The position numbers and the translations under genes were made by a program. A stretch of 64,000 nucleotides of DNA from a virus (taxonomy: Duplodnaviria; Heunggongvirae; Uroviricota; Caudoviricetes), in IMG/VR virus record IMGVR_UViG_2718218133_000001; one strand, given 5' to 3'. The notes beneath the pieces were generated by a model. It ran no database searches. It had not been told where the DNA came from and worked only from the letters and a program-made list of their open reading frames with translations. Within the stretch, counting starts at the first letter, position 1. Every line of letters starts with the position of its first letter. Below are positions 1 to 64,000 of this stretch, one piece after another.

Positions 1-12992: not shown

Positions 12993-13636
12993 GCAAGATT
13001 GATTATCAAAAGCTTCGTGAAATCGCTGAAAAAACAAAAATTGCTGGTGAAGCACCTGTAATGCCTTTCGATCAGCGAATTAATGCGCTTAACGATTTTA
13101 TGAAGCACTTTTCGCCAGATATCGCGCTGGCATTGTTGGATGAACGGGAAAGAAACCAGCAATACATCAAACGCCGCGACCAGGAGAACGAGGAAATTGC
13201 GCTAACGGTAGGGAAGCTGCGTGTTGAGCTGGAAGGCAAAGACAGCAAAATAGCCAATCTTACCGCCGAACGCGATGCTCTTCGTGAAGGTGAGATGGGC
13301 GACGCTAGGCATAGCAACACACGGGCCGCAGCTGATATCTACTTCCAACTGGTCGAGGAGTGCGAAATTCCTGCTGGCGGATCTCTGGTCGAGTACGTTG
13401 ACGATATGCGCGAGAAGCTGGAAGCCGCAGAGAAGCGCATTGCAGAGTTAGAAAGTGGTTCTCAGGCACAAAAGTTAGTTGAAGCAATCATTGTTGCGAT
13501 AGAAAACGAACAGGAAAGGCTTTTTGATGAAGATTACCTAATGGATTCGAAAGAATGCATTGACGTAATTCGTGAAGAAGTAAAGCGATGGAATGATTCC
13601 CGTGCCGCTGGCATTCGCATCAACGGAGGTGAGTAG
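12989..13636 (+). CDS. Ead/Ea22-like coiled-coil protein
   Basis: 215 aa; resembles lambdoid Ea22-family early proteins. Confidence 0.45.
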   Translation: MSKIDYQKLREIAEKTKIAGEAPVMPFDQRINALNDFMKHFSPDIALALLDERERNQQYIKRRDQENEEIALTVGKLRVELEGKDSKIANLTAERDALREGEMGDARHSNTRAAADIYFQLVEECEIPAGGSLVEYVDDMREKLEAAEKRIAELESGSQAQKLVEAIIVAIENEQERLFDEDYLMDSKECIDVIREEVKRWNDSRAAGIRINGGE

Positions 13637-13808
13637 TGCGTGTGGCATGTATCGGCTTGTTACCGTACCCGACTCGTTTTTGGGCTTCTGCGCTAATTGC
13701 AAAGCCACATGTCCTGATGGCTGACAACATCATCCCGGCACCAAAGCGCCGCCATACCGGTATTGCAGCGGCACGACGAGCAGCAAAGAGACGCAGGAGA
13801 GCAAAGCG

Positions 13809-13997
13809 ATGAAAAACCGTAAAGCAAAGATTCTGTTAGTTCGTAGAAACGCTCCTGGCGTCTGGCAGTGGGTGAGACTCAGCAACCGACGGATGGGGTT
13901 AATGAAACATTACGGGATGATGGATTGTGGTTTTTGCAAAAAGCCCAGCGCGGCGCAAAACCGCTGGAAAAACCACTTGCGTACTAAAGGAGAGTGA
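13809..13997 (+). CDS. hypothetical basic small protein
   Basis: 62-aa ORF with RBS-like sequence upstream. Confidence 0.25.
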   Translation: MKNRKAKILLVRRNAPGVWQWVRLSNRRMGLMKHYGMMDCGFCKKPSAAQNRWKNHLRTKGE

Positions 13998-13998
13998 T

Positions 13999-14208
13999 AT
14001 GGCTATCGCTGCAAGTTACACCATGCATCTCTATTGTGACTGCCGTCAGTGCACGGAAGGTGTATATCCAGTGCCAGACTTCGGTGAGTATATAGGTACG
14101 TCATGGGCTGGCTGTGCAAAAGAGGCGCGCAAGGATGGCTGGCGAATAAGCAAAGACAAAACGCGTGCTTTTGCGCCCGGGCATAAAGTTTTGAGGATTA
14201 ACAAATGA
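13999..14208 (+). CDS. hypothetical Cys-rich small protein
   Basis: ATG at 13999 after AAGGAGAG; CDCRQC motif. Confidence 0.3.
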   Translation: MAIAASYTMHLYCDCRQCTEGVYPVPDFGEYIGTSWAGCAKEARKDGWRISKDKTRAFAPGHKVLRINK

Positions 14209-15482
14209 CCACTATAACCAAAGAGCGACTGCTGACAATCAAGCAGTGGCGCGAAACATACGGACCGGGTAGCAACGTTGTACTGCCAGCAGAAGAAGCG
14301 GAAGAACTGGCACGGATTGCTCTGGCATCGCTGGAAGCAAAACCAATAGGTGCATTCCACATTGCAGAACAGCAAGTTGACGGCACAAGTGACTACCTCA
14401 AGGATGGAGAATGGCCTATTGATAATGGAATTATTGAGGTCTACGCCGCTCCCCCCGTTCCAGTAGTACCGGAAGAAAAACCAATGCCTAACGCTCTAAG
14501 CATGCTTGAAAGAGAGATCACACAACTGATTGGTGATGCGCAGGAAGCCACTGTTACTGGCTATGAGTTAATCGCTGAAGCTTGGCGTTTGATGGATGGA
14601 CAAGACCCTAAAACCAGCGATTGGCATAGCAAGGCTTCGAAGTATTTAAATTCCAATATTGTAGAAAAAGTTGATGATGACCGTATTGAGGCTGTTAAGG
14701 CTGTTTTGCGTAGACTGGCTGGCAACTCTCCGGTAATTCCAGGTGAGGTGCTGTCAGCAATTATGAAGGTTGCCAGGGTTCGTGCCGATTTCGATGATTT
14801 TGACGGTGACAGGCGAGGTGTCGGTGATTGTCTGGATGAGGCTGAGCAAGAGCTTATCGTTACCATTAACAAATATGCCAGTCAGTTGGCAGCAGAACCG
14901 ATAGCGACTAATAACGTTCGAGAGCAGCAGACAGCCGTTCCGCCAGTTCCGGAAATACAGGATGATGTCGCGCAAGCAATTGAAAATCTCAAGCAGAAGT
15001 TAGTGGAATGCAATCGCTATAACTACTGCGCAGATGCAGTTAAAGGCGTAGAGGATGCCTGCCACGCTGCCATGCTTCAGGGTAGCCAACCTGTAAGCCA
15101 AACTTACAAGTTGCCAGTTAATACACCTTGCCAAGATGCGCCAGCCCATATCTGGCTGCAAACGGCTGGAGTATGGCCAGAAGATGGCGAGTTAAGCGAA
15201 TTAACGTGGTGCAGCCACAATCAGCACCATGATGACACGCTATATGTTCGAGCTGACCTTGTGAATGGCAACTCTCCGGTAACTCCGGATGGTTGGATAA
15301 GCTGTAGTGAGCGAATGCCCGCTCAAGATGATTGGATTTTAATTTATTCAAAGCACGGTGAGTATATGGCAGGACAGGTGCAAGGGGAATACGTAGAGTT
15401 GAGCGACGGCACTTTATCGTGGTTAGGGAACGCCTTGTTCTGGATGCTGCTACCAGAACCTCCCCAGGAGGCAGGTCAATGA
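14205..15482 (+). CDS. DUF551-domain protein
   Basis: 425 aa; C-terminal W..CSERMP..W-type DUF551 signature common in enterobacterial prophage early regions. Confidence 0.55.
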   Translation: MTTITKERLLTIKQWRETYGPGSNVVLPAEEAEELARIALASLEAKPIGAFHIAEQQVDGTSDYLKDGEWPIDNGIIEVYAAPPVPVVPEEKPMPNALSMLEREITQLIGDAQEATVTGYELIAEAWRLMDGQDPKTSDWHSKASKYLNSNIVEKVDDDRIEAVKAVLRRLAGNSPVIPGEVLSAIMKVARVRADFDDFDGDRRGVGDCLDEAEQELIVTINKYASQLAAEPIATNNVREQQTAVPPVPEIQDDVAQAIENLKQKLVECNRYNYCADAVKGVEDACHAAMLQGSQPVSQTYKLPVNTPCQDAPAHIWLQTAGVWPEDGELSELTWCSHNQHHDDTLYVRADLVNGNSPVTPDGWISCSERMPAQDDWILIYSKHGEYMAGQVQGEYVELSDGTLSWLGNALFWMLLPEPPQEAGQ

Positions 15483-15546
15483 GCTGGCCTGAAGCATTCG
15501 CAACGGTAGGAATTGTGATGGCGGCAGCACTGGGTTTGTATTCAAT

Positions 15547-15798
15547 TTGTCGCTGGTGGTAACGATGGGAAAAATAACTTTTGTAGTCGAATTTGAGGAT
15601 GGCAAAGAGCCACCTGTTAGCGCCAATCTTGATGTTGCTGGTGGCAGGCTTGTTTCGGTTCTATTTGGTGACTACCGAGATGACTTCTTCCAACCAGAAG
15701 AAGTTGATGTAGTGCGAGAGGCATTAAACGAGTTAAGTGTTGATAACGATGATGCTCATGCGGAAATCATCCAAAAAATGGAACTGCTAACTCACTAA
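15547..15798 (+). CDS. hypothetical acidic protein
   Basis: 83-aa ORF. Confidence 0.3.
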   Translation: MSLVVTMGKITFVVEFEDGKEPPVSANLDVAGGRLVSVLFGDYRDDFFQPEEVDVVREALNELSVDNDDAHAEIIQKMELLTH

Positions 15799-15846
15799 AT
15801 TATCAATTATGGTGCTATCACCTACGACACCGAGAGAAAATTTATA

Positions 15847-15969
15847 ATGTCAAAAGTAAATGTTTTGATTTTTTCAGCAATTGTTGGCTTTGGTTTTACT
15901 GCCGGAGTGCAGATTTATATTACGTGGGAAAAAATCATCAACTACGCATGGAGTTGTTTTATTAAGTGA
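15847..15969 (+). CDS. small hydrophobic peptide (40 aa), putative
   Basis: ATG start; MSKVNVLIFSAIVGFGFTAGVQIYITWEKIINYAWSCFIK; start of a visibly AT-rich block. Confidence 0.25.
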   Translation: MSKVNVLIFSAIVGFGFTAGVQIYITWEKIINYAWSCFIK

Positions 15970-15976
15970 GGTAAGT

Positions 15977-16270
15977 ATGTGGAGAGGTAATAGTCATGGC
16001 AAAAGCCAGATGATACTTACCGAATATCAGTTTGACCATAAAACCAATAAATCACGTTCAGTATATTTGCTTCGGCACAATAGCCGCGTAAGGAATACCG
16101 TGCTGGAGCAAAATCTGACTGTTGAAATGGATAATTACGGGGGCTTCAAGCCAACAATTTCGCTTGATGATTTTCCTCGTGGTTTAAGCGAAAGAGAAGC
16201 AATGCTGAAATTAGCAGAATGGCTACAAAGATTAAGCATTGCTATTGAAGATAACTGGTCTGAACCTTAA
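15977..16270 (+). CDS. hypothetical protein
   Basis: ATG at 15977 after GAGG RBS; 97 aa. Confidence 0.3.
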   Translation: MWRGNSHGKSQMILTEYQFDHKTNKSRSVYLLRHNSRVRNTVLEQNLTVEMDNYGGFKPTISLDDFPRGLSEREAMLKLAEWLQRLSIAIEDNWSEP

Positions 16271-16276
16271 ATTTAT

Positions 16277-16651
16277 ATGATGACACTAAAACATTTTCTT
16301 GACCGCCCATTATGGGCGGCAGCCGCAGGCTATGACTTTAATTATATGGATTGCATGTCTTATACCGCCAATGCATACGACCATTCCTTCAGTCTGCTGT
16401 TTAATTCTTTAAGAATATTGCCGCAAACAGAAGTTGGAGAGCTTCATTTATGGCTATTGGGCTTTATCGCGGCTGTCGTTGGTATTGCTATATGGCCTTT
16501 TATTTTCTGGCTGGTGGCTGTTGTAGTGTGGGTTAAGTGCAAGACATACCGGAAAAAGTATTTCTTAGGTGATGGAATGACTGATATTGCCAAAATGAAC
16601 ATTGAAGAATGGACTAAGGAATGTGAAAAGAAATGGCGCAAAAAGAAATGA
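16277..16651 (+). CDS. putative membrane protein
   Basis: 124 aa; hydrophobic segment LWLLGFIAAVVGIAIWPFIFWLVAVVVWV. Confidence 0.35.
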   Translation: MMTLKHFLDRPLWAAAAGYDFNYMDCMSYTANAYDHSFSLLFNSLRILPQTEVGELHLWLLGFIAAVVGIAIWPFIFWLVAVVVWVKCKTYRKKYFLGDGMTDIAKMNIEEWTKECEKKWRKKK

Positions 16652-17283
16652 CCAGAATCACTGAAGAGCGCATATCAGAGATTATTTCCCGTATCGAAAT
16701 GTATGGTCACGGTGCTGGATATACGGCAGATGAAGTATTGGAAATAGCCCAGCAGATGCTGGCCTTGAGACAAAAAGAGCAACATGAAAGTAATACGTGT
16801 AGATTGAATTTTGAGCATTGGCTGGAACAGCAACGCGGGAAAATCGATGTGGACTGTGGTTGTGTGTCCACTGAAACATTCATGCACTGGCTGCGGGTAG
16901 CTTACGAGGCTGGCAACTATCCGGATATTCCGGATAGTTCGGTGCCAGCACCAGGAAAGGGCGTCACCGGTGAACGTATCCGAATTAAGCCGCATGTTTA
17001 TCGCGAACTGGTTAACCGTCTCCACGATACAGCGATCAAGTGTGCTGGCACCCAGCAATTACGAGAAAGAATTAGCCGTGTTTTGGGCGACGTTATTACA
17101 CCAGATCATCATAAACAAGCCGAGAAAAGTGGCCTGGAAAGGTGTCGCCTTGAGGCGGCATTAAACATTAAGCCGGGGCATACGCTTGGCATTATTGATG
17201 CACTATTGGTTCATAAGATGGCCAGGGCTTTATTGCCGCTGGTGGCTGAAAAGCATGAGGTGGACCATGCCAACGAAAGCTGA
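16633..17283 (+). CDS. hypothetical protein
   Basis: 216-aa ORF. Confidence 0.35.
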   Translation: MAQKEMTRITEERISEIISRIEMYGHGAGYTADEVLEIAQQMLALRQKEQHESNTCRLNFEHWLEQQRGKIDVDCGCVSTETFMHWLRVAYEAGNYPDIPDSSVPAPGKGVTGERIRIKPHVYRELVNRLHDTAIKCAGTQQLRERISRVLGDVITPDHHKQAEKSGLERCRLEAALNIKPGHTLGIIDALLVHKMARALLPLVAEKHEVDHANES

Positions 17284-17551
17284 ATTACAGGTGCGCGTAG
17301 ATGAGCTTGAAAAAGAGAACGCGAGCCTCAAAAAAATGCTGTCGCGGGCGGAAAGGGAATTATCAGGCAAATTATTGCCAGAAGAACTGCCACCAGCAGA
17401 TATACCTGATCGAGTGTCCTGGTGGATGAAGTATTTCCGTGCACCGTGGGAGGCGTTTTGGTGCTACGACCATCGCAGATGGTGTGATGAACTTGATAGC
17501 AATTTTCCCTACTTTGCGGAAGGGAACACCTGCCCTCAATGCAGGGGATAG
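17267..17551 (+). CDS. hypothetical protein (coiled-coil N-term, Cys-rich C-term)
   Basis: ATG at 17267; 94 aa. Confidence 0.3.
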   Translation: MPTKAELQVRVDELEKENASLKKMLSRAERELSGKLLPEELPPADIPDRVSWWMKYFRAPWEAFWCYDHRRWCDELDSNFPYFAEGNTCPQCRG

Positions 17552-17886
17552 CATTTGACGAAATCGATCACCCTATCCTGAACTTCAGAAAGAAGGTCTT
17601 TTTCACGCGCCAGGACGTCAGGATATTGACGTTCTGGCCTTACCAGATGCCGGAGCTTCCCATTAAGCAGAATGGCCTCAGAAAACACTTTTACGCTGTG
17701 CTTTATCCCCTCTGTTTCACTTTTCAGCGTCAAAATAAAGCGCAATTGCTTATTAGCCTGATTCGGATTCAATACACGAATTTGCAGTTCGTCTATGCTG
17801 TTCCGCAATGGGATTGATGCCACCACACTGGTGCAGTCTCTGATTGTCTGAATTGAACGGCTAACATTGAGAACGTTATTGTGCAT
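17536..17886 (-). CDS. hypothetical protein on opposite strand
   Basis: 116-aa ORF with ATG start; no independent support. Confidence 0.2.
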   Translation of the reverse strand: MHNNVLNVSRSIQTIRDCTSVVASIPLRNSIDELQIRVLNPNQANKQLRFILTLKSETEGIKHSVKVFSEAILLNGKLRHLVRPERQYPDVLAREKDLLSEVQDRVIDFVKCYPLH

Positions 17887-17918
17887 GTGCCTGATCCACT
17901 AACTCCTGGAGGTTTCTT

Positions 17919-18170
17919 GTGTCAGATCGAAATATAGCAGCTAAAAGCCAGGAAGAGCGAGACAAGGTGAACGTAGACCTTGCCGCCAGCGGCGTTGCTT
18001 ACAAAGAACGGCTGAATATACCTGTGATTGCAGAGCAGGTGGCCCGTGAGCAACCGGAAAACCTGCGCGCCTATTTCATGGAACGGCTACGGCACTACCG
18101 GCAGTTAAGCCTCCAGTTGCCAAAAGGGAGCGATCCGGTGTATCAGAACGAGGATGCACCAAAAAAATAA
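17919..18170 (+). CDS. hot: DNA polymerase III theta-subunit homolog
   Basis: 83 aa; [33 protein letters not shown] closely matches the HolE/theta family; GTG start after GGAGG. Confidence 0.75.
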
Positions 18171-18255
18171 CGGCAAGATGGGGGAGAAATGTGATTAGCC
18201 CCCAGCGTGGCGCGCCTACAAACCCCGCTTTCACAAACTATGCCTTTTCAATGTA

Positions 18256-18275
18256 TACTGTATGAATAAACAGTA
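18256..18275. promoter_or_regulatory. LexA (SOS) box TACTGTATGAATAAACAGTA upstream of humD
   Basis: CTGT-N8-ACAG palindrome read directly. Confidence 0.6.
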
Positions 18276-18293
18276 TCATTGAGGTAAAACGCT

Positions 18294-18683
18294 ATGGGCT
18301 TCCCTTCTCCTGCGGCGGATTATGTTGAAAGCCGAATTTCTCTTGATCAGCAGATAATTAGACATCCTTCAGCGACCTACTTCATGCGGGCAGCTGATAG
18401 CCATCACCGTGAGGGAATATTGCAGGGTGCTTTGCTGGTGGTTGATTCCTCGCTTACTCCGGTTGATGGTTCTCTGCTTGTGTGCGCTATGGAGGGTGAA
18501 TATCGCATAAAGAGATACAGGAAGTATCCGCGCCAGCACCTGGAGGACTTAAGCACCGGGAAGAAAGAGGCGTTACCAGTAGATGACGATGGATACACGG
18601 GCAGTAATGCTGTTTTTGGTGTGATCACTCATGTCATCAATGATGCCCGAAGTGGGGAATTTGATGATTGTCCGGTTATTTAA
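18294..18683 (+). CDS. humD: UmuD-like SOS mutagenesis protein homolog
   Basis: 129 aa; matches my recollection of P1 HumD; preceded by LexA box. Confidence 0.8.
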   Translation: MGFPSPAADYVESRISLDQQIIRHPSATYFMRAADSHHREGILQGALLVVDSSLTPVDGSLLVCAMEGEYRIKRYRKYPRQHLEDLSTGKKEALPVDDDGYTGSNAVFGVITHVINDARSGEFDDCPVI

Positions 18684-18725
18684 GCTGCAAAGTGCTGGTG
18701 CTTTATGCCTGTGAAGTTTATAATT

Positions 18726-18749
18726 GTGTACACATAACGAGTACACGAG
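18726..18749. promoter_or_regulatory. phd-doc operator palindromes (GTGTACAC / GAGTACAC)
   Basis: Palindromic half-sites immediately upstream of phd. Confidence 0.5.
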
Positions 18750-18755
18750 GTGTTT

Positions 18756-18977
18756 ATGCAATCCATTAACTTCCGTACCGCGCGTGGCAACCTTTCTGAA
18801 GTGCTCAACAATGTTGAAGCCGGGGAAGAGGTTGAAATCACCCGCAGAGGCCGTGAGCCAGCAGTAATTGTCAGCAAGGCTACTTTCGAAGCCTACAAAA
18901 AAGCGGCGCTGGATGCTGAATTTGCATCCCTGTTTGACACCCTGGACTCCACCAACAAGGAACTGGTTAACCGATAA
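18756..18977 (+). CDS. phd: antitoxin Phd
   Basis: 73 aa from ATG at 18756; sequence [17 protein letters not shown].. matches P1 Phd as I recall it. Confidence 0.9.
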
Positions 18978-19357
18978 TGAGACATATATCACCGGAAGAA
19001 CTTGTTGCGCTTCATGATGCGAATATAAGCCGCTACGGCGGCCTGCCGGGAATGTCTGATCCGGGTAGGGCAGAGGCCATTATCGGGAGAGTTCAGGCCA
19101 GAGTTGCCTACGAAGAGATCACCGACCTTTTCGAAGTCTCCGCCACCTACCTGGTGGCTACAGCGAGAGGGCATATATTCAATGATGCCAATAAGCGTAC
19201 CGCGCTAAACAGTGCGCTGCTATTTCTACGCCGTAACGGGGTGCAGGTATTTGATTCACCTGAACTGGCAGACCTTACCGTAGGCGCTGCGACTGGCGAG
19301 ATATCTGTATCTTCTGTCGCCGACACGTTACGTAGATTGTATGGTTCTGCGGAGTAG
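18977..19357 (+). CDS. doc: toxin Doc (Fic-fold kinase)
   Basis: 126 aa; overlaps phd stop; [11 protein letters not shown] Fic-like motif. Confidence 0.9.
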
Positions 19358-19541
19358 ATTAATGGCACGTAAATACAACAAGTTGTCCCGTGAAGCGTTA
19401 AAGATGCTTCTTGATGGCGTGAGCCGCCGCAAGGTAAAGCAATACCTGGTTGGTAAGCAAATTGGAGTCAGGACCGCTATTGCTGTGTTATGCCGTCAGG
19501 AAATGGTTGTGCTTAAACAGAGAATGCCGGGCAGCAGATAA
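19341..19541 (+). CDS. pdcA: small protein downstream of doc
   Basis: 66-aa ORF; position matches P1 pdcA. Confidence 0.4.
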
Positions 19542-19568
19542 AGCCCAATCAGTGATTAAAGGTGTGAT

Positions 19569-20612
19569 GTGAAAGCCATAATTACTCCCTTTGTACAGAA
19601 AGAGCTTGGCCTCGCCACGTTCAAAGTGGATCAGGAGGTCAGAAAGCTGGTGGAGGCTGGCCGTAAATTTATTATGGAGCCGGTGCCGCGTGAGTTAATC
19701 GAGCACATGGAAGACGGCCTCGTTGTTACCGAGCAAACCATGGCAACAAATGAGGCGTTGCAGCCGTTTTTTAACAGCGATGAACTGTTTCGCCGTATTG
19801 GTGGAATTGACTCGCTGGTGGCGTGGTTGCGTAGGAAAGAGGGTCAATGCCAGGCCGCAGATCGTAGTTGGTGTGACAACCATATTGTCCACGCTGAACG
19901 AGACAATAGCGCGGTGTTGTTGTGCTGGCATCACGATAACCATTACCGGATGCGTGGTTTTAATGAGCTGAAAGAAACGCTGCACAATAATCGCGTTAAC
20001 TGGATACTGGATGTCGCCCGTCAGGAAATGGGCCTTTCAAATAGCCATGATTTAAGTATTCAGGAGCTGTGCTGGTGGGCTTTCATGCGCAACATGATGC
20101 ACCTGATGCCGGAAGAAGTCTGCCGCATATCAATAAATAAGATGAAGGCTACTCCGCAGGATAGCGGACCTCTGAAAGAGGCGGATATTCGCCCGTATGA
20201 CGATCGCGCTACAGCATATGTTCAGATGATGGAAGAACGCGCCGCGCCGATGCGTGCAAAAGTATGCCCTGTGGATGTTGACTCCGATCCAGGTATGGCG
20301 CATTTCAAAATACCAAAACTTCAATCGCTAAAATTGCCCGAGTACATGGACTTTGTGGCTTCCCGTCCATGCTGTGGCTGTGGAGCTGCGGGAGCTGGCG
20401 CTCACATTACGCCTTATATCGTTCGTCATAGTCGATTATGCGCGCATGACATTTATGCTATTCCTCTGTGCCAGTCATGCCAGCGTGATATTGAGCGTGA
20501 CCGCGATAATTGGGAGAAGACGCACGGTAGGCTGGCGATGCATCAACGATTGTTCTTTGATTACGCGCTTGGAGTCGGCGCTATCACAAGTCATTCGTCG
20601 AGCGTTAGATAA
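19569..20612 (+). CDS. pdcB: hypothetical protein downstream of doc (Cys-rich C-terminus)
   Basis: 347-aa ORF; position matches P1 pdcB. Confidence 0.45.
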
Positions 20613-20613
20613 A

Positions 20614-20630
20614 ATTGCTCTAATGTATTG
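20614..20630 (+). promoter_or_regulatory. C1 operator-like site ATTGCTCTAATGTATTG upstream of lpa
   Basis: Operator core ATTGCTCTAAT; TTGACA -35-like hexamer at 20671-20676. Confidence 0.5.
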
Positions 20631-20700
20631 CTATTTCTTTAATCGAGGGTATTATATTCGACGTTGATTAGTTGACATGGGCTAATCAGTAGGTGACAGG

Positions 20701-21153
20701 ATGTTACTTAACTGGCAGGGACGCCACTTCATGGAAATAAATCACTCACGAATAACATCGTACGAGATTGCGGATTACATGATCCGCACTAAATCTCTTC
20801 TATCAGCGAAAGAACTCGCAGCAATTCTTGAAAAGGAATACCCGCATCTGGATGTCGATAAGCGCGATGTTTATCTGCGCTTAAAGGCTATCGCTGTGTC
20901 TAAGTATTCGTCTGTTTTGATTGATGACAGTACACGCCCACGTAGATTTCAGATCCACTCTCTGAATCCTGAATTCTTTCGCCGCAGCCGCGCTCCGCGC
21001 CGGTTTGATGAAAAACTCCAGAACGAACTCTATATGACGCAGGACGAAAAGGAACGCCGGGAGCACCAGCCTTGGGTGATGGCGCGTCAACTTTTCAATA
21101 AGGTGGTCCGTCAGCACCGTCATTACGGTAATGCCACATCCGCACGTATCTGA
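20701..21153 (+). CDS. lpa: late promoter activator
   Basis: 150 aa; position between pdcB and pacA as in P1. Confidence 0.6.
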   Translation: MLLNWQGRHFMEINHSRITSYEIADYMIRTKSLLSAKELAAILEKEYPHLDVDKRDVYLRLKAIAVSKYSSVLIDDSTRPRRFQIHSLNPEFFRRSRAPRRFDEKLQNELYMTQDEKERREHQPWVMARQLFNKVVRQHRHYGNATSARI

Positions 21154-21239
21154 TTGATTGCTTGCCCGTTCCGGGCCTTTTGACATGTGACTTTCGTTAC
21201 CCTCGCGTCAAAAAGAGTTTTATACGAAAGGAAGCATAA

Positions 21240-22433
21240 GTGACCTGGGACGATCACAAGAAGAATTTTGCTCGCCTGGCGCGAGATGGTGGTTACACCA
21301 TCGCACAGTATGCCGCCGAGTTTAATCTTAACCCTAATACCGCACGTCGTTATCTCCGTGCCTTCAAAGAAGACACCAGGACAGCGGACAGCCGCAAGCC
21401 AAATAAGCCAGTCAGGAAGCCTCTAAAAAGCATGATCATTGATCACGCTAATGATCAACGTGCAGGTGATCACATTGTGGCTGAAATGGCTGAAAAACAA
21501 AGAGTTAATGCTGTTGTCAGTGCCGCAGTCGAGAACGCTAAGCGCCAAAATAAGCGCATAAATGATCGTTCTGATGATCATGACGTGATCACCCGCGCCC
21601 ACCGTACCTTACGTGATCGCCTGGAACGCGACACCCTGGATGATGATGGTGAACGCTTTGAATTCGAAGCTGGCGATTACCTGATAGATAACGTTGAAGC
21701 GCGGAAGGCCGCGCGCGCTATGTTGCGTCGGTCCGGGGCCGATGTTCTGGAAACCACTCTTCTGGAAAAGTCTCTTTCTCATCTCCTTATGCTGGAGAAC
21801 GCCAGGGATACGTGTATTCGCCTGGTGCAGGAAATGCGCGATCAGCAAAAAGACGATGATGAAGGTACTCCGCCTGAATACCGTATCGCGAGCATGCTAA
21901 ACAGCTGTTCCGCGCAGATAAGCAGCCTGATCAATACCATTTACAGCATCCGGAATAACTATCGAAAAGAAAGCCGGGAGGCGGAAAAGCACGCTTTATC
22001 TATGGGGCAAGCTGGCATTGTTAAGCTGGCATACGAACGAAAGCGTGAAAATAACTGGTCAGTGCTGGAAGCGGCTGAATTCATCGAGGCGCATGGAGGA
22101 AAAGTGCCTCCCCTGATGCTGGAGCAAATCAAAGCCGATCTGCGTGCTCCTAAGACCAATACCGATGATGAGGAAAACCAAACAGCATCTGGCGCTCCAT
22201 CACTTGAAGATCTGGATAAAATCGCGCGAGAACGGGCCGCCAGCCGCCGCGCTGATGCCGCATTGTGGATTGAGCATCGTAGAGAAGAAATTGCCGATAT
22301 CGTCGATACAGGTGGTTATGGTGATGTCGATGCGGAAGGCATATCAAACGAAGCATGGCTTGAACAGGATCTGGACGAAGACGAGGAGGAAGACGAAGAA
22401 GTTACCCGCAAACTGTACGGGGATGATGATTAA
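21240..22433 (+). CDS. pacA: terminase small subunit / pac-site recognition protein
   Basis: 397 aa, GTG start; contains the pac site internally as in P1. Confidence 0.8.
21430..21595. other. pac packaging site: 4 + 3 GATC-containing hexamers
   Basis: GATC at 21434, 21441, 21453, 21468 and at 21564, 21576, 21587; matches the known P1 pac architecture. Confidence 0.7.
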
Positions 22434-23917
22434 TGGCCAGAAGTTGCGTAACGGACCCACGTTGGCGCGAGCTGGTGGCGCTATATCGTTATGACTGGAT
22501 TGCGGCCGCTGATGTGTTGTTTGGGAAGACACCAACCTGGCAGCAGGATGAGATCATTGAGTCCACGCAGCAGGACGGCAGTTGGACAAGTGTGACCTCC
22601 GGCCATGGTACTGGTAAATCGGATATGACGAGTATCATTGCAATACTCTTCATCATGTTTTTCCCCGGCGCTCGCGTCATTCTGGTCGCTAACAAAAGAC
22701 AGCAAGTCCTTGATGGTATTTTCAAATACATAAAGAGCAATTGGGCTACTGCTGTTAGCAGATTCCCGTGGTTGTCGAAGTATTTCATTCTTACAGAAAC
22801 GTCTTTTTTTGAGGTGACTGGCAAGGGTGTTTGGACAATATTGATAAAGTCCTGTCGCCCCGGGAATGAGGAGGCGTTGGCTGGTGAACACGCCGATCAT
22901 CTCTTGTATATCATCGACGAAGCGTCGGGTGTGAGTGATAAAGCATTCAGTGTGATAACAGGTGCGCTGACCGGTAAGGATAACCGTATTCTGCTTCTTT
23001 CCCAGCCTACGCGACCTTCAGGCTATTTCTACGATTCACACCACAGACTAGCTATTCGCCCGGGAAATCCTGATGGATTGTTTACTGCGATAATACTGAA
23101 TAGTGAAGAATCTCCGCTTGTAGATGCAAAATTTATACGAGCAAAACTTGCGGAGTATGGCGGTCGTGATAACCCCATGTACATGATCAAAGTACGTGGT
23201 GAATTTCCCAAATCTCAAGATGGCTTTCTTCTTGGTCGTGATGAGGTTGAGCGGGCGACGCGGCGAAAGGTCAAGATTGCCAAAGGATGGGGCTGGGTTG
23301 CATGTGTTGACGTTGCTGGTGGCACAGGACGAGATAAGTCCGTTATTAATATCATGATGGTGTCCGGCCAGCGAAATAAACGCCGTGTAATCAACTATCG
23401 TATGCTGGAATACACAGACGTTACAGAAACGCAGTTAGCCGCCAAGATTTTCGCAGAATGTAACCCAGAACGGTTCCCGAACATAACCATAGCTATTGAT
23501 GGCGATGGCTTGGGGAAATCGACGGCTGATCTAATGTACGAACGCTATGGCATTACCGTCCAGCGTATCCGCTGGGGTAAAAAGATGCACAGCCGTGAAG
23601 ATAAAAGCCTTTATTTCGATATGCGCGCTTTCGCGAATATTCAGGCGGCAGAAGCTGTAAAATCAGGGCGTATGAGGCTTGATAAGGGGGCTGCGACTAT
23701 AGAGGAAGCATCAAAGATACCGGTAGGGATAAATTCCGCAGGTCAATGGAAGGTGATGTCAAAGGAAGATATGAAGAAAAAACTCAACCTGCACTCACCG
23801 GACCATTGGGATACATATTGTTTCGCTATGTTGGCGAACTATGTTCCCCAGGATGAAGTGCTTAGCGTCGAAGACGAAGCGCAGGTTGATGAAGCTCTGG
23901 CATGGCTTAATGAATAA
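22433..23917 (+). CDS. pacB: terminase large subunit
   Basis: 494 aa; Walker A-like GHGTGKSD; start overlaps pacA stop. Confidence 0.85.
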
Positions 23918-23941
23918 CTCATTAACCATGCCGGATAGAAA

Positions 23942-24793
23942 CTATTGCGCGCTTTCGGGGTTGTCGTTTACTGGCTGCCCCTTCTTAGTTTTACGGCTGC
24001 GCGTAACTGATGCGGCTGATTTGACCTTTTTCTCTTCGCGAGTGATGGCAATTTGTTTTTTTACATTTTCAATATCTGCCAGGCGATATATTTTTGCCTG
24101 CGGCCAGCGGTCGCAGATGATCGGTTCTATAGAGTCATAAAGGCTAAATTTTGCTTTCTCGAATTCACCGTTGATGATGATTCCATCACGGAGAGTTTCA
24201 TCGCAGATAAACACACCACACAGCGGCACATGGTAACTAACTGATTTACCATCATTGTAGTTAGGGCTACTGGAAATGTAATGGACGCGCAGCATTGTTT
24301 CGCTAAAGCCGTGTACACGCATACGGAATTTTTCATCCTCCGGGTACTGCTTCATTAGCTCTTTTGTTGCTTCCAGGTTCTCTATGTATTTCGCACTGTG
24401 CTCATTGATCCCCGCGCTTTTCTGGATGCGAATGTCCTTATCAATCAGATGAATAATGCGGCCAGCGGTCATGTTGACGCTGTTCACAGCTTCTGTCTGA
24501 TAAGTTGTAACCTTACGCACACCGCGAAGGATGTTAGGCACTGGATATAAAATAGTCTTTGGGATATTGAGGTCTGGGTACTGTTCCAGTTCTCGCGCCA
24601 TTAAAGTCCATTTATCAATTTCAGCCTGAATGCTGTCCGTTTCTTTGAACGGCAGAACGACAACCGGGCGTACAGGACGACCGTCGCTGGCGGCATCAAC
24701 GTGTTGGGCGCGTGCAACAGCTTTTTTTAGAAAGAGATCCCTGAAGCTGACGAACTCCTGGTACAGTTGTTCGCCGTAGACATAATTTATCAT
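23942..24793 (-). CDS. c1: C1 repressor of lytic functions
   Basis: 283 aa; sequence matches P1 C1 as I recall it. Confidence 0.9.
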   Translation of the reverse strand: MINYVYGEQLYQEFVSFRDLFLKKAVARAQHVDAASDGRPVRPVVVLPFKETDSIQAEIDKWTLMARELEQYPDLNIPKTILYPVPNILRGVRKVTTYQTEAVNSVNMTAGRIIHLIDKDIRIQKSAGINEHSAKYIENLEATKELMKQYPEDEKFRMRVHGFSETMLRVHYISSSPNYNDGKSVSYHVPLCGVFICDETLRDGIIINGEFEKAKFSLYDSIEPIICDRWPQAKIYRLADIENVKKQIAITREEKKVKSAASVTRSRKTKKGQPVNDNPESAQ

Positions 24794-24888
24794 TGATCCT
24801 CCTCCAGAATTGACATGGCCAACAACTCACAGCGGATTACACTGGGAGTTGTTGGCCACCATTATAGAAGGATCCAACGAAAATAATA

Positions 24889-24905
24889 GATTTATTAGTG
24901 CATTT
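24889..24905 (-). promoter_or_regulatory. C1 operator-like variant upstream of c1
   Basis: Reverse complement AAATGCACTAATAAATC, partial match. Confidence 0.3.
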
Positions 24906-25113
24906 ATTGTGAGTCTGGCTGGTTAGTGGCCATGAGATATTCGATTGTGTCAGTGAGATCATCCAGGTCGTCTTGGGTGATGCGGTACTCCTGATTGGAT
25001 ATCTTTGAGTAGTGTTCAGCAATGGCGCGGGCAGCGTCGGTTTCGGCAGGGTCTACAGATAAAGCGTTAGAGCAATGTCTAACGTCGTCGATGGTTGGTG
25101 GAATGAAAGCCAT
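24904..25113 (-). CDS. coi: C1 inactivator
   Basis: 69 aa; upstream of c1 on the same strand as in P1. Confidence 0.8.
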   Translation of the reverse strand: MAFIPPTIDDVRHCSNALSVDPAETDAARAIAEHYSKISNQEYRITQDDLDDLTDTIEYLMATNQPDSQ

Positions 25114-25351
25114 AATTATGCCTCACTGTATTGACAACACAGAGCCTGAAGCTCTGACCTACTGTTTCACCCATGATCCATGCTGGGGTAATCTAACAAC
25201 ATTGCGCTGTGTGTAAGATGAGCAATGCATAGCTGTAATGCCGTTGTATAAGGTTTCCCTGTTTGCTCATTTCCTTCTGAGCCGCTCTACAACGCTGAAG
25301 ACACATTAAATAGTGAATCCAAAGTCGTATTACGAAACGGCGGCAAAACTA

Positions 25352-25368
25352 TAATTTATTAGAGCAAT
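25352..25368 (-). promoter_or_regulatory. C1 operator (reverse complement ATTGCTCTAATAAATTA)
   Basis: 16/17 match to consensus. Confidence 0.6.
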
Positions 25369-25434
25369 TGTCAAACAACAATGAAAAACAATCCAGTTTT
25401 TGGCTGGTGGAGTGGGATTTTTCTCTCAAAACTT

Positions 25435-25451
25435 ATTGCTCTAATAATTCT
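25435..25451 (+). promoter_or_regulatory. C1 operator ATTGCTCTAATAATTCT
   Basis: Operator plus cttgatttttat, the same module as at 10755. Confidence 0.55.
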
Positions 25452-25484
25452 TGATTTTTATGCGCAGCTGGACGTAAACTCCTC

Positions 25485-25518
25485 TTCGGACCTAATAACT
25501 TCGTATAGCATACATTAT
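25485..25518. other. loxP: loxP site-specific recombination site
   Basis: Exact ATAACTTCGTATA-GCATACAT-TATACGAAGTTAT (13-bp inverted repeats around the 8-bp spacer). Confidence 0.97.
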
Positions 25519-25547
25519 ACGAAGTTATCTTAAGGGTTATTGAACAT

Positions 25548-25620
25548 GATCAATTTACCTGTAAATCCATACAGTTCAATACCTTATCAGGTCAAATAGT
25601 GATCACTTGATCATTTGATC
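25548..25620. promoter_or_regulatory. GATC (Dam) cluster in cre promoter region
   Basis: GATC at 25548, 25601, 25609, 25617; P1 cre promoters are known to be Dam-sensitive. Confidence 0.45.
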
Positions 25621-25946
25621 AAGGTTGCGCTACGTAAAATCTGTGAAATGTTGGCAGTGTTAGTGCTCCAGATTTCGCGTAGCGCACTTAGCACCACCAA
25701 TCAATCAGAGGTGAAAAATGGGATATTCAGCTGCTAAAGTGTCCACTCATATTGAGCTTGAGAAAAACCGTGGTTACTGGCGGGCAAAAGGGTTTGATCG
25801 TGATAGTTGTCAACTGTCATTATCGCGCGGTGAAGAGAAAATAGAACGCACGCGCGGTCGCTGGCGTTTCTATGACGAGAACCATAAACAGGTAAAGGCA
25901 GAGCCGATCCTGTACACTTTACTTAAAACCATTATCTGAGTGTTAA

Positions 25947-26978
25947 ATGTCCAATTTACTGACCGTACACCAAAATTTGCCTGCATTACCGGTCGATGCA
26001 ACGAGTGATGAGGTTCGCAAGAACCTGATGGACATGTTCAGGGATCGCCAGGCGTTTTCTGAGCATACCTGGAAAATGCTTCTGTCCGTTTGCCGATCGT
26101 GGGCGGCATGGTGCAAGTTGAATAACCGGAAATGGTTTCCCGCAGAACCTGAAGATGTTCGCGATTATCTTCTATATCTTCAGGCGCGCGGTCTGGCAGT
26201 AAAAACTATCCAGCAACATTTGGGCCAGCTAAACATGCTTCATCGTCGGTCCGGGCTGCCACGACCAAGTGACAGTAATGCTGTTTCACTGGTCATGCGA
26301 CGGATCCGAAAAGAAAACGTTGATGCCGGTGAACGTGCAAAACAGGCACTGGCGTTCGAACGCACTGATTTCGACCAGGTTCGTTCACTCATGGAAAATA
26401 GCGATCGCTGCCAGGATATACGTAATCTGGCATTTCTGGGGATTGCTTATAACACCCTATTACGTATAGCCGAAATTGCCAGGATCAGGGTTAAAGATAT
26501 CTCACGTACTGACGGTGGGAGAATGTTAATCCATATTGGCAGAACGAAAACGCTGGTTAGCACCGCAGGTGTAGAGAAGGCACTTAGCCTGGGGGTAACT
26601 AAACTGGTCGAGCGATGGATTTCTGTCTCTGGTGTGGCTGATGATCCGAATAACTACTTGTTTTGCCGTGTCAGAAAAAATGGTGTTGCCGCGCCATCTG
26701 CCACCAGCCAGCTATCAACTCGCGCCCTGGAAGGGATTTTTGAAGCAACTCATCGATTGATTTACGGCGCTAAGGATGACTCTGGTCAGAGATACCTGGC
26801 CTGGTCTGGACACAGTGCCCGTGTCGGAGCCGCGCGAGATATGGCCCGCGCCGGAGTTTCAATACCGGAGATCATGCAAGCTGGTGGCTGGACCAACGTA
26901 AATATTGTCATGAACTATATCCGTAACCTGGATAGTGAAACGGGGGCAATGGTGCGCCTGCTGGAAGATGGCGATTAG
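25947..26978 (+). CDS. cre: Cre tyrosine recombinase
   Basis: 343 aa; MSNLLTVHQNLPALPVDATSDEVRKNLMDMFRDRQAFSEHTWK.. matches Cre throughout. Confidence 0.98.
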   Translation: MSNLLTVHQNLPALPVDATSDEVRKNLMDMFRDRQAFSEHTWKMLLSVCRSWAAWCKLNNRKWFPAEPEDVRDYLLYLQARGLAVKTIQQHLGQLNMLHRRSGLPRPSDSNAVSLVMRRIRKENVDAGERAKQALAFERTDFDQVRSLMENSDRCQDIRNLAFLGIAYNTLLRIAEIARIRVKDISRTDGGRMLIHIGRTKTLVSTAGVEKALSLGVTKLVERWISVSGVADDPNNYLFCRVRKNGVAAPSATSQLSTRALEGIFEATHRLIYGAKDDSGQRYLAWSGHSARVGAARDMARAGVSIPEIMQAGGWTNVNIVMNYIRNLDSETGAMVRLLEDGD

Positions 26979-26995
26979 CCGTTCATTTGCGTTTG

Positions 26996-27012
26996 ATTGC
27001 TCTAATTATTTG
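26996..27012 (+). promoter_or_regulatory. C1 operator-like ATTGCTCTAATTATTTG
   Basis: Downstream of cre stop. Confidence 0.45.
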
Positions 27013-27028
27013 ATATTTATGGTGACGC

Positions 27029-27340
27029 ATGCGGAAGGATTTCAAAATAGACGGAAAATATGTGGTGCTGTCTGTAAGCTCTCAAATTCAGTCACCATCT
27101 GTCATTGTCACCGTAAAGTTGAGCGATAGGATGCCTGATATCGACTCGATATCTGTTGCGTTCCCCGTTAAAAGCATGCGGAGTGCTGAACATTTTGTGA
27201 TGAATGCAACGGAGGAGGAAGCGCGGCGCGGGCTTACTAGAGTGATGGTGGAATTTGGCGAACTCCTGGGTAAGGTAAACAATGCCCTTTCAATCAGTTC
27301 AGCAAGATCCAAAGCGTTAACAGCTTCCATGATGAAATAA
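27029..27340 (+). CDS. small ORF between cre and ref (possibly cra)
   Basis: 103-aa ORF (alt start); P1 has cra near here but I cannot confirm identity or strand. Confidence 0.2.
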   Translation: MRKDFKIDGKYVVLSVSSQIQSPSVIVTVKLSDRMPDIDSISVAFPVKSMRSAEHFVMNATEEEARRGLTRVMVEFGELLGKVNNALSISSARSKALTASMMK

Positions 27341-27471
27341 AAAAAGCCTGGCAAGGAGCCAGGCTGCACAAAAGAGCGGTTTTGTATTCCGCATCCAATC
27401 AATCAAGAAGGAGTATAGCACACAGGTACTGAAGTGAAAAAATGTGATTCGCGATTAACAAAATATCTACC

Positions 27472-27501
27472 ATTGCTCTAATTGATTGCTATAATTAAGC
27501 C
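27472..27501 (+). promoter_or_regulatory. overlapping C1 operators upstream of ref
   Basis: ATTGCTCTAATTGATTG overlapping ATTGCTATAATTAAGCC. Confidence 0.5.
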
Positions 27502-27555
27502 GCAGTTTTTGTCAACTACGAAGACGTTGCCATTACTTAACTCCTTGACATCATT

Positions 27556-27580
27556 GGCGGCCATTAGGCCGCCTTTTTTT
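27556..27580 (+). terminator. hairpin ggcggcc-atta-ggccgcc + T8 just before ref start
   Basis: Perfect 7-bp GC stem followed by T-run. Confidence 0.5.
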
Positions 27581-27586
27581 TGCCAT

Positions 27587-28147
27587 ATGAAAACAATCGA
27601 ACAAAAACTTGAACAGCGCCGCGAGTGGCAGAAGGCAGCCAGAGAACGAGCGATCGCTCGGCAACGGGAAAAGTTGGCTGACCCCGCCTGGCGAGAATCG
27701 CAATATCAGAAAATGCGGGATTCTATCGACCGCCGTATCGCTAAACAGAAAGAGCGCCCACCAGCCAGCAAAACGCGGAAAAGTGCGGTAAAGATAAAAT
27801 CTCGTGGCTTGAAGGGGCGAACATCGACAGCGGAGGAACGGAGCATCGCCAATGCTCTTGGCGCTCTCCCCTGCATTGCCTGCTACATGCATGGAGTAAT
27901 ATCTGAAGAGGTATCTCTGCACCATATCTCCGGTCGTACCGCGCCGGGTTGTCACAAAAAGCAATTGCCCCTTTGTAGATGGCACCACCAGCATGCAGCA
28001 CCGGCTGAAGTAAGAGAAAAATACCCCTGGCTGGTCCCTGTTCATGCCGATGGTGTGGTTGGAGGCAAGAAAGAATTCACCTTGCTGAACAAGTCAGAGA
28101 TGGAGTTGCTGGCTGACGCCTATGAGATGGCAAACATCATGCACTAA
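27587..28147 (+). CDS. ref: Ref recombination-enhancement HNH endonuclease
   Basis: 186 aa from ATG 27587; Cys/His-rich core (CIACYMH..HHISG..CHKKQLPLCRWHH). Confidence 0.8.
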   Translation: MKTIEQKLEQRREWQKAARERAIARQREKLADPAWRESQYQKMRDSIDRRIAKQKERPPASKTRKSAVKIKSRGLKGRTSTAEERSIANALGALPCIACYMHGVISEEVSLHHISGRTAPGCHKKQLPLCRWHHQHAAPAEVREKYPWLVPVHADGVVGGKKEFTLLNKSEMELLADAYEMANIMH

Positions 28148-28336
28148 TAAATATATTATTTTTAATCTGAAATAATTGACAACTGACAAGTGACTTCAGT
28201 CAGAATCATCACATGCCCGGTACGGATGGATCCCTTTTCAAATATTCCATGGACGGCACAGTCTGAGTACCGGGCGCTACCTTCAGTTGTATTGCTAAGC
28301 CGCCGCTGGTGGCTTTTCTTTTTTGTAGGGGGCGCT

Positions 28337-28978
28337 ATGGATAAGAAAATATGCGTTGTTTCGATGAGCGTCGGCAAACCGGCGTCAATGACTGCTGCAT
28401 GGATCAACAATGAGCTAATAATGGCTGAGCGGACCAGCTACCCTGAACGCCGCCGCGATATGGAACTCCAGCTGCTGCGCGAATTGCGAGAAAAAGAGGA
28501 AAAGGGTTTTATCGTGCTGGTGGAAGAGGAAAACAGCTTTATTACTGGTCGAGTTGGCCAGCGTGTAAGGTTGCGCGATCCCTTCATGAACGGCAGACCG
28601 GTACTGATTGAAGCAATGCAGATTTACAAGGAATTGGAACGCCAGAAAGCGATCAAGTTACCGCGCAAGGAATCCGGCAAATACATCCTTCACCAAAGCA
28701 TCTTCGATTCCGAACACGATAAAAAAGGCGATGAATTTTTCAACATCAACTGGAGCGAAATAACGACAGAACATGTTCTGACGTTACTATGTTGCTTTGC
28801 GACGGAATACAACAACGTTGCCAGCGCCGACTACATCAGGGCAATGGTTGGAGAAGTTGAGGCCCGCCAGGAACCATCGTTACTAAGCCCTCTGATTAAC
28901 ATAATTCGCGGAACCCAAACGCTGGCACAAAAACAGGTGCCTAAGGGAGTATTAACAGGAAAAGGAAATTATCTATAA
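28337..28978 (+). CDS. mat: hypothetical protein at the position of P1 mat
   Basis: ATG 28337 after GGGGG; 213 aa; base composition like the backbone; symbol by position only. Confidence 0.45.
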   Translation: MDKKICVVSMSVGKPASMTAAWINNELIMAERTSYPERRRDMELQLLRELREKEEKGFIVLVEEENSFITGRVGQRVRLRDPFMNGRPVLIEAMQIYKELERQKAIKLPRKESGKYILHQSIFDSEHDKKGDEFFNINWSEITTEHVLTLLCCFATEYNNVASADYIRAMVGEVEARQEPSLLSPLINIIRGTQTLAQKQVPKGVLTGKGNYL

Positions 28979-29034
28979 ACGTCAATGCATTAGGGTATAC
29001 TTCTCCGTAGAACTATAAGTAAATGGAGTAAGTA

Positions 29035-30342
29035 ATGAGCGAATATGTTGAGTTAGCATACGCTGCCGCTACAAGCAGGCTTTGTCTATTTACCGGGACT
29101 GGCTTTTCAAAGGCAGTCTCGAACGGTGAAGCTCCAACGTGGAAGGAACTATTAAAAAAAGTTTGCAGCAAAGTTCACAATGCCAAAAAGTTGGAAGACA
29201 CGTTATTCCCTGATGATAAACCACCAGCACTGAGTCTTGAAGAAGCCGCACAAATACTATCTTTGAAGCTCAATATTGAGGGTAAGTCGATTTATGATGA
29301 AATTGTTGACATCATATCTCCAATTCAACTTGGAGAAGACATATCAAATATAAAAGATTTTTTCCAAAAAAACTCATTCCGTGTCATTACAACAAATTAT
29401 GACAAGTTGGCTGAATGCTTGGTTGGAGATGAAAGTGTGCAGTCTATCACGCCCGGCCTGCCAATTCCAAAGTATCCATCCAAGGTGAAAATATATCATG
29501 TTCATGGTTCTATTGATTCGCCAAAAAATATGATTGTCACTTCAGATGATTACTTCAGATTTATAAATTCCGATACTTATTTTTCACGAAAACTTAGTAC
29601 GATGCTGCATGAAAATACAGTTGCGATATTAGGGTATTCTTTAAGCGACACAAATCTTAAAGCAATTATAAATGACTATAAAAAATTTTCGAAAAATAAT
29701 GCCCTGTGCTCTAATATCTTTTTGATATCTCGCAACAAAGTAAGTCAAGATATGAAGGATTATTACTTCTATTGCTTTGGTATAAGGGTAATTGACAATA
29801 CAGAAATAGATTGTTTCTTTAGTCGATTAAGTTATAAGATTTCTCTCATTAAAGACATCATTGAAAGAGCGCGCGAAAATATCAGAAAAGTTGTTTCGGG
29901 GGCTTACACTTATAAAAATGAATATCTTAAATTAGAGGATTCATTTTATCAAATTATATCATCAATTATATCGGAAGGTTTAGATTGGAATGATGATAAA
30001 GTCGTTTCTCTTTTCGAAAGGATAATAGAAAAAAAGAGAAAGTTAACAAGGAATAACGGAGCGTGGGAGCAATATGAACAGTTGGCAAAATGGCTTATAT
30101 ATTTTGGAAGCATCATAGAGGTTAGCAATACTAAGTATGAAAAAACATATTTAGACGCAGTTGAATACTCGATGGGTCATATGAGTAAAGAAAGGAATTG
30201 GGGAGTTTCTTGGCATGCTTACAGAGCTTGGGAAACACGATGGCCTGCAATAATTGCCTCAAATAGATTAATGATAAAAAACCACATTGAAACATTAGGC
30301 ACCTTGAAGGACGCCAACCTTATAGTTAAGAATATAGTGTAA
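29035..30342 (+). CDS. SIR2-like (SIR2_2-type) domain protein, candidate NADase defence effector
   Basis: 435 aa; GTGFS (res 21-25), TTNYD (N121), YHVHG (H155/H157), GYSLSD; AT-rich; occupies the position of P1 res-mod. Confidence 0.6.
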   Translation: MSEYVELAYAAATSRLCLFTGTGFSKAVSNGEAPTWKELLKKVCSKVHNAKKLEDTLFPDDKPPALSLEEAAQILSLKLNIEGKSIYDEIVDIISPIQLGEDISNIKDFFQKNSFRVITTNYDKLAECLVGDESVQSITPGLPIPKYPSKVKIYHVHGSIDSPKNMIVTSDDYFRFINSDTYFSRKLSTMLHENTVAILGYSLSDTNLKAIINDYKKFSKNNALCSNIFLISRNKVSQDMKDYYFYCFGIRVIDNTEIDCFFSRLSYKISLIKDIIERARENIRKVVSGAYTYKNEYLKLEDSFYQIISSIISEGLDWNDDKVVSLFERIIEKKRKLTRNNGAWEQYEQLAKWLIYFGSIIEVSNTKYEKTYLDAVEYSMGHMSKERNWGVSWHAYRAWETRWPAIIASNRLMIKNHIETLGTLKDANLIVKNIV

Positions 30343-30354
30343 TTGTGGTCGATA

Positions 30355-30392
30355 AAAATTTATCGGGCAGATAAAACTGCCCGATAAATTAA
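30355..30392. terminator. bidirectional hairpin atttatcgggcag-ataaaa-ctgcccgataaat
   Basis: Perfect 13-bp stem between convergent SIR2-like gene and lxc. Confidence 0.55.
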
Positions 30393-30637
30393 TCAGCATT
30401 CAGGAGCAATGCGTTATCTATGATGATCTGCTCCCATTCTTCGAATGCCCGGTCACGGACGCCCTGGGGAACGCTGTTAGTTTTGAAATCGACGACCGTA
30501 CGCCATTTCCCGTCCGGACGGTACATGCGCAGAGCTTTACTTCCCCCTTCCCTGCGCACCTCAACGTTATGCTTATCAGCAAACTCTTGTAATGCTCGTA
30601 GCGTCCCATGCTTTACTGTGTAGTATCGCTTTTTCAA
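30389..30637 (-). CDS. lxc: C1 co-repressor-like small protein
   Basis: 82 aa; size and position match P1 Lxc/Bof. Confidence 0.5.
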   Translation of the reverse strand: MKKRYYTVKHGTLRALQEFADKHNVEVRREGGSKALRMYRPDGKWRTVVDFKTNSVPQGVRDRAFEEWEQIIIDNALLLNAD

Positions 30638-31074
30638 GTTTTCTCTCCAGCCTGTGCTAAGGCTTCAACTTCCAAATCGTAAGACTCAAACTCATAGTCC
30701 TGGTCGTCAACCTCTTCAGGCACTGGCAGTAAATGCCAGGCTGAGTATATCTGACCATTATCAAAACGCTCCTGGCTGTAGAGCGTCGCAGCTATGAGCG
30801 TCAGCGCCGGGCGGTCATAACGGTAAATTTTGCGAACGTCACGGTCAACGAGACGACCGAAATTACCATAACCGCGCTCCAGTAATAATTTTTTAATTTC
30901 CGGCCAGTATGGACCATAGCTGCGGTACAGGCGGGGATTTTTCAGTAATCGCCCGCGTAGCCCTGACAGGAAGAAATCAACGTATTCGTCTTCTGTCTTT
31001 CCTAACAACGCTGTACGGAGTACCGCCTCAAGATATGTTTTATTCGGTTTTATTGTATCAGATAGTGTGGCCAT
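30634..31074 (-). CDS. ulx: Ulx, encoded upstream of darB
   Basis: 146 aa; overlaps lxc start. Confidence 0.55.
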   Translation of the reverse strand: MATLSDTIKPNKTYLEAVLRTALLGKTEDEYVDFFLSGLRGRLLKNPRLYRSYGPYWPEIKKLLLERGYGNFGRLVDRDVRKIYRYDRPALTLIAATLYSQERFDNGQIYSAWHLLPVPEEVDDQDYEFESYDLEVEALAQAGEKT

Positions 31075-31107
31075 ATTATGCGACGCCCGGCGAACCGGGC
31101 GCTCCTG

Positions 31108-34100
31108 TTATGCGTATTGTTGGATGACGGCCAGAACGTCCGCCAGGTTGTGTTTTGTCTCGATAATCCACCAGTTACCCGGGAAATCGCTGTTCTTCGC
31201 CTTCGCTGGCAGCCAGCGAGCGCCGAATTTCGCCTTGATTGCGTCTTTCGCACGGAAAAGAACGCCTTTCATGCCTGAGGCTTCCTGAAGCCCAAATACC
31301 TCGCCAGCGGCGAATTTTGGTGCGTACATCATCTTCAGGTCGGCGGTGGATACGCGATAATTCAGACCAAGAGACTGAGCTATGCTGGTGGCATCACCCT
31401 GTATTGATGATAACTCTTCTTGTTTCTCGTTTCTGGCGGCAATTTCTTCCTCCGTGATGTTGCCAAGGGCCAGGTTTATCCGATCAGCGTCGGCCTGTTT
31501 CTCTTCATCGGTGCGCCCGGCAAGAACCGTGTTAATTCTCTGCAATATCTCCACATGATTCTTACGCATGCTGAGCAATTCCGGCGTAACTTCGTTAAGA
31601 TCCACCAGCCCAAGGATGGCAAGGTCGGAAAACATTGATACCAGGTTGTAGGTCATGCGATAGCTGAGTTGGCCATAGGCTGATGGCAACTGCACCGCAT
31701 CCATTTTATAGGCATCCATAAATTTAGAGCCGTCGTTTACGACATCCGCAATTGCCGGTGTGATTTTTCCTGTGGTGGCGGCCTCCCTGATTGCTGTTAC
31801 CCACGATTGAGTCAGCGCGGAAACTGCATGATTCAGATTGGCTTTGCGTTCTGCTGCAATGCGCGCGCTTGCAGCGTCCATTGACTGTTTGATCTCGTCT
31901 TTATTGCTGTAAATGCCAATGGTGCCAAACTGTGCTGTGGTGATCTCATAATCTGACGCCCGGAACTCATTGGTACCGAAAATGGCATTGGTGACTTCAA
32001 GTTCAGAATCCCCGTTACGAGTAGCCCCCTGGCTTGTTTTTTCCGGCATTCTGGCGATCGCATCCGCTATTTTCTCCTGAATTGCTTCAGGGGATAGCGT
32101 ATCTCCGTATGACGCGATTACATCGCCATAATTGGAGCCAAACAGTTCAACCAGGAATGTTTCTGCCGAACGGATCTGGCGGTTATTCCCTTCCGACATC
32201 ATACCAAGCACCCATTTTGCAATTGACGACTTCAGCGCGCCGTCACGGCGATCCGGGTAAACCGCATGCTTCAGTGGGTCCGTATAGGTACCAACAAAAT
32301 CAATGCTATAGCCTGACTCTGTAGTCTGAACGCCGTATGAGTCAGTGATTTTGATCATGCCGCGCTGCTGGAAACGGTAGAAATCGTCACAGGAAATGAT
32401 GTCGTTAATCCCGGCGATGGAGACGCCGCCACTGATTTTCTGCATAACAGCATCTTCATCGGGAGTTACATCAACCTGTTTATCCAGCGTCTTCACATCC
32501 CAGTTACCCGATTTGGTGCCTTTGAAGGTAAAGATGATCTCCACGTCTGCGCGCTGGCTGTCGAAGTCCAGCGACTTAATGCGAACGATATCACCGGCAC
32601 AATCGTAGTATTGGCCTACACGCCATGAGCGATCGCCGATAACAAGGAACTCACTCGCATGGTTAACCAGGTCAGGATCAACATCCAGAATGCCTTTATT
32701 TATTGCATCCTCCACCAGCGGGCGCAGGCGTTTGATATCCGTCGCGGCCTTCTGAGTACGGTTCAATAATTTCTCATAGCGGGAGATGGCTTGAGAGATA
32801 TTAGCCTTGCGCTGAATGGCGTTTTTCAACGACGCGCGATACTGTGCTAACAACATACGGTCTGTGTGATGGACGCTCCCCCAGCGGGCCTTCCAGTCTG
32901 CGTTATCAGCTGCTTTGGCCATTACCGCCTGTTTGAATTTAGCTACCTCGGCGGTGGTCTTTTCAAGTTCCGCTTTGCTTCGCTCTAATTCAGCGGTAAG
33001 TACCTCCACATCCTCGCCAGCTGCGTGCTGCGCCTTGATGTAGTTCTGAAGGTCGATAGTAGCCTGTTCTTTCTGGCGAGCGCGTTGCGCGGCTTTCGCC
33101 TTATCCATTTGAACCTGCATCATTGCCAGACGTTCGCCATCATCCTTAGCGGTATACATCTGCATTTCGATCATTTCGTTGGCGTCGGCGTTCTCCATTT
33201 CAGACTTATCTGAGCGGAGGATATCGGAGATCCAGCCTGCTTTACGCTTCAGCGTCTTCAGTCGGTATTCATCGAAAGAACCCTTGCCGCAGTAGTAGTG
33301 AACGCGAACGCTTGCACGGTTGGAGCCAACTCGTGCACCGCGACCGTTACGTTGTGCGATACTGGCTGGTGTCCACGGCAACGTCAGGTGGTGGATATCC
33401 GTCGTTCCTCGATGCAGGTTGATACCCACCTCTGCCTTTTTGTTGCAGATGATGATCGGAGTCCGGCCCTCCTGGAAGTCGGCTGCAATCTTTTCCAGAC
33501 CGCCCAACGACATTTCATTTTGCTGCGCGATATAGGCGTCATACAGAGCCATTTGCTCGTTGTATTTCGCTATCTGTGCATCTGTTGGTTCATCCGGTAG
33601 CTCTTTCGGCGGTTTAACCGCTTTCAGTTTCTTACCGGTTTTACCTGCCTCGGCAACCGTCTGAGCATTCAGGATCCCCACCTTTGAAGGTTCAAGGTTA
33701 AGAGCATTGCAGATAATGCGCTTGAGCTTCTGGTGTTGCGTTTTTTCATCGGTGAAGATGATTTGCTTACCTTCCTGGAAAAACTCCTTCAGCGTGGCAA
33801 TCAGCTTCGCGTATTTGGGCGTAACGGGGTGAGTTACGGTCTGTTCGTCAATGCCAAACCTGGCCAGGCGCTTATTCACTTCCTGCTCGAACGCTTCCGG
33901 AACCTGCAACTGAATAAACTCGCCCTTATCTATCAGGGAGTATTGCGATTGCTGCGTGATTGAATCATCACTGTCGTCGTCTTCGCTGGTGGCTTGTTTA
34001 GGCAAACTGTCCGCCAGCTGCTGCACCGCATCGGCGTACTCCGGCAGGAAACGATAGGTGATCCGGCGATAGTACAGGTCCATGTCAGTACATACGCGGT

Positions 34101-37100
34101 CCATATCCCTGATTATTGAGAAGATCGGACGGGCTTTCTCGTGCTCAATCACGCCGTCTTCATTGACCGAGGTCGTTACGCCATTGTTGGCTTTGGCCGC
34201 CGCTTCCGCCTGCTGACGTAATTCTTCATACGCCGCCAGTTGTTCTTCAGTAAGTGGTGCATCCTGCTGGTGCTCGTCCAGTTCCGGGATCTCCACGGTA
34301 TCCTTAACGTCTTCCGCCGTTTTAAGCGTTGTCCAGCGATGGAATATGCCGCGCAGCGCATCAAGGTTTTCAAAGCCCACCAGCGCCATTTTTTCTTCAA
34401 CTTCACCGCTGATTTTCTGTACCGTTTCCAGCCTGGTCTTGCCGAAGAATTTAACGAAGTCATCAGGACCGTAGATCCCCATCTTCTGCCAGTATTCCTT
34501 CGGCAGCACATGAGAAAGCATGTTGTATGCATCGATCGGGGTGTTAACGACTGGCGTTGCAGTCAGGAGAACCGGTCCGCGCCCACCATTCTTTTTCATC
34601 AGGTACGCGTTTTTAATTGCCATATCCCGCGCCGATTGCGCCACCGCGCTGGTGGGCAGATAGGCCAGTTGTGACGCTTCGCGACCATTTTTATAGCTAT
34701 TGCGGTAGTTGTGACCTTCGTCAGCGATCACACTATCGAAGCCCATATCCTCAAAGTACGGATACTTCTCTGCTTTTTCGGTGCCGGTATCTGAATACTC
34801 CGACAATACCCGGCGACGCGCGGCCTCTTTGCGGTGGGAGTCGGAGTCCATTGCGCTGGCTACGCGCCCGGCGGCAACGAAGTCATAAAGCATATCCTGT
34901 GCATGCTCATCTACGGTGTCATCACGTAGCGGAATGCGGGCGTATTGTTCTTTGGTAAACACGACTGCACGGTAATTTGAGTGCGGGATCGCGTTCATCC
35001 GCGCCGTGATAGTGGCTTCATCTGCCAGTTTTAGGGCATCGCGCATAACTGGAGTGCCATCAGTACCAAGAACAGGTTTACCGTTCTCATCGAGCACCGG
35101 CACCTGGCGAATCTGATCGCCATCCATCAGCACATCAAGACCGACGAACAGGTAGTTACTGAATGCCTCTTCACTCAGGAATTCTTTTGCTTCGTAATAC
35201 CAGTTTTCCAGCACTGATTTAGGCACTACATACGCAGTACGGGTGGAGCGACCGTTCTCATAGTTGAACGCTTCAAGCGCCAGCGCGGTCGTAGTTTTAC
35301 CCAGCCCGGTGCCGAAGCCCAGGATGCCGCGCCCATCTTCGGACAGTCGGCGCACTTCGCTATTCTGGTAATCAAATGGCTGGCGCTTACCGCTTAATCC
35401 CTTCAACCCAAGCGGATCGCCAGAGTGTTCATACGGGATATTGCTATTGAACACATCGTTGTATTTGGCAACCAGTTCATCGTAGCGATCGTGCGTCTTG
35501 ATCCACTTATTGAACTGGTCCTCAAGCAGTGCCATCTGCTCGCGGTAGCCGTTCGCCGTCGCGCTATCTTTGCCACCGATACGCGCACCATTGAGATACT
35601 TTTCCAGCTGTGCCGGGAACCCGGTCGCGTTTTCACCTGATTTACGGTCCCACTCGTAGCGGATCTCGCCTGTTTCTTTATCCTTGCGCTGGACAACACC
35701 GTATCGGTGCCCGACGAACAGACCATCACCACCGTGATAGGTGTCAGAAACCATTTCGTCGCCTTCCAGCTGCACTGACTGCACATAGCGAAGATCCGGA
35801 TAGCCGTTTTCCTGCAAAAATTCCAGAATGACGGAACGGTCGAACCAACGGCTATTGAGCTTAAAGCGGATATTCTCTGCTGGCGTCTTGATGCGCTTCT
35901 CTTCGATCGCTGCCAGCTGATTAAGGACGTTGTTCTTTACTGGACCGTCGGGGAGTGTGGCAAGGAATTCCTGTTTTGGTGCCACTATCTCGTTAATGTC
36001 GCCGCTGGTGGCGCGGGCGAACGGAACAATCCCGCCATACGGTGAAACCGCAATGCCAGGGGTGCTGGCCAATAAATTAAGCAACTCTTCATCACTGGCT
36101 GGCAATTCGCCGGTAAACGCAAGGCGGAAATCATCGAGCTGGATTGGATCGCGGGTAAGATCGCTATAGAGATAACGCAGGGTGTCCTGATAGCTGGTGG
36201 AGTCATAACTGGCGCTGGAATCATGCGTAACCAGCTTTCCTGTCAGCTCGTCAGAAATAGTGCCATCCAGCTTAATTGCACCACGGAAAGCAAACCAGGC
36301 GCGCGCACCGCTTCCCGATAATTTAGCTATCGGACCGCGACCAGGGTTACCAAAACGGTCAATCTCTGCCTGCAAACGGGATACCAGAGAAAGGCGCTGC
36401 TGTTCGATTTGTTCAGCACTATGCCCGGCGGCCTTCATATCCTGATATTCAATTAACATCCGGCCAATCATCGCCCCACGATACAAGCGTTCACGGTATT
36501 TTTCAGGCTGGCTGTTAATCCAGTCCACCAGCTGCACCATATCGTCGCTGATTGATGTGGTGTACTTATCGCGGACGTTTGCCATCTGGGTAAATGTCAT
36601 ACCGAGACGGCCTTCTGTTGTAGTCAGGTTACGCTGAAGAGCCTCCCAGCTATCCGCGCCATAACTGGCAGCATCAATTTTAAGTTCCTTCCCGGCATCA
36701 GCTTCAATCCAGCGACCACCAGCATATTTTTGCCATACGCCATTAATCAGGCGCATTTCCCCTTCACCAACAACGTCTGCGGTCGGTGACGGTTCAACCA
36801 TATCGAGCAAAGACCAGTCGATACGGCTTTCGAAACGATGAATCAGCTTCGCTTTAAGAGCCTGGTTATCAATCTGACCGTCGGCACGAACCTCAATACG
36901 CCCCTGGAAGCCCTTTTCCTGGGTGCCATGAACAAACCGGCGGCCATCCTTTTCAAACCACTTGCCAGAAATAAACGTTGGCCAAAGCACATTTGCCGAT
37001 TCAAGAGTGCTTTCATCCACCAGGGGGATTTTCTCAGCCATCTCTGCCGGATGTTTGCGCATCAGCACCACATCTACGACCGTACTGGTCCCGTTTGCGT

Positions 37101-37875
37101 CAAAAGTACCGGTAGGCAAGCGGTGGGCACCAAGAAATTCAGCTTTCCGTGATAGGCGCAGGCGTAACCGCTTCATGTTTGAACCTGAAACAATGGACGG
37201 CGGCACAATCACGCACATGAATCCGCCTGGCTTTATCTTGTCCAGCATGCGGAGCATGAAGTAAGAACCCATGTCCGTTTCTTCTGCGTAAGGCTTATCG
37301 ATGTTGCGTGTGTTATCACGACCGCCGAACGGAACGTTACCCACAACATGGTCGAATGAATCGTTAGGTGTGCTTATAGCCAGCTGTTCGAACGGGGAAA
37401 TCTGTACGCTGTCTTCCGGGTGTAACAACTGGTTTATACGACCGGAAACACTGCTGATCTCAGTCGCGGTCATCACCGTACCAACCGGTTTTGTCTCATT
37501 AAAAACGCCGGTTCCCGCCGATGGTTCCAGAGTGTTACCTACGTCCGCGCCGTAGAGCTTCATGATCTCCCAGACACCTTCAGCGATCGGCTTTGGTGTG
37601 TAATATTCGGAGACGGACCCGCCAATGCCGCCTTCACCGGTGTACCCAGCCAGGATCTGGCGCTGTTCATCTGTCAGTGTCGCGCCGTCCACCAGCGAAT
37701 TAAGCAAATCTATCGCCTTCTGATTCGCCTCCCGGCGCAGTCGGTCATAGCTTTTGCCTTCCACCTTTTCCACGCCGTATTTAATCGGCGCTCGGTGAGA
37801 TTTTATTGCCCTAATGTATTTCAATATTTCGCTGACACTTGAACAGCGAAACACCCCCATAGATAGCTTGTTCAT
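31108..37875 (-). CDS. darB: DarB antirestriction protein (N6-adenine methyltransferase + SF2 helicase)
   Basis: 2255 aa, the size of P1 DarB; helicase Walker A GFGTGLGKTT and DEAH-like ADEGHNYRN. Confidence 0.9.
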   Translation of the reverse strand: MNKLSMGVFRCSSVSEILKYIRAIKSHRAPIKYGVEKVEGKSYDRLRREANQKAIDLLNSLVDGATLTDEQRQILAGYTGEGGIGGSVSEYYTPKPIAEGVWEIMKLYGADVGNTLEPSAGTGVFNETKPVGTVMTATEISSVSGRINQLLHPEDSVQISPFEQLAISTPNDSFDHVVGNVPFGGRDNTRNIDKPYAEETDMGSYFMLRMLDKIKPGGFMCVIVPPSIVSGSNMKRLRLRLSRKAEFLGAHRLPTGTFDANGTSTVVDVVLMRKHPAEMAEKIPLVDESTLESANVLWPTFISGKWFEKDGRRFVHGTQEKGFQGRIEVRADGQIDNQALKAKLIHRFESRIDWSLLDMVEPSPTADVVGEGEMRLINGVWQKYAGGRWIEADAGKELKIDAASYGADSWEALQRNLTTTEGRLGMTFTQMANVRDKYTTSISDDMVQLVDWINSQPEKYRERLYRGAMIGRMLIEYQDMKAAGHSAEQIEQQRLSLVSRLQAEIDRFGNPGRGPIAKLSGSGARAWFAFRGAIKLDGTISDELTGKLVTHDSSASYDSTSYQDTLRYLYSDLTRDPIQLDDFRLAFTGELPASDEELLNLLASTPGIAVSPYGGIVPFARATSGDINEIVAPKQEFLATLPDGPVKNNVLNQLAAIEEKRIKTPAENIRFKLNSRWFDRSVILEFLQENGYPDLRYVQSVQLEGDEMVSDTYHGGDGLFVGHRYGVVQRKDKETGEIRYEWDRKSGENATGFPAQLEKYLNGARIGGKDSATANGYREQMALLEDQFNKWIKTHDRYDELVAKYNDVFNSNIPYEHSGDPLGLKGLSGKRQPFDYQNSEVRRLSEDGRGILGFGTGLGKTTTALALEAFNYENGRSTRTAYVVPKSVLENWYYEAKEFLSEEAFSNYLFVGLDVLMDGDQIRQVPVLDENGKPVLGTDGTPVMRDALKLADEATITARMNAIPHSNYRAVVFTKEQYARIPLRDDTVDEHAQDMLYDFVAAGRVASAMDSDSHRKEAARRRVLSEYSDTGTEKAEKYPYFEDMGFDSVIADEGHNYRNSYKNGREASQLAYLPTSAVAQSARDMAIKNAYLMKKNGGRGPVLLTATPVVNTPIDAYNMLSHVLPKEYWQKMGIYGPDDFVKFFGKTRLETVQKISGEVEEKMALVGFENLDALRGIFHRWTTLKTAEDVKDTVEIPELDEHQQDAPLTEEQLAAYEELRQQAEAAAKANNGVTTSVNEDGVIEHEKARPIFSIIRDMDRVCTDMDLYYRRITYRFLPEYADAVQQLADSLPKQATSEDDDSDDSITQQSQYSLIDKGEFIQLQVPEAFEQEVNKRLARFGIDEQTVTHPVTPKYAKLIATLKEFFQEGKQIIFTDEKTQHQKLKRIICNALNLEPSKVGILNAQTVAEAGKTGKKLKAVKPPKELPDEPTDAQIAKYNEQMALYDAYIAQQNEMSLGGLEKIAADFQEGRTPIIICNKKAEVGINLHRGTTDIHHLTLPWTPASIAQRNGRGARVGSNRASVRVHYYCGKGSFDEYRLKTLKRKAGWISDILRSDKSEMENADANEMIEMQMYTAKDDGERLAMMQVQMDKAKAAQRARQKEQATIDLQNYIKAQHAAGEDVEVLTAELERSKAELEKTTAEVAKFKQAVMAKAADNADWKARWGSVHHTDRMLLAQYRASLKNAIQRKANISQAISRYEKLLNRTQKAATDIKRLRPLVEDAINKGILDVDPDLVNHASEFLVIGDRSWRVGQYYDCAGDIVRIKSLDFDSQRADVEIIFTFKGTKSGNWDVKTLDKQVDVTPDEDAVMQKISGGVSIAGINDIISCDDFYRFQQRGMIKITDSYGVQTTESGYSIDFVGTYTDPLKHAVYPDRRDGALKSSIAKWVLGMMSEGNNRQIRSAETFLVELFGSNYGDVIASYGDTLSPEAIQEKIADAIARMPEKTSQGATRNGDSELEVTNAIFGTNEFRASDYEITTAQFGTIGIYSNKDEIKQSMDAASARIAAERKANLNHAVSALTQSWVTAIREAATTGKITPAIADVVNDGSKFMDAYKMDAVQLPSAYGQLSYRMTYNLVSMFSDLAILGLVDLNEVTPELLSMRKNHVEILQRINTVLAGRTDEEKQADADRINLALGNITEEEIAARNEKQEELSSIQGDATSIAQSLGLNYRVSTADLKMMYAPKFAAGEVFGLQEASGMKGVLFRAKDAIKAKFGARWLPAKAKNSDFPGNWWIIETKHNLADVLAVIQQYA

Positions 37876-37885
37876 TGGTAATCCT

Positions 37886-37907
37886 TAACAAGTGACTAGT
37901 GTTAAAT
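37886..37907 (+). promoter_or_regulatory. candidate late promoter element TAACAAGTGACTAGTGTTAAAT upstream of prt
   Basis: AAGTGA(C/T)T core also found upstream of lyz (42901-42922) and mat (~28185-28205). Confidence 0.3.
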
Positions 37908-37941
37908 TCCGTTCAAACACGATGCGAATTATTCTAATTAA

Positions 37942-39672
<1,731 letters not shown>

Positions 39673-40947
39673 ACGGCAAACATTCCCAATTCACAGAGTC
39701 CGACCTAAACCACATGAAGCGGCTTAGGAATTACAGACTCTCCAAGGGCTAACACTGCCAGCCCGGCAGCTTTTATATTACGGGCCGCGTTAATATCACG
39801 ATCATGCTCTGCGCCACATTCCGGGCAGTGCCATTTACGAATATTAAGAGGCATTTTTTGCATGGTGAAGCCGCAACTGCTGCAACGTTTGGAAGAAGGG
39901 AAATACTGGTCGATAGCGACAATGCTACGTCCACCCCATTCTCCTTTGTACTGGAGTTGGCGTACAAGTTCGCTCCAGCCTGCGTCAGCTATTGCTTTAG
40001 ATAGCTTCGGGTTACGGATCATGTTTTTCACTTTAAGGGATTCGACGCAAACAACTTGGTTTTCGTTAATCAGTTTGCGGGACAACTTATGCAGGTTATC
40101 CATCCGACAATCGACTATTCTCGCGTGGAGGCGGGCAACCTTTAAACGTGCTTTGGCGCGGTTCTTTGAGCCTTTTTGTTTCTTGCTCAATCTGCGCTGT
40201 AACACTGCTAATCGCTTCGCGTATTTAGCGTTGTGTCGAGGATTGCCAGTTTTAAAACCGGTATCGGTGACGAACAAATCTTTTAAACCAATATCAATGC
40301 CGACCGTGGAAACGGTGATCGGCAGTGATACAGGCTCAAACTCGCAGAGACAGGATACAAAATATCGTCCGGCAGCATCCCTGGTGATAGTGACAGTGGA
40401 TGGAGCAGACGGCAACGGACGGCTCCAGCGAACATCTAACGGCTCTTTGCTCTTTGCCATGTACAGCTTGCCGTCACGGTATTTAAATGCGCTGGCAGTT
40501 AGTTCTGCGGCCTGTTTATGCCGCTTGCTCTTAAAAACTGGGTATGCAGCACGCCCGGCGAAAAAGTTAGCAAAAGCCGTTTGTTGGTGGCGCAGAGACT
40601 GCTGGAGGGGGACGCAGGAAACGTCATTCAGCCAAGCGAATTCTGGTTCTTTTTTCAGTGCCGTTAATTTGGCGCTGGCTTGTGCATAGCCGACCCTCTC
40701 ATGGCGTGCGTAGTACGCATCGGTGCGCCAGCGAAGGAGGCTGTTATAGACAAAACGCACACACCCAAAAGTCCGGGCTAATAGCTCGGTTTGTTCGGGA
40801 GTTGGATAGAATCGATATTTATAGGCACGCTTCATGTTCTATATAATACATTGAAACTAATGAGTATATAAATGAATACACGGACGAAAATGTTATCAAA
40901 GCCAATATACCAACAGACATTAGGTAAGGTAGCTGGAGGGCAATATA
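39673..40947 (-). mobile_element. IS200/IS605-family element carrying solo tnpB (ends approximate)
   Basis: Intergenic insertion between prt and pro; no tnpA ORF found; element ends not determined. Confidence 0.6.
39705..40835 (-). CDS. tnpB: TnpB (OrfB) RuvC-like RNA-guided nuclease
   Basis: 376 aa; RuvC motifs GIDIGLKDL.. and C-terminal zinc finger CSSCG..CPECG. Confidence 0.85.
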   Translation of the reverse strand: MKRAYKYRFYPTPEQTELLARTFGCVRFVYNSLLRWRTDAYYARHERVGYAQASAKLTALKKEPEFAWLNDVSCVPLQQSLRHQQTAFANFFAGRAAYPVFKSKRHKQAAELTASAFKYRDGKLYMAKSKEPLDVRWSRPLPSAPSTVTITRDAAGRYFVSCLCEFEPVSLPITVSTVGIDIGLKDLFVTDTGFKTGNPRHNAKYAKRLAVLQRRLSKKQKGSKNRAKARLKVARLHARIVDCRMDNLHKLSRKLINENQVVCVESLKVKNMIRNPKLSKAIADAGWSELVRQLQYKGEWGGRSIVAIDQYFPSSKRCSSCGFTMQKMPLNIRKWHCPECGAEHDRDINAARNIKAAGLAVLALGESVIPKPLHVV

Positions 40948-41967
40948 ATGACTGATGTTTTGAAAACGGTCACTGACCGCTTTTGTCTCTATAGCAATGC
41001 TCGAAAAGGTCGCCAGAACGGGCGACAGTATGTATTAAGCGCGGTTAAGACCATGCTTGAAAGCAAGGAAACTCAGGAAGGTTTACGCCTTGGAGAGCTT
41101 TTCGGCTATTACGGTCACGGTCGCCGACAGCTGACCGGCAAACTGGAAGTACCAGAAACCAGCGTAATCATGGTGGAAGGTCGCCCGGTCGTAATCGACA
41201 ATGTTCCAGCGTGCCGCACAGTGGCTATATCCGTTGACGACAACGGCATCGTTACCCATACACAGGAAATTCTTAACACAGAGCCGGGTAAAATTGTCGC
41301 CGCGATGATCGAAAGCCGAGCTGGTGGCTGGAGCTGGGCCACTGGCGGGCGTGAGTCCGGGAAAATCGCTGTAACCACCAGCTTCCATGGTGTGGATTAT
41401 GTGACAACGCCGAACTATATCAGTCTGGATCATCCTGCCAGCGCCGGAATGTTTGAAAGCGCGGATTCTAAATCTTTACTGGCAGAGTCCCTGGCGGCGC
41501 ATGGGTACTCCGACGAGTCAGTGCAGGCCGTTATATCCCATTACGGCAAAATGGCTGAACTGGAAATGATGGTGGAGGCGACAGAGCGTACGGCAGAACT
41601 GGAAACTGCACTACTCGAAAGCCAGGGCCGCCACCTCGAAGCAATGGCTAAGATCGCAGATGCTGAAGCGCGAATCGCTTTGCTGGAGGAAACAGCGGGT
41701 ATCCGCGACGATGTGCTGGCAGCAATGCAAGACGAACTGGATAACCTCCCGATCTTCGTCTCCGCCGCCCAAAAAGACGCATTCCGCCTCAAAGAACCTG
41801 GTGATGCAAAAATCGTTGCCACACTTTTCGAATCTCTGATCAAAGTTGGCGCACGCAACTTGCCTGTCACCAAGAAAATTAAGGAGGTTCCGCAAGCGGC
41901 TAACGTCCAGGCACCGCGTGAGACAAGCATCATCACGTTTAATAATTCAATCAATCCGTTTAAATAA
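40948..41967 (+). CDS. pro: head processing protease / scaffold-like protein
   Basis: 339 aa; position after prt; coiled-coil C-terminal half. Confidence 0.5.
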   Translation: MTDVLKTVTDRFCLYSNARKGRQNGRQYVLSAVKTMLESKETQEGLRLGELFGYYGHGRRQLTGKLEVPETSVIMVEGRPVVIDNVPACRTVAISVDDNGIVTHTQEILNTEPGKIVAAMIESRAGGWSWATGGRESGKIAVTTSFHGVDYVTTPNYISLDHPASAGMFESADSKSLLAESLAAHGYSDESVQAVISHYGKMAELEMMVEATERTAELETALLESQGRHLEAMAKIADAEARIALLEETAGIRDDVLAAMQDELDNLPIFVSAAQKDAFRLKEPGDAKIVATLFESLIKVGARNLPVTKKIKEVPQAANVQAPRETSIITFNNSINPFK

Positions 41968-41976
41968 CCACCAAAA

Positions 41977-42000
41977 ATAACCCCGGCAGCTGCCGGGGTT
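41977..42000. terminator. hairpin ccccggcagctgccgggg after pro
   Basis: Perfect palindrome followed by TTCTCGTT. Confidence 0.5.
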
Positions 42001-42011
42001 CTCGTTAACTA

Positions 42012-42260
42012 TTATCGCCTTCGTGCCATATATTTGCGCACCGCGCGGCGTGGACAATCTGAAGCGGTTTCTTTCTGCTGCATCAATCTCGCAGCCATGC
42101 TCAAAAATGTCAGGCACAGCCGAAGCCCGGCATACAATAGCGGTTCCAGTGGCCACGTCTCATTGAGCACATATACCGCCATGAAAATCGAGTCAAAAAC
42201 TATCGCCGCCAGCGATAACTTCATTGTCGAAAGTCGGCGGAGCTGCCGGAGTTTATTCAT
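42012..42260 (-). CDS. small membrane protein downstream of lyz
   Basis: 82 aa with one long hydrophobic segment. Confidence 0.3.
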   Translation of the reverse strand: MNKLRQLRRLSTMKLSLAAIVFDSIFMAVYVLNETWPLEPLLYAGLRLCLTFLSMAARLMQQKETASDCPRRAVRKYMARRR

Positions 42261-42810
42261 TGACCAGTCCCGTCAGGCAAAGCTGGCGTTCTTTTTCACG
42301 GCGAATCTTTAAACCTCGCAGGGGCACGCCGTTACTGTTCACGAAATCAGGGAGATGGTTACACATATTCACCCATTCCCCTTTCTGCGCCCACTTGTGG
42401 ATGGACGTTTCTACTCGCATGCCTCGCGCTTTGCTGTAGTAGGTCCGTAAGCTATTGCATCCCATATTGAATGCCGCGCTTGTCATTGCACTGAAGGCAT
42501 TATCGGGCATGTCTTTGCCCCGGAAGTGCTGATTAATACAGCGTTCAGCGATCAGGATATTCTTTTCCCAATCAGCGGCGATTTGCTGGTCTGTTTTTCG
42601 CACACCCGGCGTTACCCCGTGTGTATTACCGATCCCGTCAGTCCATACCCCTGCCGGGCACATGTATGGATCACGTCGGCAACCTTCAGCGTTACCAATC
42701 AGCTCAAGCCCCGCCTGGTTGGTTCGCACATTGCCATTACCCATCACGATGGTAATCATCACCGCGATAGCGCAAATTGCACCGCCTCCTGCGGCTGTTT
42801 TTCCCTTCAT
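42253..42810 (-). CDS. lyz: phage lysozyme (T4-lysozyme family) with N-terminal SAR-type segment
   Basis: 185 aa from ATG 42810; hydrophobic GGGAICAIAVMITIVMG then LELIGNAEGC..GVWTDGIGNT. Confidence 0.8.
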   Translation of the reverse strand: MKGKTAAGGGAICAIAVMITIVMGNGNVRTNQAGLELIGNAEGCRRDPYMCPAGVWTDGIGNTHGVTPGVRKTDQQIAADWEKNILIAERCINQHFRGKDMPDNAFSAMTSAAFNMGCNSLRTYYSKARGMRVETSIHKWAQKGEWVNMCNHLPDFVNSNGVPLRGLKIRREKERQLCLTGLVNE

Positions 42811-42943
42811 AAAGACCTCATAAGCGAATTTTTTACGCTCCAGGACAAACACCCATTCACAGCCAATACCGACTGACTCGATCCCTTTAGAAGGCACAGG
42901 ATAATGCAAATCACTTGTTAGCTACGTTTCAAAGATATACATT

Positions 42944-42960
42944 ATTGCTCTAATTATTTT
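42944..42960 (+). promoter_or_regulatory. C1 operator-like ATTGCTCTAATTATTTT upstream of ssb
   Basis: Operator core match. Confidence 0.5.
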
Positions 42961-42979
42961 ATTTTATTAGGTAAGAAAA

Positions 42980-43468
42980 GTGGCACAACGCGGTGTAAAC
43001 AAAGTCATCCTGATTGGTACCCTGGGGCAAGACCCGGAGATCAGGTATATACCAAATGGCGGCGCGGTCGGAAGACTCAGCATCGCAACGAATGAATCAT
43101 GGCGCGACAAGCAAACGGGCCAACAGAAAGAGCAAACAGAATGGCATAAAGTCGTTTTGTTCGGAAAACTTGCTGAAATTGCGAGTGAGTATTTACGAAA
43201 AGGTTCTCAGGTCTACATCGAAGGGAAACTTAAAACCCGTAAGTGGACAGATGACGCCGGTGTAGAACGTTACACGACGGAAATTATCGTCAGCCAGGGC
43301 GGCACCATGCAAATGATCGGCGCTCGCCGTGACGATTCACAGTCCTCAAATGGCTGGGGGCAATCAAACCAACCTCAAAACCACCAGCAATACAGTGGTG
43401 GCGGTAAACCTCAGAGCAACGCCAATAACGAACCTCCAATGGACTTTGACGACGATATTCCGTTTTGA
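42980..43468 (+). CDS. ssb: single-stranded DNA-binding protein
   Basis: 162 aa; OB-fold N-terminus, Gly/Gln-rich linker, C-terminal acidic tail DFDDDIPF. Confidence 0.92.
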
Positions 43469-43665
43469 ATGTGTAAAAAACGACTGAAAGAAAAGCGGTG
43501 GTCCAGACGCCGACAAAAGCACGAACTCGCAAACAAACGCCAAAGTTGGCAATGGCACGCGCTTTTCACGAAAAGAACACCCCGAGATATTGCGTTCGCT
43601 GGTGGGAAAACATTCCTGACCCACCTGAAGGCGCAATACATCAGGTTTTAAGCAGAGGAAAGACT

Positions 43666-44343
43666 ATGAATAACATGACAACGAAAGAGCTTTTGACGGC
43701 ACTTCCAAAATACAAAAGCCATAAAACAGTTCGCGCCTCAAAAATCAAAGATATCGAAATTATCGCCCTAATGGATGTGGTCCTTTTTTGCAACATCGAA
43801 GTCGTTGAGCCAGAAGGGGTAAAAGTCCATGTTGATAAAATATTTTTGCAAAAACACCGACCAGAAATTGGCGGATATCTGGTCGCTTATGAGGACGGAT
43901 CTCTGTCCTATTCACCAGAAAAAACATTTGAAGAAGGCTTTAGTCGGACTAACGACTTCTTCGAAAATGGGGTATCGCTCAGCATTGAAGGTCACAATGG
44001 GGTGACATTCATTACAGCCAGGGACGTAACTATTTCTGCTGGCGGTATCGCTACTCTACAAGAAGAAATCGACCTTGAAGCAGCCGACTTTTCTGACGCG
44101 CTGATGTGGCTGAAGGATGGCAAGAAAGTTGCCCGACGCGGGTGGAACGGCGAAAACCAATTCTGCTGGCTGGTTCCTGAAGGACAGTACCCGGCACGAA
44201 TGGAAGCCATTAAGGGATATTTCCCCGGCGACCTCGTTCCGTATGGTGCTTATTTCGCCTTAAAAAATGCACAAGGTGTAGTTGTTCCGTGGGTTCCTTC
44301 TGTAGGCGACTTACTGGCATGTGACTGGTTTGTAGTGGAGTGA
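43666..44343 (+). CDS. DUF2829-domain protein (C-terminal domain)
   Basis: ATG 43666 after GAGGAA; C-terminal DALMWLKDGKKVARRGW..LACDWFVVE resembles DUF2829. Confidence 0.45.
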   Translation: MNNMTTKELLTALPKYKSHKTVRASKIKDIEIIALMDVVLFCNIEVVEPEGVKVHVDKIFLQKHRPEIGGYLVAYEDGSLSYSPEKTFEEGFSRTNDFFENGVSLSIEGHNGVTFITARDVTISAGGIATLQEEIDLEAADFSDALMWLKDGKKVARRGWNGENQFCWLVPEGQYPARMEAIKGYFPGDLVPYGAYFALKNAQGVVVPWVPSVGDLLACDWFVVE

Positions 44344-44349
44344 TTTAAC

Positions 44350-45132
44350 GTGGAAAATACTAAAGCAATTCAATACCGCCTGCGTAATGGTCAGAGTGTC
44401 GAAGTGACCATCAATAATGATGGTGTGCCTGGCGAAAAGGTTTCGATCTCTGATCTGGCTATCGAAAAAACCATCATGTGCCACCTTGGCTTTACTGAAG
44501 AAGTGAGCAAAAAGCATGGTGTAGCAATCTGGAGCGCAATGGATACTGGTATGCACAGATTCATTACTGCTCGTACCCCAGGGATGACCATGATGGACCT
44601 CATGCAGATTGCGCCGCTGTTTGAATGTGAGCCTTTAGATGTATTCAGCAATCCAGCTATCTGCCAGCAGCTATATGGTGAGATGAAACTCGCGGTTACC
44701 CCCATTGTGCTGCATGAAGGATCGCTTGCTGGCGTGTGGAAAGTGGAGCGTATTTCAAGCTACATGCCTTTCCATGTCAACGGCGTAATCACTGGTGAAA
44801 ATCAACCTGTTTCCGTTATAAAGTCAGACCTCAAGCGCGCAATTCTTGAAGCAAGTTGTCGAGTTGTCGGCCTGGGCAAACAGTCTTATGTTTCCTTCCC
44901 GGCTGGCCCTGAAGGCCCGGCAGAAATTCTGATTATGGATGCCGATCTGCTCTGGCAAATACAGTTTCTGATTGGCAAAAGCATCATCCGCGCTGAAGAA
45001 CTCGATCAGTACATTACCTGCACGATGACGGATGAAGTCAAAAGTGTGGCTATAGCCAATGCCCGGAACCTATGTCGTGCCGCATTAACAGAACTGCAAG
45101 AAAACACCACGGAAGAAGTGGAAAGCGATTAA
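44350..45132 (+). CDS. hypothetical protein
   Basis: 260-aa ORF. Confidence 0.35.
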   Translation: MENTKAIQYRLRNGQSVEVTINNDGVPGEKVSISDLAIEKTIMCHLGFTEEVSKKHGVAIWSAMDTGMHRFITARTPGMTMMDLMQIAPLFECEPLDVFSNPAICQQLYGEMKLAVTPIVLHEGSLAGVWKVERISSYMPFHVNGVITGENQPVSVIKSDLKRAILEASCRVVGLGKQSYVSFPAGPEGPAEILIMDADLLWQIQFLIGKSIIRAEELDQYITCTMTDEVKSVAIANARNLCRAALTELQENTTEEVESD

Positions 45133-45160
45133 AAAAAATCCCGCCGAGTGGCGGGATTTC
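45122..45160. terminator. bidirectional hairpin A8-cccgcc-gagt-ggcggg-atttctt
   Basis: Between convergent genes. Confidence 0.55.
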
Positions 45161-45161
45161 T

Positions 45162-45470
45162 TCAATATACGATCTGGTCTACATGATCACCAAAATCATC
45201 GTCGTCGTCCTCATCGCCACCATCTACTGCTGGCCAATCAACAAACCAGCCAGCGTAAAGATGCAGCGTTCGGAGAACATCACTTGCGGGAGCATCAAGG
45301 GTGTTAACGAATCCCATATAGCTATTGGGATTTGCCCCAGCTATGGCTTCAGCGATCATGTCCTCGGTAATGTCACCGGAGATAATGCTTAAACGCCCGG
45401 AAACTTCTTCATTATCATCAAATTCGATAATGGCATCTCCACCTAATGGCGCTGCGATTTTAATCTGCAT
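45162..45470 (-). CDS. hypothetical acidic protein, last gene of darA operon
   Basis: 102 aa; overlaps upstream gene start. Confidence 0.3.
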   Translation of the reverse strand: MQIKIAAPLGGDAIIEFDDNEEVSGRLSIISGDITEDMIAEAIAGANPNSYMGFVNTLDAPASDVLRTLHLYAGWFVDWPAVDGGDEDDDDDFGDHVDQIVY

Positions 45471-48447
45471 TATTTAGCTCCTTTGCCACACCTAATAACA
45501 GTTCCAGCAATCCGTCACCATTCATCAGTGATGCGGCAGCGGCCTCTTTGTCATGATACAACTGAAGAGCCATAGAGAATACTTCCGTTGCTGACGTTTT
45601 GGAAATAGTCGGTGATTTCTGCCGAATTTTCCCGGTGTTACTTACTGAGGCTGGCGGGTATACCTTCGCCATATAAATATTACTCAATCGAGATCTGAAG
45701 CACCATTCAGGCTTGCCACGCCCACCGATATTGACGAAAGATGGCTTATCCCCTTCAACATTGGCCTTCAGGAATGACCGGGCTTTCTCTAACAAACCAG
45801 GGTTACTGTACTCAAGATGATGACCCAGCTCGTGCCACAGTGCACTTGCATTTTCATCGTTCAAATTGACAGCAACAACACCATTTAGATTTGCATATGC
45901 CCTTCCCTGGTGGTGAACCACCTTTGATAAGGTCGATATTTTCCCGCCGGTCAGGCGATAAATATCAGCAAGTTCCTTGCGCAGGTCTATCCCACCATTC
46001 TGTCCAGCGCGGACTTCTTCCACTTCTTCTGTGATAAAAGAGTCGGCCCACTCAAGAGCTTTTTCTTCAGATACGGATGAGTTTGCGATCGCACTGTTCA
46101 TGGCAGATAACACTTTCTCGTGGACCGAACCCATACTTCGCTGATTCATTTGCCAGCGTATCTGCGGGTTATATGAGAATCGCTTAAGTAGTTGGTCAAG
46201 CTGCTCAAGTTCTTCTTCACTGACATACTTTTTAGCCTCACCAATAATGCCAGGGAGAATATTGCCGTTAGGATTAAACGCTCGCGAAAGGAAGAGTTTC
46301 AGCGCCCCCATGCCCTCCGATGCTTCAATATCACCAATAACCCGGTTAACAATGGCCGCACTCTTCGGATTAGCATCCGCCAACGCTCTGGCTACGATTT
46401 GCAGGGACGATACGACCTCACGCTGCATATCAGTCCTGATCTCATCAATAAACTCTGGCGTTATGCCGTGCTCTTTAAGAATATCCCGGCCTTCCGCCGT
46501 TACCCCATCGATATCACCGACATGTTTATTAACACGACTTTGCAATGCCTTAAATGCCTTCAGAATTCCACGGGCATCATCCGCTTTACTAACGGCCTTC
46601 CTGAATGCTGGCAAGAAGTCTGAGTTAACCTCATTTTGTTGATCGGCCCACTGAATGGAGGCTTCTTTCATCTCGTCCAGAGTCAGATCACCCAACGCGG
46701 TATGGTCTGTGAATATGAGCGACAACCTCTGAACCATTTCTGCCAATGGTGATGCCGAATGCGCCGCGCTAAGGAATGCTTTCACCCTGGTTGGGCGAAT
46801 GGAAAACCAGTCAATAGCTGGTGGCATATCTCCGTTTTTTATCGCCTGCGCTATCTCGTCAAAGCCATCGCGCCCAAGGGAGGATGCGTGATTTAACAAG
46901 CCGCGAAGTAACGAATTGCTGATACCGAATAATCGGCACCATTTTTTCACGTCGGCAACAGGCATTCGAACAAAATGCGCAAGCACTTGTACAAGCTGTT
47001 CATCCTGGGGATCTGTGCGGGAAAGCAGCCTGATCAGATGAATAATGTCTTTGATGCCGGATGCCCGATGTAATAGCAAACTGGTATACGGAGCAACACC
47101 GTTGTAACTACCGCCGGAAACGGACTCGAAAAGACCGCCGGATATCCCTTGCATGCCTTCGTTTTCCAGTTCCTGAGACACCTGGCGAAGGATATCCTGT
47201 AACGACACATCGCCGCCGCCAAACATATCCCCCAGCGCCTGGCCCTGGTGCTGTAACTCATCATTGATACGTTGAGCCATCAACTTAAAGGCGGTGGCCA
47301 TACGCTTCGCGCTACGGTTATTCGCGACGATGAACAACGCGAGTGCTTTCACTTCCGGGGCCGTTTCGCTGAACATATCCCCCTGAGCAATAACATCGGT
47401 AATATGCTGGCCTGACTCCTTCGATTGCCTTACCAGGTCTACCGCATCTTTCAATGCCGCCAGCGCCTTTTTATCGAGGCTATCTGCTGTCTCAATGCCA
47501 TCAACAATAGTTGTCACAGCCTGCTTGTGCGCTTCTCCTGATAAAGCCTGCATCTGGACAAAATCATTGGCTGCCGCATTAAGCGCCGTCAGAACATTAC
47601 GCATATCCGGATCAGGTTCTTCTGCAACCATCCTTACCAGGCGCGCATCCTTATATGCCTTGGCAAAGATCGCGTTTTGTATACGGTCTACAAGTTGCCG
47701 TGTTGGTCGCCCATCTTCAGTTACAAGGCCAGCCGCCTGTGTGGCACCAACTTGCGTCATAAATCCGCGAATAAACGCGTCATTACTGCGGCTAAGCAGA
47801 TCTCCGCTTTCTGACGGGTTAAAAAGCGCCATCATCGCCGGTGTTATGCTGTCGGCATCAACAAAAGCTTTTTCACTGGCTGCCATTTCCTGAAGATCAG
47901 AAATATTTGAGTCCTTGGCAAACTGAACGCGGTCAACCTTAGTTAACCGGCGGCGCACCAGTACCGGAGCCGTCATTGATTCAACCTTTTCAGGAGGTAT
48001 GCCGAATTCGGTCGCATGTTCAATCAGGTACTCACGATACCGATCCGCATTGCCGTCCTGATAGGCTTTGATGATCCCCATGGTCCGTCCATTACCTGAC
48101 TCAACGGCATTGTCCTCACCAATTATCGGCGCACCATGGCTGGATAAACCGGAATCAGTAAGCTGAGCTGGCCGCAAATCTTTGGATATCTGGTTAACCT
48201 GAAGAAGGCTGGATGCGCGGGTCCGGTCGCGCGGCTGAAGTTCCTGGGGATAGTCAGGATTAATTTTCCCATCCAGAGTATTGGATACCAAAAGAGCTGA
48301 GGCATCGACGATATCAAACGCTGTTTTTACCTCGTCTCCCTTCGCTGTCACCACATACGAAACCCGCCCATAATCGGGCAGGTTCTTTAGCAGCTCGATC
48401 AGCGTTTCTATGCTGGTGGCCATTACCACCTGATCGCTTAAGCTCAT
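45460..48447 (-). CDS. ddrB: large darA-operon protein (antirestriction/head component)
   Basis: 995 aa, immediately downstream of ddrA/darA; symbol by position and size. Confidence 0.55.
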   Translation of the reverse strand: MSLSDQVVMATSIETLIELLKNLPDYGRVSYVVTAKGDEVKTAFDIVDASALLVSNTLDGKINPDYPQELQPRDRTRASSLLQVNQISKDLRPAQLTDSGLSSHGAPIIGEDNAVESGNGRTMGIIKAYQDGNADRYREYLIEHATEFGIPPEKVESMTAPVLVRRRLTKVDRVQFAKDSNISDLQEMAASEKAFVDADSITPAMMALFNPSESGDLLSRSNDAFIRGFMTQVGATQAAGLVTEDGRPTRQLVDRIQNAIFAKAYKDARLVRMVAEEPDPDMRNVLTALNAAANDFVQMQALSGEAHKQAVTTIVDGIETADSLDKKALAALKDAVDLVRQSKESGQHITDVIAQGDMFSETAPEVKALALFIVANNRSAKRMATAFKLMAQRINDELQHQGQALGDMFGGGDVSLQDILRQVSQELENEGMQGISGGLFESVSGGSYNGVAPYTSLLLHRASGIKDIIHLIRLLSRTDPQDEQLVQVLAHFVRMPVADVKKWCRLFGISNSLLRGLLNHASSLGRDGFDEIAQAIKNGDMPPAIDWFSIRPTRVKAFLSAAHSASPLAEMVQRLSLIFTDHTALGDLTLDEMKEASIQWADQQNEVNSDFLPAFRKAVSKADDARGILKAFKALQSRVNKHVGDIDGVTAEGRDILKEHGITPEFIDEIRTDMQREVVSSLQIVARALADANPKSAAIVNRVIGDIEASEGMGALKLFLSRAFNPNGNILPGIIGEAKKYVSEEELEQLDQLLKRFSYNPQIRWQMNQRSMGSVHEKVLSAMNSAIANSSVSEEKALEWADSFITEEVEEVRAGQNGGIDLRKELADIYRLTGGKISTLSKVVHHQGRAYANLNGVVAVNLNDENASALWHELGHHLEYSNPGLLEKARSFLKANVEGDKPSFVNIGGRGKPEWCFRSRLSNIYMAKVYPPASVSNTGKIRQKSPTISKTSATEVFSMALQLYHDKEAAAASLMNGDGLLELLLGVAKELNNAD

Positions 48448-48459
48448 CCCTGTTACGCC

Positions 48460-48825
48460 TTATGCTGCCTCTTTAATGTTGGCGGCTATCCATGCCGCCG
48501 TGTGCTGTTTAACCTGGTCCAGGTCGATGTATGTGCCAACATATTGACTCAAATCCTGCAAGGTACCGATAAATGCATCGGTGCTCTGATCGACGAATTT
48601 ATCAGCCAGGAAATCAGCAACCAGTTTTGGCACACCATCATGTACCGAAGGTTGTTTTTCCTCGCCACTACTGCCGCCGGACACACCGTACCCCATCTGT
48701 TGCATGATCTGGTCAATTTCATCGCTGATATCCAGCAACTCCATGCCACTCGCGGTAGCCGCTTTGGACATCAGAGCATCCAACTTATCGCTGAGATCCA
48801 TTAACTCAATAGCTGATAGTGTCAT
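48460..48825 (-). CDS. ddrA: darA-operon small protein
   Basis: 121 aa; overlaps darA stop. Confidence 0.5.
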   Translation of the reverse strand: MTLSAIELMDLSDKLDALMSKAATASGMELLDISDEIDQIMQQMGYGVSGGSSGEEKQPSVHDGVPKLVADFLADKFVDQSTDAFIGTLQDLSQYVGTYIDLDQVKQHTAAWIAANIKEAA

Positions 48826-50741
48826 GCCGCTACCCCCGCTTTCTGGATTGCTACCAACAGATCAGCCAGGTGGCGAGCTGCGCCGTTAACCAGCTCTTCG
48901 TTTTCCTCAAAACGTCCGGCAGCCTGAAGGGCTGCAATCGCTTCCCGGACATTGCCCCGGGCGTTACGGATCTCCGCCATGTCAGTGCTTTGTATATCCA
49001 TCACGTTATTGAGATATTCAATGGCTTTATTAGCCTCTGCATCTGCTTCGCTAACCGTTTCATCAGGCTGTGCCGTGGCCGGTTCTGGCTGAGTAATCTC
49101 ACCGACTTCGGCCTGCAATGCATTGATCATGCTCTGCACCATTTTCTCGGTGCCAGCGCCCCCCGGAAACGCAATATTGGGGAAAGTTTTTTGAAACTGA
49201 GTTTTCAGCATTACGCGGAACTCGTCTGGTGAGCTGGTGGCCAGCTCCAGAGCTTTTTGTGCATATTTGCCAAACGGACCATTAGTAAGTGTCTTCGCCA
49301 GGAAGTCGAAAGAATCCTCGCGAGGCAATAACTTCAGGTCGTACTCACTCATTTGCTGATCAGAAAGCGGGGTATCGTAAGTAGCAATGCCGTAGCGTGC
49401 ATATTCATAATACGGGTCACCTTCATCAGGGCGCGGCAGAATTGCTTTGTTACCTTCAGGTATTGCGCCAGGGGCCGCCGGACGCATTTGCAGGGCATAT
49501 CGATATGCACCTACAGAGACTTCTGGTTCAGGCGAAGAGCTACCGGTATCCTCCGCTGGTTCAGGTTCGACGTTTTCCGGTTTATGTTCTTCTGGTTGGA
49601 CCAGGTATTCCGATACATTACCCGCTTTATAGGCTTTAAACAGCTTGCCGATCGCATCTGCCATGTCCACACCCTGTATGGATTTAGCCTTGATCATGTA
49701 TACGCTGCCATCCGGATCGGTTAACTGGATATACCCTTCGCCGCCCCCAATGAATTGCTTCATTGATGCACCATTACTGAGCGTCACTTCCCCGTCCATA
49801 TGCATACGATTTTTGATACTGGCAAGGCGATCCGTCAGCGCGCGAGAGTGCCCACCAGTCATCCCCGCTGGAGCAATGGTATCGCGCCCACCAGTGCGAT
49901 TGAGCTGATCAATCTCCGTCTGCAAACGCTCATTCTCTTCATAAAGAGAATCCGCTTCCGATGCAACAGCGTTAATTTTCTGCTCCAGATCTGCCTTCTG
50001 CCCTTCTACCGCTGCCACCTGATCCGCGAGGTCGCTCATGGCATCCTCTTTCTGGTCACTGTCAGCCTGTAGTTGGGTTATTTCATCAACAAGGGCTTTT
50101 TTCTTCTTCTGCGCACGCTGGAATTTTGCCGAGTTTTTCTCTGCAAGGTTGGCAAGTTTCATGGTGACCTGCGCCAGCGTCATATCACGTCCACTCATCG
50201 GAGCAACGGTGTGAGTAACGTCTTTTTTATTCAGTAAGAACTGGAAAGCAACCAGCGTATCGCTATTGGTGATCCGGTTTTCCGCTGTCGGGCTATGAAA
50301 CAGAATGCTGATAGTCTGACCATCACTGAGCGGAATAATGGCTGGCAAGACCGGCAGCCCGTTAACGTTACGTGCCCGGCCAATTTCAGCGCCGCCGATC
50401 GCGCGCGCGCCGCTCTGGGCCACATCCCCCGTTTTATCACTCCCCGCAGAGATTCCGGTACCATTCAGCTTCTGGTTCAATGCCCGGACAAATGCCTGCA
50501 TGGTCCGGTGTAACTGCAAACGAGTAGAACTAATCGCCTCCAGTAAATCCGTAGCACACCAGTGGATCGGCGTGTCATAGAAGAACGTAGCCTCGATTTC
50601 CTCCAGGGTGTTGGATTCCGTCATCAGATAGCGGTCCTCACCGGCCATTAATGCGCGATATTCATCATCAGTCACTGGCGGGGGAAGCACGTCAAGCCCA
50701 GGCTTGATCGTCACCCCTTTATTGATATTGAACTGTTCCAT
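48822..50741 (-). CDS. darA: DarA antirestriction/head internal protein
   Basis: 639 aa, the size of P1 DarA. Confidence 0.8.
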   Translation of the reverse strand: MEQFNINKGVTIKPGLDVLPPPVTDDEYRALMAGEDRYLMTESNTLEEIEATFFYDTPIHWCATDLLEAISSTRLQLHRTMQAFVRALNQKLNGTGISAGSDKTGDVAQSGARAIGGAEIGRARNVNGLPVLPAIIPLSDGQTISILFHSPTAENRITNSDTLVAFQFLLNKKDVTHTVAPMSGRDMTLAQVTMKLANLAEKNSAKFQRAQKKKKALVDEITQLQADSDQKEDAMSDLADQVAAVEGQKADLEQKINAVASEADSLYEENERLQTEIDQLNRTGGRDTIAPAGMTGGHSRALTDRLASIKNRMHMDGEVTLSNGASMKQFIGGGEGYIQLTDPDGSVYMIKAKSIQGVDMADAIGKLFKAYKAGNVSEYLVQPEEHKPENVEPEPAEDTGSSSPEPEVSVGAYRYALQMRPAAPGAIPEGNKAILPRPDEGDPYYEYARYGIATYDTPLSDQQMSEYDLKLLPREDSFDFLAKTLTNGPFGKYAQKALELATSSPDEFRVMLKTQFQKTFPNIAFPGGAGTEKMVQSMINALQAEVGEITQPEPATAQPDETVSEADAEANKAIEYLNNVMDIQSTDMAEIRNARGNVREAIAALQAAGRFEENEELVNGAARHLADLLVAIQKAGVAA

Positions 50742-50742
50742 G

Positions 50743-51345
50743 TTAATTTCCTGCTTTCAGTTGCTTAAGACGGCGTTTGAGTTCGCCATTTCGGGCCTTT
50801 TCGTTATTGAGTCGGCCTGTCTCCTTATCCAGCTTCGCCCGCAAATCAGTGATCTGCTGTTGATTGAAAGACACCGAGTTCTGCGCTGATTTATAAGCGG
50901 CAACCACCTGAGCATTCCGCTGTTTTGCCTCTTGCAGGCGCTGAAAGTTGGATTTTACTGCCGGTTTCTTGTCTACCGGATTGGCAACACGTTTCGCTTT
51001 GGCGATCAGTGAGTTCTGGAATTTTGCGGAGTTTTTGCGGGCCGCTTGCCCCATGACGGTACCAAGCGTCTTGATATCCGGCGATTGAGCGTTAGGAATA
51101 GCTTTTCCATTCAGCCTCACAGACGATATATCGCCAGTATCGTTTACCTGTATGGCAAGAATTTGTCCGTCGTTAAGAACCAGCTTTGCGGTTTTAACTT
51201 TAACGCCATCTTTCGTTGTTGCGCGGTTGCTGGAGTCAACCTCAATTACCGTAACACCGGTTTTATTGATCGCCGCGATAAGGGATTTCAGCCCCTTTTC
51301 ATTAACCTGGTCAAAATCGACCGTTGCATACTTATTTTTCGTCAT
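50743..51345 (-). CDS. hdf: homolog of DarA fragment
   Basis: Shares KNSAKFQ..coiled-coil segment with DarA; ATG at 51345 has better RBS spacing than the track start. Confidence 0.5.
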   Translation of the reverse strand: MTKNKYATVDFDQVNEKGLKSLIAAINKTGVTVIEVDSSNRATTKDGVKVKTAKLVLNDGQILAIQVNDTGDISSVRLNGKAIPNAQSPDIKTLGTVMGQAARKNSAKFQNSLIAKAKRVANPVDKKPAVKSNFQRLQEAKQRNAQVVAAYKSAQNSVSFNQQQITDLRAKLDKETGRLNNEKARNGELKRRLKQLKAGN

Positions 51346-51775
51346 CTGACACATCCTGTGCGAGATTTATTACGTAACTTCTGCGGATTTGCTGAGTAAC
51401 AGGGAAAATCCGATACAACGGGTTAATGAACGAGTCGCCATGCGTAACCATGACGTTGAAATGCCACAGTCGCTCTCCTTTACCCATATATTCAGTGGGT
51501 ATGTACAACCATTCACTGTTTTCGCCCTGTTCAGCCGACGTCAAACAACGTTGTTCGCCTTCAATCACTGTCGTCGGCTTCTGAACATCGCGGATCCAAT
51601 ATCTGACCGTTGCGCCGCGCAAAAACGGGAATTTAGACCGGTATTTGAACGGCACCCGGATGAAACCCGGTTTAATTTCCACATCACCAAGTTCTAAATG
51701 CGTGATGTCCTTGCGTTTTAGCAAATAGCGATCGGCTAAGGCTAACGCAAGAACGCATACACCCCAGCCAATCAT
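51332..51775 (-). CDS. hypothetical protein with N-terminal hydrophobic segment
   Basis: 147-aa ORF. Confidence 0.3.
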   Translation of the reverse strand: MIGWGVCVLALALADRYLLKRKDITHLELGDVEIKPGFIRVPFKYRSKFPFLRGATVRYWIRDVQKPTTVIEGEQRCLTSAEQGENSEWLYIPTEYMGKGERLWHFNVMVTHGDSFINPLYRIFPVTQQIRRSYVINLAQDVSDDEK

Positions 51776-52101
51776 TTCCCGCCTCCCTTTTTCACCAAAC
51801 TTGTAAGAACATTCAGAATGCTATCGATATTCACTCGTTTCATCCCTGAAATCACCTCATGACCGTTATTGCTGGCTATCGTTACCATTAAGTACGTAAT
51901 TGATAACTCCCAGCCCTCGTGTTGCCCCAATAGGTACGCCACCGCGCCAGCTGTCACTGCAACAAAGATCTCCGTAACCAATCCCAACAAATTGCCAGAC
52001 TGGCGACCGTCTCGGACATCCATCAGGAACGTGCCTATCCCACCAATTACTGAAAGCAGGAGCGCAATAGCAACTGGAGCTAATTCCTGTGTGTCAAGCA
52101 C
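51772..52101 (-). CDS. holin-like membrane protein
   Basis: 109 aa; two or three predicted TM segments, charged C-terminus; may correspond to a P1 lyd gene. Confidence 0.4.
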   Translation of the reverse strand: MLDTQELAPVAIALLLSVIGGIGTFLMDVRDGRQSGNLLGLVTEIFVAVTAGAVAYLLGQHEGWELSITYLMVTIASNNGHEVISGMKRVNIDSILNVLTSLVKKGGGK

Positions 52102-52175
52102 AAGTTCCCTCCTACGTTGTCAGGAGGTAATGGTATGCAAAGTAACTTCTCAACCGGTTATGTTGCATAAGAGAC

Positions 52176-52439
52176 TTACCTATTCAACCGACTTTTGGAA
52201 CCTTCAATAATAAGCCTGCTATTGGCGCTGAAAATAAGAACCATGCAGCTCTGAAGGCTTTCATTCATATCCTTATATTCCGCGAGATACATGCCAATAA
52301 AGCCAGCAAGTACGGCGGAAATACATTCGGCCAGCAATTTCTTGCATGAAGACTCGTAACGGTTTTCACATAGCCCACTCAAATACGAATACACCCCACC
52401 AAGAAGGGATAACATCACGATATGTACATAAAATGTCAT
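52176..52439 (-). CDS. holin/antiholin-like membrane protein
   Basis: 87 aa, hydrophobic. Confidence 0.35.
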   Translation of the reverse strand: MTFYVHIVMLSLLGGVYSYLSGLCENRYESSCKKLLAECISAVLAGFIGMYLAEYKDMNESLQSCMVLIFSANSRLIIEGSKSRLNR

Positions 52440-52566
52440 TTTTTACCTATACAACAGTAAGTTGAACAACATCTGAGAACGGTATGCACTTTGTGATTTC
52501 CACACACACTGGTTTTGTTAATTAAAACCTGTAGCTTGCAATAAATAACGATAGTGGGCAGAAAAT

Positions 52567-52750
52567 ATGCTAATAGGCTATGTACGCATATAGACAAATG
52601 AACAAAACACAGCTATGCAGTGAAAAGCACTTGAAAGCGCAGGATGTGAGCTAATTTTTGCGAATAAGGCGAGCAGCAAAAAGGCTGGGCACCCTGGGTT
52701 AAAAAAGGTTCTGCGTATGCTTTCCAGAGGTGATACCCTAGTCTCGGGCT
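52567..52750 (+). pseudogene. decayed N-terminal fragment of a P1 Cin-type invertase gene
   Basis: ATGCTAATAGGCTATGTACGCATA then in-frame stops; after repair reads MLIGYVRI..STNEQNTA.Q..ALESAGCELIF..KKAGHPGLKKVLRMLSRGDTLV. Confidence 0.5.
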
Positions 52751-52874
52751 AGGGACAACATTTCGAGGACAGTTTTCATTAGCGGTCAGCAGGCGCTAGA
52801 TACATCGAATTGATGTGCCGCGCGATAAATGTACCTATTCTATCAAGATAAATTACACCGACGCGGCATTAGAA

Positions 52875-53447
52875 TTACAGCTCAGATTGAGTTTGGCGCT
52901 TCTCTACAGGATGATAACGATAAATCGTCGATACACCGATATCGTAAATAATTGCCAACTGTTTCCTGCTGTAGCCATTTTCGATCAACCTCGCTATTTG
53001 CTCATGTTGTTCTTTTGTCAACTTCGGGCGACGTCCGCCAATGCGTCCCTGTTCGCGTGCAGCTGCCAGTCCGGCCAGTGTTCTCTCAACAATTAATTCA
53101 CGTTCCATTTCTGCTAAAGCCCCCATGACGTGAAAAAAGAAACGCCCCATGGGTGTTGATGTGTCAATACTGTCTGTCAGACTACGGAAATTAACACCTT
53201 TTTCCCGCAACTCCTCTATAAGCGTGATAAGGTGTTTCATACTTCTGCCAAGCCTATCCAGCTTCCAGACAACCAGCGTATCTCCTTCTGATAACGTTCT
53301 GAGCAGCTTTTTCAAGCCTGGTCTGGCTGACTTTGTTCCGCTTATTTTATCTTCAAAAATCAGTTCACATCCTGCGCAGTTCAGTGCATTTCTTTGTAAA
53401 TCTGTGTTTTGGTCATTTGTTGACACACGAATGTAGCCAATTTGCAT
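52875..53447 (-). CDS. serine DNA invertase (Cin/Min/Gin/Hin family)
   Basis: 190 aa from ATG 53447; catalytic GYIRVSTNDQNTDLQ (Ser) and C-terminal HTH; adjacent to first crossover site. Confidence 0.85.
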   Translation of the reverse strand: MQIGYIRVSTNDQNTDLQRNALNCAGCELIFEDKISGTKSARPGLKKLLRTLSEGDTLVVWKLDRLGRSMKHLITLIEELREKGVNFRSLTDSIDTSTPMGRFFFHVMGALAEMERELIVERTLAGLAAAREQGRIGGRRPKLTKEQHEQIARLIENGYSRKQLAIIYDIGVSTIYRYHPVEKRQTQSEL

Positions 53448-53501
53448 GAAAAACAACCTCTTTGTTTAGTTAAAAATACATCGTTGGTATAGGTAGGGAT
53501 T

Positions 53502-53527
53502 AAGACTAAAACGTTGGTTTGGGGGAA
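53502..53527 (-). other. crossover site 1 (26 bp, core TT/AA at 53514-53515)
   Basis: Minus strand reads TTCCCCCAAACC-AA-CGTTTTAGTCTT, gix/cix-like half-sites. Confidence 0.55.
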
Positions 53528-53994
53528 GGCTCTGCATTGCCTGTTGGTGTACCTGTTCCATGGCCCTCAGCCACACCACCAACGGGGTGGCTAAAATGTA
53601 ACGGAGCAGCATTTTCTTCTGAAAAGTACCCAAATCTGGCAAAGGTTTACCCAACGTTAAAATTACCTGATTTACGCGGTGAGTTTATCCGTGGTTGGGA
53701 TGATGGGCGCGGGGTGGATGCGGGACGTGCTTTATTGAGCATTCAGACAGGAATGCTGGAAAAGCACCGACATATTGTTGTAGCCAATGATGGTTACGAC
53801 ACAAAAGATGAATGGGAGCTGGCGACAATTTTCAAAAAAACATACACACAAGGACGGGGCTTGATGCCTCAAATACAGGAGGGAATTTGATTCCATCACC
53901 GACACTTCATTCTCGAGGGAGTATTGGTAATACTGGCGGGAGTGAAACCCGTCCACGAAATATCGCATTTAATTACATCGTAAGGGCGGCATAA
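53516..53994 (+). pseudogene. promoterless tail-fibre tip cassette A, frameshifted
   Basis: Conserved N-term GEGSALPVGVPVPWP..; frame breaks near A7 run (~53832); conserved C-term ETRPRNIAFNYIVRAA in another frame. Confidence 0.4.
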
Positions 53995-54013
53995 AAACGT
54001 TGGTTTGGGGGAA
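53988..54013 (-). other. crossover site 2
   Basis: Same 26-bp pattern, core 54000-54001. Confidence 0.5.
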
Positions 54014-54502
54014 GGCTCTGCATTGCCTGTTGGCGTACCTGTTCCGTGGCCATCAGCCACACCTCCAACGGGGTGGCTGAAATGCAATGGTGCAGCATTT
54101 TCTTCTGAAAAGTACCCAAATCTGGCAAAGGCTTATCCCACCAATAAATTACCGGATTTACGGGGAGAATTTATTCGTGGCTGGGATGATGGGCGTGGCA
54201 TTGATCCTAGACGTGCCTTGCTAAGTCTTCAGAATGGAGGAGTGGAATCACACACCCACCAAGGGCAGCTCTTCAGAGTTAGTGATTATCGTACAAATGA
54301 AATACCAGCATCAGAAGTTATGGGAAGAAACTATCTTGCAAGCCTGACGCCGGGTGCTAATAGCCCACTTGATTTTGATGATTATCCTGTAGCTCTTATT
54401 CCAAATGGATATTTTGTCGGGAATCAGAGAACAACAGCATATGGGATAAATGAAACCCGTCCACGGAATATTGCATTTAATTACATCGTAAGGGCGGCAT
54501 AA
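54005..54502 (+). CDS. promoterless tail-fibre tip cassette B
   Basis: 165 aa; no ATG; conserved ends, unique middle. Confidence 0.5.
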   Translation: MGEGSALPVGVPVPWPSATPPTGWLKCNGAAFSSEKYPNLAKAYPTNKLPDLRGEFIRGWDDGRGIDPRRALLSLQNGGVESHTHQGQLFRVSDYRTNEIPASEVMGRNYLASLTPGANSPLDFDDYPVALIPNGYFVGNQRTTAYGINETRPRNIAFNYIVRAA

Positions 54503-54521
54503 AAACGTTGGTTTGGGGGAA
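54496..54521 (-). other. crossover site 3
   Basis: Core 54508-54509. Confidence 0.5.
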
Positions 54522-54941
54522 GGCTCTGCACTGCCTGTTGGTGTGCCCGTTCCGTGGCCCTTAGAAACACCACCAACGGGCTGGCTAAAATGTAACGGAG
54601 CAGCATTTTCTTCTGAAATGTATCCCAAACTGGCAAAAGCCTACCCCACCAATAAATTACCGGATTTACGCGGTGAATTTATCCGTGGCTGGGATGATGG
54701 GCGCGGGATTGATGCGGGACGTACCCTGCTTTCAGGGCAGGATGGTACAAGTTTTTCTCATTACGGAGGTAATTTCGACATTGGGTCTGGTCATTCAATC
54801 AATAACTATGACCAAATTGTTTCTAACCAACCAGGATTTTCCCGTTTTTCATTTGCAGGGCCTTCACGAGGTGATGGGGTTAATTATGTAACCATTCGTC
54901 CTCGTAACATTGCGTTTAATTATATCGTAAGGGCGGCATGA
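54513..54941 (+). CDS. promoterless tail-fibre tip cassette C
   Basis: 142 aa; conserved ends, unique middle. Confidence 0.5.
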   Translation: MGEGSALPVGVPVPWPLETPPTGWLKCNGAAFSSEMYPKLAKAYPTNKLPDLRGEFIRGWDDGRGIDAGRTLLSGQDGTSFSHYGGNFDIGSGHSINNYDQIVSNQPGFSRFSFAGPSRGDGVNYVTIRPRNIAFNYIVRAA

Positions 54942-54960
54942 AAACGTTGGTTTGGGAGAA
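54935..54960 (-). other. crossover site 4
   Basis: Core 54947-54948. Confidence 0.5.
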
Positions 54961-55449
54961 GGCTCTGCATTACCTGTTGGTGTCCCTGTTCCGTGGCCTT
55001 CAGCCACTCCGCCAACAGGCTGGCTGAAATGCAACGGTGCGGCTTTTTCTGCTGAAGAATACCCGGAACTGGCAAAGGCTTACCCGACAAATAAATTGCC
55101 TGATTTACGTGGTGAGTTCATTCGTGGCTGGGATGACGGGCGCGGGATTGATCCAGGTCGCTCTATTTTAAGCGAGCAAGGATATGCAACGGAGGATCAT
55201 GCTCACGGATTACCGTCAAAATCAACCGTAGCAACTGACAGCTCAATTAATTTCTACTTTGACGAGGCATGGGCTACTAGTGGTAATACGGGAGTTATCA
55301 GATGGGGGAACACAAGCGATGCAGGATTGCCAGCCCCTAATTATGGAACTTTTAAAACATATAAACAGTCCGTAGCTAATTTAGGTACTGCTGGCTTAGA
55401 AACCCGCCCTCGTAATATTGCATTTAATTATATTGTGAGGGCGGATTAA
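54952..55449 (+). CDS. promoterless tail-fibre tip cassette D
   Basis: 165 aa. Confidence 0.5.
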   Translation: MGEGSALPVGVPVPWPSATPPTGWLKCNGAAFSAEEYPELAKAYPTNKLPDLRGEFIRGWDDGRGIDPGRSILSEQGYATEDHAHGLPSKSTVATDSSINFYFDEAWATSGNTGVIRWGNTSDAGLPAPNYGTFKTYKQSVANLGTAGLETRPRNIAFNYIVRAD

Positions 55450-55454
55450 TTATA

Positions 55455-56066
55455 TCAACTGGCTGTAGAAAGTTGTTTTTCAGGCCAGTTGAGATCTGGT
55501 GCCGTGGTTAAATCCATCGCGTTCAGCTCGTCTATATAATCTAGCACGGAGTTAAGCTGCGTGGTTTCTGCCTGCGTCAACTTCCGTCCAGCCCGTAATT
55601 TCAACTGAATCAGACTAATGGAATCCATCGCAGTATCAATCAATGACTGACGTTTTGTTTCTGCTGCCTCTACAGCTGCACTATGTTGAGCCTCAGTATC
55701 AACCACCCATTTCTCTCCATCCCATTTGTCGTATGGTGTTAGCGGGGCGATAGTGGTTGTATTTTCCGGATAGTCACCCAACACCGTGATTTCTTCGGGA
55801 TTCCCTGTGTCAATGCTATAGACAGTTTCGCCACGATGATCTGGCACATACTCCCATGAACTTAAATCCTCTGAACGGAGAATCGCATAACCTGCTTTAT
55901 GTGAGCCTGGAGCATCCAAACAAGAATGTGCCGGAATACCAACGCCAACAGCAAGATATTCAGTTGATGCAGAAATATATTCCCGATTACCACCATCATA
56001 GTTATAAACGATAATGTTTCCTGCCTGTATGGCTATAAGTTCGCTATTTAATATCGCATTATCCAT
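55455..56066 (-). CDS. tail fibre assembly chaperone (Tfa/U-like)
   Basis: 203 aa; start overlaps stop of cassette E (TAATG). Confidence 0.65.
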   Translation of the reverse strand: MDNAILNSELIAIQAGNIIVYNYDGGNREYISASTEYLAVGVGIPAHSCLDAPGSHKAGYAILRSEDLSSWEYVPDHRGETVYSIDTGNPEEITVLGDYPENTTTIAPLTPYDKWDGEKWVVDTEAQHSAAVEAAETKRQSLIDTAMDSISLIQLKLRAGRKLTQAETTQLNSVLDYIDELNAMDLTTAPDLNWPEKQLSTAS

Positions 56067-56524
56067 TATGCTGCTCTCACAATATAATTGAAGGCAATGT
56101 TACGTGGGCGGGTTTCATTCCCCCCAGATAACTCCGTTCTGTATTGACTGGTAAATTTACCATTAATCGCTCCTTCTTGGACGGCGTTATCTGTCGACAA
56201 CAGGCTATCCCCCCCTCTGTCATTTGGCACCAATACCGTGTTATCCCACGCGTCCCATGACCGAATATTATGATAATGACTTCCTGTTAACCACCCCTGT
56301 ATGCTTAAGATGACCCTTCCCGCATCCACACCTCGCCCATCATCCCAACCACGGATAAACTCACCGCGTAAATCAGGTAATTTTAACGTTGGGTAAACCT
56401 TTGCCAGATTTGGGTACTTTTCAGAAGAAAATGCTGCGCCATTGCATTTCAGCCACCCCGTTGGAGGTGTGGCTGATGGCCACGGAACGGGCACGCCAAC
56501 GGGCAGTGCAGAGCCTTCCCCCAA
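56066..56524 (-). CDS. tail-fibre tip cassette E (coupled to tfa)
   Basis: 152 aa; same conserved ends. Confidence 0.5.
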   Translation of the reverse strand: MGEGSALPVGVPVPWPSATPPTGWLKCNGAAFSSEKYPNLAKVYPTLKLPDLRGEFIRGWDDGRGVDAGRVILSIQGWLTGSHYHNIRSWDAWDNTVLVPNDRGGDSLLSTDNAVQEGAINGKFTSQYRTELSGGNETRPRNIAFNYIVRAA

Positions 56525-56541
56525 ACCAACGTTTTATGCCG
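56516..56541 (+). other. crossover site 5
   Basis: TTCCCCCAAACC-AA-CGTTTTATGCCG; opposite orientation to sites 1-4. Confidence 0.5.
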
Positions 56542-56797
56542 CCCTTACGATGTAATTAAATGCAATGTTACGAGGACGATGGTTACATATTACGACCATC
56601 AATCGTGAATGTCCAGTATAATGAAAAACTCAATAATTCCGTCTTAGGCTGTAGATAATACTTGTCATAGTTATGATTGAATGACCAGACTCAATGTCGA
56701 AATTACCTCCGTAAAGAAAACAATATGTCTGATCCTGCCATTCTGAATAGCAGTACGTCCAGATCAATCCCCGCCCATCATCCCAGCCGCGATAAAT
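56530..56797 (-). pseudogene. degenerate remainder of cassette F (C-type) currently joined to S
   Basis: DNA alignable to cassette C but with indels; S reading frame stops early at 56798. Confidence 0.4.
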
Positions 56798-59377
56798 TCA
56801 CCCGTAAATCCGGTAATTTATTGTGGGTAGCCTTTGCCAGTTTGGGATACTTTCAGAAGAAAATGCTGCACCGTTGCATTTCAGCCACCCCGTTGGAGGT
56901 GTGGCTGATGGCCACGGAACGGGCACGCCAACAGGCAGTGCAGAGCCTTCCCCCAAACCAAGGTAATTAAGAACGCTCTGAATACTGGGCTTACTAAGAA
57001 TTGCACGTCCAACACTTGTCAGTGCAGTTAACGCGGCACGATCAACCCCTGTGAAATAAGGGAGTTTATCTGCTGCGGTAGCTAGTGCCGCTAGAGCAGT
57101 GAGCGTAGCGTCTGCCGCTTGCTTTCCATTAGCCAAATCATATGCAGCCTTGACAGCTTTCGGTGTAGCGGCCAGCACTTCAGACGTGCTGTTAGTGGCA
57201 CTACTGAGCTGAGTGATGCCTTTCGCTGTCAATGAAGCTGTTGGCACACCAGTAATCTGATTCCAGGGATGTGTATGACTGGATGGTGCTTTTTCGGCTG
57301 CTAGATCGTATGCAGCTTTAACCGCTTTTGGCGTTGCAGCTAATGTTTCAGAAGTGCTGTTGGTGTCGCTACTGAGCTGAACTATCCCTTTTTGTGTCGT
57401 GGTTGCATCCTGGGCTGTATACTTCCCGTTAGCCAGGTCATATGCAGCCTTGACAGCTTTCGGTGTGGCGGCCAGCACTTCAGACGTGCTGTTAGTGGCA
57501 CTACTGAGCTGAGTGATGCCTTTCGCTGTCAATGAAGCTGTTGGCACACCAGTGATCTGATTCCAGGGATGTGTATGACTGGATGGTGCCTTTCCGGCTG
57601 CTAGATCGTATGCAGCTTTAACCGCTTTTGGCGTTGCAGCTAATGTTTCAGAAGTGCTGTTGGTGTCGCTACTGAGCTGAACTATCCCTTTTTGTGTCGT
57701 GGTTGCATCCTGGGCTGTATACTTCCCGTTAGCCAGGTCATATGCAGCCTTGACAGCTTTCGGTGTGGCGGCCAGCACTTCAGACGTGCTGTTAGTGGCA
57801 CTACTGAGCTGAGTGATGCCTTTCGCTGTCAATGAAGCTGTTGGCACACCAGTGATCTGATTCCAGGGATGTGTATGACTGGATGGTGCCTTTCCGGCTG
57901 CTAGATCGTATGCAGCTTTAACTGCTTTTGGCGTTGCAGCTAATGTTTCAGAAGTGCTGTTGGTGTCGCTACTGAGCTGAACTATCCCTTTTTGTGTCGT
58001 GGTTGCATCCTGGGCTGTATACTTCCCGTTAGCCAGGTCATATGCAGCCTTGACAGCTTTCGGTGTGGCGGCCAGCACTTCAGACGTGCTGTTAGTGGCA
58101 CTACTGAGCTGAGTGATGCCTTTCGCTGTCAATGAAGCTGTTGGCACACCAGTGATCTGATTCCAGGGATGTGTATGACTGGATGGTGCCTTTCCGGCTG
58201 CTAGATCGTATGCAGCTTTAACCGCTTTTGGCGTTGCAGCTAATGTTTCAGAAGTGCTGTTGGTGTCGCTACTGAGCTGAACTATCCCTTTTTGTGTCGT
58301 GGTTGCATCCTGGGCTGTATACTTCCCGTTAGCCAGGTCATATGCAGCCTTGACAGCTTTCGGTGTGGCGGCCAGCACTTCAGACGTGCTGTTAGTGGCA
58401 CTACTGAGCTGAGTGATGCCTTTCGCTGTCAATGAAGCTGTTGGCACACCAGTGATCTGATTCCAGGGATGTGTATGACTGGATGGTGCCTTTCCGGCTG
58501 CTAGATCGTATGCAGCTTTAACCGCTTTTGGCGTTGCAGCTAATGTTTCAGAAGTGCTGTTGGTGTCGCTACTGAGCTGAACTATCCCTTTTTGTGTCGT
58601 GGTTGCATCCTGGGCCGTATACTTCCCGTTAGCCAGGTCATATGCAGCCTTGACAGCTTTCGGTGTGGCGGCCAGCACTTCGGACGTGCTGTTAGTAGCA
58701 CTGCTGAGCTGAACTAATCCCTTTTGCGTTGTGCTTGCATCCTGCGCCGTATACTTGCTTTTCGCCAGATCGTAGGCTTTTTTAACTGCCAGCGAACTTG
58801 CAGCGACATCACTTCTGGTACTGGTTACAGAGTCGGAAATTTCAATGCCTATCGTGAGATCGATGCGGTCGGATACATCTATCATTTCCTGAGTAATAGC
58901 AGATACGCCAGCAGGGATATTCACCGTACAAACAAGCAGTTCCCCATCTCCTAACTGATATGAATCGGTATAGGTTCTGGCAACAAATTCAGCTGCATGA
59001 ATATGTGACGCGGTATTCACCTGATAGGTATCTTCTCCAAGAAGGTATCTTCCCTTCAGCACAATTGCATATTTCTTGCCTGCGTTAAGTGCAAGAGAGA
59101 TATCCTTACGATGCTGAATAGTTACCTGGTAGAATTCACCAATATCCACTGACGCCGCGCCAGCGGTTTTATCTCCATCCACTGAGGTGATTAACAGGTT
59201 CATCCCACCGCCAGGCTTAGGCAAGAAACCAGCATAAAATCCCGGGTCAACAATTCCCCTGAATTTTCGGTTTAGAGCGGCTGACAGATATGGTTCGTGG
59301 TATTGCACATCAGCCACCAGAGCCAACGACTCGGGTGATGGGTAAGTAACCGATGTAACAACTGTAACGTCATTCAT
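56798..59377 (-). CDS. tail fibre protein S (current configuration fused to cassette F)
   Basis: 859 aa from ATG 59377 (AAGGA RBS); tail-fibre repeats KAVKAAYDLA..TTQKGIVQLSS; C-terminus ends prematurely inside cassette F. Confidence 0.8.
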   Translation of the reverse strand: MNDVTVVTSVTYPSPESLALVADVQYHEPYLSAALNRKFRGIVDPGFYAGFLPKPGGGMNLLITSVDGDKTAGAASVDIGEFYQVTIQHRKDISLALNAGKKYAIVLKGRYLLGEDTYQVNTASHIHAAEFVARTYTDSYQLGDGELLVCTVNIPAGVSAITQEMIDVSDRIDLTIGIEISDSVTSTRSDVAASSLAVKKAYDLAKSKYTAQDASTTQKGLVQLSSATNSTSEVLAATPKAVKAAYDLANGKYTAQDATTTQKGIVQLSSDTNSTSETLAATPKAVKAAYDLAAGKAPSSHTHPWNQITGVPTASLTAKGITQLSSATNSTSEVLAATPKAVKAAYDLANGKYTAQDATTTQKGIVQLSSDTNSTSETLAATPKAVKAAYDLAAGKAPSSHTHPWNQITGVPTASLTAKGITQLSSATNSTSEVLAATPKAVKAAYDLANGKYTAQDATTTQKGIVQLSSDTNSTSETLAATPKAVKAAYDLAAGKAPSSHTHPWNQITGVPTASLTAKGITQLSSATNSTSEVLAATPKAVKAAYDLANGKYTAQDATTTQKGIVQLSSDTNSTSETLAATPKAVKAAYDLAAGKAPSSHTHPWNQITGVPTASLTAKGITQLSSATNSTSEVLAATPKAVKAAYDLANGKYTAQDATTTQKGIVQLSSDTNSTSETLAATPKAVKAAYDLAAEKAPSSHTHPWNQITGVPTASLTAKGITQLSSATNSTSEVLAATPKAVKAAYDLANGKQAADATLTALAALATAADKLPYFTGVDRAALTALTSVGRAILSKPSIQSVLNYLGLGEGSALPVGVPVPWPSATPPTGWLKCNGAAFSSESIPNWQRLPTINYRIYG
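56948..56973 (+). other. crossover site 6 at S constant/variable junction
   Basis: TTCCCCCAAACC-AA-GGTAATTAAGAA; left half-site identical to site 5. Confidence 0.5.
57111..58760. repeat. about 5.5 tandem copies of a 300-bp unit inside S
   Basis: Unit boundaries at 57121/57421/57721/58021/58321/58621; copies 2-5 differ by only a few bases. Confidence 0.85.
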
Positions 59378-59388
59378 CAAGCATATCC

Positions 59389-59823
59389 TTATGCTGTAGT
59401 CGAGTTTATGGCCATAACTGCGGTATATGTTTTGCCCACATACAGCGAGTCTTCCTGGACACAAATAATGGCGATTGGCTTATTCTCGTTATCCAGAACA
59501 ACCAGAGTGTTGAATGGGTAGTTTTTCCCTTCCTGCAACTGACTTTGATCAAGGTCCATTCGGACAGTAATTATCCCGCCTGAGTAGGTTGGGACGAGGT
59601 TGATGGTGCAAAATTGACTGGTCAGTTCTGCCAGATCGAAAGCCTTTGGCAGTTCTCCAATCTCATAAGTGCCATCTCCTTTCTTAGTAACCAGTGAACT
59701 GGTACCGAAAACGGCCTTGCTGATTAAAAATCGAGAGCCTTTGTTAATGGACGATTCAGCGCGCCGCTGATAGTAATAGTCCAACAACTGACTCTTATAG
59801 AGGTTTGTTGAGACGTCAGACAT
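59389..59823 (-). CDS. tail/baseplate protein upstream of S
   Basis: 144 aa; position corresponds to P1 R. Confidence 0.35.
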   Translation of the reverse strand: MSDVSTNLYKSQLLDYYYQRRAESSINKGSRFLISKAVFGTSSLVTKKGDGTYEIGELPKAFDLAELTSQFCTINLVPTYSGGIITVRMDLDQSQLQEGKNYPFNTLVVLDNENKPIAIICVQEDSLYVGKTYTAVMAINSTTA

Positions 59824-59875
59824 GATTTTCCCTAATCAATGTTGTGAAGCCTCATTGTAAGATAAGTAACTTGTC

Positions 59876-59894
59876 ACCCCGCCCTGCGGACGGG
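59876..59894. terminator. hairpin ccccgccctgcggacgggg
   Basis: Between the two upstream minus-strand genes; possible attenuator. Confidence 0.35.
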
Positions 59895-59901
59895 GTGATT
59901 G

Positions 59902-60621
59902 TCACGCATCGCTATCCAACAGCAAATCATCTGCGCGGGTGCGATCAAACGTAGGCGTTGCTTTCACAATAGTGCCACCAGGCGTTGCGGTGATCGGGGC
60001 GCTAATCGACGTAACTCCAGTAAGCGAAGTTGTATCCGAAGTTTCAAACCAGCAGAATGCTTTTTCGGTATCAGAAATCTCGTTCAAAGTGATCATGTCG
60101 GCCTGTTCATTTACAACAACCGACAAATAGAGCGTAAGCCCATCAAACACTATATGCAGTGGCAGTAGAGGCTTTACGAACTGATTAAACTTTCTGAGAA
60201 TTTCTTCTGTAATTGCGGACTGATCTATCGTTCCAGTAATACCCATTGTCCGGGCCAGGTCGTTTATGGGAATACTGATCATTCCTCTGGAAGTCAGAAA
60301 CATCTCGCCGAATGTGCCGCCGGTGGTTTCCAGTGTGCTTTCTGGAATCAGGACCGTACCATAGGGATGACGTTCAAAGTCCACCGGAGCATATATGGGA
60401 TCCCATAAAACCGATATACCGTTAAATTCGCGATAAATTGTCTGGTTTATAGGGCGTTCAGTGCCCTTAAAATGGATCTCATCAAACCGCTGTTGTAGCA
60501 ACATCGGAACGGAAGATGAATTCGACGTTCTGATAGTAAAAAACTGGCCAAGTTCATTTGTCCTGGTCTCCAGATCCTCCTTGCTCATGGAGAAAATAGA
60601 CTTCCGGTTGGTAGTCAACAA
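59902..60621 (-). CDS. baseplate protein, hypothetical
   Basis: 239-aa ORF within baseplate module. Confidence 0.35.
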   Translation of the reverse strand: MLTTNRKSIFSMSKEDLETRTNELGQFFTIRTSNSSSVPMLLQQRFDEIHFKGTERPINQTIYREFNGISVLWDPIYAPVDFERHPYGTVLIPESTLETTGGTFGEMFLTSRGMISIPINDLARTMGITGTIDQSAITEEILRKFNQFVKPLLPLHIVFDGLTLYLSVVVNEQADMITLNEISDTEKAFCWFETSDTTSLTGVTSISAPITATPGGTIVKATPTFDRTRADDLLLDSDA

Positions 60622-60720
60622 AGGTGTCCATCATTGACTGAACCAAATCAGCCAATGATTTATAAAGTAATGACTTTTGCTTAGCTGATGTAAGCCGGTT
60701 ATTAAACCAGGAACGCTGCA

Positions 60721-62154
60721 TCACTCCTCCTCATACGAAATATTAAAGGTGGAGTTTTCTGTATCCAGATAAACGAAATCGTAAAAGCCGTTGGACTCAT
60801 TCCACTCGACAAATTCCAGATAAAAGTCGCGGAAATAGCCCAGCGTTTCGATAAACGCCCAAACGTCTTTTTTCTTAATCAGGATGTACTTTCCGACGCG
60901 GTTCGGATCAAAGAAAGTTGAGTCGCGCCCAAATTTTGTTTCCAGTGCCGACTTCAGCTCATCGGTCACGTTCTCAATGGTCAGGCTTGCCGATATTCGC
61001 CCGGTGATGGTGATCTTAAAGGGTAGTTTTCTGACCTCTTTATACGAAAATTTCTTGTTCAACTCATTCGGCACCTTCTTAAAAGCGGCCAGGATCATTT
61101 CCTCAAGCTCTGACTGACTTTTATTCGGATGCCATCCTGAAATAAATATCTTATTGATATTCCGAACATTATAAGCACCATCTAATTTCTCTTGCTGGCC
61201 TTCGCCCCATGCCTTTACCCAGGACAGTCCCGGGATGTTACGCACCAGAAAATACGTATAGTCCCCGCCCCATACGACCTGATCATCATAGGCAAGGTAA
61301 TATTGTGCACGATTACGTGTGATCTCCGTTGTTTCGGCATCGGTACCTGCGGTTATGGGTGTCGTTGTCTTAACTGAAATCAAATTAGCTAAATTAGCCG
61401 CAGAATCGACAGGCGTCAGATTTTGGCCAGCAACCAAGGTTATATCTCCGTTGGTGCACCATACCTTAAGTGTAATGGTCGAGCCTTCTGGCGGTATTTG
61501 CCCAATTAGCCCATCACCGAATCGAACCCCCAACTGCTCGGATGGTTTATAAAACTCAACGTAGACCTGGCTTTTACTACCGGCTAACCGGAACATAGTG
61601 CTGGAAGACCACTGCGTGGTCTTACCATCGGTCGTCACGAATACTTCCAGCTTATAGCAGACAGCAGTGAGAGCCTTTGATAACACGACTTCCAGAAATT
61701 CTTTGGCTGCCGTAACGGTATATGTCACCTCCTGGATTTCCAACTGTGCCACTTCTACCGTACCGGTGCCGTCAACCAACCTGCATACATCCATAGTCAT
61801 GTAAGGGTACTGGTCGTCAGATATTAAAGGCATATTTTTGGGGATTACCGCTGGGGCATCTTCACTTGTGGCGGTGATCTCAATCATCCCCGATGACGGT
61901 GTTGGCTTGGTACCAACGTAACTATTCGTTTCTGCCGCTGCCAGGATAGAGGAACGCCGCGTCGCGGTCGATATAAAGCCTTCAGCCAGCGCCGCATCGG
62001 CATACTGAAAGCACCTGTAGACAATCTGGGTAATAAACAATGTCAGCATCGAGACAAATTGAGAGCCGACAAACTTCGACCAGAATGAATCTTTCTCGAC
62101 AAGCTCTTCAAACTCTGCACGAATACTGTCTTTAGTCGGTGTTGTTTTACTCAT
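60721..62154 (-). CDS. baseplate wedge protein (gpJ/gp6-like)
   Basis: 477 aa; position corresponds to P1 bplA. Confidence 0.4.
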   Translation of the reverse strand: MSKTTPTKDSIRAEFEELVEKDSFWSKFVGSQFVSMLTLFITQIVYRCFQYADAALAEGFISTATRRSSILAAAETNSYVGTKPTPSSGMIEITATSEDAPAVIPKNMPLISDDQYPYMTMDVCRLVDGTGTVEVAQLEIQEVTYTVTAAKEFLEVVLSKALTAVCYKLEVFVTTDGKTTQWSSSTMFRLAGSKSQVYVEFYKPSEQLGVRFGDGLIGQIPPEGSTITLKVWCTNGDITLVAGQNLTPVDSAANLANLISVKTTTPITAGTDAETTEITRNRAQYYLAYDDQVVWGGDYTYFLVRNIPGLSWVKAWGEGQQEKLDGAYNVRNINKIFISGWHPNKSQSELEEMILAAFKKVPNELNKKFSYKEVRKLPFKITITGRISASLTIENVTDELKSALETKFGRDSTFFDPNRVGKYILIKKKDVWAFIETLGYFRDFYLEFVEWNESNGFYDFVYLDTENSTFNISYEEE

Positions 62155-62510
62155 AGCACCACGTCCTGTGTGATAGTTATATCCCTGATACGAATGGATA
62201 TTTTCAACTTATCAAAAGCATCTCCCTCGGCTACTGACAAGCCAGAAATCGGTATGTCAGGTAAATCTACCGTCAGTTTTTGCAACAGCATTGCCTCAAC
62301 CGCAATTTGAACATGCGACAAGTTGGTCGGTTCGTGTTTAAACTGCGGTAAAACATTGCCCCATGACGGATCTCCGTATACCTCACCCTGATAAGTGTTT
62401 AGCCACTCATATAAACGAGCGCCCCAGGCCTCCTCCTGGGACTCATACGTTTTTACGCCGGATAACTCCAGCGTCAGCAAAGGATCAATTTCGTTATTGT
62501 TGGCCATCAA
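62151..62510 (-). CDS. baseplate protein (gpW/gp25-like size)
   Basis: 119 aa; coupled overlaps on both sides. Confidence 0.3.
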   Translation of the reverse strand: MMANNNEIDPLLTLELSGVKTYESQEEAWGARLYEWLNTYQGEVYGDPSWGNVLPQFKHEPTNLSHVQIAVEAMLLQKLTVDLPDIPISGLSVAEGDAFDKLKISIRIRDITITQDVVL

Positions 62511-64000
62511 TCAACTCTCGCGTAGTCATTCATCAACGGATCATCAATTGACAGTGGTACCGTGCGCATAACGCCCGGCTGAGGCGTGCTGACCTTTACG
62601 ACAGTTCCCTGGCCTTTCGCCGAGTCTTTGGTGTGCTCTTCAATCCTGGCAAGCAATGAGGTCATCTGCGCAAACAGCCGCTTCGTTTCACCATCAAGTG
62701 AAACGGTATTATCAGCCAACTGCATTGTCGGCTTGGCACCGGAACCGCCAAGGTCACTAATAACCTGCCCGTCTATCTGCATACGACCGGTTGGTTGCTG
62801 CAAATCGTTGGCGACAGTCGTCATCTGGGACGTGGAAGCTGGTTGAGGAGAATTATTTGAGCGCATTCCCCGGGCATTAATGAGTTTGTCATACAGTCCA
62901 TCAATCCCCATTTGTGCGCCGAGCTGGTCAAAGTAACTTGAGTTGTTGGCCACCGGACGTGCCTCTTCAACTGGCATAGGTGTATCAACATACACATTGC
63001 CAGCTGCCGTTGCGGTTCCCCTTCCTCGTGCACGTTCTTCGAGGGTTCCCTGGACGACTTCCCGACGCATCCCCCGGCCATTCATGAATTTGTTGACCAG
63101 ATCGTTAACGCCAACAGCATTGCCGATTTTGTCTACCAGACCGCCTTTCTCAAACGGGCTATCACCAGGGGTAAACGCCAGACCAGTAGACTGATCGATA
63201 ACAGCGTTATCAGGCAGTGGTCCCCTCACTCCATATTGCGCCCCACCCTGTGCTCCTGCCCCAGGTGTATAGATTTCACCACCTAAATAGCGAGCACGAT
63301 GAGTATTGACCTTGATCGCGTACTCACGGTTTTCTTTCGATAAGTCACCTGTGCCTTTTTTCCACTTATTGATAGTGCCAAACCCTGCGTTATATGCAGT
63401 GATGGCCTCGTTTAAGTCTCCATTGGCTTGCTTCAGATACTTGCTCATGAGAAGAGCCGCAGCTTCTGCCGATTTCACAGGATCAAATGCATCCTGTTCC
63501 GATATCCCTGTCTCTTTACGAGCAATACTCGTGAACTGGAACATCCCGAGTGCGCCACCACTTAACTTTCCATCTGGTGATCTTGTAAGCGGAGACTTTG
63601 CGTTAGGATCCCCTCCTGATTCAGTTGCAGCAATCGCGTAAAGAGTGCCTTCTGGAAGACCATATTTATTCTCTAGTTCAGCAAAATATGGAGCCAACTT
63701 ATCGAGATTTGCCTTACCTTCAGCGCCAAGACTTCCTACTTTTACATCCAAGTTGCCATTGTTGTAGGTATCCGCAGCTTTCTGAATATCATTCCTGGTT
63801 CCAGTAGTATTACGCGACGATGATGACGAGCTATTTTGACCAATAGCTTTATCAATTTTCTGCAACGCGCTATTGCCCGTTTCTACAGCATTTGCATTGA
63901 TTATCTGATTGGCAGTTTCTTTAACTGTTTTATTGCTATCTTTCGCCGTATCTAGAGATGCATTTACAACACGAGTGACAATATTAGCCTTTTTAGAGGT
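62507..64000 (-). CDS. sit: Sit-like tail protein with lytic transglycosylase (SLT) domain, 5'-truncated by window edge
   Basis: SLT motif region YAIAATESGGDP..GALGMFQF..AYNAGFG; P1 Sit is far longer, so the gene runs past the window end. Confidence 0.6.
   Translation of the reverse strand, partial: TSKKANIVTRVVNASLDTAKDSNKTVKETANQIINANAVETGNSALQKIDKAIGQNSSSSSSRNTTGTRNDIQKAADTYNNGNLDVKVGSLGAEGKANLDKLAPYFAELENKYGLPEGTLYAIAATESGGDPNAKSPLTRSPDGKLSGGALGMFQFTSIARKETGISEQDAFDPVKSAEAAALLMSKYLKQANGDLNEAITAYNAGFGTINKWKKGTGDLSKENREYAIKVNTHRARYLGGEIYTPGAGAQGGAQYGVRGPLPDNAVIDQSTGLAFTPGDSPFEKGGLVDKIGNAVGVNDLVNKFMNGRGMRREVVQGTLEERARGRGTATAAGNVYVDTPMPVEEARPVANNSSYFDQLGAQMGIDGLYDKLINARGMRSNNSPQPASTSQMTTVANDLQQPTGRMQIDGQVISDLGGSGAKPTMQLADNTVSLDGETKRLFAQMTSLLARIEEHTKDSAKGQGTVVKVSTPQPGVMRTVPLSIDDPLMNDYARVD

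What the first reader, a model, noticed from the sequence alone, without database searches (positions are those of the whole stretch)
29035..30342. Single-gene SIR2-like NADase candidate occupying the P1 res-mod slot
In P1 the interval between mat and lxc holds the EcoP1I type III res and mod genes. Here it holds one 435-aa ORF and nothing else. The ORF is visibly AT-richer than the flanking backbone genes, which suggests horizontal acquisition. Its N-terminal ~230 residues carry SIR2_2-type motifs: GTGFS loop (res 21-25), TTNYD with Asn121 (nt 29395-29397), YHVHG with His155/His157 (nt 29503-29505), and GYSLSD. The Asn-to-His spacing is about what I recall for the catalytic Asn/His of ThsA and DSR2 NADases. 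The C-terminal ~200 residues match nothing I recognise and would be the presumptive sensor. No TIR, HerA or Argonaute partner is adjacent; there is a GGAG RBS 6 nt upstream and a perfect hairpin terminator straight after the stop. It is therefore best read as a compact, possibly undescribed single-gene SIR2-family abortive-infection system carried by a phage-plasmid.
Basis: partly seen in the sequence, partly recalled or inferred. Interest (0 to 1): 0.9.

Follow-up and report, generated by a model that had tools for sequence, protein, structure and literature searches.

The report
Stand-alone SIR2 defence candidate in P1
A P1-like phage-plasmid carries, in the slot where phage P1 keeps its restriction system, one intact gene for a SIR2-type NAD-degrading enzyme fused to a previously unclassified helical domain; it is a credible but untested anti-phage gene, a new variation on a well-known theme.

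Summary
A 435-aa ORF (29035-30342, +) is the only gene between mat and lxc, and its GC is 0.35 against 0.48 for the window. Residues ~14-255 are a SIR2_2 domain (Pfam E=1e-23). Asn121 and His157 align with the catalytic Asn133 and His171 of DSR2 and are invariant in 40 homologs. The best fold matches are defence NADases (DSR2, ThsA, KomC, Avs5). Residues 256-435 form a confident α-solenoid with no Pfam, PDB-sequence or specific fold match. This domain occurs in only 96 protein clusters out of 1.84 billion, always behind a SIR2 domain. The gene is complete (the family is 431-437 aa) and stands alone: in 51 loci from different species no neighbouring gene recurs in more than 4. The mat-lxc slot is a cargo hotspot that elsewhere holds EcoP1I R-M and CapRel^SJ46, both validated defences. 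No experiment or paper on this family was found, and PGAP simply labels it "SIR2 family protein". NAD+ depletion, phage protection and the trigger are all inferred. Expression is unclear: there is no promoter of its own, so it may be co-transcribed with C1-repressed mat. Verdict: a real, new variant of a known kind, of moderate interest (0.5, not 0.9).

The parts
28979..29034 (+). 56-bp cargo-specific leader between the mat stop and the ATG. It contains the GGAG Shine-Dalgarno (29025-29028) and a possible anti-SD CUUCUCC (29000-29006).
   Evidence: Backbone homology with RCS47, JL22 and P1 ends just after the mat stop. The leader is identical in the 58%-identity SIR2 allele and has 1 mismatch in the 84% allele, and it is absent from chromosomal family loci. 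No sigma-70 consensus promoter was found. The fold is not significant (z -0.28).
29035..30342 (+). Complete 435-aa ORF: SIR2_2 domain plus C-terminal alpha-solenoid.
   Evidence: There is a full-length match to phrog_7567, 434/434. 684 homologs were found, and the listed full-length members are about 431-437 aa.
29035..29799 (+). SIR2_2 (defence-type sirtuin) domain, residues 1-255.
   Evidence: Pfam PF13289 E=1.1e-23. phmmer to DSR2 gives E=4.5e-10 over residues 14-282, with weaker hits to KomC and ThsA. Foldseek finds DSR2, ThsA, KomC and Avs5. dN/dS is 0.054 against the 84% allele.
29095..29109 (+). GTGFS NAD-binding glycine loop (residues 21-25).
   Evidence: Invariant in 40 homologs.
29389..29403 (+). 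TTNYD motif (residues 119-123). Asn121 (29395-29397) is the predicted catalytic Asn.
   Evidence: Aligns with ITTNYD of DSR2, where it corresponds to N133. Invariant.
29497..29508 (+). HVHG motif (residues 155-158). His157 (29503-29505) is the predicted catalytic His.
   Evidence: Aligns with DSR2 H171. The deposited H171A mutant chain shows Ala at this column. H155, H157 and G158 are invariant.
29632..29649 (+). GYSLSD motif (residues 200-205).
   Evidence: G200, Y201, S202, L203 and D205 are invariant. It aligns with GYGLGD of DSR2.
29800..30339 (+). C-terminal alpha-solenoid domain (residues 256-435), the presumptive sensor or regulatory module.
30357..30390 (.). Perfect 14-bp hairpin with a 6-nt loop, between the convergent SIR2 and lxc genes. 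It is part of the cargo and overlaps the lxc stop codon by 2 nt.
   Evidence: dG -23.9 kcal/mol, z -6.2. The U-run is on the minus-strand side. The 58% allele carries a different hairpin, and so do the empty slot and the other cargos.
28337..28978 (+). mat (maturation control), the left backbone flank.
   Evidence: Backbone homology is shown.
28138..28206 (+). Conserved P1 regulatory region upstream of mat: C1 operator Omat (28138-28155), Pmat -35 (28176-28181) and -10/LPmat (28201-28206). It is a possible source of SIR2 transcription.
   Evidence: 97% identical to P1. The features are as annotated in NC_005856. That SIR2 is read from here is inference only.
30389..30637 (-). lxc (modulator of C1), the right backbone flank.

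Best explanation
The ORF encodes a stand-alone, two-domain anti-phage protein carried as exchangeable cargo in the mat-lxc (res-mod) hotspot of a P1-like phage-plasmid.

Proposed mechanism: the N-terminal SIR2_2 domain is an NAD+ glycohydrolase that is kept inactive in uninfected cells. The C-terminal alpha-solenoid, which is private to this family, senses infection. The most likely route is binding of a phage protein, as the helical C-terminal domain of DSR2 binds a tail-tube protein, and/or control of oligomerisation. Activation depletes NAD+ and aborts replication of a competing phage, which protects the lysogen population and therefore the P1-like element.

Shown here:
- the domain identity and intact catalytic Asn/His;
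- the SIR2 fold;
- the completeness of the gene;
- the fixed SIR2+solenoid architecture;
- the absence of any conserved partner gene;
- location in a slot that elsewhere carries validated defence systems;
- faster amino-acid divergence of the C-terminal domain.

Inferred, not shown:
- NADase activity;
- phage protection and its abortive nature;
- the sensing role of the C-terminal domain;
- the trigger;
- when the gene is expressed.
For: SIR2_2 profile E=1.1e-23.

PADLOC hits only to SIR2 modules of defence proteins: PDC-S25, ThsA, LmuA-SIR2, Dsr2 and Dsr1.

The closest solved structures by sequence and by fold are all defence NADases.

N121, D123, H155, H157 and GTGFS are invariant across 40 homologs at 52-87% identity.

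There is no canonical sirtuin PF02146 hit and no CxxC zinc module.

In 51 loci from different species no neighbour family occurs in more than 4 loci. Seven inspected contexts differ completely.

Neighbours include Mrr_cat, ResIII, retron/DRT reverse transcriptases, TIR, dGTPase, GmrSD_N, HNH and prophage integrase.

The same slot holds EcoP1I R-M in P1, CapRel^SJ46 in SJ46 (validated in PMC9712102), and PIN, DUF2971, YaaC-family or GNAT genes, or nothing.

The ORF has low GC and at least three alleles (100%, 84% and 58% aa identity) sit in the same slot.

dN of the C-terminal domain is about 6 times that of the SIR2 domain, and both are under purifying selection.
Against: There is no experimental evidence for this family. 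No paper was found in seven literature searches.

No sigma-70 consensus promoter lies in the 56-bp leader and no terminator separates the gene from mat. The gene may therefore be co-transcribed with mat, whose promoter carries a C1 operator and a late promoter. That would mean low expression in the lysogen, which fits a constitutive sentinel poorly.

The C-terminal domain never appears with another effector. The domain shuffling typical of defence sensors is therefore absent, and the domain could simply be a structural or oligomerisation module.

Many chromosomal neighbours are housekeeping genes, and defence enrichment was not tested against a control.

None of the 18 sequenced P1-like phage isolates, and no other phage genome in INPHARED, carries the gene.

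The AF2 model has low confidence at residues 184-226 even though these are highly conserved.
Confidence: 0.62

Rival explanations
1. It is an orphan effector rather than a self-contained system. On this reading the SIR2 NADase is switched on by a signal, either a small molecule or a protein, made by an unlinked host or P1 gene. This would resemble ThsA, which needs ThsB, or KomC, which needs KomA/B.
For: The SIR2 domain is as close to ThsA and KomC as it is to DSR2. The C-terminal domain is small, about 180 aa, and has no demonstrated ligand. There is also no evidence of effector swapping.
Against: No SLOG/STALD, Macro or other known nucleotide-binding domain is present. No neighbour is conserved in 51 loci spread across several phyla. 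A mobile gene that depends on an unlinked partner would be hard to spread this widely.
Confidence: 0.12
2. It is a gene serving P1's own lytic programme or inter-element competition, not a sentinel in the lysogen. It would be transcribed with mat from the C1-repressed/late promoter and would lower NAD+ or modify a target late in P1 development. The purpose could be to shut down the host, or to exclude co-infecting phages or plasmids.
For: The gene is on the same strand as mat, 56 bp downstream, with no promoter or terminator between them. Omat, Pmat and LPmat are conserved upstream. The leader is perfectly conserved among divergent alleles.
Against: The family is mostly chromosomal and not phage-linked. 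CapRel^SJ46 sits in the same slot and orientation and acts as a defence (PMC9712102). NAD+ depletion would harm P1's own replication. No isolated phage genome carries the gene.
Confidence: 0.12
3. It is a housekeeping-type NAD-dependent protein deacylase or ADP-ribosyltransferase, as the PGAP name suggests, with no role in phage defence.
For: RefSeq labels it 'SIR2 family NAD-dependent protein deacylase'. Some chromosomal neighbours are housekeeping genes.
Against: The match is to SIR2_2 (PF13289), not canonical SIR2 PF02146. There is no zinc-ribbon CxxC. The nearest structures are all NADase immune effectors. The distribution is sporadic and horizontally mobile, and GC is low. The gene sits in a defence hotspot.
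Confidence: 0.06

Closest known systems
DSR2 (defence-associated sirtuin 2, Bacillus subtilis; PDB 8k98, 8wkx and others)
   Same: It is a single-protein system with an N-terminal SIR2 NADase followed by an all-helical region. It is the best sequence match (E=4.5e-10, residues 14-282) and the best fold match (Foldseek E=2.8e-7). The catalytic Asn and His align.
DSR1
   Same: It is a single-gene SIR2 defence protein, and there is a weak SIR2-core match.
   Different: DSR1 is about 1260 aa. It scores 26.2 bits against a cut-off of 1400.
ThsA (type I Thoeris effector)
   Same: It has a SIR2 NADase domain of the same subfamily, seen in PADLOC ThsA at E=2e-17 and in Foldseek hits to BcThsA, SeThsA and EcThsA. 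The overall size is similar, about 470-480 aa.
   Different: ThsA carries a C-terminal SLOG/STALD domain that binds gcADPR, and it needs the TIR protein ThsB. Here the C-terminus is an alpha-solenoid and no TIR partner exists.
KomC (Kongming) and Avs5 SIR2 modules
   Same: They share the SIR2 NADase fold.
   Different: KomC is a bare 264-aa SIR2 that works with KomA/B and dITP. Avs5 has a STAND NTPase. Neither feature is present here.
PADLOC candidate PDC-S25
   Same: It is the best PADLOC hit (E=1.4e-26), and it is a single-gene SIR2 candidate.
   Different: Only profile positions 127-289 of 517 are matched, which is the SIR2 core. The rest of the profile and the C-terminal domain do not correspond, and PDC-S25 is itself unvalidated.
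CapRel^SJ46 and EcoP1I (positional analogues)
   Same: They occupy exactly the same mat-lxc slot in SJ46 and P1. CapRel is likewise a single fused effector-sensor protein on the + strand.
   Different: The proteins are unrelated: one is a toxSAS tRNA pyrophosphokinase and the other a type III R-M system.

Membership tests
SIR2_2 superfamily (Pfam PF13289, defence-type sirtuin-like NADases) | Profile match above the gathering threshold | tested here: met
   84.4 bits against a cut-off of 24.5, E=1.1e-23, profile positions 3-140 of 141.
SIR2_2 superfamily (Pfam PF13289, defence-type sirtuin-like NADases) | Catalytic Asn and His conserved and aligned with DSR2 N133 and H171 | tested here: met
   N121 and H157 align in the phmmer output, and the H171A mutant chain shows Ala at the His157 column. 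Both are invariant in 40 homologs.
SIR2_2 superfamily (Pfam PF13289, defence-type sirtuin-like NADases) | Rossmann-like SIR2 fold | tested here: met
   AF2 model with pLDDT 81. Foldseek gives probability 1.00 to DSR2, ThsA, KomC and Avs5.
SIR2_2 superfamily (Pfam PF13289, defence-type sirtuin-like NADases) | NAD+ glycohydrolase activity | not testable with these tools
   This needs biochemistry.
DSR2 | Full-length equivalog match (about 1000-1200 aa; SIR2 + MID + CTD) | tested here: not met
   NCBIfam NF041819 scores 22.5 bits against a cut-off of 1400. PADLOC Dsr2 covers positions 121-243 of 1222 only.
DSR1 | Full-length equivalog match (about 1260 aa) | tested here: not met
   NF041818 scores 26.2 bits against a cut-off of 1400.
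Thoeris (ThsA/ThsB) | C-terminal SLOG/STALD ligand-binding domain on the SIR2 protein | tested here: not met
   The C-terminus is an alpha-solenoid. PADLOC ThsA matches cover only the SIR2 part.
Thoeris (ThsA/ThsB) | Adjacent TIR-domain ThsB gene | tested here: not met
   There is none in the window slot. No neighbour is conserved in 51 loci.
SIR2-HerA (Nezha) / SPARSA (SIR2-APAZ + short pAgo) / Lamassu LmuA-SIR2 / Avs5 | Obligatory partner (HerA, pAgo, LmuB/C SMC) or fused STAND NTPase | tested here: not met
   No such gene is adjacent. No neighbour recurs. The LmuA hit covers only SIR2 positions 14-238 of 433. No NTPase domain is present.
PADLOC PDC-S25 | Full-length match to the 517-aa profile | tested here: not met
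   Only positions 127-289 of 517 are aligned.
Canonical sirtuin deacylases (Pfam SIR2 PF02146, CobB-like) | PF02146 match and a Cys4 zinc-ribbon module | tested here: not met
   There is no PF02146 hit at E<=1. No CxxC motif is present; the six Cys residues are scattered.
Anti-phage defence system (functional class) | Reduces phage plaquing or replication when expressed | not testable with these tools
   Only contextual evidence is available: the hotspot is shared with EcoP1I and CapRel^SJ46 and some loci have defence-gene neighbours.
Anti-phage defence system (functional class) | Self-contained single gene (no conserved partner) | tested here: met
   ORFs within +-5 kb of 51 loci from different species were clustered. 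The largest neighbour family is present in 4 loci, with inconsistent side and strand.

The most novel reading that the evidence does not exclude
This family would be the smallest self-contained SIR2 immune sensor-effector. On this reading its private ~180-aa alpha-solenoid is a new kind of direct phage-protein receptor that gates the NADase, making it a 'mini-DSR'. The P1 mat-lxc slot would also be an unexploited discovery hotspot whose other cargos (YaaC-family plus a 169-aa pair, GNAT, DUF2971, PIN) are further undescribed single- or two-gene defences.
Probability: 0.3. Interest if true: 0.65.

Novelty: new variant of a known kind. Interest (0 to 1): 0.5.

Why it matters
If it is confirmed, three things follow.

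1. It adds a compact (435 aa), genetically tractable SIR2 NADase sensor to the NAD+-depletion immune repertoire, and its small sensor domain would be easy to dissect. It occurs in about 1% of complete E. coli genomes, on phage-plasmids that also spread ESBL genes, and in many Proteobacteria.

2. It shows that the classical P1 res-mod locus is a general defence-cargo slot. EcoP1I, CapRel^SJ46 and this SIR2 gene all sit there, together with at least four further cargos of unknown function. That offers a cheap route to new systems.

3. The gene is not reported in the one DefenseFinder-based survey of P1-like elements that I found (bioRxiv 10.1101/2025.09.12.675607), so the defence content of phage-plasmids may be under-counted.

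It does not overturn any concept. Single-protein SIR2 defences are already established, with DSR1 and DSR2 as the examples.

Tried and rejected
Fragment of a larger disrupted gene: rejected. The listed full-length homologs are about 431-437 aa at 99-100% coverage.

Optional small upstream partner: rejected. The upstream ORFs in Halomonas and Pseudoalteromonas are unrelated, and no neighbour recurs in 51 loci.

Membership of DSR1, DSR2, Thoeris, SIR2-HerA, Lamassu, Avs5 or PDC-S25: rejected. Only the SIR2 core matches.

Effector swapping on the C-terminal domain: not seen.

Homologs in isolated phage genomes: none by megablast or tblastn.

A structured RNA or Rfam element in the leader or the 3' region: none.

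An own sigma-70 promoter: none by consensus scan.

Literature: seven searches found nothing on this family or on the slot as a defence hotspot. They did find the res-mod 'variable region 1' note (PMC9603915) and CapRel^SJ46 (PMC9712102). One search and one paper look-up failed on term length.

Positive selection: not supported. dN/dS is 0.05 and 0.14.
Full report
**1. The observation**

The window around the finding is a P1-like backbone. It contains cre (25947-26978), a c8-like ORF, ref, mat (to 28978), then the ORF in question. On the opposite strand follow lxc (30389-30637), ulx (30634-31074) and a 2255-aa darB.

The ORF runs 29035-30342 on the + strand and encodes 435 aa from an ATG. GGAG at 29025-29028 lies 6 nt upstream.

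Its GC content is 0.349, against 0.483 for the whole window. The sliding profile drops to 0.30-0.38 exactly over the ORF.

In P1 (NC_005856) the interval between mat and lxc contains res, mod and an IS5.

One detail needs correcting. The perfect 14-bp hairpin after the stop codon (30357-30390; dG -23.9 kcal/mol, z -6.2) has its U-run on the minus-strand side. It therefore looks like a terminator for lxc, or a bidirectional one, and the consensus scan did not call it on the + strand.

**2. What the protein is**

*The SIR2 domain.*
- Pfam SIR2_2 (PF13289) matches residues 117-252 at E=1.1e-23. The canonical sirtuin family does not match.
- In PADLOC the only hits are to the SIR2 cores of PDC-S25, ThsA, LmuA-SIR2, Dsr2 and Dsr1.
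- The NCBIfam Dsr1 and Dsr2 equivalogs score 26 and 22 bits against cut-offs of 1400.
- Against PDB sequences the best match is DSR2 (E=4.5e-10, residues 14-282), followed by KomC and ThsA.
- In that alignment TTNYD pairs with ITTNYD of DSR2, so Asn121 corresponds to Asn133. His157 falls in the column where the deposited H171A mutant has Ala, so His157 corresponds to His171.
- There is no CxxC zinc module.

*The full-length model.*
- An AlphaFold2 model built from a 40-sequence alignment has mean pLDDT 81.
- Its best Foldseek matches in the PDB are DSR2, BcThsA, KomC, SeThsA, EcThsA and Avs5, all of them immune NADases.

*The C-terminal domain.*
- Modelled alone, residues 255-435 give a confident model (pLDDT 88.8, pTM 0.81) made of eight to nine helices.
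- A profile of the domain finds nothing in PDB sequences or in Pfam.

**3. The family**

The protein belongs to a tight, widespread family.
- 684 homologs were found. The listed full-length members are about 431-437 aa and 52-62% identical over their whole length. They come from Xenorhabdus, Pantoea, Klebsiella, Vibrio, Halomonas, Pseudomonas, Paracidovorax, Rhizobium and others.
- Both halves are strongly conserved. Invariant residues are GTGFSK, TTNYD, H155, H157 and G-Y-S-L-x-D in the SIR2 half, and W344, Q346, Y347, W353, W393, W399, W403, N410 and R411 in the C-terminal half.
- The gene is therefore complete and under selection, not a fragment.

A profile of the C-terminal domain alone was searched against 1.84 billion representative proteins.
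- Only 96 clusters matched, nearly always at positions ~255-435 of 430-480-aa proteins.
- All nine genuine divergent full-length hits that I tested have an N-terminal SIR2_2 domain. The tenth, at E=6.8e-4, is spurious.
- The architecture is fixed, and the C-terminal domain is private to this family.

**4. Single gene or not**

- Seven hand-inspected contexts share no neighbour.
  - Pantoea: next to an HD/HD_assoc dGTPase-like gene.
  - Halomonas: a defence island.
  - E. coli chromosome: the edge of a prophage, beside the integrase.
  - Vibrio cholerae: a GmrSD_N gene about 4.7 kb downstream.
  - Pseudoalteromonas, Paracidovorax and Rhizobium: no evident defence neighbours.
- Two upstream small ORFs that looked like possible partners are unrelated to each other.
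- For a systematic test I fetched the family from one genome per species, clustered all ORFs within ±5 kb of 51 full-length loci, and counted families by locus. The most frequent neighbour family occurs in 4 of 51 loci, with no consistent side or strand.
- The 125 nearest substantial neighbours hit 145 different Pfam families. The commonest are Mrr_cat and ResIII (3 each), followed by reverse transcriptase, TIR and HD (2 each). Plain housekeeping genes such as rpoC and EPSP synthase also appear.

The gene stands alone. Its neighbourhoods are heterogeneous and only partly defence-like. I did not run a control for enrichment.

**5. The slot**

- Backbone homology to P1, RCS47 and JL22 stops just after the mat stop codon and resumes at the lxc stop codon. 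The cargo is therefore about 28979-30386 and includes its own leader and hairpin.
- Among 704 P1-like plasmids in PLSDB the slot holds one of the following:
  - this SIR2 allele (55 records);
  - an 84% aa allele;
  - a 58% aa allele;
  - a RelA/SpoT-domain gene;
  - a YaaC-family gene plus a 169-aa ORF;
  - a PIN-domain gene;
  - a DUF2971 gene;
  - a GNAT gene;
  - nothing.
- Among phage isolates, RCS47 has an empty slot and JL22 has a 316-aa ORF there.
- In Salmonella phage SJ46 the slot holds the 373-aa RelA/SpoT protein. [quoted passage not shown]
- Together with EcoP1I, that makes two validated defence systems at this exact position.
- The variability and low GC of the res-mod region were already noted as 'variable region 1' (PMC9603915).
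- A DefenseFinder survey of about 850 P1-like contigs lists type III R-M, dGTPase, PrrC and CapRel, and never mentions SIR2 (bioRxiv 10.1101/2025.09.12.675607).
- The gene is in 63 of 5426 complete E. coli genomes. 65 of the 66 places are on plasmids, and it is labelled 'SIR2 family NAD-dependent protein deacylase'.
- No isolated phage genome carries it or any homolog.

**6. Evolution of the alleles**

- Against the 84% allele, the SIR2 domain is 95% identical in amino acids (dN 0.030, dN/dS 0.054). The C-terminal domain is 69% identical (dN 0.195, dN/dS 0.144).
- Both domains are under purifying selection, but the C-terminal domain changes about six times faster. This is the pattern expected for a conserved effector with a more plastic recognition module. 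It could also reflect mosaic recombination, because dS differs between the two domains as well.
- The 56-bp leader is identical in the 58% allele and has one mismatch in the 84% allele, whereas the coding DNA diverges from codon 3 onward.
- The 58% allele has a different 3' hairpin. This looks like cassette replacement with a left breakpoint at the start codon, or like strong constraint on the leader.

**7. Expression (unresolved)**

- The leader has no sigma-70 consensus promoter, and no terminator separates the gene from mat.
- The region upstream of mat is 97% identical to P1 and keeps the C1 operator Omat, Pmat and the late promoter LPmat.
- If the SIR2 gene is read only from these promoters, it would be repressed in the lysogen and expressed late in lytic growth. 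That fits a constitutive sentinel poorly and keeps a rival explanation alive.
- The leader can fold so that CUUCUCC (29000-29006) pairs with the Shine-Dalgarno sequence, but the fold is not significant (z -0.28). Rfam finds nothing.

**8. Mechanism and verdict**

The best-supported explanation has confidence of about 0.6. It is a stand-alone SIR2 NADase immune protein. Its private α-solenoid would gate activity in response to infection, and activation would deplete NAD+.

Rivals:
- an orphan effector that needs an unlinked signal (0.12);
- a function in P1's lytic programme or in competition between elements, driven from the mat promoters (0.12);
- a non-immune deacylase (0.06).

The protein works like DSR2 in outline but fails the membership tests for DSR1, DSR2, Thoeris, SIR2-HerA, Lamassu, Avs5 and PDC-S25. 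I therefore file it only under the SIR2_2 superfamily, as a new variant of a known kind.

Its interest score is too high, however, because the theme is established, the gene is already annotated as SIR2, and nothing about its function has been shown.

Noticed in passing
window 28979-30386; loci L007, L008, L009, L015-L021: The mat-lxc interval of P1-like elements is a cargo hotspot. It holds EcoP1I R-M, CapRel^SJ46, three SIR2 alleles, or PIN, DUF2971, YaaC-family plus 169-aa, or GNAT genes, or nothing. The YaaC pair and the GNAT gene hit no PADLOC model, so they are further uncharacterised candidates.
   Followed up: partly
window 28979-29034; L015 950-1005; L016 950-1005: The 56-bp leader is identical or nearly identical across SIR2 alleles whose coding DNA is only 62-83% identical, and divergence starts at codon 3. 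This suggests cassette replacement with a breakpoint at the start codon, or a constrained regulatory leader.
   Followed up: partly
window 29000-29006 and 29025-29028: CUUCUCC in the leader can pair with the GGAG Shine-Dalgarno, which would be a possible anti-SD translational control. The fold is not statistically significant, and there is no covariation because the leader is invariant.
   Followed up: partly
window 30357-30390; L007 ~3465-3500; L008 ~4445-4500; L015 ~2320-2345: Every cargo, and also the empty slot, carries a different GC-rich hairpin abutting the lxc stop codon. In this window the U-run is on the lxc (minus) side, so the hairpin probably terminates the darB-ulx-lxc transcript.
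   Followed up: partly
window 28138-28206: The C1 operator Omat, Pmat and the late promoter LPmat of P1 are conserved upstream of mat (97% identity). The SIR2 gene has no evident promoter of its own and may be under this control.
   Followed up: partly
protein residues 184-226 (window ~29584-29712): The AF2 full-length model has pLDDT below 50 in a segment that is among the most conserved in the family, including GYSLSD. It may be a mobile active-site or oligomer-interface element, or an effect of the shallow alignment.
   Followed up: no
L004 7311-10616 (E. coli chromosome, GCA_034525135.1): Downstream of the chromosomal 60%-identity homolog, at a prophage edge beside the integrase and near the ccm operon, there is a 3.3-kb stretch with no called gene. 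The related locus L006 lacks this stretch.
   Followed up: no
L003 8700-11667 (Halomonas daqingensis): A 401-aa protein with no Pfam hit, followed by a 591-aa DUF87/HerA ATPase, lies two genes downstream of the family member. It is probably a separate HerA-type defence pair in the same island.
   Followed up: no
L057 and L066 (Rodentibacter): In these loci the family member sits next to rpoC (RNA polymerase beta'). The gene can therefore insert among core housekeeping genes, not only in defence islands.
   Followed up: no
window 30634-31074: ulx is annotated inconsistently across records: 'Ulx-like anti-restriction' in P1 RefSeq, 'peptide-binding protein' by PGAP, and 'hypothetical' elsewhere.
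   Followed up: no

Follow-up and report, generated by a model that had tools for sequence, protein, structure and literature searches.

A tnpB-only IS200/IS605 element, probably stranded between prt and pro of P1-like phage-plasmids, with a guide predicted to match element-free P1

ISDra2 TnpB of Deinococcus radiodurans (PDB 8exa, 8h1j, 8bf8) is among the closest described systems to the element analyzed here, which lies in a 64,000-nt stretch of P1-like phage DNA (IMG/VR record IMGVR_UViG_2718218133_000001; the whole stretch is hereafter the window). The two agree in domain order, in the RuvC D-E-D residues and in the zinc finger; in both, the scaffold of the guide RNA overlaps the 3' end of tnpB and the right end of the element, and the target motif is the insertion motif. 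However, ISDra2, whose motif is TTGAT, carries tnpA as well as tnpB and is autonomous, whereas the element here lacks tnpA, uses TCAT, has lost its left-end hairpin and encodes an RNA that scores above no Rfam threshold. The GipA element of Salmonella phage Gifsy-1 (84% protein and 80% DNA identity) is likewise a solo tnpB antisense within a phage morphogenesis operon. Its TCAT falls on the start codon of gpU, the next gene downstream, and its left end has GGAGGC, but unlike the P1 copy it has kept a perfect 20-bp left-end hairpin. GipA was called a virulence factor before the function of TnpB was known, and a literature search for gipA together with TnpB returned only 2013 work, which precedes the discovery of the guide RNA. 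The ISEc42-type copy between bioA and ybhB of E. coli B2 strains (CFT073, Nissle 1917, 536) shows 81% DNA identity in tnpB and the right end, with TCAT at the ybhB start codon and a right end finishing in ..GTCAA; it differs in being chromosomal and in having another left end, with a hairpin. Two elements at 81% identity are normally counted as different insertion sequences in ISfinder practice. The ISEc42 of the papers, i.e., the B2 chromosomal copy, is probably this 81%-identical element; a GenBank note on one record, ON470615.2, gives the name ISEc42 to the P1 copy, and our literature search for ISEc42 found incidental mentions only.

The RAGATH-18-derived guide RNAs of IS607 TnpB (Rfam RF03064; PMC11061315) match weakly at the same place as our scaffold. 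The match has the layout helix, GGAG, helix ... UGAA, helix, and ranges from 21.8 bits in the window to 32.4 bits in a relative, below the gathering threshold of 44.9; unlike those proteins, the one here belongs to the IS200/IS605 TnpB branch. A plasmid-borne TnpB reprogrammed against element-free plasmids cleaves them and acts as a gene drive (PMC11870625), and cutting of the empty donor site by TnpB leads to transposon retention (bioRxiv 10.1101/2023.03.14.532601). The element described here is also plasmid-resident, with a guide that records the insertion site and would target element-free copies. The gene drive was shown experimentally with other elements on multicopy plasmids, whereas here the carrier is a low-copy phage-plasmid and the activity is predicted from sequence.

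Comparison with P1-like genomes lacking the insertion, as the earlier note had proposed, fixed both ends of the element. Alignment with P1 (NC_005856) delimits 1295 bp (Table 1), with an ambiguity of 3 nt at the ends, where an 'ATA' is common to both. The lower boundary lies at 39653; the previous coordinate, 39673, missed the outermost 20 nt, and the prt stop codon (39670-39672) belongs to the element. As previously noted, prt and pro are adjacent in P1, where they overlap by 8 bp, an overlap that is lost here. The prt/pro junction is uninterrupted in P1, P7, RCS47, SJ46 and others, so the ORF was acquired by insertion instead of being a conserved phage gene, in agreement with the first description of the locus as an inserted solo tnpB of the IS200/IS605 family. 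On the tnpB strand the junctions read TCAT / TATATTGCC ... ATTGTCAA / TATCGTTTCC, and comparison of the CFT073 copy with the empty bioA-ybhB site revealed the same architecture. TCAT is present as a single copy in the empty sites of P1 and E. coli bioA-ybhB, directly abuts the left end in the occupied ones, and stays constant among 30+ relatives while the flanks vary. The right end terminates in ..GTCAA and has a subterminal hairpin. The TCAT target and the ..GTCAA terminus were defined from two independent pairs of occupied and empty sites and from >30 relatives. Neither terminal inverted repeats nor a target duplication was found at the element ends; the insertion is of the fixed-motif 3' kind seen in tnpB-only (IS1341) elements. 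As judged from these alignments, the element was inserted immediately 3' of the minus-strand TCAT, exactly where the pro start codon (ATGA) begins, and by its anatomy the element is of the IS200/IS605 family, tnpB-only (IS1341) type. It is an ordinary element of a known kind, and public annotation already labels it correctly as a TnpB element.

Table 1. Features of the prt/pro region, in positions of the window
Feature	Positions	Strand	Basis or remark
Whole element: left end, tnpB, guide-RNA scaffold, right end	39653..40947	-	Alignment with P1 NC_005856
Left end, 112 nt, 32% GC; GC-rich hairpin of relatives absent	40836..40947	-	DNA folding, comparison
tnpB CDS, 376 aa	39705..40835	-	Intact ORF, RuvC D181/E265/D347, CxxC..CxxC zinc finger
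Predicted guide-RNA (omegaRNA) scaffold, ~118 nt, five helices	39653..39770	-	Covariation, folding
Right-end subterminal hairpin GTTTGCCG TTTA TGGCGGAC, then terminus AATTGTCAA	39662..39681	-	Alignment, fold
Predicted guide template 5'-TATCGTTTCCCTCTTTAAAG	39633..39652	-	Within last prt codons; placed by position
Target/TAM tetranucleotide TCAT	40948..40951	-	Reverse complement of pro's ATGA
prt, portal gene	37951..39672	+	Last 20 nt (39653-39672) derive from element right end
pro, head processing gene	40948..41967	+	Insertion separates pro from prt
GGAGGG from left end, 7 nt upstream of pro ATG	40935..40940	+	Putative replacement Shine-Dalgarno
Promoter-like TTTATA-18-TATTAT facing tnpB	40843..40872	-	Consensus scan only
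Promoter-like TTTATA-18-TATAAT facing pro, 10/12 matches	40818..40847	+	Consensus scan only
P1 late promoter LPpro, intact, upstream of prt	37890..37908	+	P1 record annotation; exact window match

The identity of TnpB is unambiguous from the PDB and Pfam matches, and the earlier reading of a 376-aa minus-strand protein with RuvC motifs and CxxC..CxxC was confirmed. The protein aligns end to end with the ISDra2 TnpB structures 8exa and 8h1j (E 7e-77), its D181, E265 and D347 aligning with D191, E278 and D361, and the zinc-finger motifs are C318SSC and C337PEC. The Pfam domains HTH_OrfB_IS605, OrfB_IS605 and Cas12f1-like_TNB (PF12323, PF01385, PF07282) were all found above their cut-offs. The NCBIfam model guided_TnpB (NF040570) gave 358 bits against a cut-off of 100, and the stricter IS200_TnpB model (NF038281) gave 394 bits, slightly below its cut-off of 425. 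The architecture, an N-terminal HTH/WED region followed by RuvC and a zinc ribbon (TNB), is that of an IS200/IS605-branch nuclease, and by homology tnpB is an intact gene of a predicted RNA-guided nuclease. The TnpB-derived regulators known as TldR are reportedly nuclease-dead; a domesticated protein of this kind was ruled out, as all three RuvC catalytic residues are intact.

The predicted scaffold overlaps the right end and the last 22 codons of tnpB. RNAalifold with 25 relatives gave 31 pairs, 19 of them with compensatory changes. The cells of these pairs were paired in 94.6% of cases, compared with 81% in shuffles and 40-50% in slid controls, and the window copy folds at -52.4 kcal/mol (z -5.2). 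With these controls clean, a structured guide RNA is predicted at the tnpB 3' end and right end, as in the TnpB class. The right-end hairpin aligns with CCTCGCCC TTTA GGGCGGGG of the relatives and its pairing is maintained through compensatory and G-U changes (DNA fold -5.6 kcal/mol). An Rfam search with the window and ten relatives returned sub-threshold matches only, to RAGATH-18, sot0042 (at most 20.6 bits, gathering 88) and HgcC (at most 19.6, gathering 50), and membership in any of these three families was rejected on the scores. Because the guide of ISDra2-type TnpB systems is located directly 3' of the right end (PMC11870625), we placed the guide template immediately beyond that end. 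The earlier expectation of a guide RNA at the 3' end of the element is supported, but its range, 39660-39720, needed correction: the predicted scaffold and guide together extend beyond it on both sides. In the window the guide template is preceded by TCAA rather than TCAT, while TCAT plus the guide exactly matches the empty prt/pro junction of P1 and of 312 PLSDB plasmids. We infer the guide length and the exact cleavage TAM from the transposon target site; no literature on a TnpB with a TCAT TAM was found.

Taken together, we hold with good confidence that the locus is a non-autonomous, tnpB-only IS200/IS605 element that inserted once, has an intact nuclease gene and guide-RNA scaffold, is probably stranded, and has a guide predicted to act against element-free P1. 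Transcription past the right end would append a guide of 16-20 nt templated by the end of prt. With this RNA bound, TnpB would cut P1-like genomes in which TCAT is followed by the guide sequence, i.e., those with an uninterrupted prt/pro junction, and the occupied site would escape because the right end finishes in TCAA. In cells with both kinds of P1 genome, element-free copies may thus be destroyed or converted, which would amount to gene drive or exclusion of a competitor. The match to 312 plasmids fits such a gene-drive or anti-competitor role. Because the P1 prophage is low-copy, drive within a cell would be relevant mainly in co-infection or lytic replication. This is a natural and easily tested case of a phage-aimed TnpB guide: P1 is among the workhorse phages, and the predicted target occurs without mismatch in >300 sequenced P1-like plasmids. 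Competition between element-bearing and element-free P1 could reveal whether TnpB serves as a weapon of drive or exclusion among phage-plasmids.

The element may instead be an inert relic that landed once and was carried along by a P1 sub-lineage, with TnpB and its RNA no longer expressed or active. Of roughly 489 matches to P1-like plasmids in complete E. coli genomes, roughly 36 (~7%) carry the element, a minority that, together with the decayed left end and the single occupied site, agrees with this explanation, as does the number of promoter-like sites in the region, which at 2 is not above the shuffled expectation of 1.6. However, the tnpB ORF is intact in every copy examined, with the catalytic residues retained, and in three of the four other P1-like plasmids compared most changes are synonymous. 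Counts of synonymous and non-synonymous codons are 124 and 54 against CFT073, and 130 and 61 against GipA. The hairpin pairing of the right end and guide RNA was also kept by compensation despite the decay of the left-end hairpin. Furthermore, divergence of the element is 3-5 times lower than that of prt/pro in three of four comparisons (p 0.0006-0.009), the exception being one plasmid (L090) in which element and flanks are equally diverged. Recombination of the flanks with the numerous element-free P1 genomes would likewise leave the element as the less diverged part. No co-conversion gradient was found among the SNP positions adjoining the element, the nearest flank SNPs lying in most comparisons at 39552 (100 nt away) and 41046 (98 nt away), so direct evidence for homing tracts was not found. 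On balance we consider an inert relic unlikely, and propose that the element, with its predicted nuclease and guide, inserted once in an ancestral P1-like phage-plasmid that gave rise to a minority lineage. The lone 'phage' record of an element-bearing P1 appears to derive from a genome survey of clinical isolates.

Whether the element can still move depends on TnpA and on its ends. The absence of an accompanying tnpA, stated in the earlier note, was confirmed: a tblastn search of the 64-kb window with IS200C TnpA found no Y1 tnpA (best E 3), and none can lie inside the element, because only the left end and a 52-nt 3' region are available. No tnpA was found within 1.5 kb of relatives at least 56% identical; a neighboring tnpA was seen solely beside three distant relatives (37-41% identity). 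Of the two hairpins that form the TnpA binding sites, the right one is present and the left one absent, and we therefore classed the element as IS-derived and probably immobile. The left-end DNA has a minimum free energy of -1.2 kcal/mol, no better than shuffles, compared with -8.4 to -12.1 in three relatives, which it resembles over the first ~30 nt only. The left end is 100% identical across the six P1-borne copies fetched in full. We searched for it at other sites by blastn-short against all loci and by exact pattern scans of IMG/VR and the JGI metagenomes. The pattern gave no match in the JGI metagenomes and three in IMG/VR, all at prt/pro, and this left end was not found at another site in E. 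coli genomes, PLSDB, phages, IMG/VR or JGI metagenomes. All copies with it, i.e., six plasmid or phage copies and the three IMG/VR contigs, lie at prt/pro, and the remaining records with a match of at least 98.8% likewise span both junctions. The lost hairpin and the single site shared by all copies together indicate that the element is probably immobile and stranded at prt/pro. Movement in trans by a Y1 TnpA encoded elsewhere, such as a chromosomal IS200, is conceivable given the intact right end and TCAT target. Multiple copies of close relatives occur in genomes of Serratia and Klebsiella, and the sibling plasmid NZ_CP033882.1 has an IS200C tnpA ~115 bp past pro. Against this stand the missing left-end hairpin and the confinement of this left end to one site. 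IS200 TnpA, moreover, is specific to its own ends, and we regard continued mobility as very unlikely. In the favored reading the left-end hairpin needed by TnpA would have decayed and left the element stranded; its loss beside a maintained nuclease, guide RNA and right end bears on what persists after transposition is lost.

The insertion also alters prt and pro. Because the last 20 nt of prt come from the right end, the Prt C-terminus becomes ..GNDIDNCPP, compared with ..GNDND in P1. Transcripts from LPpro must cross the element, antisense to tnpB, before they reach pro, and seven terminator-like hairpins on the plus strand within the element could make it polar on pro. The -10 hexamer of the promoter-like site facing tnpB ends 7 nt ahead of the tnpB ATG and a Shine-Dalgarno is absent, an arrangement that suggests a leaderless tnpB mRNA. 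The GGAGGG ahead of pro has weak RNA structure in the window, whereas in CFT073 and Gifsy-1 a hairpin sequesters its counterpart. From these features the phage seems to pay little: the tail of Prt is four residues longer, and pro is without translational coupling and gains the GGAGGG. In a further alternative, the element was domesticated for another task, as a regulator of pro/prt expression or a GipA-like host-interaction factor, and is not a self-preserving nuclease. A left end that brings a Shine-Dalgarno and a promoter-like site facing pro is in line with domestication, as is the report of GipA as a Peyer's-patch virulence factor (GenBank AF246666; PMC3627910). However, the nuclease residues are intact, in contrast to TldR (bioRxiv 10.1101/2023.11.30.569447), the element is the minority state in P1-like plasmids, and the guide is directed at the element's own empty site; domestication for such a task appears highly improbable. 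Although dozens of P1-like plasmids from E. coli, E. albertii and E. fergusonii have the ORF at this position, a native conserved P1 gene is a negligible possibility, as it is refuted by the unbroken 37-nt junction of P1, P7 and >300 P1-like plasmids and by relatives 80-87% identical in unrelated contexts (bioA-ybhB, trbC, traX, Gifsy-1 Z/U); the earlier note had asked whether P1-like genomes carry the ORF there as a conserved gene without IS-like ends, and while some do carry it at that place, its ends are of IS type and its presence is the minority state.

Relatives of the TCAT class are inserted at the start codons of opposite-strand genes at 27 of 34 sites, and in 23 of 30 such relatives the start of a GGAGG-type motif lies between -11 and -14, for the most part at -12. 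Our searches found no description of IS605/TnpB insertion at start codons or ribosome binding sites, and IS1341 with start codon retrieved unrelated papers only. We suggest tentatively, as a possibility that we would not yet call probable, that the TCAT clade is specialized for the 5' edge of opposite-strand ATGA starts and that enterobacterial left ends replace the Shine-Dalgarno, rendering the insertion translationally silent. This would permit life inside essential operons, of phage morphogenesis (P1 prt/pro, Gifsy-1 Z/U) or conjugation (trbC, traX); the P1 copy would have given up its transposition hairpin, have its Shine-Dalgarno freed, and have kept nuclease and guide as a drive against element-free P1. 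If the placement across the clade is adaptive, a transposon could occupy operons without breaking them. The left-end Shine-Dalgarno as the cause of the placement is weakened by a Halomonas-type subgroup that has the placement without the sequence, and further by the CFT073 and Gifsy-1 copies, in which the sequence is buried in the left-end hairpin.

The product of the minus-strand gene between prt and pro is a member of the TnpB family. It matches all three TnpB Pfam families (HTH_OrfB_IS605, OrfB_IS605 and Cas12f1-like_TNB), scores 358 bits for the NCBIfam "RNA-guided endonuclease TnpB family" (cut-off 100), and aligns over its full length with the solved structures of ISDra2 TnpB (E 7e-77). 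D181, E265 and D347 are the alignment partners of ISDra2 D191, E278 and D361, and both CxxC pairs were found (C318SSC and C337PEC), in agreement with the RuvC motifs and zinc finger described in the earlier note. The location between two plus-strand genes that are adjacent in P1 is borne out by the ORF coordinates and by the prt/pro overlap of P1 (8 bp, ATGACTGA). No accompanying TnpA gene had been noticed, and a tblastn search of the 64-kb window using IS200C TnpA revealed none (best E 3). The earlier finding is correct and concerns a known kind of element, and the gene is already named RNA-guided endonuclease TnpB in public annotation. By analogy, it would function as an ISDra2-type TnpB/guide-RNA module. 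The label ISEc42 can be traced to one GenBank annotation, and it is probably the chromosomal copy of B2 strains, at 81% identity, to which this name applies. What is new here is the exact ends, the guide RNA with its predicted target, the evidence for a stranded but maintained element, and the start-codon pattern of its relatives.

A megablast search of 38900-41900 against phage genomes revealed that in P1, P7, RCS47, SJ46 and others both flanks match at 98% and the middle 1.3 kb is missing. The whole stretch is present in one phage record, vB_EcoM-673R5, which apparently stems from a survey of the genomes of clinical isolates. The comparison with P1-like genomes lacking the insertion, which had been suggested earlier, fixed the ends at 39653 and 40947. 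The P1 junction (...GGGAAACGATA/ATGACTG...) aligns with ...GGGAAACGATA(TTGACAATTG ... GGAGGGCAATATA)ATGACTG... in the window, where the parentheses enclose an insert of 1295 bp whose placement is ambiguous by 3 nt ("ATA"). The left boundary in window coordinates is therefore not at 39673, as previously proposed, and the prt stop codon (39670-39672) belongs to the element. The Prt C-terminus consists of ...(11 residues, not shown) in the window versus ...KEGNDND natively. On the tnpB strand, the element reads TCAT/TATATTGCCCTCC ... GGACAATTGTCAA/TATCGTTTCCCTC. The bioA/ybhB relative in E. coli CFT073 is 81% identical to it and, when compared with the empty site of strain NCTC11151, has the same architecture (TTTCAT/TAGAATGCCTCC...GCCGTCAA/GAGCCCTCC), which identifies TCAT as the target in the flank and ..GTCAA as the right-end terminus. 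For TnpB, the transposon target motif is the TAM. Neither terminal inverted repeats nor a target duplication was found at the element ends, as expected for IS200/IS605 elements.

Coordinates of genes and predicted features at the prt/pro insertion
Feature	Position	Strand	Basis
Late promoter LPpro of P1, intact, upstream of prt	37890-37908	plus	match to P1
ORF upstream of insertion (prt), 573 aa	37951-39672	plus	ORF call
Predicted guide template, 5'-TATCGTTTCCCTCTTTAAAG	39633-39652	minus	position 3' of right end, ISDra2 analogy
Predicted guide-RNA scaffold	39653-39770	minus	RNAalifold covariation, 25 relatives
tnpB ORF, 376 codons	39705-40835	minus	ORF call
Terminator-like hairpins (examples)	39755-39769, 40160-40172, 40507-40524, 40773-40789	plus	hairpin scan
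Promoter-like site facing pro	40818-40847	plus	consensus match only
Promoter-like site facing tnpB	40843-40872	minus	consensus match only
GGAGGG from left end, 7 nt upstream of pro ATG	40935-40940	plus	sequence
ORF beyond insertion (pro), 339 aa	40948-41967	plus	ORF call

We gathered 79 related loci, one genome per species, and aligned the last 140 nt before the right-end terminus in 25 non-redundant relatives. The structure predicted by RNAalifold contains five helices; of its 31 pairs, 19 are supported by compensatory double changes. Paired cells amounted to 94.6% versus 81.4% in column shuffles, none of 500 shuffles reached the observed value, and sliding the partners by 1-3 columns lowered it to 40-50%. 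Part of the scaffold overlaps the tnpB reading frame, so codon drift alone does not account for the covariation there. The window scaffold folds at -52.4 kcal/mol (z -5.2). Rfam contains no family for it; RAGATH-18, sot0042 and HgcC, which are RNAs that accompany tnpB genes, gave sub-threshold matches at the same place. RAGATH-18 RNAs guide the TnpBs of IS607 (PMC11061315).

As in ISDra2-type systems, the guide is predicted to be the 16-20 nt directly 3' of the right end, and is antisense to the final codons of native prt. The uninterrupted P1 prt/pro junction consists of TCAT followed by exactly this sequence, and a 37-nt probe spanning the junction matched 312 PLSDB plasmids with zero mismatches (Escherichia 272, Salmonella 30, Klebsiella 8, Shigella 2). 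Allowing up to 3 mismatches, the window contains a single match, at the occupied site. There, TCAA from the right end replaces TCAT; such a change of the TAM is the usual way in which these elements avoid self-cutting. TnpB has been shown to cleave the empty donor site, by which the transposon is retained (bioRxiv 10.1101/2023.03.14.532601), and a plasmid-borne TnpB element cuts element-free plasmid copies in a gene-drive manner (PMC11870625). By analogy, the element may cut empty sites and show gene-drive behaviour in P1.

No tnpA was found within 1.5 kb of any close relative (at least 56% protein identity), so the clade is non-autonomous; only three distant relatives have one within this distance. 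In the relatives, the left end forms a GC-rich hairpin nested within an outer GCCTCC/GGAGGC stem (DNA MFE -8.4 to -12.1 kcal/mol). The left end in the window resembles them only over the first ~30 nt, has 32% GC, and folds as DNA at -1.2 kcal/mol, a value that does not improve on shuffled sequences. Compensatory and G-U changes have preserved the right-end hairpin. All copies with the window-type left end occupy the single prt/pro site, as checked directly in six fully fetched copies (L002, L088-L092) and three IMG/VR contigs; the remaining records, at a match of at least 98.8%, cover both junctions, and a metagenome scan revealed no copy with this left end. The element thus derives from the IS200/IS605 tnpB-only type but fails one defining feature of mobile members, the left-end hairpin, and judging from its sequence it is probably stranded at prt/pro.

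The closing pair of the right-end hairpin is polymorphic at window position 39669, which is T on the tnpB strand (...TTTATGGCGG); L090, L094 and L096 carry the family consensus G at the equivalent position (...TTTAGGGCGG). In L097 (Serratia plasmid NZ_MT039201.1, ~2655-2770), a GC-rich terminator-like hairpin (GCCGCCCCGCGTCGCGGGCGGC) stands in place of the left end. This copy is not at a start codon, and is another case in which the left end was lost and the right end stayed intact. The sibling P1-like plasmid L088 (NZ_CP033882.1), 99.9% identical across the element, has an IS200C tnpA inserted at 7959-8417, in the interval that separates pro from the lysis genes and ~115 bp away from the stop codon of pro. 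No such insertion is present at the window counterpart (41968-42252).

The tnpB gene is intact in all four other copies examined. Three differ from the window by 5, 3 and 5 nucleotides (1, 0 and 1 amino acids, mostly synonymous changes) and the fourth, L090, by 13 nucleotides and 7 amino acids. L089-L092 are element-bearing P1-like plasmids of E. coli, E. albertii and E. fergusonii. Compared with window 37951-41967, three of the four show 3-5 times less divergence in the element than in the neighbouring prt and pro (Fisher p 0.0006-0.009); in the fourth, element and flanks had diverged equally. The low divergence fits a younger, horizontally spreading element, but equally fits flanks that recombine with a large pool of element-free P1. 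No co-conversion gradient was seen in the flanks in the same comparisons. Together, the evidence points to an element that is stranded yet maintained.

The relatives fall into two left-end classes, flanked by TCAT (left end CAGAATGCCTCC...; found among L009-L074, L003, L004, L098, L099; window equivalent 40935-40951) or by TTAT/TTAC (left end CAATTTGCGCG...; L017, L018, L022, L024, L025, L035, L051, L061, L064, L072, L100). In 27 of 34 independent insertions of the TCAT class, the ATG complementary to CAT is precisely the first codon of an opposite-strand ORF with 100 or more codons, compared with 25% of random TCAT sites in the same flanks (binomial p 5e-11). At these sites the element directly abuts the 5' side of an ATGA start codon, and the ATG is the annotated start in every annotated case (pro, ybhB, trbC, Gifsy-1 gpU, traX). 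A 4-nt target combined with the loss of intragenic insertions would, by a rough estimate, leave only 1/4-1/3 of sites at start codons. Seen against the clade-wide pattern, the position of the P1 element at the pro start is characteristic of its clade and no chance landing. When the two flanks are rejoined, a normal initiation region results, and in 20 of 30 cases it contains a native Shine-Dalgarno sequence. In 23 of 30, including most enterobacterial members, a GGAGG-type motif that begins at -11 to -14 (mostly -12) is contributed by the left end. A Halomonas/Zobellella subgroup shows the same placement without a Shine-Dalgarno sequence in the left end. The pattern is broken by one copy, on a Serratia plasmid, whose left end is rearranged. 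We found no description of this placement in the literature searched. The TTAT/TTAC class has the same right end and guide-RNA scaffold with a different left end, suggesting that an element can exchange its left end and target motif yet retain its nuclease and RNA; the right-end flank of this class contains no native Shine-Dalgarno-like sequence.

Because LPpro lies upstream of prt, transcripts must traverse 1295 bp antisense to tnpB before reaching pro. Nine terminator-like hairpins were found in 39400-41200 versus 1.9 expected, and seven of them, all weak, are on the plus strand, antisense to tnpB, on the path from LPpro to pro. The first of the tabulated hairpins is the complement of guide-RNA helix 1. 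The two divergent promoter-like sites overlap, straddling the tnpB start codon (40818-40872). The tnpB-facing site ends 7 nt before the ATG and no Shine-Dalgarno sequence precedes the gene, as is also the case in relatives, so the tnpB mRNA may be leaderless. The prt/pro overlap is lost, and with it any translational coupling. RNA structure around the GGAGGG motif is weak (-14.3 kcal/mol, z 0.14); in CFT073 and Gifsy-1, the hairpin of the left end sequesters the equivalent motif (-28 and -55 kcal/mol).

Among characterised relatives, GipA of Salmonella phage Gifsy-1 is the closest (84% protein identity); it is inserted between the tail genes Z and U with the same geometry. GipA was called a virulence factor before the function of TnpB was known (PMC3627910). 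Solo tnpB elements seem to be recurrent in phage structural operons.

L021, a locus with a Serratia copy, also contains a TPP riboswitch at 2854-2956 (69 bits, above threshold), ~180 nt past the right end and with no relation to the element. In Klebsiella phage PQ805437, a relative adjoins a tail-completion gene, and in the K. pneumoniae phage-plasmid NZ_CP137410.1 (L006), two different tnpB genes (1319-2500 and 4005-5117) flank the small terminase subunit gene.

What the first reader, a model, noticed from the sequence alone, without database searches (positions are those of the whole stretch)
43666..44343. DUF2829-type domain protein downstream of ssb: possible anti-defence sponge
The C-terminal ~80 residues (DALMWLKDGKKVARRGWNGENQFCWLVPEGQYP..VGDLLACDWFVVE) resemble DUF2829, the fold of the Thoeris anti-defence protein Tad2, which sequesters signalling nucleotides. 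Here it is fused to a ~140-aa N-terminal region of unknown function. The same genome carries the DarA/DarB antirestriction system and a SIR2-like candidate, so both offence and defence modules appear to be present.
Basis: inference. Interest (0 to 1): 0.45.

Follow-up and report, generated by a model that had tools for sequence, protein, structure and literature searches.

The report
Two-part Tad2 anti-defence protein of P1-like phages
This P1-like phage-plasmid gene joins a well-supported Tad2 "sponge" domain, which soaks up bacterial immune alarm molecules, to an uncharacterised front domain that resembles a phage capsid-decoration protein and recurs in front of all six known sponge families.

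Summary
Window 43666-44343 (+) is a real 225-aa gene, and its last ~88 residues are a clear Tad2/DUF2829 domain: Pfam E=1.6e-22, 68% identical to a tested type II Thoeris inhibitor, 45% to MoTad2.

The window is a P1-like phage-plasmid. The gene is a precise cassette between ssb and isaA that phage P1 itself lacks. It probably rides the C1-repressed early ssb transcript.

This part is not new. RefSeq already calls the identical protein DUF2829, and a 2025 survey reports Tad2 in 56% of P1-type and 93% of D6-type phage-plasmids.

The N-terminal region is the new part.
- Residues ~10-95 form an OB-fold homologous to the capsid-binding domain of phage L Dec (profile E=4e-8, hhalign 96%).
- The domain belongs to a large phage family with no Pfam model.
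- About half of the members seen stand alone at 80-130 aa.
- The rest carry it N-terminally to Tad2, Sequestin, Acb4, Lockin, Tad1 or Acb2-type domains, and once to a T7 gp5.9-like RecBCD inhibitor.

Best reading: an early-expressed sponge for TIR-made ADP-ribose signals, most likely His-ADPR, coupled to a second module of unknown function. No function was tested here.

The parts
42915..42977 (+). ssb promoter region: P2ssb, the C1 operator Ossb, and P1ssb
   Evidence: P2ssb is identical to the annotated P1 promoter. The C1 operator differs at 1 of 17 bases and P1ssb at 2 of 28. Function is inferred from the P1 annotation.
42980..43468 (+). ssb, the upstream gene and presumed first gene of the transcript
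   Evidence: PF00436 SSB E=7e-40. It is 99% identical in DNA to P1 ssb.
43469..43665 (+). 197-nt spacer ending in the ribosome-binding site GAGGAA (43653-43658)
   Evidence: The consensus scan finds no promoter on either strand and no terminator on the + strand. The spacer is 99% identical to P1. The 281-aa reading from the GTG at 43498, used in SJ46 and for P1 isaA, is rejected because PGAP and distant homologues start at the ATG.
43666..44343 (+). The gene: a 225-aa two-module protein plus stop codon
   Evidence: It is a precise cassette: P1 homology stops at 43669 and resumes at 44354.
43693..43950 (+). N-terminal Dec-like OB-fold domain (aa 10-95). Signature residues are P14, Y16, H19-K20, K63-H64-x-P66, and G69-G70-Y71...Y75-E76-D77-G78...S81-Y82-S83-P84...F88-E89.
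43951..44073 (+). ~41-aa beta-prone linker (aa 96-136) ending in the conserved EEIDLEAADFS junction
   Evidence: pLDDT is below 50. The segment varies between alleles, while the junction motif is nearly invariant. The junction also marks the breakpoint in the dUTPase-Tad2 protein P0056.
44074..44340 (+). Tad2 (PF11195) domain (aa 137-225), with GWNG at 44140-44151 and W-V-P-S-V-G-D at 44290-44310
   Evidence: The motif positions correspond to the HgmTad2 gcADPR contacts W21/N22/G23 and W87/S90/D93.
44350..45132 (+). isaA homologue (260 aa), the downstream gene, starting 6 nt after the stop codon and probably co-transcribed
   Evidence: It is 93.5% identical in DNA to the 3' part of P1 isaA. 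It belongs to phrog_2326 and has no Pfam, NCBIfam, PADLOC or PDB match.

Best explanation
The gene is an accessory, early-expressed counter-defence cassette of P1-like phage-plasmids.

Shown:
- It encodes a two-module protein.
- The C-terminal module is a bona fide Tad2-family domain.

Inferred:
- The gene is transcribed with ssb from the C1-repressed ssb promoters, so the protein would appear as soon as repression is absent, at infection or induction.
- The Tad2 module assembles into a tetramer whose inter-subunit pockets bind and sequester TIR-made ADP-ribose-derived alarm molecules, so the Thoeris effector is never switched on.
- The most likely ligand is His-ADPR, the type II Thoeris signal, possibly with 3'cADPR. 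The two closest tested relatives, Tad2_68 and MoTad2, both inhibit type II Thoeris.

The N-terminal module is an independent Dec-like OB-fold domain tethered by a flexible ~40-aa linker. It belongs to a large phage family found alone or in front of many different counter-defence payloads. I judge it most likely to be a second, separate counter-defence activity, either a binder of another signal or of a host protein, which would make the protein two-pronged. This step is the least certain.
For: Tad2 membership:
- Pfam E=1.6e-22.
- ModTad2 6e-20 against PDB sequences.
- 68% identity to Tad2_68 and 45% to MoTad2.
- Foldseek probability 1.0 to 9eib, 8v3e and 8smf, with target-normalised TM 0.74-0.89 for the best-ranked chains.
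- GWNG and W..S..D pocket residues are kept.

Ligand lead:
- Tad2_68 scored y/y/y against type II Thoeris in Table S2 of bioRxiv 10.1101/2025.08.24.671296.
- MoTad2 binds His-ADPR.

Fusions are tolerated: an Acb4-Tad2 fusion is active against both of its targets.

Early expression:
- The P2ssb promoter is identical to P1's and the C1 operator differs at one base.
- No + strand terminator or promoter was found between ssb and the gene.

Accessory nature:
- The gene is absent from P1 with exact boundaries.
- It is split by an IS-borne insertion in phage RCS47.
- It is present in 228 plasmids.
- The two halves differ in GC content, 40% against 52%.

N-domain as a separate counter-defence module:
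- The family profile finds 4781 representative proteins at E<=1e-3.
- The domain is N-terminal in 185 of the 198 proteins examined.
- Its partners are Tad2, Sequestin, Acb4, Lockin, Tad1, the Acb2/Tad1 hairpin and gp5.9.
- The same fused-to-sponges reasoning led to the discovery of Sequestin.
- One standalone copy sits between an SSB gene and an Acb2-like gene.
Against: - No binding or phenotype data exist for this protein or any P1-like allele.
- The MoTad2 residues that contact His-ADPR could not be retrieved, so ligand assignment rests on overall similarity only.
- Tad2 specificity is known to vary between close relatives.
- The Tad2_68 entry for type I Thoeris is ambiguous (n / N-A / y).
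- Co-transcription with ssb is inferred from a negative consensus scan and from the P1 annotation.
- For the N-domain, no pocket, oligomer or ligand could be modelled, because the tools offer only single-chain prediction and no coordinates.
- Its only characterised relative, Dec, is a capsid binder and not a counter-defence protein.
- One homologue lies in a head-gene module (phage GP4).
Confidence: 0.7

Rival explanations
1. Capsid-associated sponge. The Dec-like N-domain binds the phage's own capsid or coat protein, as Dec does, and so tethers the Tad2 domain to capsids or procapsids. The tether could act as a decoration protein. It could instead place the sponge where TIR sensors that recognise capsid proteins are activated, or mask the trigger.
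For: - The N-domain is homologous to the capsid-binding OB-fold of Dec.
- A beta-prone ~40-aa segment follows it, where Dec has its trimerising spike.
- The most variable part of the family, beta1-beta3, is where Dec's main capsid-contact residues lie.
- A constant N-terminal module with hypervariable C-terminal payloads resembles a targeting-domain architecture.
- One homologue lies between portal and major capsid genes in phage GP4.
- Some annotators call homologues 'capsid decoration protein'.
- TIR systems are reported to sense capsids (title of ref. 51).
Against: - The gene sits in an early, C1-controlled operon and not in a late one.
- Dec residues K30 and Y49 correspond to E31 and H55 here.
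- Dec lacks the family's near-invariant H-K and Y-E-D / S-x-S-P residues, so Dec looks like the divergent member.
- Most standalone homologues lie among early, replication or moron genes.
- A sponge on the outside of a virion would not enter the cell.
- A trimeric spike would clash with the tetramer, hexamer and dimer symmetries of the partner sponges.
Confidence: 0.12
2. The mechanism is the same sponge action but the target differs. The Tad2 domain would mainly sequester non-Thoeris signals, such as Pycsar cCMP/cUMP, CBASS cyclic dinucleotides or host c-di-GMP, through the second pocket formed by the variable insertion. Thoeris would not be the relevant target in Enterobacteria.
For: - MoTad2 also binds cUMP/cCMP in a second pocket, and HgmTad2 and SptTad2 bind cGG/cGAMP through the beta2-beta5 insertion.
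- The insertion is the most variable part among P1-like alleles, with at least three types.
Against: - Tad2_68, whose insertion is nearly the same (YPARMEA[IV]KG..VPY.AYFALKNAQG), scored negative for both CBASS systems, type IV Thoeris and both Pycsar systems.
- The insertion here is short compared with those of the cyclic-dinucleotide binders.
Confidence: 0.1
3. The protein is an AcrIIA7-like anti-CRISPR: a DUF2829 domain that acts on tracrRNA/Cas9 rather than on nucleotide signals.
For: - AcrIIA7/HgmTad2 is a family member.
- A 2026 paper title reports that AcrIIA7 hijacks tracrRNA.
Against: - Identity to HgmTad2 is only 36%, against 68% to a tested Thoeris II inhibitor.
- Li et al. found no Cas9 inhibition by HgmTad2 or its homologues.
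- Type II CRISPR-Cas is not a feature of E. coli or Salmonella hosts (my own knowledge).
Confidence: 0.03
4. The N-domain is only a passive solubility or assembly scaffold, or the fusion is an evolutionary accident with no function of its own.
For: - Domain shuffling is rampant at this junction: a dUTPase replaces the N-domain in front of a Tad2 part that is 98% identical.
- GC content differs between the two halves.
Against: - About half of the family members seen are standalone proteins with near-invariant polar residues.
- The same domain recurs in front of six unrelated sponge folds and a RecBCD inhibitor. That is hard to explain by accident or by a shared assembly need, given their different oligomeric states.
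Confidence: 0.15

Closest known systems
Tad2_68 (IMG/VR Ga0135441_1000161) and MoTad2/ModTad2 (PDB 9EIB, 8V3E): the type II Thoeris-inhibiting clade of Tad2
   Same: The C-terminal 82-89 aa are 68% identical to Tad2_68 and 45% to MoTad2. The length and sequence of the beta2-beta5 insertion match (YPARMEA.KG...VPY.AYFALKNAQG). The GWNG and W.PS..D pocket motifs are present, and the predicted fold is the same.
   Different: Those proteins are 87-88-aa single-domain proteins. This one carries ~136 extra N-terminal residues. It comes from a P1-like phage-plasmid of Enterobacteria, and its ligand is untested.
Documented sponge fusion proteins: Acb4-Tad2 (Pasteurella phage Pm86), Tad2-Sequestin, and Acb4-Sequestin (Pseudomonas phage Ab09 gp59)
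   Same: One polypeptide joins a Tad2-type sponge to a second module through a linker. Such fusions are active against more than one system. The gene lies next to an SSB gene, like the N4-like anti-signalling hotspot.
   Different: The partner here belongs to none of the known sponge families: it has no Pfam match, hhalign to a Lockin homologue gives 1.7%, and the PDB profile search finds only Dec. It is not shown to bind anything.
Phage L decoration protein Dec (PDB 6E3C)
   Different: - Dec is a late structural protein with a 57-aa trimerising spike and no Tad2 domain.
- Its capsid-contact residues K30 and Y49 are not kept here.
- It lacks the family's near-invariant H-K, Y-E-D and S-x-S-P residues.
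- This gene lies in an early operon.
HgmTad2 / AcrIIA7 (PDB 8KBI-8KBM)
   Same: It is a Tad2 domain preceded by an N-terminal extension and still forms a tetramer with two kinds of pocket.
   Different: Its extension is ~45 aa and unrelated in sequence to the N-domain here. Its long insertion binds cyclic dinucleotides. It is only 36% identical to this Tad2 domain.

Membership tests
Tad2 / PF11195 (DUF2829) sponge family | Match to the family profile above the curated threshold | tested here: met
   PF11195 scores E=1.6e-22 and 80.2 bits against a cut-off of 25, covering aa 141-224 and profile positions 2-73 of 73.
Tad2 / PF11195 (DUF2829) sponge family | Sequence similarity to experimentally validated members | tested here: met
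   Identity is 68% to Tad2_68, 45% to MoTad2, 36% to HgmTad2 and 36% to SPO1 Tad2. PDB sequence E-values range from 6e-20 to 5e-8.
Tad2 / PF11195 (DUF2829) sponge family | Fold superposes on solved Tad2 structures | tested here: met
   Foldseek gives probability 1.0 to 9eib, 8v3e, 8smf, 8wje and 8kbj, with target-normalised TM 0.74-0.89 for the best-ranked chains. The insertion loop, aa 178-190, has low confidence.
Tad2 / PF11195 (DUF2829) sponge family | ADP-ribose pocket residues: G-W-N-G, and W-x-x-S-x-x-D near the C-terminus (HgmTad2 W21/N22/G23, W87, S90, D93) | tested here: met
   G159-W160-N161-G162 and W209, S212, D215 are present. The T92 equivalent is G214, as in Tad2_68. W160, W209 and D215 are invariant in 36 homologues.
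Tad2 / PF11195 (DUF2829) sponge family | Homotetramer with inter-subunit pockets | not testable with these tools
   Only single-chain prediction is available.
Tad2 / PF11195 (DUF2829) sponge family | Binds and sequesters an immune signal, and relieves Thoeris, CBASS or Pycsar defence | not testable with these tools
   This needs biochemistry and phage assays. No paper in the held library reports tests of a P1-like allele.
Tad2 / PF11195 (DUF2829) sponge family | Small single-domain protein of ~70-110 aa | tested here: not met
   The protein is 225 aa with two modules. This is not disqualifying, because Tad2 fusions are documented and active.
Phage L Dec-type decoration protein | Dec-type OB-fold with detectable sequence homology | tested here: met
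Phage L Dec-type decoration protein | C-terminal three-stranded beta-helix spike that trimerises | tested here: inconclusive
   A ~41-aa beta-prone segment follows the OB-fold, but its pLDDT is below 50 in the monomer model. Dec's spike is also disordered as a monomer. No multimer modelling was possible.
Phage L Dec-type decoration protein | Capsid-contact residues (Dec K30, Y49) | tested here: not met
   They align with E31 and H55, which lie in the family's variable region. The P1 coat protein differs from that of P22/L, so this test is weak.
Phage L Dec-type decoration protein | Late structural gene whose product is present on virions | tested here: not met
   The gene follows ssb behind C1-controlled promoters. 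P1 lacks the gene, and its virion proteome is reported to lack decoration proteins. Virion content of phages that carry the gene is untested.
Sponge-sponge fusion proteins (Acb4-Tad2, Tad2-Sequestin type) | Both modules belong to validated sponge families | tested here: not met
   The N-domain has no Pfam match. It is unrelated to Lockin (hhalign 1.7%), and its PDB profile search finds only Dec. Tad3-Tad8 could not be checked because that paper is not held.

The most novel reading that the evidence does not exclude
The Dec-like OB-fold N-domain defines a large, unnamed family of phage counter-defence modules. It would be either a further signal sponge or a protein-binding inhibitor. Pfam-based fusion screens missed it because it has no Pfam model. 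It occurs alone or in front of all six known sponge families. The P1-like protein would then be a two-pronged inhibitor, and phage L Dec would be a member of this family co-opted for capsid binding.
Probability: 0.35. Interest if true: 0.75.

Novelty: new variant of a known kind. Interest (0 to 1): 0.55.

Why it matters
- P1-like phage-plasmids spread resistance genes in E. coli, Salmonella and Shigella. A built-in, early-expressed sponge could help explain how they establish themselves in hosts with signalling immunity.
- The laboratory phage P1 lacks the cassette with exact boundaries. This gives a clean knock-in test.
- The N-terminal domain is a concrete, testable lead. The same "fused to known sponges" logic uncovered Sequestin, and here it points to a much larger family with no name, no Pfam model and no known function.
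- If the domain is active, it adds a new counter-defence family. It would also link that family to a capsid-decoration protein.

Tried and rejected
- **GTG start at 43498.** The 281-aa reading used in SJ46, and the equivalent start of P1 isaA, is rejected. PGAP calls the ATG, distant homologues begin at the equivalent Met, and P1 uses the same RBS and ATG for isaA.
- **N-domain as Lockin.** Rejected: hhalign gives 1.7%, and Lockin is reported absent from complete phage genomes, whereas this domain is present in them.
- **N-domain as TadIV-1.** Unlikely: TadIV-1 is restricted to Straboviridae, and the PDB profile search finds only Dec.
- **Word-indexed protein search with the N-domain alone.** It returned only fragments and was uninformative.
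- **Pfam and NCBIfam on the N-domain.** Nothing above noise.
- **MoTad2 residues that contact His-ADPR.** The Nature 2025 paper is not held, and the preprints name no residues.
- **Tad3-Tad8 (Cell 2025).** The paper is not held, so overlap with the N-domain could not be excluded.
- **Promoter and terminator scan between ssb and the gene.** Nothing was found on the + strand.
- **isaA homologue.** No Pfam, NCBIfam, PADLOC or PDB match.
- **Oligomer or ligand modelling of the N-domain.** Not possible with the tools given.

Full report
**1. What is there.** The window is a P1-like phage-plasmid. Bases 43400-45200 are 99.6% identical to Salmonella phage SJ46. The gene itself is 100% identical to one on E. 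coli O55:H7 plasmid p12579_1.

An ORF runs from the ATG at 43666 to the TGA at 44343 and encodes 225 aa. A GAGGAA ribosome-binding site lies 7 nt upstream. SJ46 and the P1 record annotate an upstream GTG at 43498, giving 281 aa. I reject that start for three reasons:
- NCBI's pipeline calls exactly the 225-aa product (P0001, 453 member sequences).
- Homologues from unrelated phages start at the equivalent Met.
- In P1 the same RBS and ATG start the downstream gene.

**2. Locus anatomy.** Compared with phage P1, homology runs up to window 43669 (99.1%) and resumes at 44354 (93.5%). P1 therefore lacks precisely this gene, and its isaA uses the ATG that here starts the Tad2 gene. The gene is split by an inserted segment in phage RCS47 and is present in 228 PLSDB plasmids, almost all ~90-100-kb non-mobilisable elements of Escherichia, Salmonella and Shigella. 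It is thus a dispensable but common cassette.

It lies 197 nt downstream of ssb.
- The P2ssb promoter is identical to P1's, and the C1 operator differs at one base.
- A consensus scan finds no promoter and no + strand terminator between ssb and the gene.
- I infer early, C1-repressed co-transcription with ssb. This is not shown.
- The two halves of the gene differ in GC content, 40% against 52%, which fits a mosaic origin.

**3. The C-terminal module is a Tad2 domain.**
- Pfam PF11195 matches aa 141-224 with E=1.6e-22.
- PDB sequence hits are ModTad2 (9eib, 6e-20), 8v3e, HgmTad2/AcrIIA7, SPO1 Tad2 and SptTad2.
- The AlphaFold model matches these structures with Foldseek probability 1.0.
- In HgmTad2 the gcADPR contacts include W21/N22/G23 and W87/S90/D93. 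The equivalents here, G159-W160-N161-G162 and W209/S212/D215, are present, and W160, W209 and D215 are invariant in 36 homologues.

**4. Which ligand.** Tad2 proteins differ in specificity.
- The closest tested relative is Tad2_68, at 68% identity with a nearly identical insertion. It was scored positive (y/y/y) against type II Thoeris. It was scored negative against type IV Thoeris, both CBASS systems and both Pycsar systems. Its type I entry is ambiguous.
- The next closest is MoTad2, at 45% identity. It binds His-ADPR and, in a second pocket, cUMP/cCMP.

I therefore rank His-ADPR first. This rests on similarity only.

**5. The N-terminal module.** Residues ~10-95 fold with high confidence: pLDDT is ~90 in the full-length model and 89.5, with pTM 0.79, when modelled alone. 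A ~41-aa low-confidence linker follows.

Support for homology to phage L Dec comes from four searches:
- In the Foldseek PDB search, Dec (6e3c) was the only significant match outside the Tad2 structures.
- A profile of the domain hits Dec at E=5e-5, improving to 4.3e-8 with a broader family profile.
- hhalign gives 96.4%.

The order of secondary-structure elements equals that of Dec's OB-fold.

Dec nevertheless looks like a divergent member. It lacks the family's near-invariant H19-K20, Y75-E76-D77 and S81-x-S83-P84. Its capsid-contact residues K30 and Y49 align with E31 and H55, in the family's variable region.

**6. The family and its partners.** A profile search of 1.84 billion representative proteins finds 4781 proteins at E<=1e-3 and 2171 at 1e-10. 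Nine of the top 150 are giant repeat proteins that match mostly over profile positions ~61-90, and I set them aside. No Pfam model covers the domain. It falls in PHROGs of unknown function.

I examined 198 family members shorter than 600 aa.
- The domain is N-terminal in 185 of them.
- 110 have no more than 40 further residues, that is, they are standalone.

The C-terminal partners of the others are:

| Partner | Count or example | Evidence |
|---|---|---|
| Tad2 | 20 | |
| Sequestin (PF21825) | 18 | |
| Acb4 (PF13876) | 5 | |
| Lockin | P0296, E=1.4e-22; one apparent Acb4 + Lockin triple fusion in Table S4 of Tal et al. (Acb4 segment judged by eye) | |
| Tad1 | P0217, E=2.9e-10 | |
| Acb2/Tad1 hairpin (PF24729) | P0285 | |
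| T7 gp5.9-type RecBCD inhibitor (PF25708) | P0303 | |
| MazG-like domains | weak matches | |
| Unrelated singletons | many | |

The first six rows are exactly the six sponge families listed in a 2026 paper. Tal et al. found Sequestin by asking which Pfam families are fused to Tad2 or Acb4. A domain without a Pfam model would escape that screen. A motif search of their candidate table found no member of this family.

Standalone genes mostly lie among early, replication or moron genes. One lies between an SSB gene and an Acb2-like gene. One lies in a head module.

**7. Mechanism and rivals.** Best reading, confidence ~0.7 for the Tad2 part: an early-made sponge that removes TIR-derived ADP-ribose signals before the effector fires.

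My rough split for the N-domain alone:

| Role of the N-domain | Estimate |
|---|---|
| Independent counter-defence binder | ~0.4 |
| Capsid or virion association | ~0.2-0.25 |
| Passive scaffold | ~0.2 |

- A shared oligomerisation role is unlikely, because the partners assemble as dimers, tetramers or hexamers.
- The capsid rival is attractive because of Dec and the payload-like architecture. Early expression, non-conserved contact residues and gene contexts argue against it.

**8. Known versus new.** That P1-like elements carry Tad2 is already public. RefSeq and UniRef name the protein, and DefenseFinder counts give 56% of P1-type and 93% of D6-type phage-plasmids. In the held literature I found no experimental test of any P1-like allele. 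I also found no description of the Dec-like N-domain or of its fusion pattern. The library is incomplete, and Tad3-Tad8 could not be checked.

**9. Other points.**
- The Tad2 part recurs at 98% identity behind a dUTPase domain at another locus, near c1/cre, of related elements. The break sits at the conserved EEIDLEAADFS junction.
- P1-like alleles carry at least three different insertion types. One has W-K-G in place of W-N-G.

Noticed in passing
window 29035-30342 (+): A 435-aa SIR2-like protein: PF13289 SIR2_2 at E=1e-23, best PADLOC match the candidate system PDC-S25, and weaker matches to the ThsA and LmuA SIR2 domains. In plasmid p12579_1 the equivalent gene appears split into two ORFs. 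A possible defence gene therefore sits on the same element as the Tad2 gene.
   Followed up: partly
window 43469-43665; L002 (P1) 4070-4266: The 197-nt ssb-gene spacer is open in two frames. One is the GTG frame that P1 and SJ46 annotate as the start of isaA or of the Tad2 gene. The other is a 60-aa, very basic ATG ORF (43469-43651) that starts right after the ssb stop codon. P1 isaA (320 aa) is probably over-extended by 56 codons. Whether the basic ORF is real was not tested.
   Followed up: partly
window 44350-45132 (+): The isaA homologue (260 aa, phrog_2326) starts 6 nt after the Tad2 gene. It has no match in Pfam, NCBIfam, PADLOC or PDB sequences. It sits between the Tad2 gene and the convergent hxr-ddrB genes that begin P1's ddr/dar operon (operon extent from my own knowledge), so it may belong to the same counter-defence neighbourhood.
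   Followed up: partly
alignment A1 (homologues P0003-P0118), aligned to window aa 159-209: P1-like alleles carry at least three unrelated versions of the Tad2 beta2-beta5 insertion. One group also has E/G-W-K-G instead of G-W-N-G, a change at a residue whose mutation, together with W21, impairs gcADPR binding in HgmTad2. One allele (P0087) resembles Tad2_71, which inhibits type I, II and IV Thoeris. This suggests that specificity is swapped by cassette exchange.
   Followed up: partly
L010 4001-4726; L011 2067-2792 (protein P0056): A dUTPase-Tad2 fusion (241 aa) has a Tad2 part 98% identical to the window's. It lies at a different locus, next to the c1 repressor and cre-like integrase of P7/D6-like elements. 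A P0023 variant carries a phage tail-fibre repeat in front of the N-domain.
   Followed up: partly
proteins P0129-P0134, P0152, P0154, P0156: Giant proteins of 1800-4900 aa match mostly the beta4-beta5 part of the N-domain profile (positions ~61-90), 8 to 28 times each. The G-G-Y-x-V-x-Y-x-D-G-x-x-S-Y hairpin may be related to a common repeat. They inflate the raw hit count of 4781.
   Followed up: no
L008 4444-5522: In a metagenomic phage contig, three genes are adjacent in the order SSB-like gene (Enc34_ssDNA-bd), standalone N-domain gene, Acb2/Tad1-hairpin gene. This mirrors the position downstream of ssb seen here and in the N4-like anti-signalling hotspot.
   Followed up: no
BFVD hit A0A0B4ZZN3 (Yersinia phage vB_YenM_TG1, 208 aa): The N-domain model gives a weak structural match (Foldseek E=0.06) to a protein annotated as carrying a ryanodine-receptor Ryr domain. 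A 2026 preprint reports this domain type as a gcADPR sponge. If real, it would be one more sponge partner.
   Followed up: no
window 42944-42960: The C1 operator upstream of ssb differs from P1's Ossb at one base (ATTGCTCTAATTATTTT against ATTGCTCTAATTAATTT).
   Followed up: no

Follow-up and report, generated by a model that had tools for sequence, protein, structure and literature searches.

Does the array of tail-fibre tip cassettes in this stretch of viral DNA (the window, 64,000 nucleotides in all) belong with the C-segment of phage P1 or with the Min system of plasmid p15B, and what kind of fibre does it encode at present? Very probably, the locus is a multiple DNA inversion system of the p15B Min type, situated within the tail-fibre operon of a P1-like phage-plasmid. 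The Min system of p15B from E. coli 15T- was reportedly described by Sandmeier, Iida, Arber and colleagues in 1990-1992 and is said to be deposited as GenBank X62121; the system is therefore already known, and the interest of the locus is correspondingly low. The comparison with p15B was made via secondary sources, namely Table 3 of PMC3241671, PMC2481393 and the notes in the P1 GenBank record.

The crossover sites provide the most direct connection with p15B. When up to one mismatch is allowed, the 14-mer TTCCCCCAAACCAA is found six times in the window, always at one of the six 26-bp sites (Table 1), and never in 100 shuffled sequences. All six sites contain the AA core, the left half-site of each leads into a cassette beginning GLGEGSALPVGVPVPWP, and sites 1-4 are in the minus and sites 5 and 6 in the plus orientation; the AA/TT core and the four-against-two arrangement described in the earlier note are thus confirmed by site mapping. 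The same note had assigned a common left half-site to six 26-bp sites; the number of sites stands, but the exact left half is present in only five of them, since site 4 has one mismatch (TTCTCCCAAACC). The p15B-type mix form, TTCCCC(C/T)AAACC AA (C/G)GT..., in six 26-bp sites with a 2-bp AA core, is found in the window. Compared with the p15B mix sites, one of the window's six sites is identical and the others are 1-2 nt off; sites 2 and 3 are each 1 nt apart from mixMr''N', and site 6 is 1 nt apart from mixQ''R' (PMC3241671, Table 3). At site 6, the crossover falls within the L-G codons of ...LNYLGLGEG.

The min product matches Pfam Resolvase (2e-51) and HTH_7 (3e-15), is 73% identical to P1 Cin (138/190) and agrees exactly with UniRef Q05517_ECOLX ('DNA-invertase'), which we take to be the p15B entry; the same sequence is present on about 1000 contigs. 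In the 54 bp from site 1 to the min start codon, a search for a sigma-70-like promoter found none. The enhancer-like stretch is identical to the annotated P1 cin enhancer at 58 of 72 positions and occupies an equal position in the gene; a degenerate motif detects one Fis-like 15-mer in it, conserved at gene coordinate 71, where two Fis sites are expected. The remnant psi-cin is 88-89% identical to the 5' DNA of P1 cin, and one of its stops stands in place of the catalytic serine codon (RVSTNEQ to RI*TNEQ). According to a note in the P1 record, p15B has a matching cin remnant at nt 7147-7408, and the spacing of psi-cin and the enhancer-like stretch agrees with the p15B coordinates in that record. 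DNA of the P1 C-segment (Sv, Sv', U, U'; P1 32225-36480) has no match in the window. Membership of the P1 Cin/C-segment system is ruled out by the six sites, the cin remnant with stops and this missing match, and the classification first proposed, Min-like and not C-segment-like, is upheld by the Q05517 invertase, the p15B-like sites, the dead cin, the lack of C-segment DNA and the 240 isomers considered below.

Table 1. Features of the inversion array and its neighbourhood (window coordinates; left half-site, core and right half-site are given for each crossover site).
Feature	Positions	Strand	Description
psi-cin, 5' remnant of P1-type cin	52567..52743	+	about 59 codons, two in-frame stops
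min, serine DNA invertase, Din family (Hin/Gin/Cin/Pin/Min)	52875..53447	-	190 aa; transcription points away from array
Predicted recombinational enhancer (Fis-binding)	53358..53429	-	inside min 5' end; putative, from sequence
Site 1	53502-53527	-	TTCCCCCAAACC AA CGTTTTAGTCTT; array boundary on min side; equals p15B mixMl''L' (PMC3241671, Table 3)
Cassette A	53516..53994	+	159-codon tip, disabled by 1-nt deletion in G5 run (53856-53859)
Site 2	53988-54013	-	TTCCCCCAAACC AA CGTTTTTATGCC
Cassette B	54002..54502	+	intact, 166 codons from crossover; HxH motif (ESHTHQ)
Site 3	54496-54521	-	TTCCCCCAAACC AA CGTTTTTATGCC
Cassette C	54510..54941	+	intact, 143 codons from crossover
Site 4	54935-54960	-	TTCTCCCAAACC AA CGTTTTCATGCC; left half equals pix left half of e14 Pin
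Cassette D	54949..55449	+	intact, 166 codons from crossover; one end of double-ended segment
tfa, tail-fibre assembly (chaperone) gene	55455..56066	-	203 aa; Pfam Caudo_TAP 3e-30
Cassette E	56066..56527	-	intact, 153 codons from crossover; other end of double-ended segment
Site 5	56516-56541	+	TTCCCCCAAACC AA CGTTTTATGCCG
Cassette F	56534..56959	-	decayed C-type pseudo-cassette, at present joined to constant part
Site 6	56948-56973	+	TTCCCCCAAACC AA GGTAATTAAGAA; junction with constant part Sc
Sc, constant 5' part of tail-fibre gene S	56960..59377	-	806 codons
Late promoter LPs	59854..59872	-	upstream of R; exact 19-mer match to P1 LPs annotation

The sites divide the array into four single-cassette segments (A, B, C and F) and one double-ended segment (D-tfa-E), with the cassette-side half-site at the start of every cassette, and the p15B site names (Ml, Mr, N, O, P, Q) imply an equal set of segments. 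A breadth-first search over inversions reached 240 configurations, and 240 isomers are also quoted for p15B Min (PMC2481393). Cassettes A, B, C and D can each be brought to Sc by one inversion (site 6 with one of sites 1-4), and only E needs two; the sequential inversions that the earlier note had supposed for every tip are thus needed for E alone. Isomers with a tip-less S amount to 48 of the 240 through F, or to 96 of the 240 if A is truly broken too; in half of the isomers, late transcription runs antisense to tfa.

The constant part Sc contains a 300-bp tandem repeat in 5.3 copies (57122-58712, TRF) and twelve Pfam Phage_fiber_2 matches, and the Sc region is 95.5% identical to the P1 S 5' end, R and gene 16. 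LPs is the only late promoter able to drive R, S and the parts of the array downstream; the P1 late-promoter motif was not found within 52875-59377, and sigma-70-like matches that might act as internal promoters are no commoner there than in shuffled sequence. The tfa gene, named 'tail fiber assembly protein' in the matched database sources, is present as a single copy and its ATG overlaps the stop codon of cassette E as TAATG. It lies directly 3' of E only, in agreement with the earlier view that E alone is coupled to it.

Intact reading frames are found in B, C, D and E only, all four of which end RPRNIAFNYIVRA(A/D). Relative to about 65 E. coli records to which it is 99.6% identical, cassette A lacks one G of a G5 run, and this loss puts its conserved C-terminus out of frame; with the G put back, it is an intact tip ending RPRNIAFNYIVRAA. 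Cassette F still has its crossover site in perfect form, with full conservation of the first 109 nt, but it is 84% identical to the C type with 22 gap positions, and its reading frame breaks off after 36 codons. Among 5426 E. coli genomes, no full-length match closer than 84% was found for it, and a 40-nt exact search of the GTDB representative genomes gave no match to its core. The initial description of all cassettes as a common N- and C-terminus around a distinct core therefore needs amendment: the N-terminal start holds, whereas the C-terminus is in frame in B-E only and frameshifted in A, and F is a decayed C-type copy instead of a distinct tip. Cassettes C, D and E have counterparts of 100% identity in other records; in plasmid L008, the identical copy of C is inverted and situated across D-tfa-E. 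At present, the S reading frame extends from 59377 to 56798 (859 aa) and stops 53 codons past the crossover, and the protein has no tip because the decayed cassette F is now joined to Sc. As judged from the reading frames, the present isomer thus encodes a fibre without a tip, and B, C, D and E are the usable tips, A being off and F a dead copy. Two defective cassettes out of six, together with the truncated fibre of the present isomer, could mean that the module is decaying.

By analogy with characterized invertases, we infer the strand-exchange chemistry, the Fis dependence and the current activity of the Min system. As a small serine invertase, Min would bind as dimers at two 26-bp sites in inverted orientation and, assisted by host Fis on the enhancer in the min 5' end, would cut both sites at the central AA/TT, rotate the ends by 180 degrees and rejoin them. 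Because the crossover is in frame at ...L|GLGEG, the cassette beside site 6 would become the C-terminal tip of S, and the tip-bearing S would be expressed from LPs. A choice among six cassettes behind a constant fibre gene would vary the host range.

The region has matches in 2773 of the 5426 complete E. coli genomes and in 554 plasmid records. Among related plasmids, these cassettes recur at 99-100% identity but are ordered and oriented differently, in arrays of 2-9 sites; inversion has therefore happened in nature. For example, cassettes C (100%) and A (96-99.6%) lie to the left of D-tfa-E and point right in the window, and to its right and pointing left in L002, L005 and L008; in pMCR_SCKP-LL83, whose region is reported to be 99% identical to p15B min, the D-tfa-E segment itself is flipped relative to the window. 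In all mapped arrays, the cassettes on either side of the double-ended segment point opposite ways, as the half-site rule predicts. Natural isomers alone are nevertheless no proof of site-specific exchange, because the conserved cassette starts are inverted repeats (110-240 bp, 80-91% identical), by which each left-hand cassette is paired with E and F, and these could support RecA-dependent inversion. Homologous recombination between the starts might then be the main cause of rearrangement in place of Min. The complementarity that joins the left-hand cassettes to E and F (80-91% over 113-240 nt) is in line with such a process, as is the cassette-side half-site of A, which varies across plasmids (TTCCCCC, TTCTCCC, TTCCCCT) around a core that is 99.5% identical; this variation points to a degree of gene conversion in the conserved starts. 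However, repeats diverged by 10-20% are poor RecA substrates, an intact invertase identical to UniRef Q05517 adjoins the array, the AA core and 12-bp half-site are kept in six of six sites, and rearrangement mainly through RecA is in our judgement quite improbable. The p15B Min system is, moreover, cited as a serine-recombinase inverter that generates multiple inversions (PMC6109161).

A further possibility is that the array is a fossil, the features of which persist although switching or infective virions have been lost in the present element. The breakage of cassettes A and F, the truncation of the expressed S and the negative promoter search for min would all fit this reading, and P1-like plasmids with impaired tail-fibre switches have been described (PMC6906374). 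On the other hand, min is full length and identical to the sequence on about 1000 contigs, the six sites are intact, as are four cassettes, tfa, R, Sc and LPs, and a complete fibre could be restored by a single inversion, so that a fossil array seems unlikely. It is scarcely credible that a mixed population gave collapsed or chimeric repeats as an artefact of assembly. Short-read contigs of related elements do often end within the array (L010-L016), and frameshifts at the Sc junction are frequent among long-read RefSeq plasmids, but many independent complete plasmids (2-9 sites) share this organisation and its flanks, the reading frames of B-E are clean, and other records contain fully identical counterparts of C, D and E.

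A preferential breakage of fused cassettes was also considered and judged not to be robust. In the RefSeq complete plasmids together with the window, five of the eight cassettes fused to Sc were broken, compared with about 2 of the 31 that were not fused, but at least eight of ten fused cassettes were intact at IMG/VR loci with Min-like invertases. The RefSeq excess is probably due to long-read consensus errors at a heterogeneous junction, or to chance. The criterion for intactness (N[YF]xx[RK] at the C-terminus) misclassifies the 113-123-aa tips of chromosomal Pin-like prophages, and those counts were excluded.

As a p15B-type Min locus, the array confirms that the window is a P1-like phage-plasmid with a host-range shuffler of a kind known for more than 30 years, and it opens no new question. 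A more elaborate model, in which the array serves as a switch of both infectivity (on/off) and host range, with F kept as a null position and tfa antisense as a second layer, is very improbable; if it were true, a fixed share of the isomers, those with F as the null position, would make tip-less, non-adsorbing fibres. With regard to annotation, the short 'phage tail protein' genes here are promoterless alternative 3' ends of S and not independent genes, the truncated S is one isomer of 240, and the pseudogene look and contig breaks of the region are expected consequences of the switch. In P1-derived delivery vectors, the receptor repertoire would be set by the cassettes, with B, C, D and E usable and A repairable by one base.

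The window shares with p15B the exact Q05517 invertase, six sites with the AA core and p15B half-sites, a double-ended segment of about 1.6 kb with four single-cassette segments (240 isomers, six alternative 3' ends), an invertible region of about 3.45 kb and a psi-cin that adjoins min in a P1-like backbone from which the Cin system has been replaced, the window flanks being 88-95% identical to P1. By contrast, the distance between the S 5' region and psi-cin exceeds that implied by the p15B coordinates by about 513 bp, probably owing to additional 300-bp repeats in Sc; TTCCCCTAAACC, found in four p15B sites, is absent from the window; and the cassette repertoire is another one (B rare, F decayed), with two defective tips. 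The window was therefore not accepted as p15B itself, since site sequences and interval lengths differ. In pMCR_SCKP-LL83 (MF510496) and other P1/P7-like Min regions, the flanks, invertase family and D-tfa-E module are the same and cassettes A, C, D and E share 98-100% identity with those of the window, whereas the number of sites varies (2-9), as do order and orientation.

More distant relatives share single elements of this organisation. Min shares 83-97% identity with the invertases of e14 Pin and chromosomal Pin-like prophages, the pix left half-site (TTCTCCCAAACC) recurs in window site 4, and collar-type tip cassettes are likewise combined with a single tfa, sense or antisense by orientation; however, these are usually simple flip-flop switches with two sites and two alternative tips. 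The P1 Cin/C-segment and Mu Gin/G-segment systems also have a serine invertase, 26-bp sites, an enhancer in the invertase gene and a constant S part fused to alternative 3' parts, but they have two sites and two large ends (Sv, Sv') with a U or U' chaperone gene on each, and P1 cin is transcribed towards its segment, unlike min. Overlapping invertible segments that choose the C-terminal end of a surface-recognition protein are found in the R64 shufflon (Rci) and the Rin shufflon of Bifidobacterium prophages, which have no sequence relationship to the window locus. In the R64 shufflon, the tyrosine recombinase Rci acts on sfx sites, and the protein altered is PilV at the pilus tip rather than a phage fibre; a shufflon of this type is ruled out by the adjoining recombinase, which is of the serine (resolvase/invertase) type.

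The cassettes themselves resemble the T4 gp37 tip (PDB 2XGF, 5e-18), with matches at the collar N-terminus and at the C-terminal NIAFNYIVR. Cassette B matches Pfam Collar (2e-15) and 2XGF (5e-18). Cassette residues 6-91 align with gp37 tip residues 27-106, HxH included, and the final 22 with the gp37 C-terminus. By these alignments, the shared cassette termini are the counterparts of the collar region at the N-terminus and of the extreme C-terminus of the gp37 tip, and the variable core would be the receptor-binding part. The window cassettes are much shorter (143-166 aa) and have other cores, whereas the T4 tip is single, fixed and without inversion.

A multiple DNA inversion system of the Min type (table below) occupies the segment bounded at one end by the lyd and dar genes and at the other by the 5′ end of the tail-fibre gene S, R, gene 16 and bplA. 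These flanks are 88-95% identical to P1, and comparison with P1 reveals no P1 C-segment DNA in the window. The crossover sites are built on the 12-mer TTCCCCCAAACC, which is present in the window as five exact copies and one copy with a single mismatch (TTCTCCCAAACC, at site s4), all six of them within 53.5-57.0 kb; the 14-mer formed by this half-site and the AA core, with at most one mismatch allowed, is matched six times in the window versus none in 100 shuffles. The six sites proposed in the earlier note are therefore present, with the left half-site shared exactly by five of them, and the arrangement of four sites in one orientation (s1-s4) and two in the other (s5 and s6) is confirmed. 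At 6/6 sites a cassette starts with the shared half-site, the codons past the core reading GLGEGSALPVGVPVPWP..., and the other half-site is the end of the preceding cassette, stop codon included, at s2-s5, the min-side flank at s1, and the constant part of the fibre gene at s6.

Features of the inversion region; site sequences are written with the shared half-site first, then the AA core, then the other half
Feature	Coordinates	Strand	Description
psi-cin	52567-52743		remnant of P1-type cin, on plus-strand map, beside min
min	52875-53447	minus	serine DNA invertase gene
s1	53502-53527	minus	TTCCCCCAAACC AA CGTTTTAGTCTT
Cassette A			right of s1, pointing right
s2	53988-54013	minus	shared half + AA CGTTTTTATGCC
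Cassette B			right of s2, pointing right
s3	54496-54521	minus	identical to s2
Cassette C			right of s3, pointing right
s4	54935-54960	minus	TTCTCCCAAACC AA CGTTTTCATGCC
Cassette D			right of s4, pointing right
tfa	55455-56066	minus	between cassettes D and E
Cassette E		minus	between tfa and s5
s5	56516-56541	plus	shared half + AA CGTTTTATGCCG
Cassette F		minus	between s5 and s6
s6	56948-56973	plus	shared half + AA GGTAATTAAGAA
Sc	56960-59377	minus	constant 5′ part of S, after s6 on the map
R	59389-59823	minus	
LPs	59854-59872	minus	late promoter, 19-mer exactly matching P1

Six mix crossover sites have been listed for the P1-related E. coli plasmid p15B (PMC3241671, Table 3): s1 is identical to mixMl''L', s6 is 1 nt off mixQ''R', and s2 and s3 are each 1 nt off mixMr''N', and the left half of s4 is the half-site of pix, the Pin site of e14. 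The p15B site names show that one segment has a cassette at each end (Ml, Mr) and that four are single (N, O, P, Q) (PMC3241671), and 240 isomers are possible for its Min system (PMC2481393). When the five segments between the six sites were modelled with inversion allowed only between oppositely oriented sites, exactly 240 configurations were reached from the window arrangement; this agreement and the identity of s1 uphold the assignment to a Min-like, p15B-type system. Such systems are already known: p15B itself was described in 1990-92, and Min-like regions of P1/P7-like plasmids have been noted since. The region has matches in 554 plasmid records and, among 5426 complete E. coli genomes, in 2773. 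In the P1 GenBank record, p15B coordinates are noted for the homologues of the cin 5′ region, the cin enhancer and the S 5′ region. Measured from psi-cin, the enhancer-like stretch in min lies equally far away in the two elements (614-685 bp), and the S 5′ region lies about 513 bp farther off in the window, which rules out p15B itself and indicates a relative of it.

The min product is a 190-aa serine recombinase of the resolvase/invertase type with a C-terminal helix-turn-helix, which is identical to the UniRef entry Q05517_ECOLX ("DNA-invertase"), recorded on approximately 1000 contigs, and shares 138 of 190 residues with P1 Cin. A consensus promoter scan recognised none for min. The adjoining psi-cin is what remains of the 5′ part of a true cin. 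It shares 88-89% identity with P1 and contains two in-frame stops, one of them at the catalytic serine codon; it is a scar from a Cin system that was replaced by one of the Pin/Min type. Inside min, the stretch 53358-53429 is identical to the annotated cin enhancer at 58 of 72 positions, with one Fis-like 15-mer conserved, and is predicted to be the recombinational enhancer.

The earlier note described common ends around a distinct core for all six cassettes. Four of them, B, C, D and E, are uninterrupted reading frames (166, 143, 166 and 153 codons, respectively, each ending RPRNIAFNYIVRA(A/D)); A is frameshifted and F is decayed. A G5 run in cassette A is short of one G at 53856-53859 relative to about 65 E. 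coli records of 99.6% identity, and re-adding this G yields an intact 159-codon tip; the 1-nt deletion could be a homopolymer sequencing error. Cassette F is a C-type paralogue that has decayed. Its identity to the C type is 84%, 22 positions are gaps, and the indels run along the full length and mostly lie outside homopolymers. A search of the 5426 complete E. coli genomes and of the GTDB representatives brought up no closer relative. Sc is currently joined to cassette F, so that S now reads as an 859-aa frame that ends 53 codons past the crossover, without a tip.

The cassettes match the Pfam phage tail collar domain. The T4 gp37 receptor-binding tip (PDB 2XGF, 5e-18) aligns with them at two places, namely, the N-terminal collar region through an HxH motif and the final 22 residues, which correspond to the C-terminus of gp37, NIAFNYIVR. 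The conserved termini around a variable core that the earlier note described agree with this two-place alignment. Given the gp37 fold in the 2XGF structure, the variable core is presumably the distal receptor-binding part. In Sc, a 300-bp near-perfect tandem repeat (57122-58712; 5.3 copies, 98% matches) specifies 100-aa shaft modules (Pfam Phage_fiber_2 x12); since S is between 2112 and 3015 nt long in related plasmids, fibre length appears to change by whole repeat units. The tail-fibre assembly gene tfa (Caudo_TAP family) has an ATG that overlaps the stop codon of cassette E and is translationally coupled to this cassette only; the earlier note had likewise coupled the single tfa to E alone.

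A motif scan found a single P1-type late promoter upstream of the array, LPs, and none inside it. Late transcription from LPs would pass through R and then S, and the cassette abutting s6 would form the tip of S. The mechanism of Hin, Gin and Cin, as set out in PMC3798978, serves as the model for Min action: Min would pair two inverted sites with the Fis-bound enhancer, cut at the AA/TT core and exchange the strands through subunit rotation. The most likely working of the locus would be transcription of S from LPs with a tip switched by Min. By enumeration from the present configuration, a single inversion brings any of cassettes A, B, C and D to Sc, and two bring E there; the sequential inversions envisaged for each tip are thus needed for E and not for A-D. 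The same enumeration places tfa on the LPs transcript only when the double-ended D-tfa-E segment is turned with E towards Sc, which is the case in half of the isomers. Both P1 late promoters flanking the region, LPdar (52148) and LPs (59872), are conserved on the minus strand, and the -22 box AAGTTACTT is present in both.

Sites and cassettes were also mapped in seven related RefSeq plasmids, in IMG/VR contigs and in pMCR_SCKP-LL83, the region of which has been reported to be 99% identical to p15B min (PMC5786510); each mapped array contains 2 to 9 sites. Cassettes C and A lie on the min side of D-tfa-E and point right in the window, and they lie on the Sc side and point left in three related elements (L002, L005 and L008); across these differing placements, C is 100% identical over 432 nt and A is 96-99.6% identical. 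D-tfa-E is flipped in pMCR_SCKP-LL83 relative to the window, and the single tfa occurs both sense and antisense to the fibre gene (46 loci). In all mapped arrays, cassettes on opposite sides of the double-ended segment face opposite ways, exactly as the half-site rule predicts. Read from these related elements, the differing orders and orientations record historical inversions in nature, which are compatible with Min-mediated exchange and with homologous recombination within the conserved cassette starts alike.

A proneness of Sc-fused cassettes to frameshifts was considered and rejected: 5/8 are frameshifted in RefSeq complete plasmids plus the window, and at least 8 of 10 are intact in IMG/VR loci. 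The excess is put down either to chance or to errors in the consensus where the junction is heterogeneous. Several long-read complete plasmids (L001, L003, L007 and L008) carry a frameshifted Sc-joined cassette beside intact silent ones (compare 56798-56959 in the window), a pattern absent from the IMG/VR contigs; such junction frameshifts may have arisen as artefacts when reads from a mixture of isomers were polished. Short-read IMG/VR contigs encoding an identical Min (L010-L016) often end in the array, 0.4-4.9 kb from min, as expected of repeats whose arrangement also differs between cells. In plasmid pe1-39_A (L002, 8630-10881), the IS21-family element ISEc10 (istA, istB) lies inside a long cassette array with at least seven sites. 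Among the chromosomal Pin-like prophage loci (L018-L089), in which the tips are 113-123 aa long and lack the NYIVR C-terminus of the Min cassettes, many are two-site systems with one tfa only, and tfa is antisense to the fibre gene in about a third of the sampled configurations.

Follow-up and report, generated by a model that had tools for sequence, protein, structure and literature searches.

Inversion systems that resemble the locus described here are found in phage P1, in plasmid p15B of E. coli 15T-, in phage Mu and in lambdoid and P2-like prophages. P1 has an intact invertase gene, cin, which is directed towards the C segment, the invertible one, and overlaps cixL with its 3' end; two cix sites serve this one segment. 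In Mu (Gin and the G segment) and in lambdoid and P2-like modules of the Pin type, the invertase gene is not part of the invertible region, and its transcription leads away from that region. The Min system of p15B is said, after work of Sandmeier et al. in 1990/1991, to comprise six mix sites within 3.5 kb. Sandmeier, Iida and Arber reportedly described a truncated cin-like 5' region beside min (J Bacteriol, 1992), and they are said to have proposed Min as a substitute for an ancestral Cin-type system.

Our present analysis concerns a 64,000-nt stretch of phage DNA, called here the window, in which the beginning of a cin gene and a complete invertase gene lie side by side (Table 1). We propose that a foreign Min module very probably replaced the Cin system at this place and left a dead cin stump behind. 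The feature as such is the known cin relic of p15B-type plasmids, which is already on record and ordinary. The GenBank record of P1 annotates three homologies with p15B (ECP15BG): P1 30674..31240 corresponds to p15B 7728..8294 (lydA), P1 31570..31832 is "89 pct identical (1 gap)" to p15B 7147..7408, and P1 31684..31754 corresponds to p15B 6463..6533 (the min enhancer). A single relation, p15B coordinate = 59886 - window coordinate, fits all three (lydA, pseudo-cin and min enhancer), so that the layout lydA-stump-min of p15B shows no net insertion or deletion. The window agrees with p15B (X62121) in the placement of the stump and its distances from lydA, lydC and min, in the 89% identity to P1 31570-31832 with one gap, and in carrying nearly the same invertase; no difference was detectable in this comparison, which was made by the coordinates annotated in the P1 record. 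It also has six crossover sites in about 3.5 kb, as is reported for the Min system of p15B. A segment of 441 bp (52440-52880) is found in phages vB_EcoM-813R1 (100%) and vB_EcoM-673R5 (99.5%), and at least 80% of it is carried by 146 plasmids of the plasmid collection. A literature search found no paper on a "pseudo-cin" of p15B; our view of the prior record is based on the P1 annotation in GenBank and on PMC6906374.

Table 1. Features around the cin stump, the min gene and the invertible region, in window coordinates
Feature	Coordinates	Strand	Basis or remark
lydC-like holin gene	52176..52439	-	87-aa ORF; ~80% nt identity to P1 lydC, collinear
cin upstream/promoter remnant	52478..52566	+	alignment to P1 31570-31659, mapped P1 signals
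pseudo-cin	52567..52743	+	codons 1-59 of P1-type cin
counterpart of P1 sis enhancer (cin nt 19-90), decayed	52585..52656	+	10/72 positions differ from P1
filler TCGGGCTAGGGA, 12 nt	52744..52755		matches neither P1 cin nor the D6-like lineage
spacer, left part	52756..52807		common to the D6-like psi-cin/min lineage only; absent from prophage loci L004 and L005
spacer, right part; native 3' flank of min-type genes	52808..52874	-	recurs beside prophage invertases
min, intact Din-family serine DNA invertase gene, 190 aa	52875..53447	-	domains, homology
mix site 1	53502..53527	+	score 22.6; 55 bp upstream of min start codon
putative Min invertible region	53519..56945		six alternative tail-fibre C-terminal cassettes and one assembly gene
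mix site 2	53988..54013	+	score 25.8
mix site 3	54496..54521	+	score 25.8
mix site 4	54935..54960	+	score 24.0
mix site 5	56516..56541	-	score 22.0; inverted orientation
mix site 6	56948..56973	-	score 22.4; end of constant part of tail-fibre gene
gene S, constant 5' part	56974..59464	-	888-aa ORF 56798..59464; reads into mix site 6

Left of the stump, the window presents a P1 backbone. Positions 49988-52743 are collinear with 1-2767 of the P1 locus (94.9% over 2.77 kb) in the order darA, hdf, lydB, lydA, lydC, cin promoters and cin nt 1-177; the homology ends abruptly at 52743 and the DNA to the right of this point is foreign to P1. The last intact backbone gene ahead of the cin remnant is the lydC-like gene, annotated as "phage holin family protein" in identical plasmids. 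Between this gene and the stump, the -35 element of P1cin is intact (TTTCCA, 52497-52502), the -10 element at 52523-52528 reads TAAAAC instead of TAAAAT of P1 and has thus lost its conserved last T, and the Shine-Dalgarno sequence is GGG instead of GAG. A generic promoter scan predicted no + strand promoter in this remnant. The annotation of phage P7 places a C1 operator site, Op(lydC), upstream of cin; inspection by eye found no CTCTAAT core of a counterpart upstream of the stump. In two close phage-plasmids (L002, 957-1982; L006, 1-677), a gene for an IS200/IS605 (IS609) transposase or TnpB lies just past darA.

Nt 1-177 of P1 cin have their orthologue in the stump, which occupies the same site downstream of lydC, behind the same promoter-region DNA. 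Compared within the window, the stump aligns to cin without a gap (89.3% identity, E=1e-63), and in the phage collection the longer segment 52478-52743 matches P1 31570-31836 (89.9%, E=4e-96). The + strand translation of 52567-52800 reads MLIGYVRI*TNEQNTAMQ*KALESAGCELIFANKASSKKAGHPGLKKVLRMLSRGDTLV and then passes into unrelated sequence. With both in-frame stops masked, the 59 residues reach 37.1 bits against Pfam Resolvase (cutoff 23.3), so that chance is no explanation for the observation, which is real; 49 of the 59 are identical to Cin and 37 to Min. The first stop replaces codon 9 (52591-52593, TCA for Ser9 changed to TAG), which we take, by homology with the established Ser9 of Gin, to be the position of the catalytic serine, and the second replaces codon 19 (52621-52623, CGA for Arg19 changed to TGA). 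Codons 60-186 of cin are absent. Over the 59 codons the stump differs from P1 cin by 10 nonsynonymous changes, the two stops included, and 6 synonymous ones, which are small numbers. The stump is thus a pseudogene comprising the 5' third of a P1-type cin. A sequence-only reading of this DNA, which had described a + strand fragment with two in-frame stops closely matching the first ~60 residues of a Cin-type invertase, is borne out by the translation and by the significant nucleotide alignment alike.

The gene opposite the stump is, as judged from its domains and homologies, a complete member of the Din family, to which Gin, Cin, Hin, Pin and Min belong. Its product contains the Resolvase (PF00239, 174 bits) and HTH_7 (PF02796, 56 bits) domains and the motif YIRVSTNDQ with Ser9 present, and matches the structure of Mu Gin (4m6f) with E=4e-92. 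An exact copy of the protein is entered in UniRef as "DNA-invertase" (Q05517_ECOLX). It differs in one residue (I6V) from the invertase of pJIE250-3, which Venturini et al. found 98.5% identical to Min of p15B, X62121 (PMC6906374). From this comparison, and from the enhancer homology at the coordinates predicted for p15B, the gene is assigned as min. Its 5' coding region is homologous to the sis region of P1, in which 54 of 72 positions are invariant across six functional invertase genes. The identity of Min is 74% to Cin as well as to Gin, and 95-96% to invertases of a lambdoid (L004) and a P2-like (L005) chromosomal prophage. Since the DNA is only 70% identical to P1 cin, min is a different allele, as the sequence-only reading had held. 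The geometry, given there as head-to-head, has to be corrected: the stump reads rightward from its 5' end at 52567 and min leftward from 53447, so that 131 bp separate the two 3' ends and the genes are convergent (tail-to-tail). P1 thus has an intact cin directed towards its invertible segment, whereas the window has a dead cin and a putatively active invertase reading away from a six-site array. The latter orientation is that of the Mu Gin and Pin-type modules; Mu Gin and the Pin-type prophage loci have no cin stump, and their backbones are unrelated.

A further case of this design is a D6-like lineage, represented by plasmid pEc-050-T5-ESBL_3 (NZ_CP086493.1). There too a dead stump converges on min, the spacer is homologous, and the min genes agree in 99% of their nucleotides; the inversion region is simpler than that of the window, and the lineage was seen in 14 near-identical plasmids only. 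The D6-like stump, upstream DNA included, is 84% identical to D6 and extends to cin nt ~306-330. Its lesions are deletions of 2 and 7 nt, with an intact Ser9 codon, where the window has stops instead of frameshifts; PGAP annotates it as a frameshifted, incomplete recombinase. Homology between window and D6-like lineage resumes at 52756 (CAACATT...GTTTTCATTAG) with ~81% identity. Relative to the D6-like state, the window has lost cin nt 178-~330 along with some bases at the junction, and carries the 12 nt TCGGGCTAGGGA instead. As a longer stump stands before the same spacer in the D6-like lineage, 52743 is likely not the original junction, and the breakpoint at this position is, on the aligned sequences, probably a secondary deletion. 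The junction (52730-52755) reads ACCCTAGTC up to the breakpoint and TCGGGCTAGGGA behind it, with an inverted repeat CCCTAG / CTAGGG around the breakpoint; this repeat may be a trace of the repair by which the stump was shortened.

Behind the filler, the spacer is composed of two parts. The right one shows 81-88% identity to the DNA directly 3' of the invertase genes in the lambdoid (L004) and P2-like (L005) prophages, where the neighbouring genes are lom and ppiD, respectively; both prophages thus share the 3' flank of min with the window. The spacer was found in 171 of 5426 complete E. coli genomes. A permissive local alignment had hinted that it might be a decayed form of cin nt 330-407. This was rejected and the resemblance taken as chance, because the same bases flank invertases in prophages without any cin context. 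The right part folds into an imperfect hairpin without a U-run (-27.7 kcal/mol, z = -1.8), and there is a weak terminator-like match at 52869-52855. An intrinsic terminator after min was rejected, the weak hairpin without a U-run being the only candidate.

When 52756-53524 was compared with locus L003 of the D6-like lineage (4001-4770), the spacer differed at 23 of 118 positions (19%), and min with its upstream DNA as far as the first mix site at 6 of ~645 positions (0.9%). Divergence switches at the stop codon of min. The sequences suggest that the min gene alone may have been exchanged recently, or gene-converted, between the p15B-type and D6-like lineages.

The following course of events would account for these arrangements. 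The window is, in this view, a p15B-type, P1-like plasmid prophage whose ancestor would have had the P1-type order lydC, cin, cixL, C segment, cixR and S. An incoming module for the tail-fibre tip would have displaced all DNA from a point inside cin as far as S; it would have consisted of mix-flanked cassettes, of min transcribed away from them, and of ~65-120 bp of the gene's own 3' flank. The right join would presumably have been made by homology in the tail-fibre gene and the left join, inside cin, by an illegitimate event. The 5' part of cin would have been left dead and would have gained substitutions and stops, one of them in place of the catalytic serine. In the p15B lineage, a small deletion that brought in 12 nt of filler would later have shortened this remnant to nt 177. 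Min would now invert DNA at the six mix sites, using an enhancer within its own 5' coding region, while the stump, to judge from its decay, would do nothing. The sequence-only reading had considered replacement of a resident cin, and this part of it agrees with the change from P1-collinear to foreign DNA at 52743 and with the recurrence of the invertase and ~65 bp of its flank in prophages. The travel of this flank with min-type genes in unrelated prophages, together with an invertase directed away from the cassettes, points to that pool of phages as the likely source of the module.

The 52 nt of the left part of the spacer belong neither to cin nor to the flank of min, and their presence in both lineages argues for a single original junction. 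Each stump, together with its upstream DNA, resembles the cin of its own backbone, P1-type or D6-type, so that a single event implies that the module afterwards passed from one backbone to the other by recombination within cin. A search for the expected intermediate, a long-stump plasmid of the P1 type, found none; two independent insertions of the same min-type donor, one into a P1-type cin (at nt 177 at least) and one into a D6-type cin (at nt ~330), are therefore a minor alternative, which we regard as unlikely. Independent insertions would be in keeping with a min block that is 99% identical between the lineages, against ~80% in the flanks, a pattern indicating that the module does move, but they would require that two illegitimate events captured the same donor end, with the same 52 nt after both stumps.

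It is very unlikely, in our estimate, that the stump is anything but inert, be it as a cis element (a residual Fis enhancer or a convergent promoter) modulating tail-fibre switching, or as a homologous landing pad by which the min module passes between backbones. Positions invariant in the six functional invertase genes are mutated in 5 of 54 cases in the enhancer counterpart and in 4 of 50 in nt 91-177; with equal rates in both parts, and with small numbers, the enhancer seems to have no protection. The lesions taken together point to a decaying relic under apparently neutral decay.

Replacement of the Cin system by a Min module also has to be held against another origin of the stump, in which Cin or Min recombined a true crossover site with a quasi-site in the resident cin, inverting or deleting DNA, and the stump was one product. 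Din invertases are known for an occasional use of quasi-sites, reportedly from work on Cin of P1, and cin stumps whose ends fall within nt ~177-330 occur in several P1-like and D6-like plasmids. Crossover sites were scored by a half-site matrix derived from P1 cixL together with the six mix sites, with which true mix and cix sites score 20-26 and the 99.9th percentile of the window is 3.5. The best score was 0.0 at the junction of the window, where no hybrid crossover site was found, and at most 0.6 at the junctions of four other lineages. Within the 64-kb window, min alone aligns to cin nt 178-561; as a complete gene with just 70% identity to cin, it cannot have arisen by rearrangement of part of the latter. 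With neither a site at the junction nor a displaced 3' part of cin in the window, the suggestion of the sequence-only reading that an inversion had passed through a secondary crossover site inside cin finds no footing, and we consider such an origin extremely improbable.

That the stump has been kept for a role in cis, as a second Fis-bound enhancer for Min or as a source of convergent transcription from the cin promoters into the 3' end of min that tunes inversion, has practically no chance of being right: the enhancer homologue, the -35 element, the unchanged block of nt 64-94 (CTTGAAAGCGCAGGATGTGAGCTAATTTTTG), the direction of the stump towards min with no convincing terminator between, and the recurrence of 5' stumps of at least 177 nt in several lineages would favour it, but invariant enhancer positions are hit as often as the remaining stump, the last T of the -10 element is lost and the Shine-Dalgarno sequence altered, the promoter scan predicts none, the D6-type stump has different lesions and only 80% identity, and stumps of nt ~186-236 persist in plasmids without any invertase, where an enhancer is useless. 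A functional enhancer or promoter in the stump was accordingly rejected for lack of excess conservation, for the damaged -10 element and for the negative promoter scan.

Four P1-like or D6-like plasmids illustrate such stumps: L009 (2501-2701), L010 (2501-2705), L011 (2501-2733) and L012 (2501-2684), ending at cin nt ~212, ~217, ~236 and ~186, respectively. In all four, DNA of tail-fibre assembly genes or cassettes follows the stump immediately, with no invertase gene; L009 and L010 have one common junction. By their sequences, loss of the invertible system by deletion is a repeated occurrence in P1-like and D6-like plasmids.

The locus presents what would be a clear case of modular host-range exchange among temperate phages, in which an invertase-plus-cassette unit of the Mu-like, P2-like or lambdoid kind took the place of the Cin system resident in a P1-like plasmid, leaving a scar that can be dated. 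The substitution is said to have been inferred for p15B about thirty years ago, and the window therefore adds no new principle. What is added is a longer stump, of the D6 type, at the same junction, the assignment of one spacer segment to min as its native flank, and evidence suggesting recent movement of min between lineages. The practical value lies in annotation, since PGAP misses the p15B-type stump, which is unannotated in identical plasmids. In a paper on P1-like resistance plasmids, the min gene was called "cin in reverse orientation" and held to be likely non-functional (PMC6906374); such min genes would instead represent a complete, different inversion system.

The six 26-bp mix sites, four on the + and two on the - strand, span 53502-56973 (3.47 kb), and none would be expected by chance. 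Together with min, this array is, as read from the sequence, the Min multiple-inversion system. Four cassettes lie on the + strand and two on the - strand, a tail-fibre assembly gene occupies 55455-56066 (-), and in the list of open reading frames the cassettes share a recurring N-terminus, MGEGSALPVGVPVPWP...KCNGAAF. Related plasmids have differing orders of cassettes beside min, which is consistent with shuffling. Only one sequence outside the Min region, GACCCTAAAACCAGCGATTGGCATAG at 14604-14629, scores above 10 with the crossover matrix; its score of 12.2 is far below the 20-26 of true sites, and the match is probably due to chance.

Two cassettes of the present configuration are damaged in sequence. 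The one adjoining min (53519-53994, +) is covered by two overlapping reading frames, 53519-53890 and 53812-53994, and appears frameshifted in comparison with the intact cassettes of 142-165 aa. The one now fused to S (56536-56945, -) has lost single bases at many points where its sister cassettes retain them, so that the S reading frame stops at 56798, ~150 nt beyond the mix site. The fibre would be truncated in the present S configuration, owing either to real decay or to sequencing error. Within the constant part of S, 57122-58712 (-) consists of 5.3 tandem copies of a 300-bp (100-aa) unit with 98% identity.

Follow-up and report, generated by a model that had tools for sequence, protein, structure and literature searches.

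Gene S of the window (the whole 64-kb stretch of DNA that we analysed) is a tail-fibre gene located on the minus strand, which corrects the initial annotation of the locus, and the gene order is gp16 (PF26903) – R (PF26881) – S, downstream of which lie an invertible tip region and an invertase, as in P1. The location proposed for gene S in the initial annotation is borne out: the open reading frame comes after the R homologue and gp16, R and the 5′ part of S share 95.9% nucleotide identity with P1 over 1716 nt, and the matching stretch in the P1 and P7 records is annotated S/Sc. The S product matches PF03406 (Phage_fiber_2) in 12 stretches at 726.9 bits (cut-off 22, E = 7e-225), and among solved structures the nearest to it is that of the Mu tail fibre protein S (5YVQ/9KI1), aligned across one such repeat. 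As judged from its sequence, the host element is a P1/p15B-like phage-plasmid, with a tandem array in Sc, the constant part of its P1-type gene S. The features of the gene and its array are as follows:

59389–59823, minus strand: gene R homologue (PF26881), directly upstream of S
56798–59377, minus strand: gene S in its present form, 859 aa from MNDVTVV; equals AOM73521.1 / WP_433913868.1 on CP015837.1
57122–58712, minus strand: tandem array inside Sc of gene S, period 300 nt, 5.3 copies (Tandem Repeats Finder; repeat family D1; unit differences)
58646–58777, minus strand: element a′, 44 aa, AYDLAKSKYTAQDASTTQKGLVQLSSATNSTSEVLAATPKAVKA; a diverged ‘a’ copy matching P1 a0/a1
58346–58645, minus strand: unit 1 (a, 44 aa, plus B, 56 aa), private SNP at 58616
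58046–58345, minus strand: unit 2, same sequence as unit 4
57746–58045, minus strand: unit 3, private SNP at 57923
57446–57745, minus strand: unit 4, same sequence as unit 2
57146–57445, minus strand: unit 5, terminal B allele with four SNPs (57294, 57290, 57254 and 57167), one of which gives G to E
56966–57145, minus strand: end of Sc, a partial ‘a’ head (AYDLANGK...) and then unique sequence up to the crossover site

The near-identical 300-bp tandem repeats that had been reported in gene S are confirmed by Tandem Repeats Finder, which finds a single tandem array in the 64-kb window (98% matches, 0% indels, score 3091); since this is the only such array, chance is not a credible explanation for it. 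The array itself stands as first described, with its extent revised from about 5.5 copies to 5.3. In ungapped comparison the 300-nt units starting at 57422, 57722, 58022 and 58322 are 0–2 nt apart pairwise and the unit starting at 57122 shows 9 differences, while the 300-nt stretches that flank the array are unrelated to the unit (83/300 and 153/300 matches). Re-phasing the units on the protein repeat yields five complete units between 58645 and 57146, and the upstream limit of the array is set by the last ~67 nt of a′, which match the end of B. The n = 5 for the window is taken from one deposited assembly. That each unit encodes two fibre repeats was correctly noted at the outset (both are Phage_fiber_2 repeats), as were the peptide strings quoted for them, which are present in the units; the repeats are, however, 44 aa (‘a’) and 56 aa (‘B’) long rather than about 50 aa each. 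Likewise, the units do differ by a few bases, but the marker position is 57923 and not 57911. The peptides from the five units are alike save for one G to E in unit 5, the terminal B allele of which is also found in the relatives L084 and L087. A conserved H-T-H in element B may form a metal site resembling the His boxes of T4 gp37. AlphaFold2, run on a 250-aa stretch comprising a′ and two units (monomer, without alignment), gave an unusable model (pLDDT of 40.6, pTM of 0.25).

Two further candidates for a function at the array were rejected. The opposite strand carries only periodic 41–47-aa ORFs and no other long ORF, which leaves no coding role for it. Chi was considered as a local stimulus of recombination: the window contains 47 Chi sites, with none beyond position 49240.

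Beside the array lies the invertible region, in which we find six matches to the crossover-site consensus (four on the plus strand and two on the minus strand) against 0 expected, each heading an Sv-like segment:

56946–56965, minus strand: crossover (mix-like) site at the junction of Sc and the invertible region, one of the six matches
56514–56533, minus strand: fifth further crossover site
56066–56524, minus strand: intact alternative Sv segment with a Collar domain
53510–54962, plus strand: four crossover sites (53510, 53996, 54504 and 54943), each heading an alternative Sv segment
52875–53456, minus strand: serine invertase (Resolvase + HTH_7), adjoining the invertible region

The intact Sv segment is followed by a tail-fibre assembly gene (55455–56066), and relatives differ in the order of the segments adjoining Sc. 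The exact sequence of the invertase had no match in the protein collection searched. As a separate observation, the Sv segment that is now fused to Sc (56534–56945, minus strand) is garbled: its best homologues are 84–86% identical with 17 gap openings, and an identical copy was not found in PLSDB. Fusion of this segment to Sc results in a premature stop at 56798 and thus in a truncated S, and so the S allele of the window may, in its present configuration, not yield a working fibre. The garbling and the frameshift (56500–57000 and 53800–53900) may be real, or may be artefacts of a consensus drawn from a mixture of inversion isomers.

In complete relatives the array is (a+B)n, n being 1, 3, 4, 4.5, 5 or 6, and the repeat frame is kept in every read-through S ORF. 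Reading the arrays directly, we find n = 1 in L086, L089 and L098; n = 3 in L085, L093, L096 and L097; n = 4 in L083, L094 and L095, with n = 4 plus an extra a in L092; n = 5 in L084, L087, L088 and L099; and n = 6 in L091. The distribution among the 60 best RefSeq complete E. coli records (with n taken from gene spans; about 135 RefSeq records of complete P1-like plasmids have at least 80% coverage) is dominated by n = 5 (38/60), followed by n = 3 (11/60) and n = 1 (9/60), with one record each at 4.5 and 6; among the top 40 matches in PLSDB the implied n is 5 in about 23, 3 in seven, 1 in seven and 4 in three. The comparison of S length among related phage-plasmids, as suggested in the initial annotation, thus reveals variation from one to six units, always in frame. 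Copy number also differs on identical 5′ flanks: in one set with 0 differences over the 1012 nt compared (the first 732 nt of S and the 280 nt before it) n is 2, 3, 5 and 6, and in another it is 1, 4 and 5. Assemblies or derivatives of the same strain (UPEC957C, strain 405, SHP24 and the 2020N21-110 set) share n, which indicates that any switching is not very frequent.

The distribution of alleles within and between arrays bears on how the units came to be so alike. Several arrays carry private variants in most or all of their units – a[8T,9T,113T] in 4/4 units of L095, a[113T] in 4/4 units of L092, B[59T] in 4/4 units of L083 and B[9T,59T] in 4/5 units of L099 – and the six units of L091 are all identical; such array-private variants indicate concerted evolution. 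L087 reads aB aB aB1 aB aB1, i.e. it contains an internal duplicate of the terminal allele, a pattern that points to duplication of a 600-bp block in an n = 3 pattern. L088 has a higher-order period of 600 bp, and one B allele of L084 is a chimera of B1 and B0. The n = 1 genes contain a ~90-nt direct repeat (92–93% identical, spaced 300 nt), from which the first duplication may have started. The presumed ancestral single-copy arrangement is seen in Yersinia phage vB_YpM_39, whose fibre has one a and one B at ~79% nucleotide identity.

Taken together, we consider it probable (roughly 0.85) that the array is an in-frame series of 100-aa modules that changes copy number by recombination or slippage between units, thereby changing the length of the fibre shaft. 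The proposed mechanism is an in-frame amplification of the module (the 44-aa ‘a’ plus the 56-aa ‘B’) in the shaft-forming Sc, in which out-of-register homologous recombination or replication slippage between the 300-bp units would raise or lower n, and the same exchange or slippage process – presumably RecA-dependent in the case of exchange – would keep the units homogeneous. As 300 is a multiple of 3, every copy-number variant still encodes a complete fibre. The shaft would become longer or shorter by one or more 100-aa modules per chain, with a possible effect on adsorption or host range, and the receptor-binding tip would be supplied separately by the downstream Min-type invertible segments. 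The recent expansion and the length change by unequal recombination that were initially suggested agree with n values of 1–6 in relatives, differing n on identical flanks and the array-private SNPs. However, the near-identity of the units can also stem from continuing homogenisation and not from one recent burst alone. The low divergence of the units between plasmids could reflect horizontal spread of the module besides expansion in place.

A related view is that selection for discrete fibre lengths keeps n essentially constant, and that the units are near-identical because a young module has spread horizontally between P1-like backbones, not because of ongoing instability within lineages. We consider this unlikely. 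Between plasmids the units differ by 0.65% and the 5′ part of S by 2.25%, in L093 the same array precedes a C-terminal region of unrelated sequence, 58 of the 60 best RefSeq rows have n = 1, 3 or 5, and n is kept among same-strain derivatives, all of which would fit fixed lengths and spread. Set against this, identical flanks are found with different n, private SNPs are common to all units of an array, and block duplications and chimeric units exist; all of these observations call for exchange inside the array. Both views may hold at once. A bolder extension would make the array a fast and reversible ‘length dial’ for the shaft, paired with the Min shufflon, with the excess of odd n and the 600-bp blocks reflecting a structural preference for steps of two units; this is quite unlikely. 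If it were true, a single lysogen population would yield virions that vary both in tip (by inversion) and in shaft length (in ±300-bp or ±600-bp steps), the shaft would be as long as suits the depth of the O-antigen or capsule layer of the host, and the odd-n excess (58/60 RefSeq rows) and 600-bp duplications would not be due to shared descent alone.

The initial annotation had also called the array a classic place for assembly collapse, and for drafts this holds: of the 16 IMG/VR contigs carrying this type of S, 11 stop at the array or within it, and the five that read through it have no more than two units each. An assembly artefact, in which the array is real but its n in the window results from collapse or expansion, could draw on these broken drafts and on the garbled look of the tip segment that adjoins the array in the window record. 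It is nevertheless very unlikely to account for the five units, given that n = 5 is the commonest state (38 of the 60 best RefSeq complete records), that the unit-specific SNPs at 58616 and 57923 and the terminal allele shared with L084 and L087 are unlike the outcome of collapse or copy-paste expansion, and that repeated assemblies from the same strains give the same n. Finally, because the array adjoins a six-site inversion system, the repeats might be thought of as a targeted diversification device (DGR-like) or as a substrate of the site-specific invertase, by Min-mediated rearrangement within the array. This reading is effectively refuted: the peptides of the five units are identical save for the one G to E and thus generate no diversity, the array contains no match to the crossover site even with 2 mismatches allowed, and the opposite strand holds nothing beyond the short periodic ORFs.

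Recombination or slippage between in-frame modules stays our preferred reading. On this reading the array shows plainly, but in a way that is not unusual, how recombination between repeats lengthens and shortens a fibre shaft, and it is no new kind of system. Its practical consequence lies in assembly: short-read assemblies of P1-like phage-plasmids break or collapse at the array and the invertible region, and the gene S lengths in draft genomes are therefore not to be trusted. Typing and comparison of these clinically common P1-like elements need long reads at the array. As a natural case, the locus also illustrates cleanly both concerted evolution and change of copy number in the shaft of a phage fibre, and the alleles of 1 to 6 units are well suited for testing shaft length against adsorption, a question relevant to engineers of P1 or tailocin fibres. 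A description of copy-number variation in P1-like S genes was not found in the literature searched.

Repeated elements in Sc are already known, as the P1 record annotates a0 (36 bp), a1 (132 bp), b1 and b2 there (M81956, AF234172). The window shares with P1 the gene, the position and the 132-bp ‘a’, its a′ corresponding to P1 a0 plus a1, and P1 too has a tandem pair in Sc (b1/b2, 222 bp each). P1 differs in having a single ‘a’, no ‘B’ and two diverged copies of ‘b’, whereas the window has no ‘b’ and carries (a+B) amplified five times at 99–100% identity. Repeated elements in Sc of P1 gene S were reportedly described by Sandmeier, Iida and Arber in J Bacteriol in 1992, and the 1992 abstract on p15B is said to speak of sequence amplifications yielding mosaics of partially related repeated elements. 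For p15B (X62121) the comparison is indirect: the identities between window and P1 at four landmarks (96%, 89–90%, 84–85% and 83%) are the values that the P1 record gives for p15B, and the window has the Min-type arrangement of six crossover sites with an adjacent resolvase-family invertase. The interval between landmarks is, however, 4821 nt in p15B coordinates and 5335 nt in the window, and from this 514-nt difference it follows that the array or the Min region has another length in p15B.

Outside the P1 group, Mu protein S (PDB 5YVQ, 9KI1) has the repeat motif ..KG.VQLSSATNS.SE..AATPKAVK.. and aligns over one repeat, and in Yersinia phage vB_YpM_39 the fibre has a single a and a single B, ordered as in the window; in both fibres the elements are single or diverged, and they lack a homogeneous multi-copy array. 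Among bacterial surface proteins, the streptococcal alpha C and Rib proteins have long identical coding repeats, the number of which is changed by recombination, altering the length of a surface-exposed fibre, although they belong to another protein family and organism, and their role there is immune evasion, which has no bearing on the present array. In Enterococcus phage EfV12-phi1, in-frame tandem duplications in a tail fibre arise during co-evolution (PMC6365445). As with the present array, the receptor-binding part of a long fibre is preceded by near-identical in-frame copies, whose number varies between molecules and which generate no sequence diversity (PMC6365445). The EfV12-phi1 unit is 1.8 kb long, originated in the laboratory within days and is linked to infectivity (PMC6365445), whereas the unit described here is 300 bp long and the variation is between natural plasmids.

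The only tandem array that Tandem Repeats Finder detects within the 64-kb window lies at 57122-58712 (period 300, 5.3 copies, 98% matches, no indels), and an independent repeat search recovered five 300-nt copies again, with a 132/168-nt sub-periodicity nested inside the units. These results bear out the initial annotation, which had flagged a near-identical 300-bp array in a tail-fibre gene, and correct its details: the copies number 5.3 and not 5.5, the marker SNP lies at 57923 and not at 57911, the gene runs on the minus strand, and, while each unit does encode two fibre repeats, these are 44 and 56 aa long and not about 50 aa each. As judged by unit-by-unit comparison, the four inner units show 0-2 differences, the unit at 57122 shows 9, and the flanks are unrelated to the 300-nt units; chance cannot account for the array.

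The array occupies the constant part (Sc) of gene S. The gene and the invertible tip region, with six crossover sites in the window in all as compared to 0 expected, are laid out as follows.

59377-56798, minus strand: ORF with the array (gene S), 859 aa from MNDVTVV
53510, 53996, 54504 and 54943, plus strand: crossover sites (AACGTTGGTTTGGGRGAAGG)
56514 and 56946, minus strand: crossover sites (AACGTTGGTTTGGGRGAAGG)
56534-56945, minus strand: garbled alternative tip (Sv) segment fused to Sc, stop codon at 56798-56800

Homologues of P1 R and gp16 sit upstream of the S ORF; R and the 5' part of the ORF share 95.9% identity with P1 across 1716 nt, and the matching stretch carries the S/Sc annotation in the P1 and P7 records. 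Pfam detects 12 Phage_fiber_2 repeats in the S protein (E = 7e-225), with a Collar domain beginning at its end. The protein reads, in order, as an N-terminal domain, a' (a diverged a copy, 44 aa), five units of a (44 aa) + B (56 aa) and an incomplete a, after which a short run of unique sequence leads up to the crossover site; it is exactly AOM73521.1 of the 98,242-bp E. coli replicon CP015837.1. The 90% protein cluster that holds it has as its representative an unrelated 477-aa neighbour (window 60721-62154, minus strand), apparently a quirk of the clustering; many records call this neighbour 'bleomycin hydrolase', whereas NZ_AP040221.1 has 'baseplate J/gp47 family'.

Each of the six crossover sites heads a tip segment starting GEGSALPVGVPVPWP, and a gene for tail-fibre assembly and one for a serine invertase also lie downstream of S. 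Aligned with its best intact homologue, the Sv segment fused to Sc is 84-86% identical (47 mismatches, 17 gap openings), with several 1-nt deletions shortly past the crossover site, and S as deposited is therefore truncated, ending early in ..SSESIPNWQRLPTINYRIYG (stop). No identical copy of this segment was found in PLSDB; it may be a decayed pseudo-segment or, if inversion isomers were mixed in the population that was sequenced, a consensus artefact. A second alternative tip segment (53519-54005, plus strand) carries a single frameshift near 53860: frame 0 ends in ..TQGRGLMPQIQEGI (stop), and the +2 frame runs on as GLDASNTGG...RPRNIAFNYIVRAA, the intact ending found in CP088419.1 (L083).

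Matches to the S gene were found in 531 PLSDB plasmids and in records of 640 of the 5426 complete E. coli genomes, with a few in Klebsiella, Salmonella and Shigella; the whole constant part is common to about 100-135 of the PLSDB and complete E. coli matches. Comparing S length among relatives, as had been proposed, we found that the number of a+B units (n) varies from 1 to 6 in complete records, with the repeat frame kept in every relative's S ORF read.

Copy number among relatives (L numbers). Direct readings cover 17 complete records; several of the RefSeq and PLSDB rows share a strain with another row, and their counts are not independent.
Direct, n = 1: L086, L089, L098
Direct, n = 3: L085, L093, L096, L097
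Direct, n = 4: L083, L094, L095
Direct, n = 4 plus an extra a: L092
Direct, n = 5: L084, L087, L088, L099
Direct, n = 6: L091
Gene spans, 60 best RefSeq records: n = 5, 38; n = 3, 11; n = 1, 9; n = 4, 0; n = 4.5, one; n = 6, one
Gene spans, PLSDB top 40: n = 5, about 23; n = 3, 7; n = 1, 7; n = 4, 3; other, none

Of the 60 best RefSeq rows, 58 have an odd value (1, 3 or 5); n = 4 was found in three of the PLSDB top 40, and n = 2 in one draft contig only. The odd-n excess may come from common ancestry, or two-unit (600-bp) steps may be preferred.

The warning that such an array invites assembly collapse proved justified for drafts: 11 of the 16 contigs with this S type in IMG/VR, which holds mostly draft assemblies, stop at or inside the array (L007, L008, L012-L015, L020, L022, L043, L054, L055), and the five that read through it contain no more than two units, as compared to five, the commonest state in complete plasmids. 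Short-read assemblies are no reliable guide to the length of S. Draft contigs of P1-type S also often stop about 450-530 codons into S, which we take to be due to inverted repeats of the invertible region. That the window's own five copies are genuine is argued for by two unit-specific SNPs (58616 in unit 1, 57923 in unit 3), by a distinctive terminal allele that the window shares with L084 and L087, and, among other records, by the agreement on n wherever one strain was assembled more than once.

Four kinds of sequence pattern speak for unequal exchange among the units, the route by which copy number had been predicted to change. Genes with 0 differences over 280 nt upstream and the first 732 nt of S nevertheless have n = 2, 3, 5 or 6, and a second such set has n = 1, 4 or 5; copy number thus shifts faster than point substitutions accumulate. 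Array-private variants are present in most or all units of their array, a hallmark of concerted evolution: a[8T,9T,113T] in 4/4 units of L095, a[113T] in 4/4 of L092, B[59T] in 4/4 of L083 and B[9T,59T] in 4/5 of L099, with all six units identical in L091. Exchange footprints are also seen: L087 reads aB aB aB1 aB aB1, its terminal allele recurring internally, the pattern expected if a 600-bp block of an n = 3 array were duplicated; L088 has a higher-order period of 600 bp; and one B allele of L084 is a chimera of terminal and internal alleles. Genes with n = 1 carry a direct repeat of ~90 nt (92-93% identical, spaced 300 nt), formed by the a'-tail/a-head and B-tail/next-head junctions, which gives the first duplication a substrate to act on. 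Since the distant fibre of Yersinia phage vB_YpM_39 (L100) has a single a and a single B, ordered as in the units (about 79% nucleotide identity), the module is old and its amplification lineage-specific.

Going by what is generally known of tandem repeats, the pathway would be RecA-dependent exchange or slippage; neither a Chi site near the array nor an invertase crossover site inside it was found. Chi (GCTGGTGG) occurs 47 times in the window (1.7 expected), always within 1-49240, and is absent from 49241-64000, the last 14.7 kb with the invertase, fibre and baseplate genes; a high density of Chi has been described for P1. Array units differ by 0.65% between plasmids as compared to 2.25% for the 5' part of S, which suggests that the module may also move between backbones. 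In NZ_CP067237.1 (L093) the C-terminal region joined to the same a/B array (n = 3) is unrelated, and two assembly genes, one annotated tfaE, lie just downstream; in vB_YpM_39 a P1-type 'b' element comes after the single a-B pair. The fibre is a mosaic whose modules can be exchanged.

Apart from one G to E change, the peptides encoded by the five units are identical, and the array therefore creates no sequence diversity; it likely affects the length of the trimeric shaft that would link the N-terminus, which binds the baseplate, to the exchangeable tip. The H-T-H motif of element B, kept in vB_YpM_39 (SNHTHSW), is reminiscent of the His boxes that bind metal in other fibres. The sequence search turned up one solved relative only, Mu protein S, which aligns over one repeat, and monomer structure prediction of the array repeats was unusable (pLDDT 40.6). 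In Enterococcus phage EfV12-phi1, in-frame, copy-variable fibre duplications arose in the laboratory and were linked to infectivity (PMC6365445).

The six-site layout of the window is like the multiple-inversion (Min) system of p15B and unlike the two-site C segment of P1, and at four landmarks the window reproduces the p15B identity values noted in the P1 record. The interval between two common landmarks is 514 nt shorter in p15B coordinates than in the window, so p15B differs in length at some point within the array or the Min region. The P1 record lists the Sc repeated elements a0 (36 bp), a1 (132 bp), b1 and b2 (222 bp each), a1 being the counterpart of the window's a'. A 1992 comparison of p15B with P1 reportedly described sequence amplifications in the S/Sc region. 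No description of copy-number polymorphism among modern P1-like plasmids was found in the literature searched, and such polymorphism is what repeats of this sort would be expected to show. We rate the array as already known in kind and largely also in instance.
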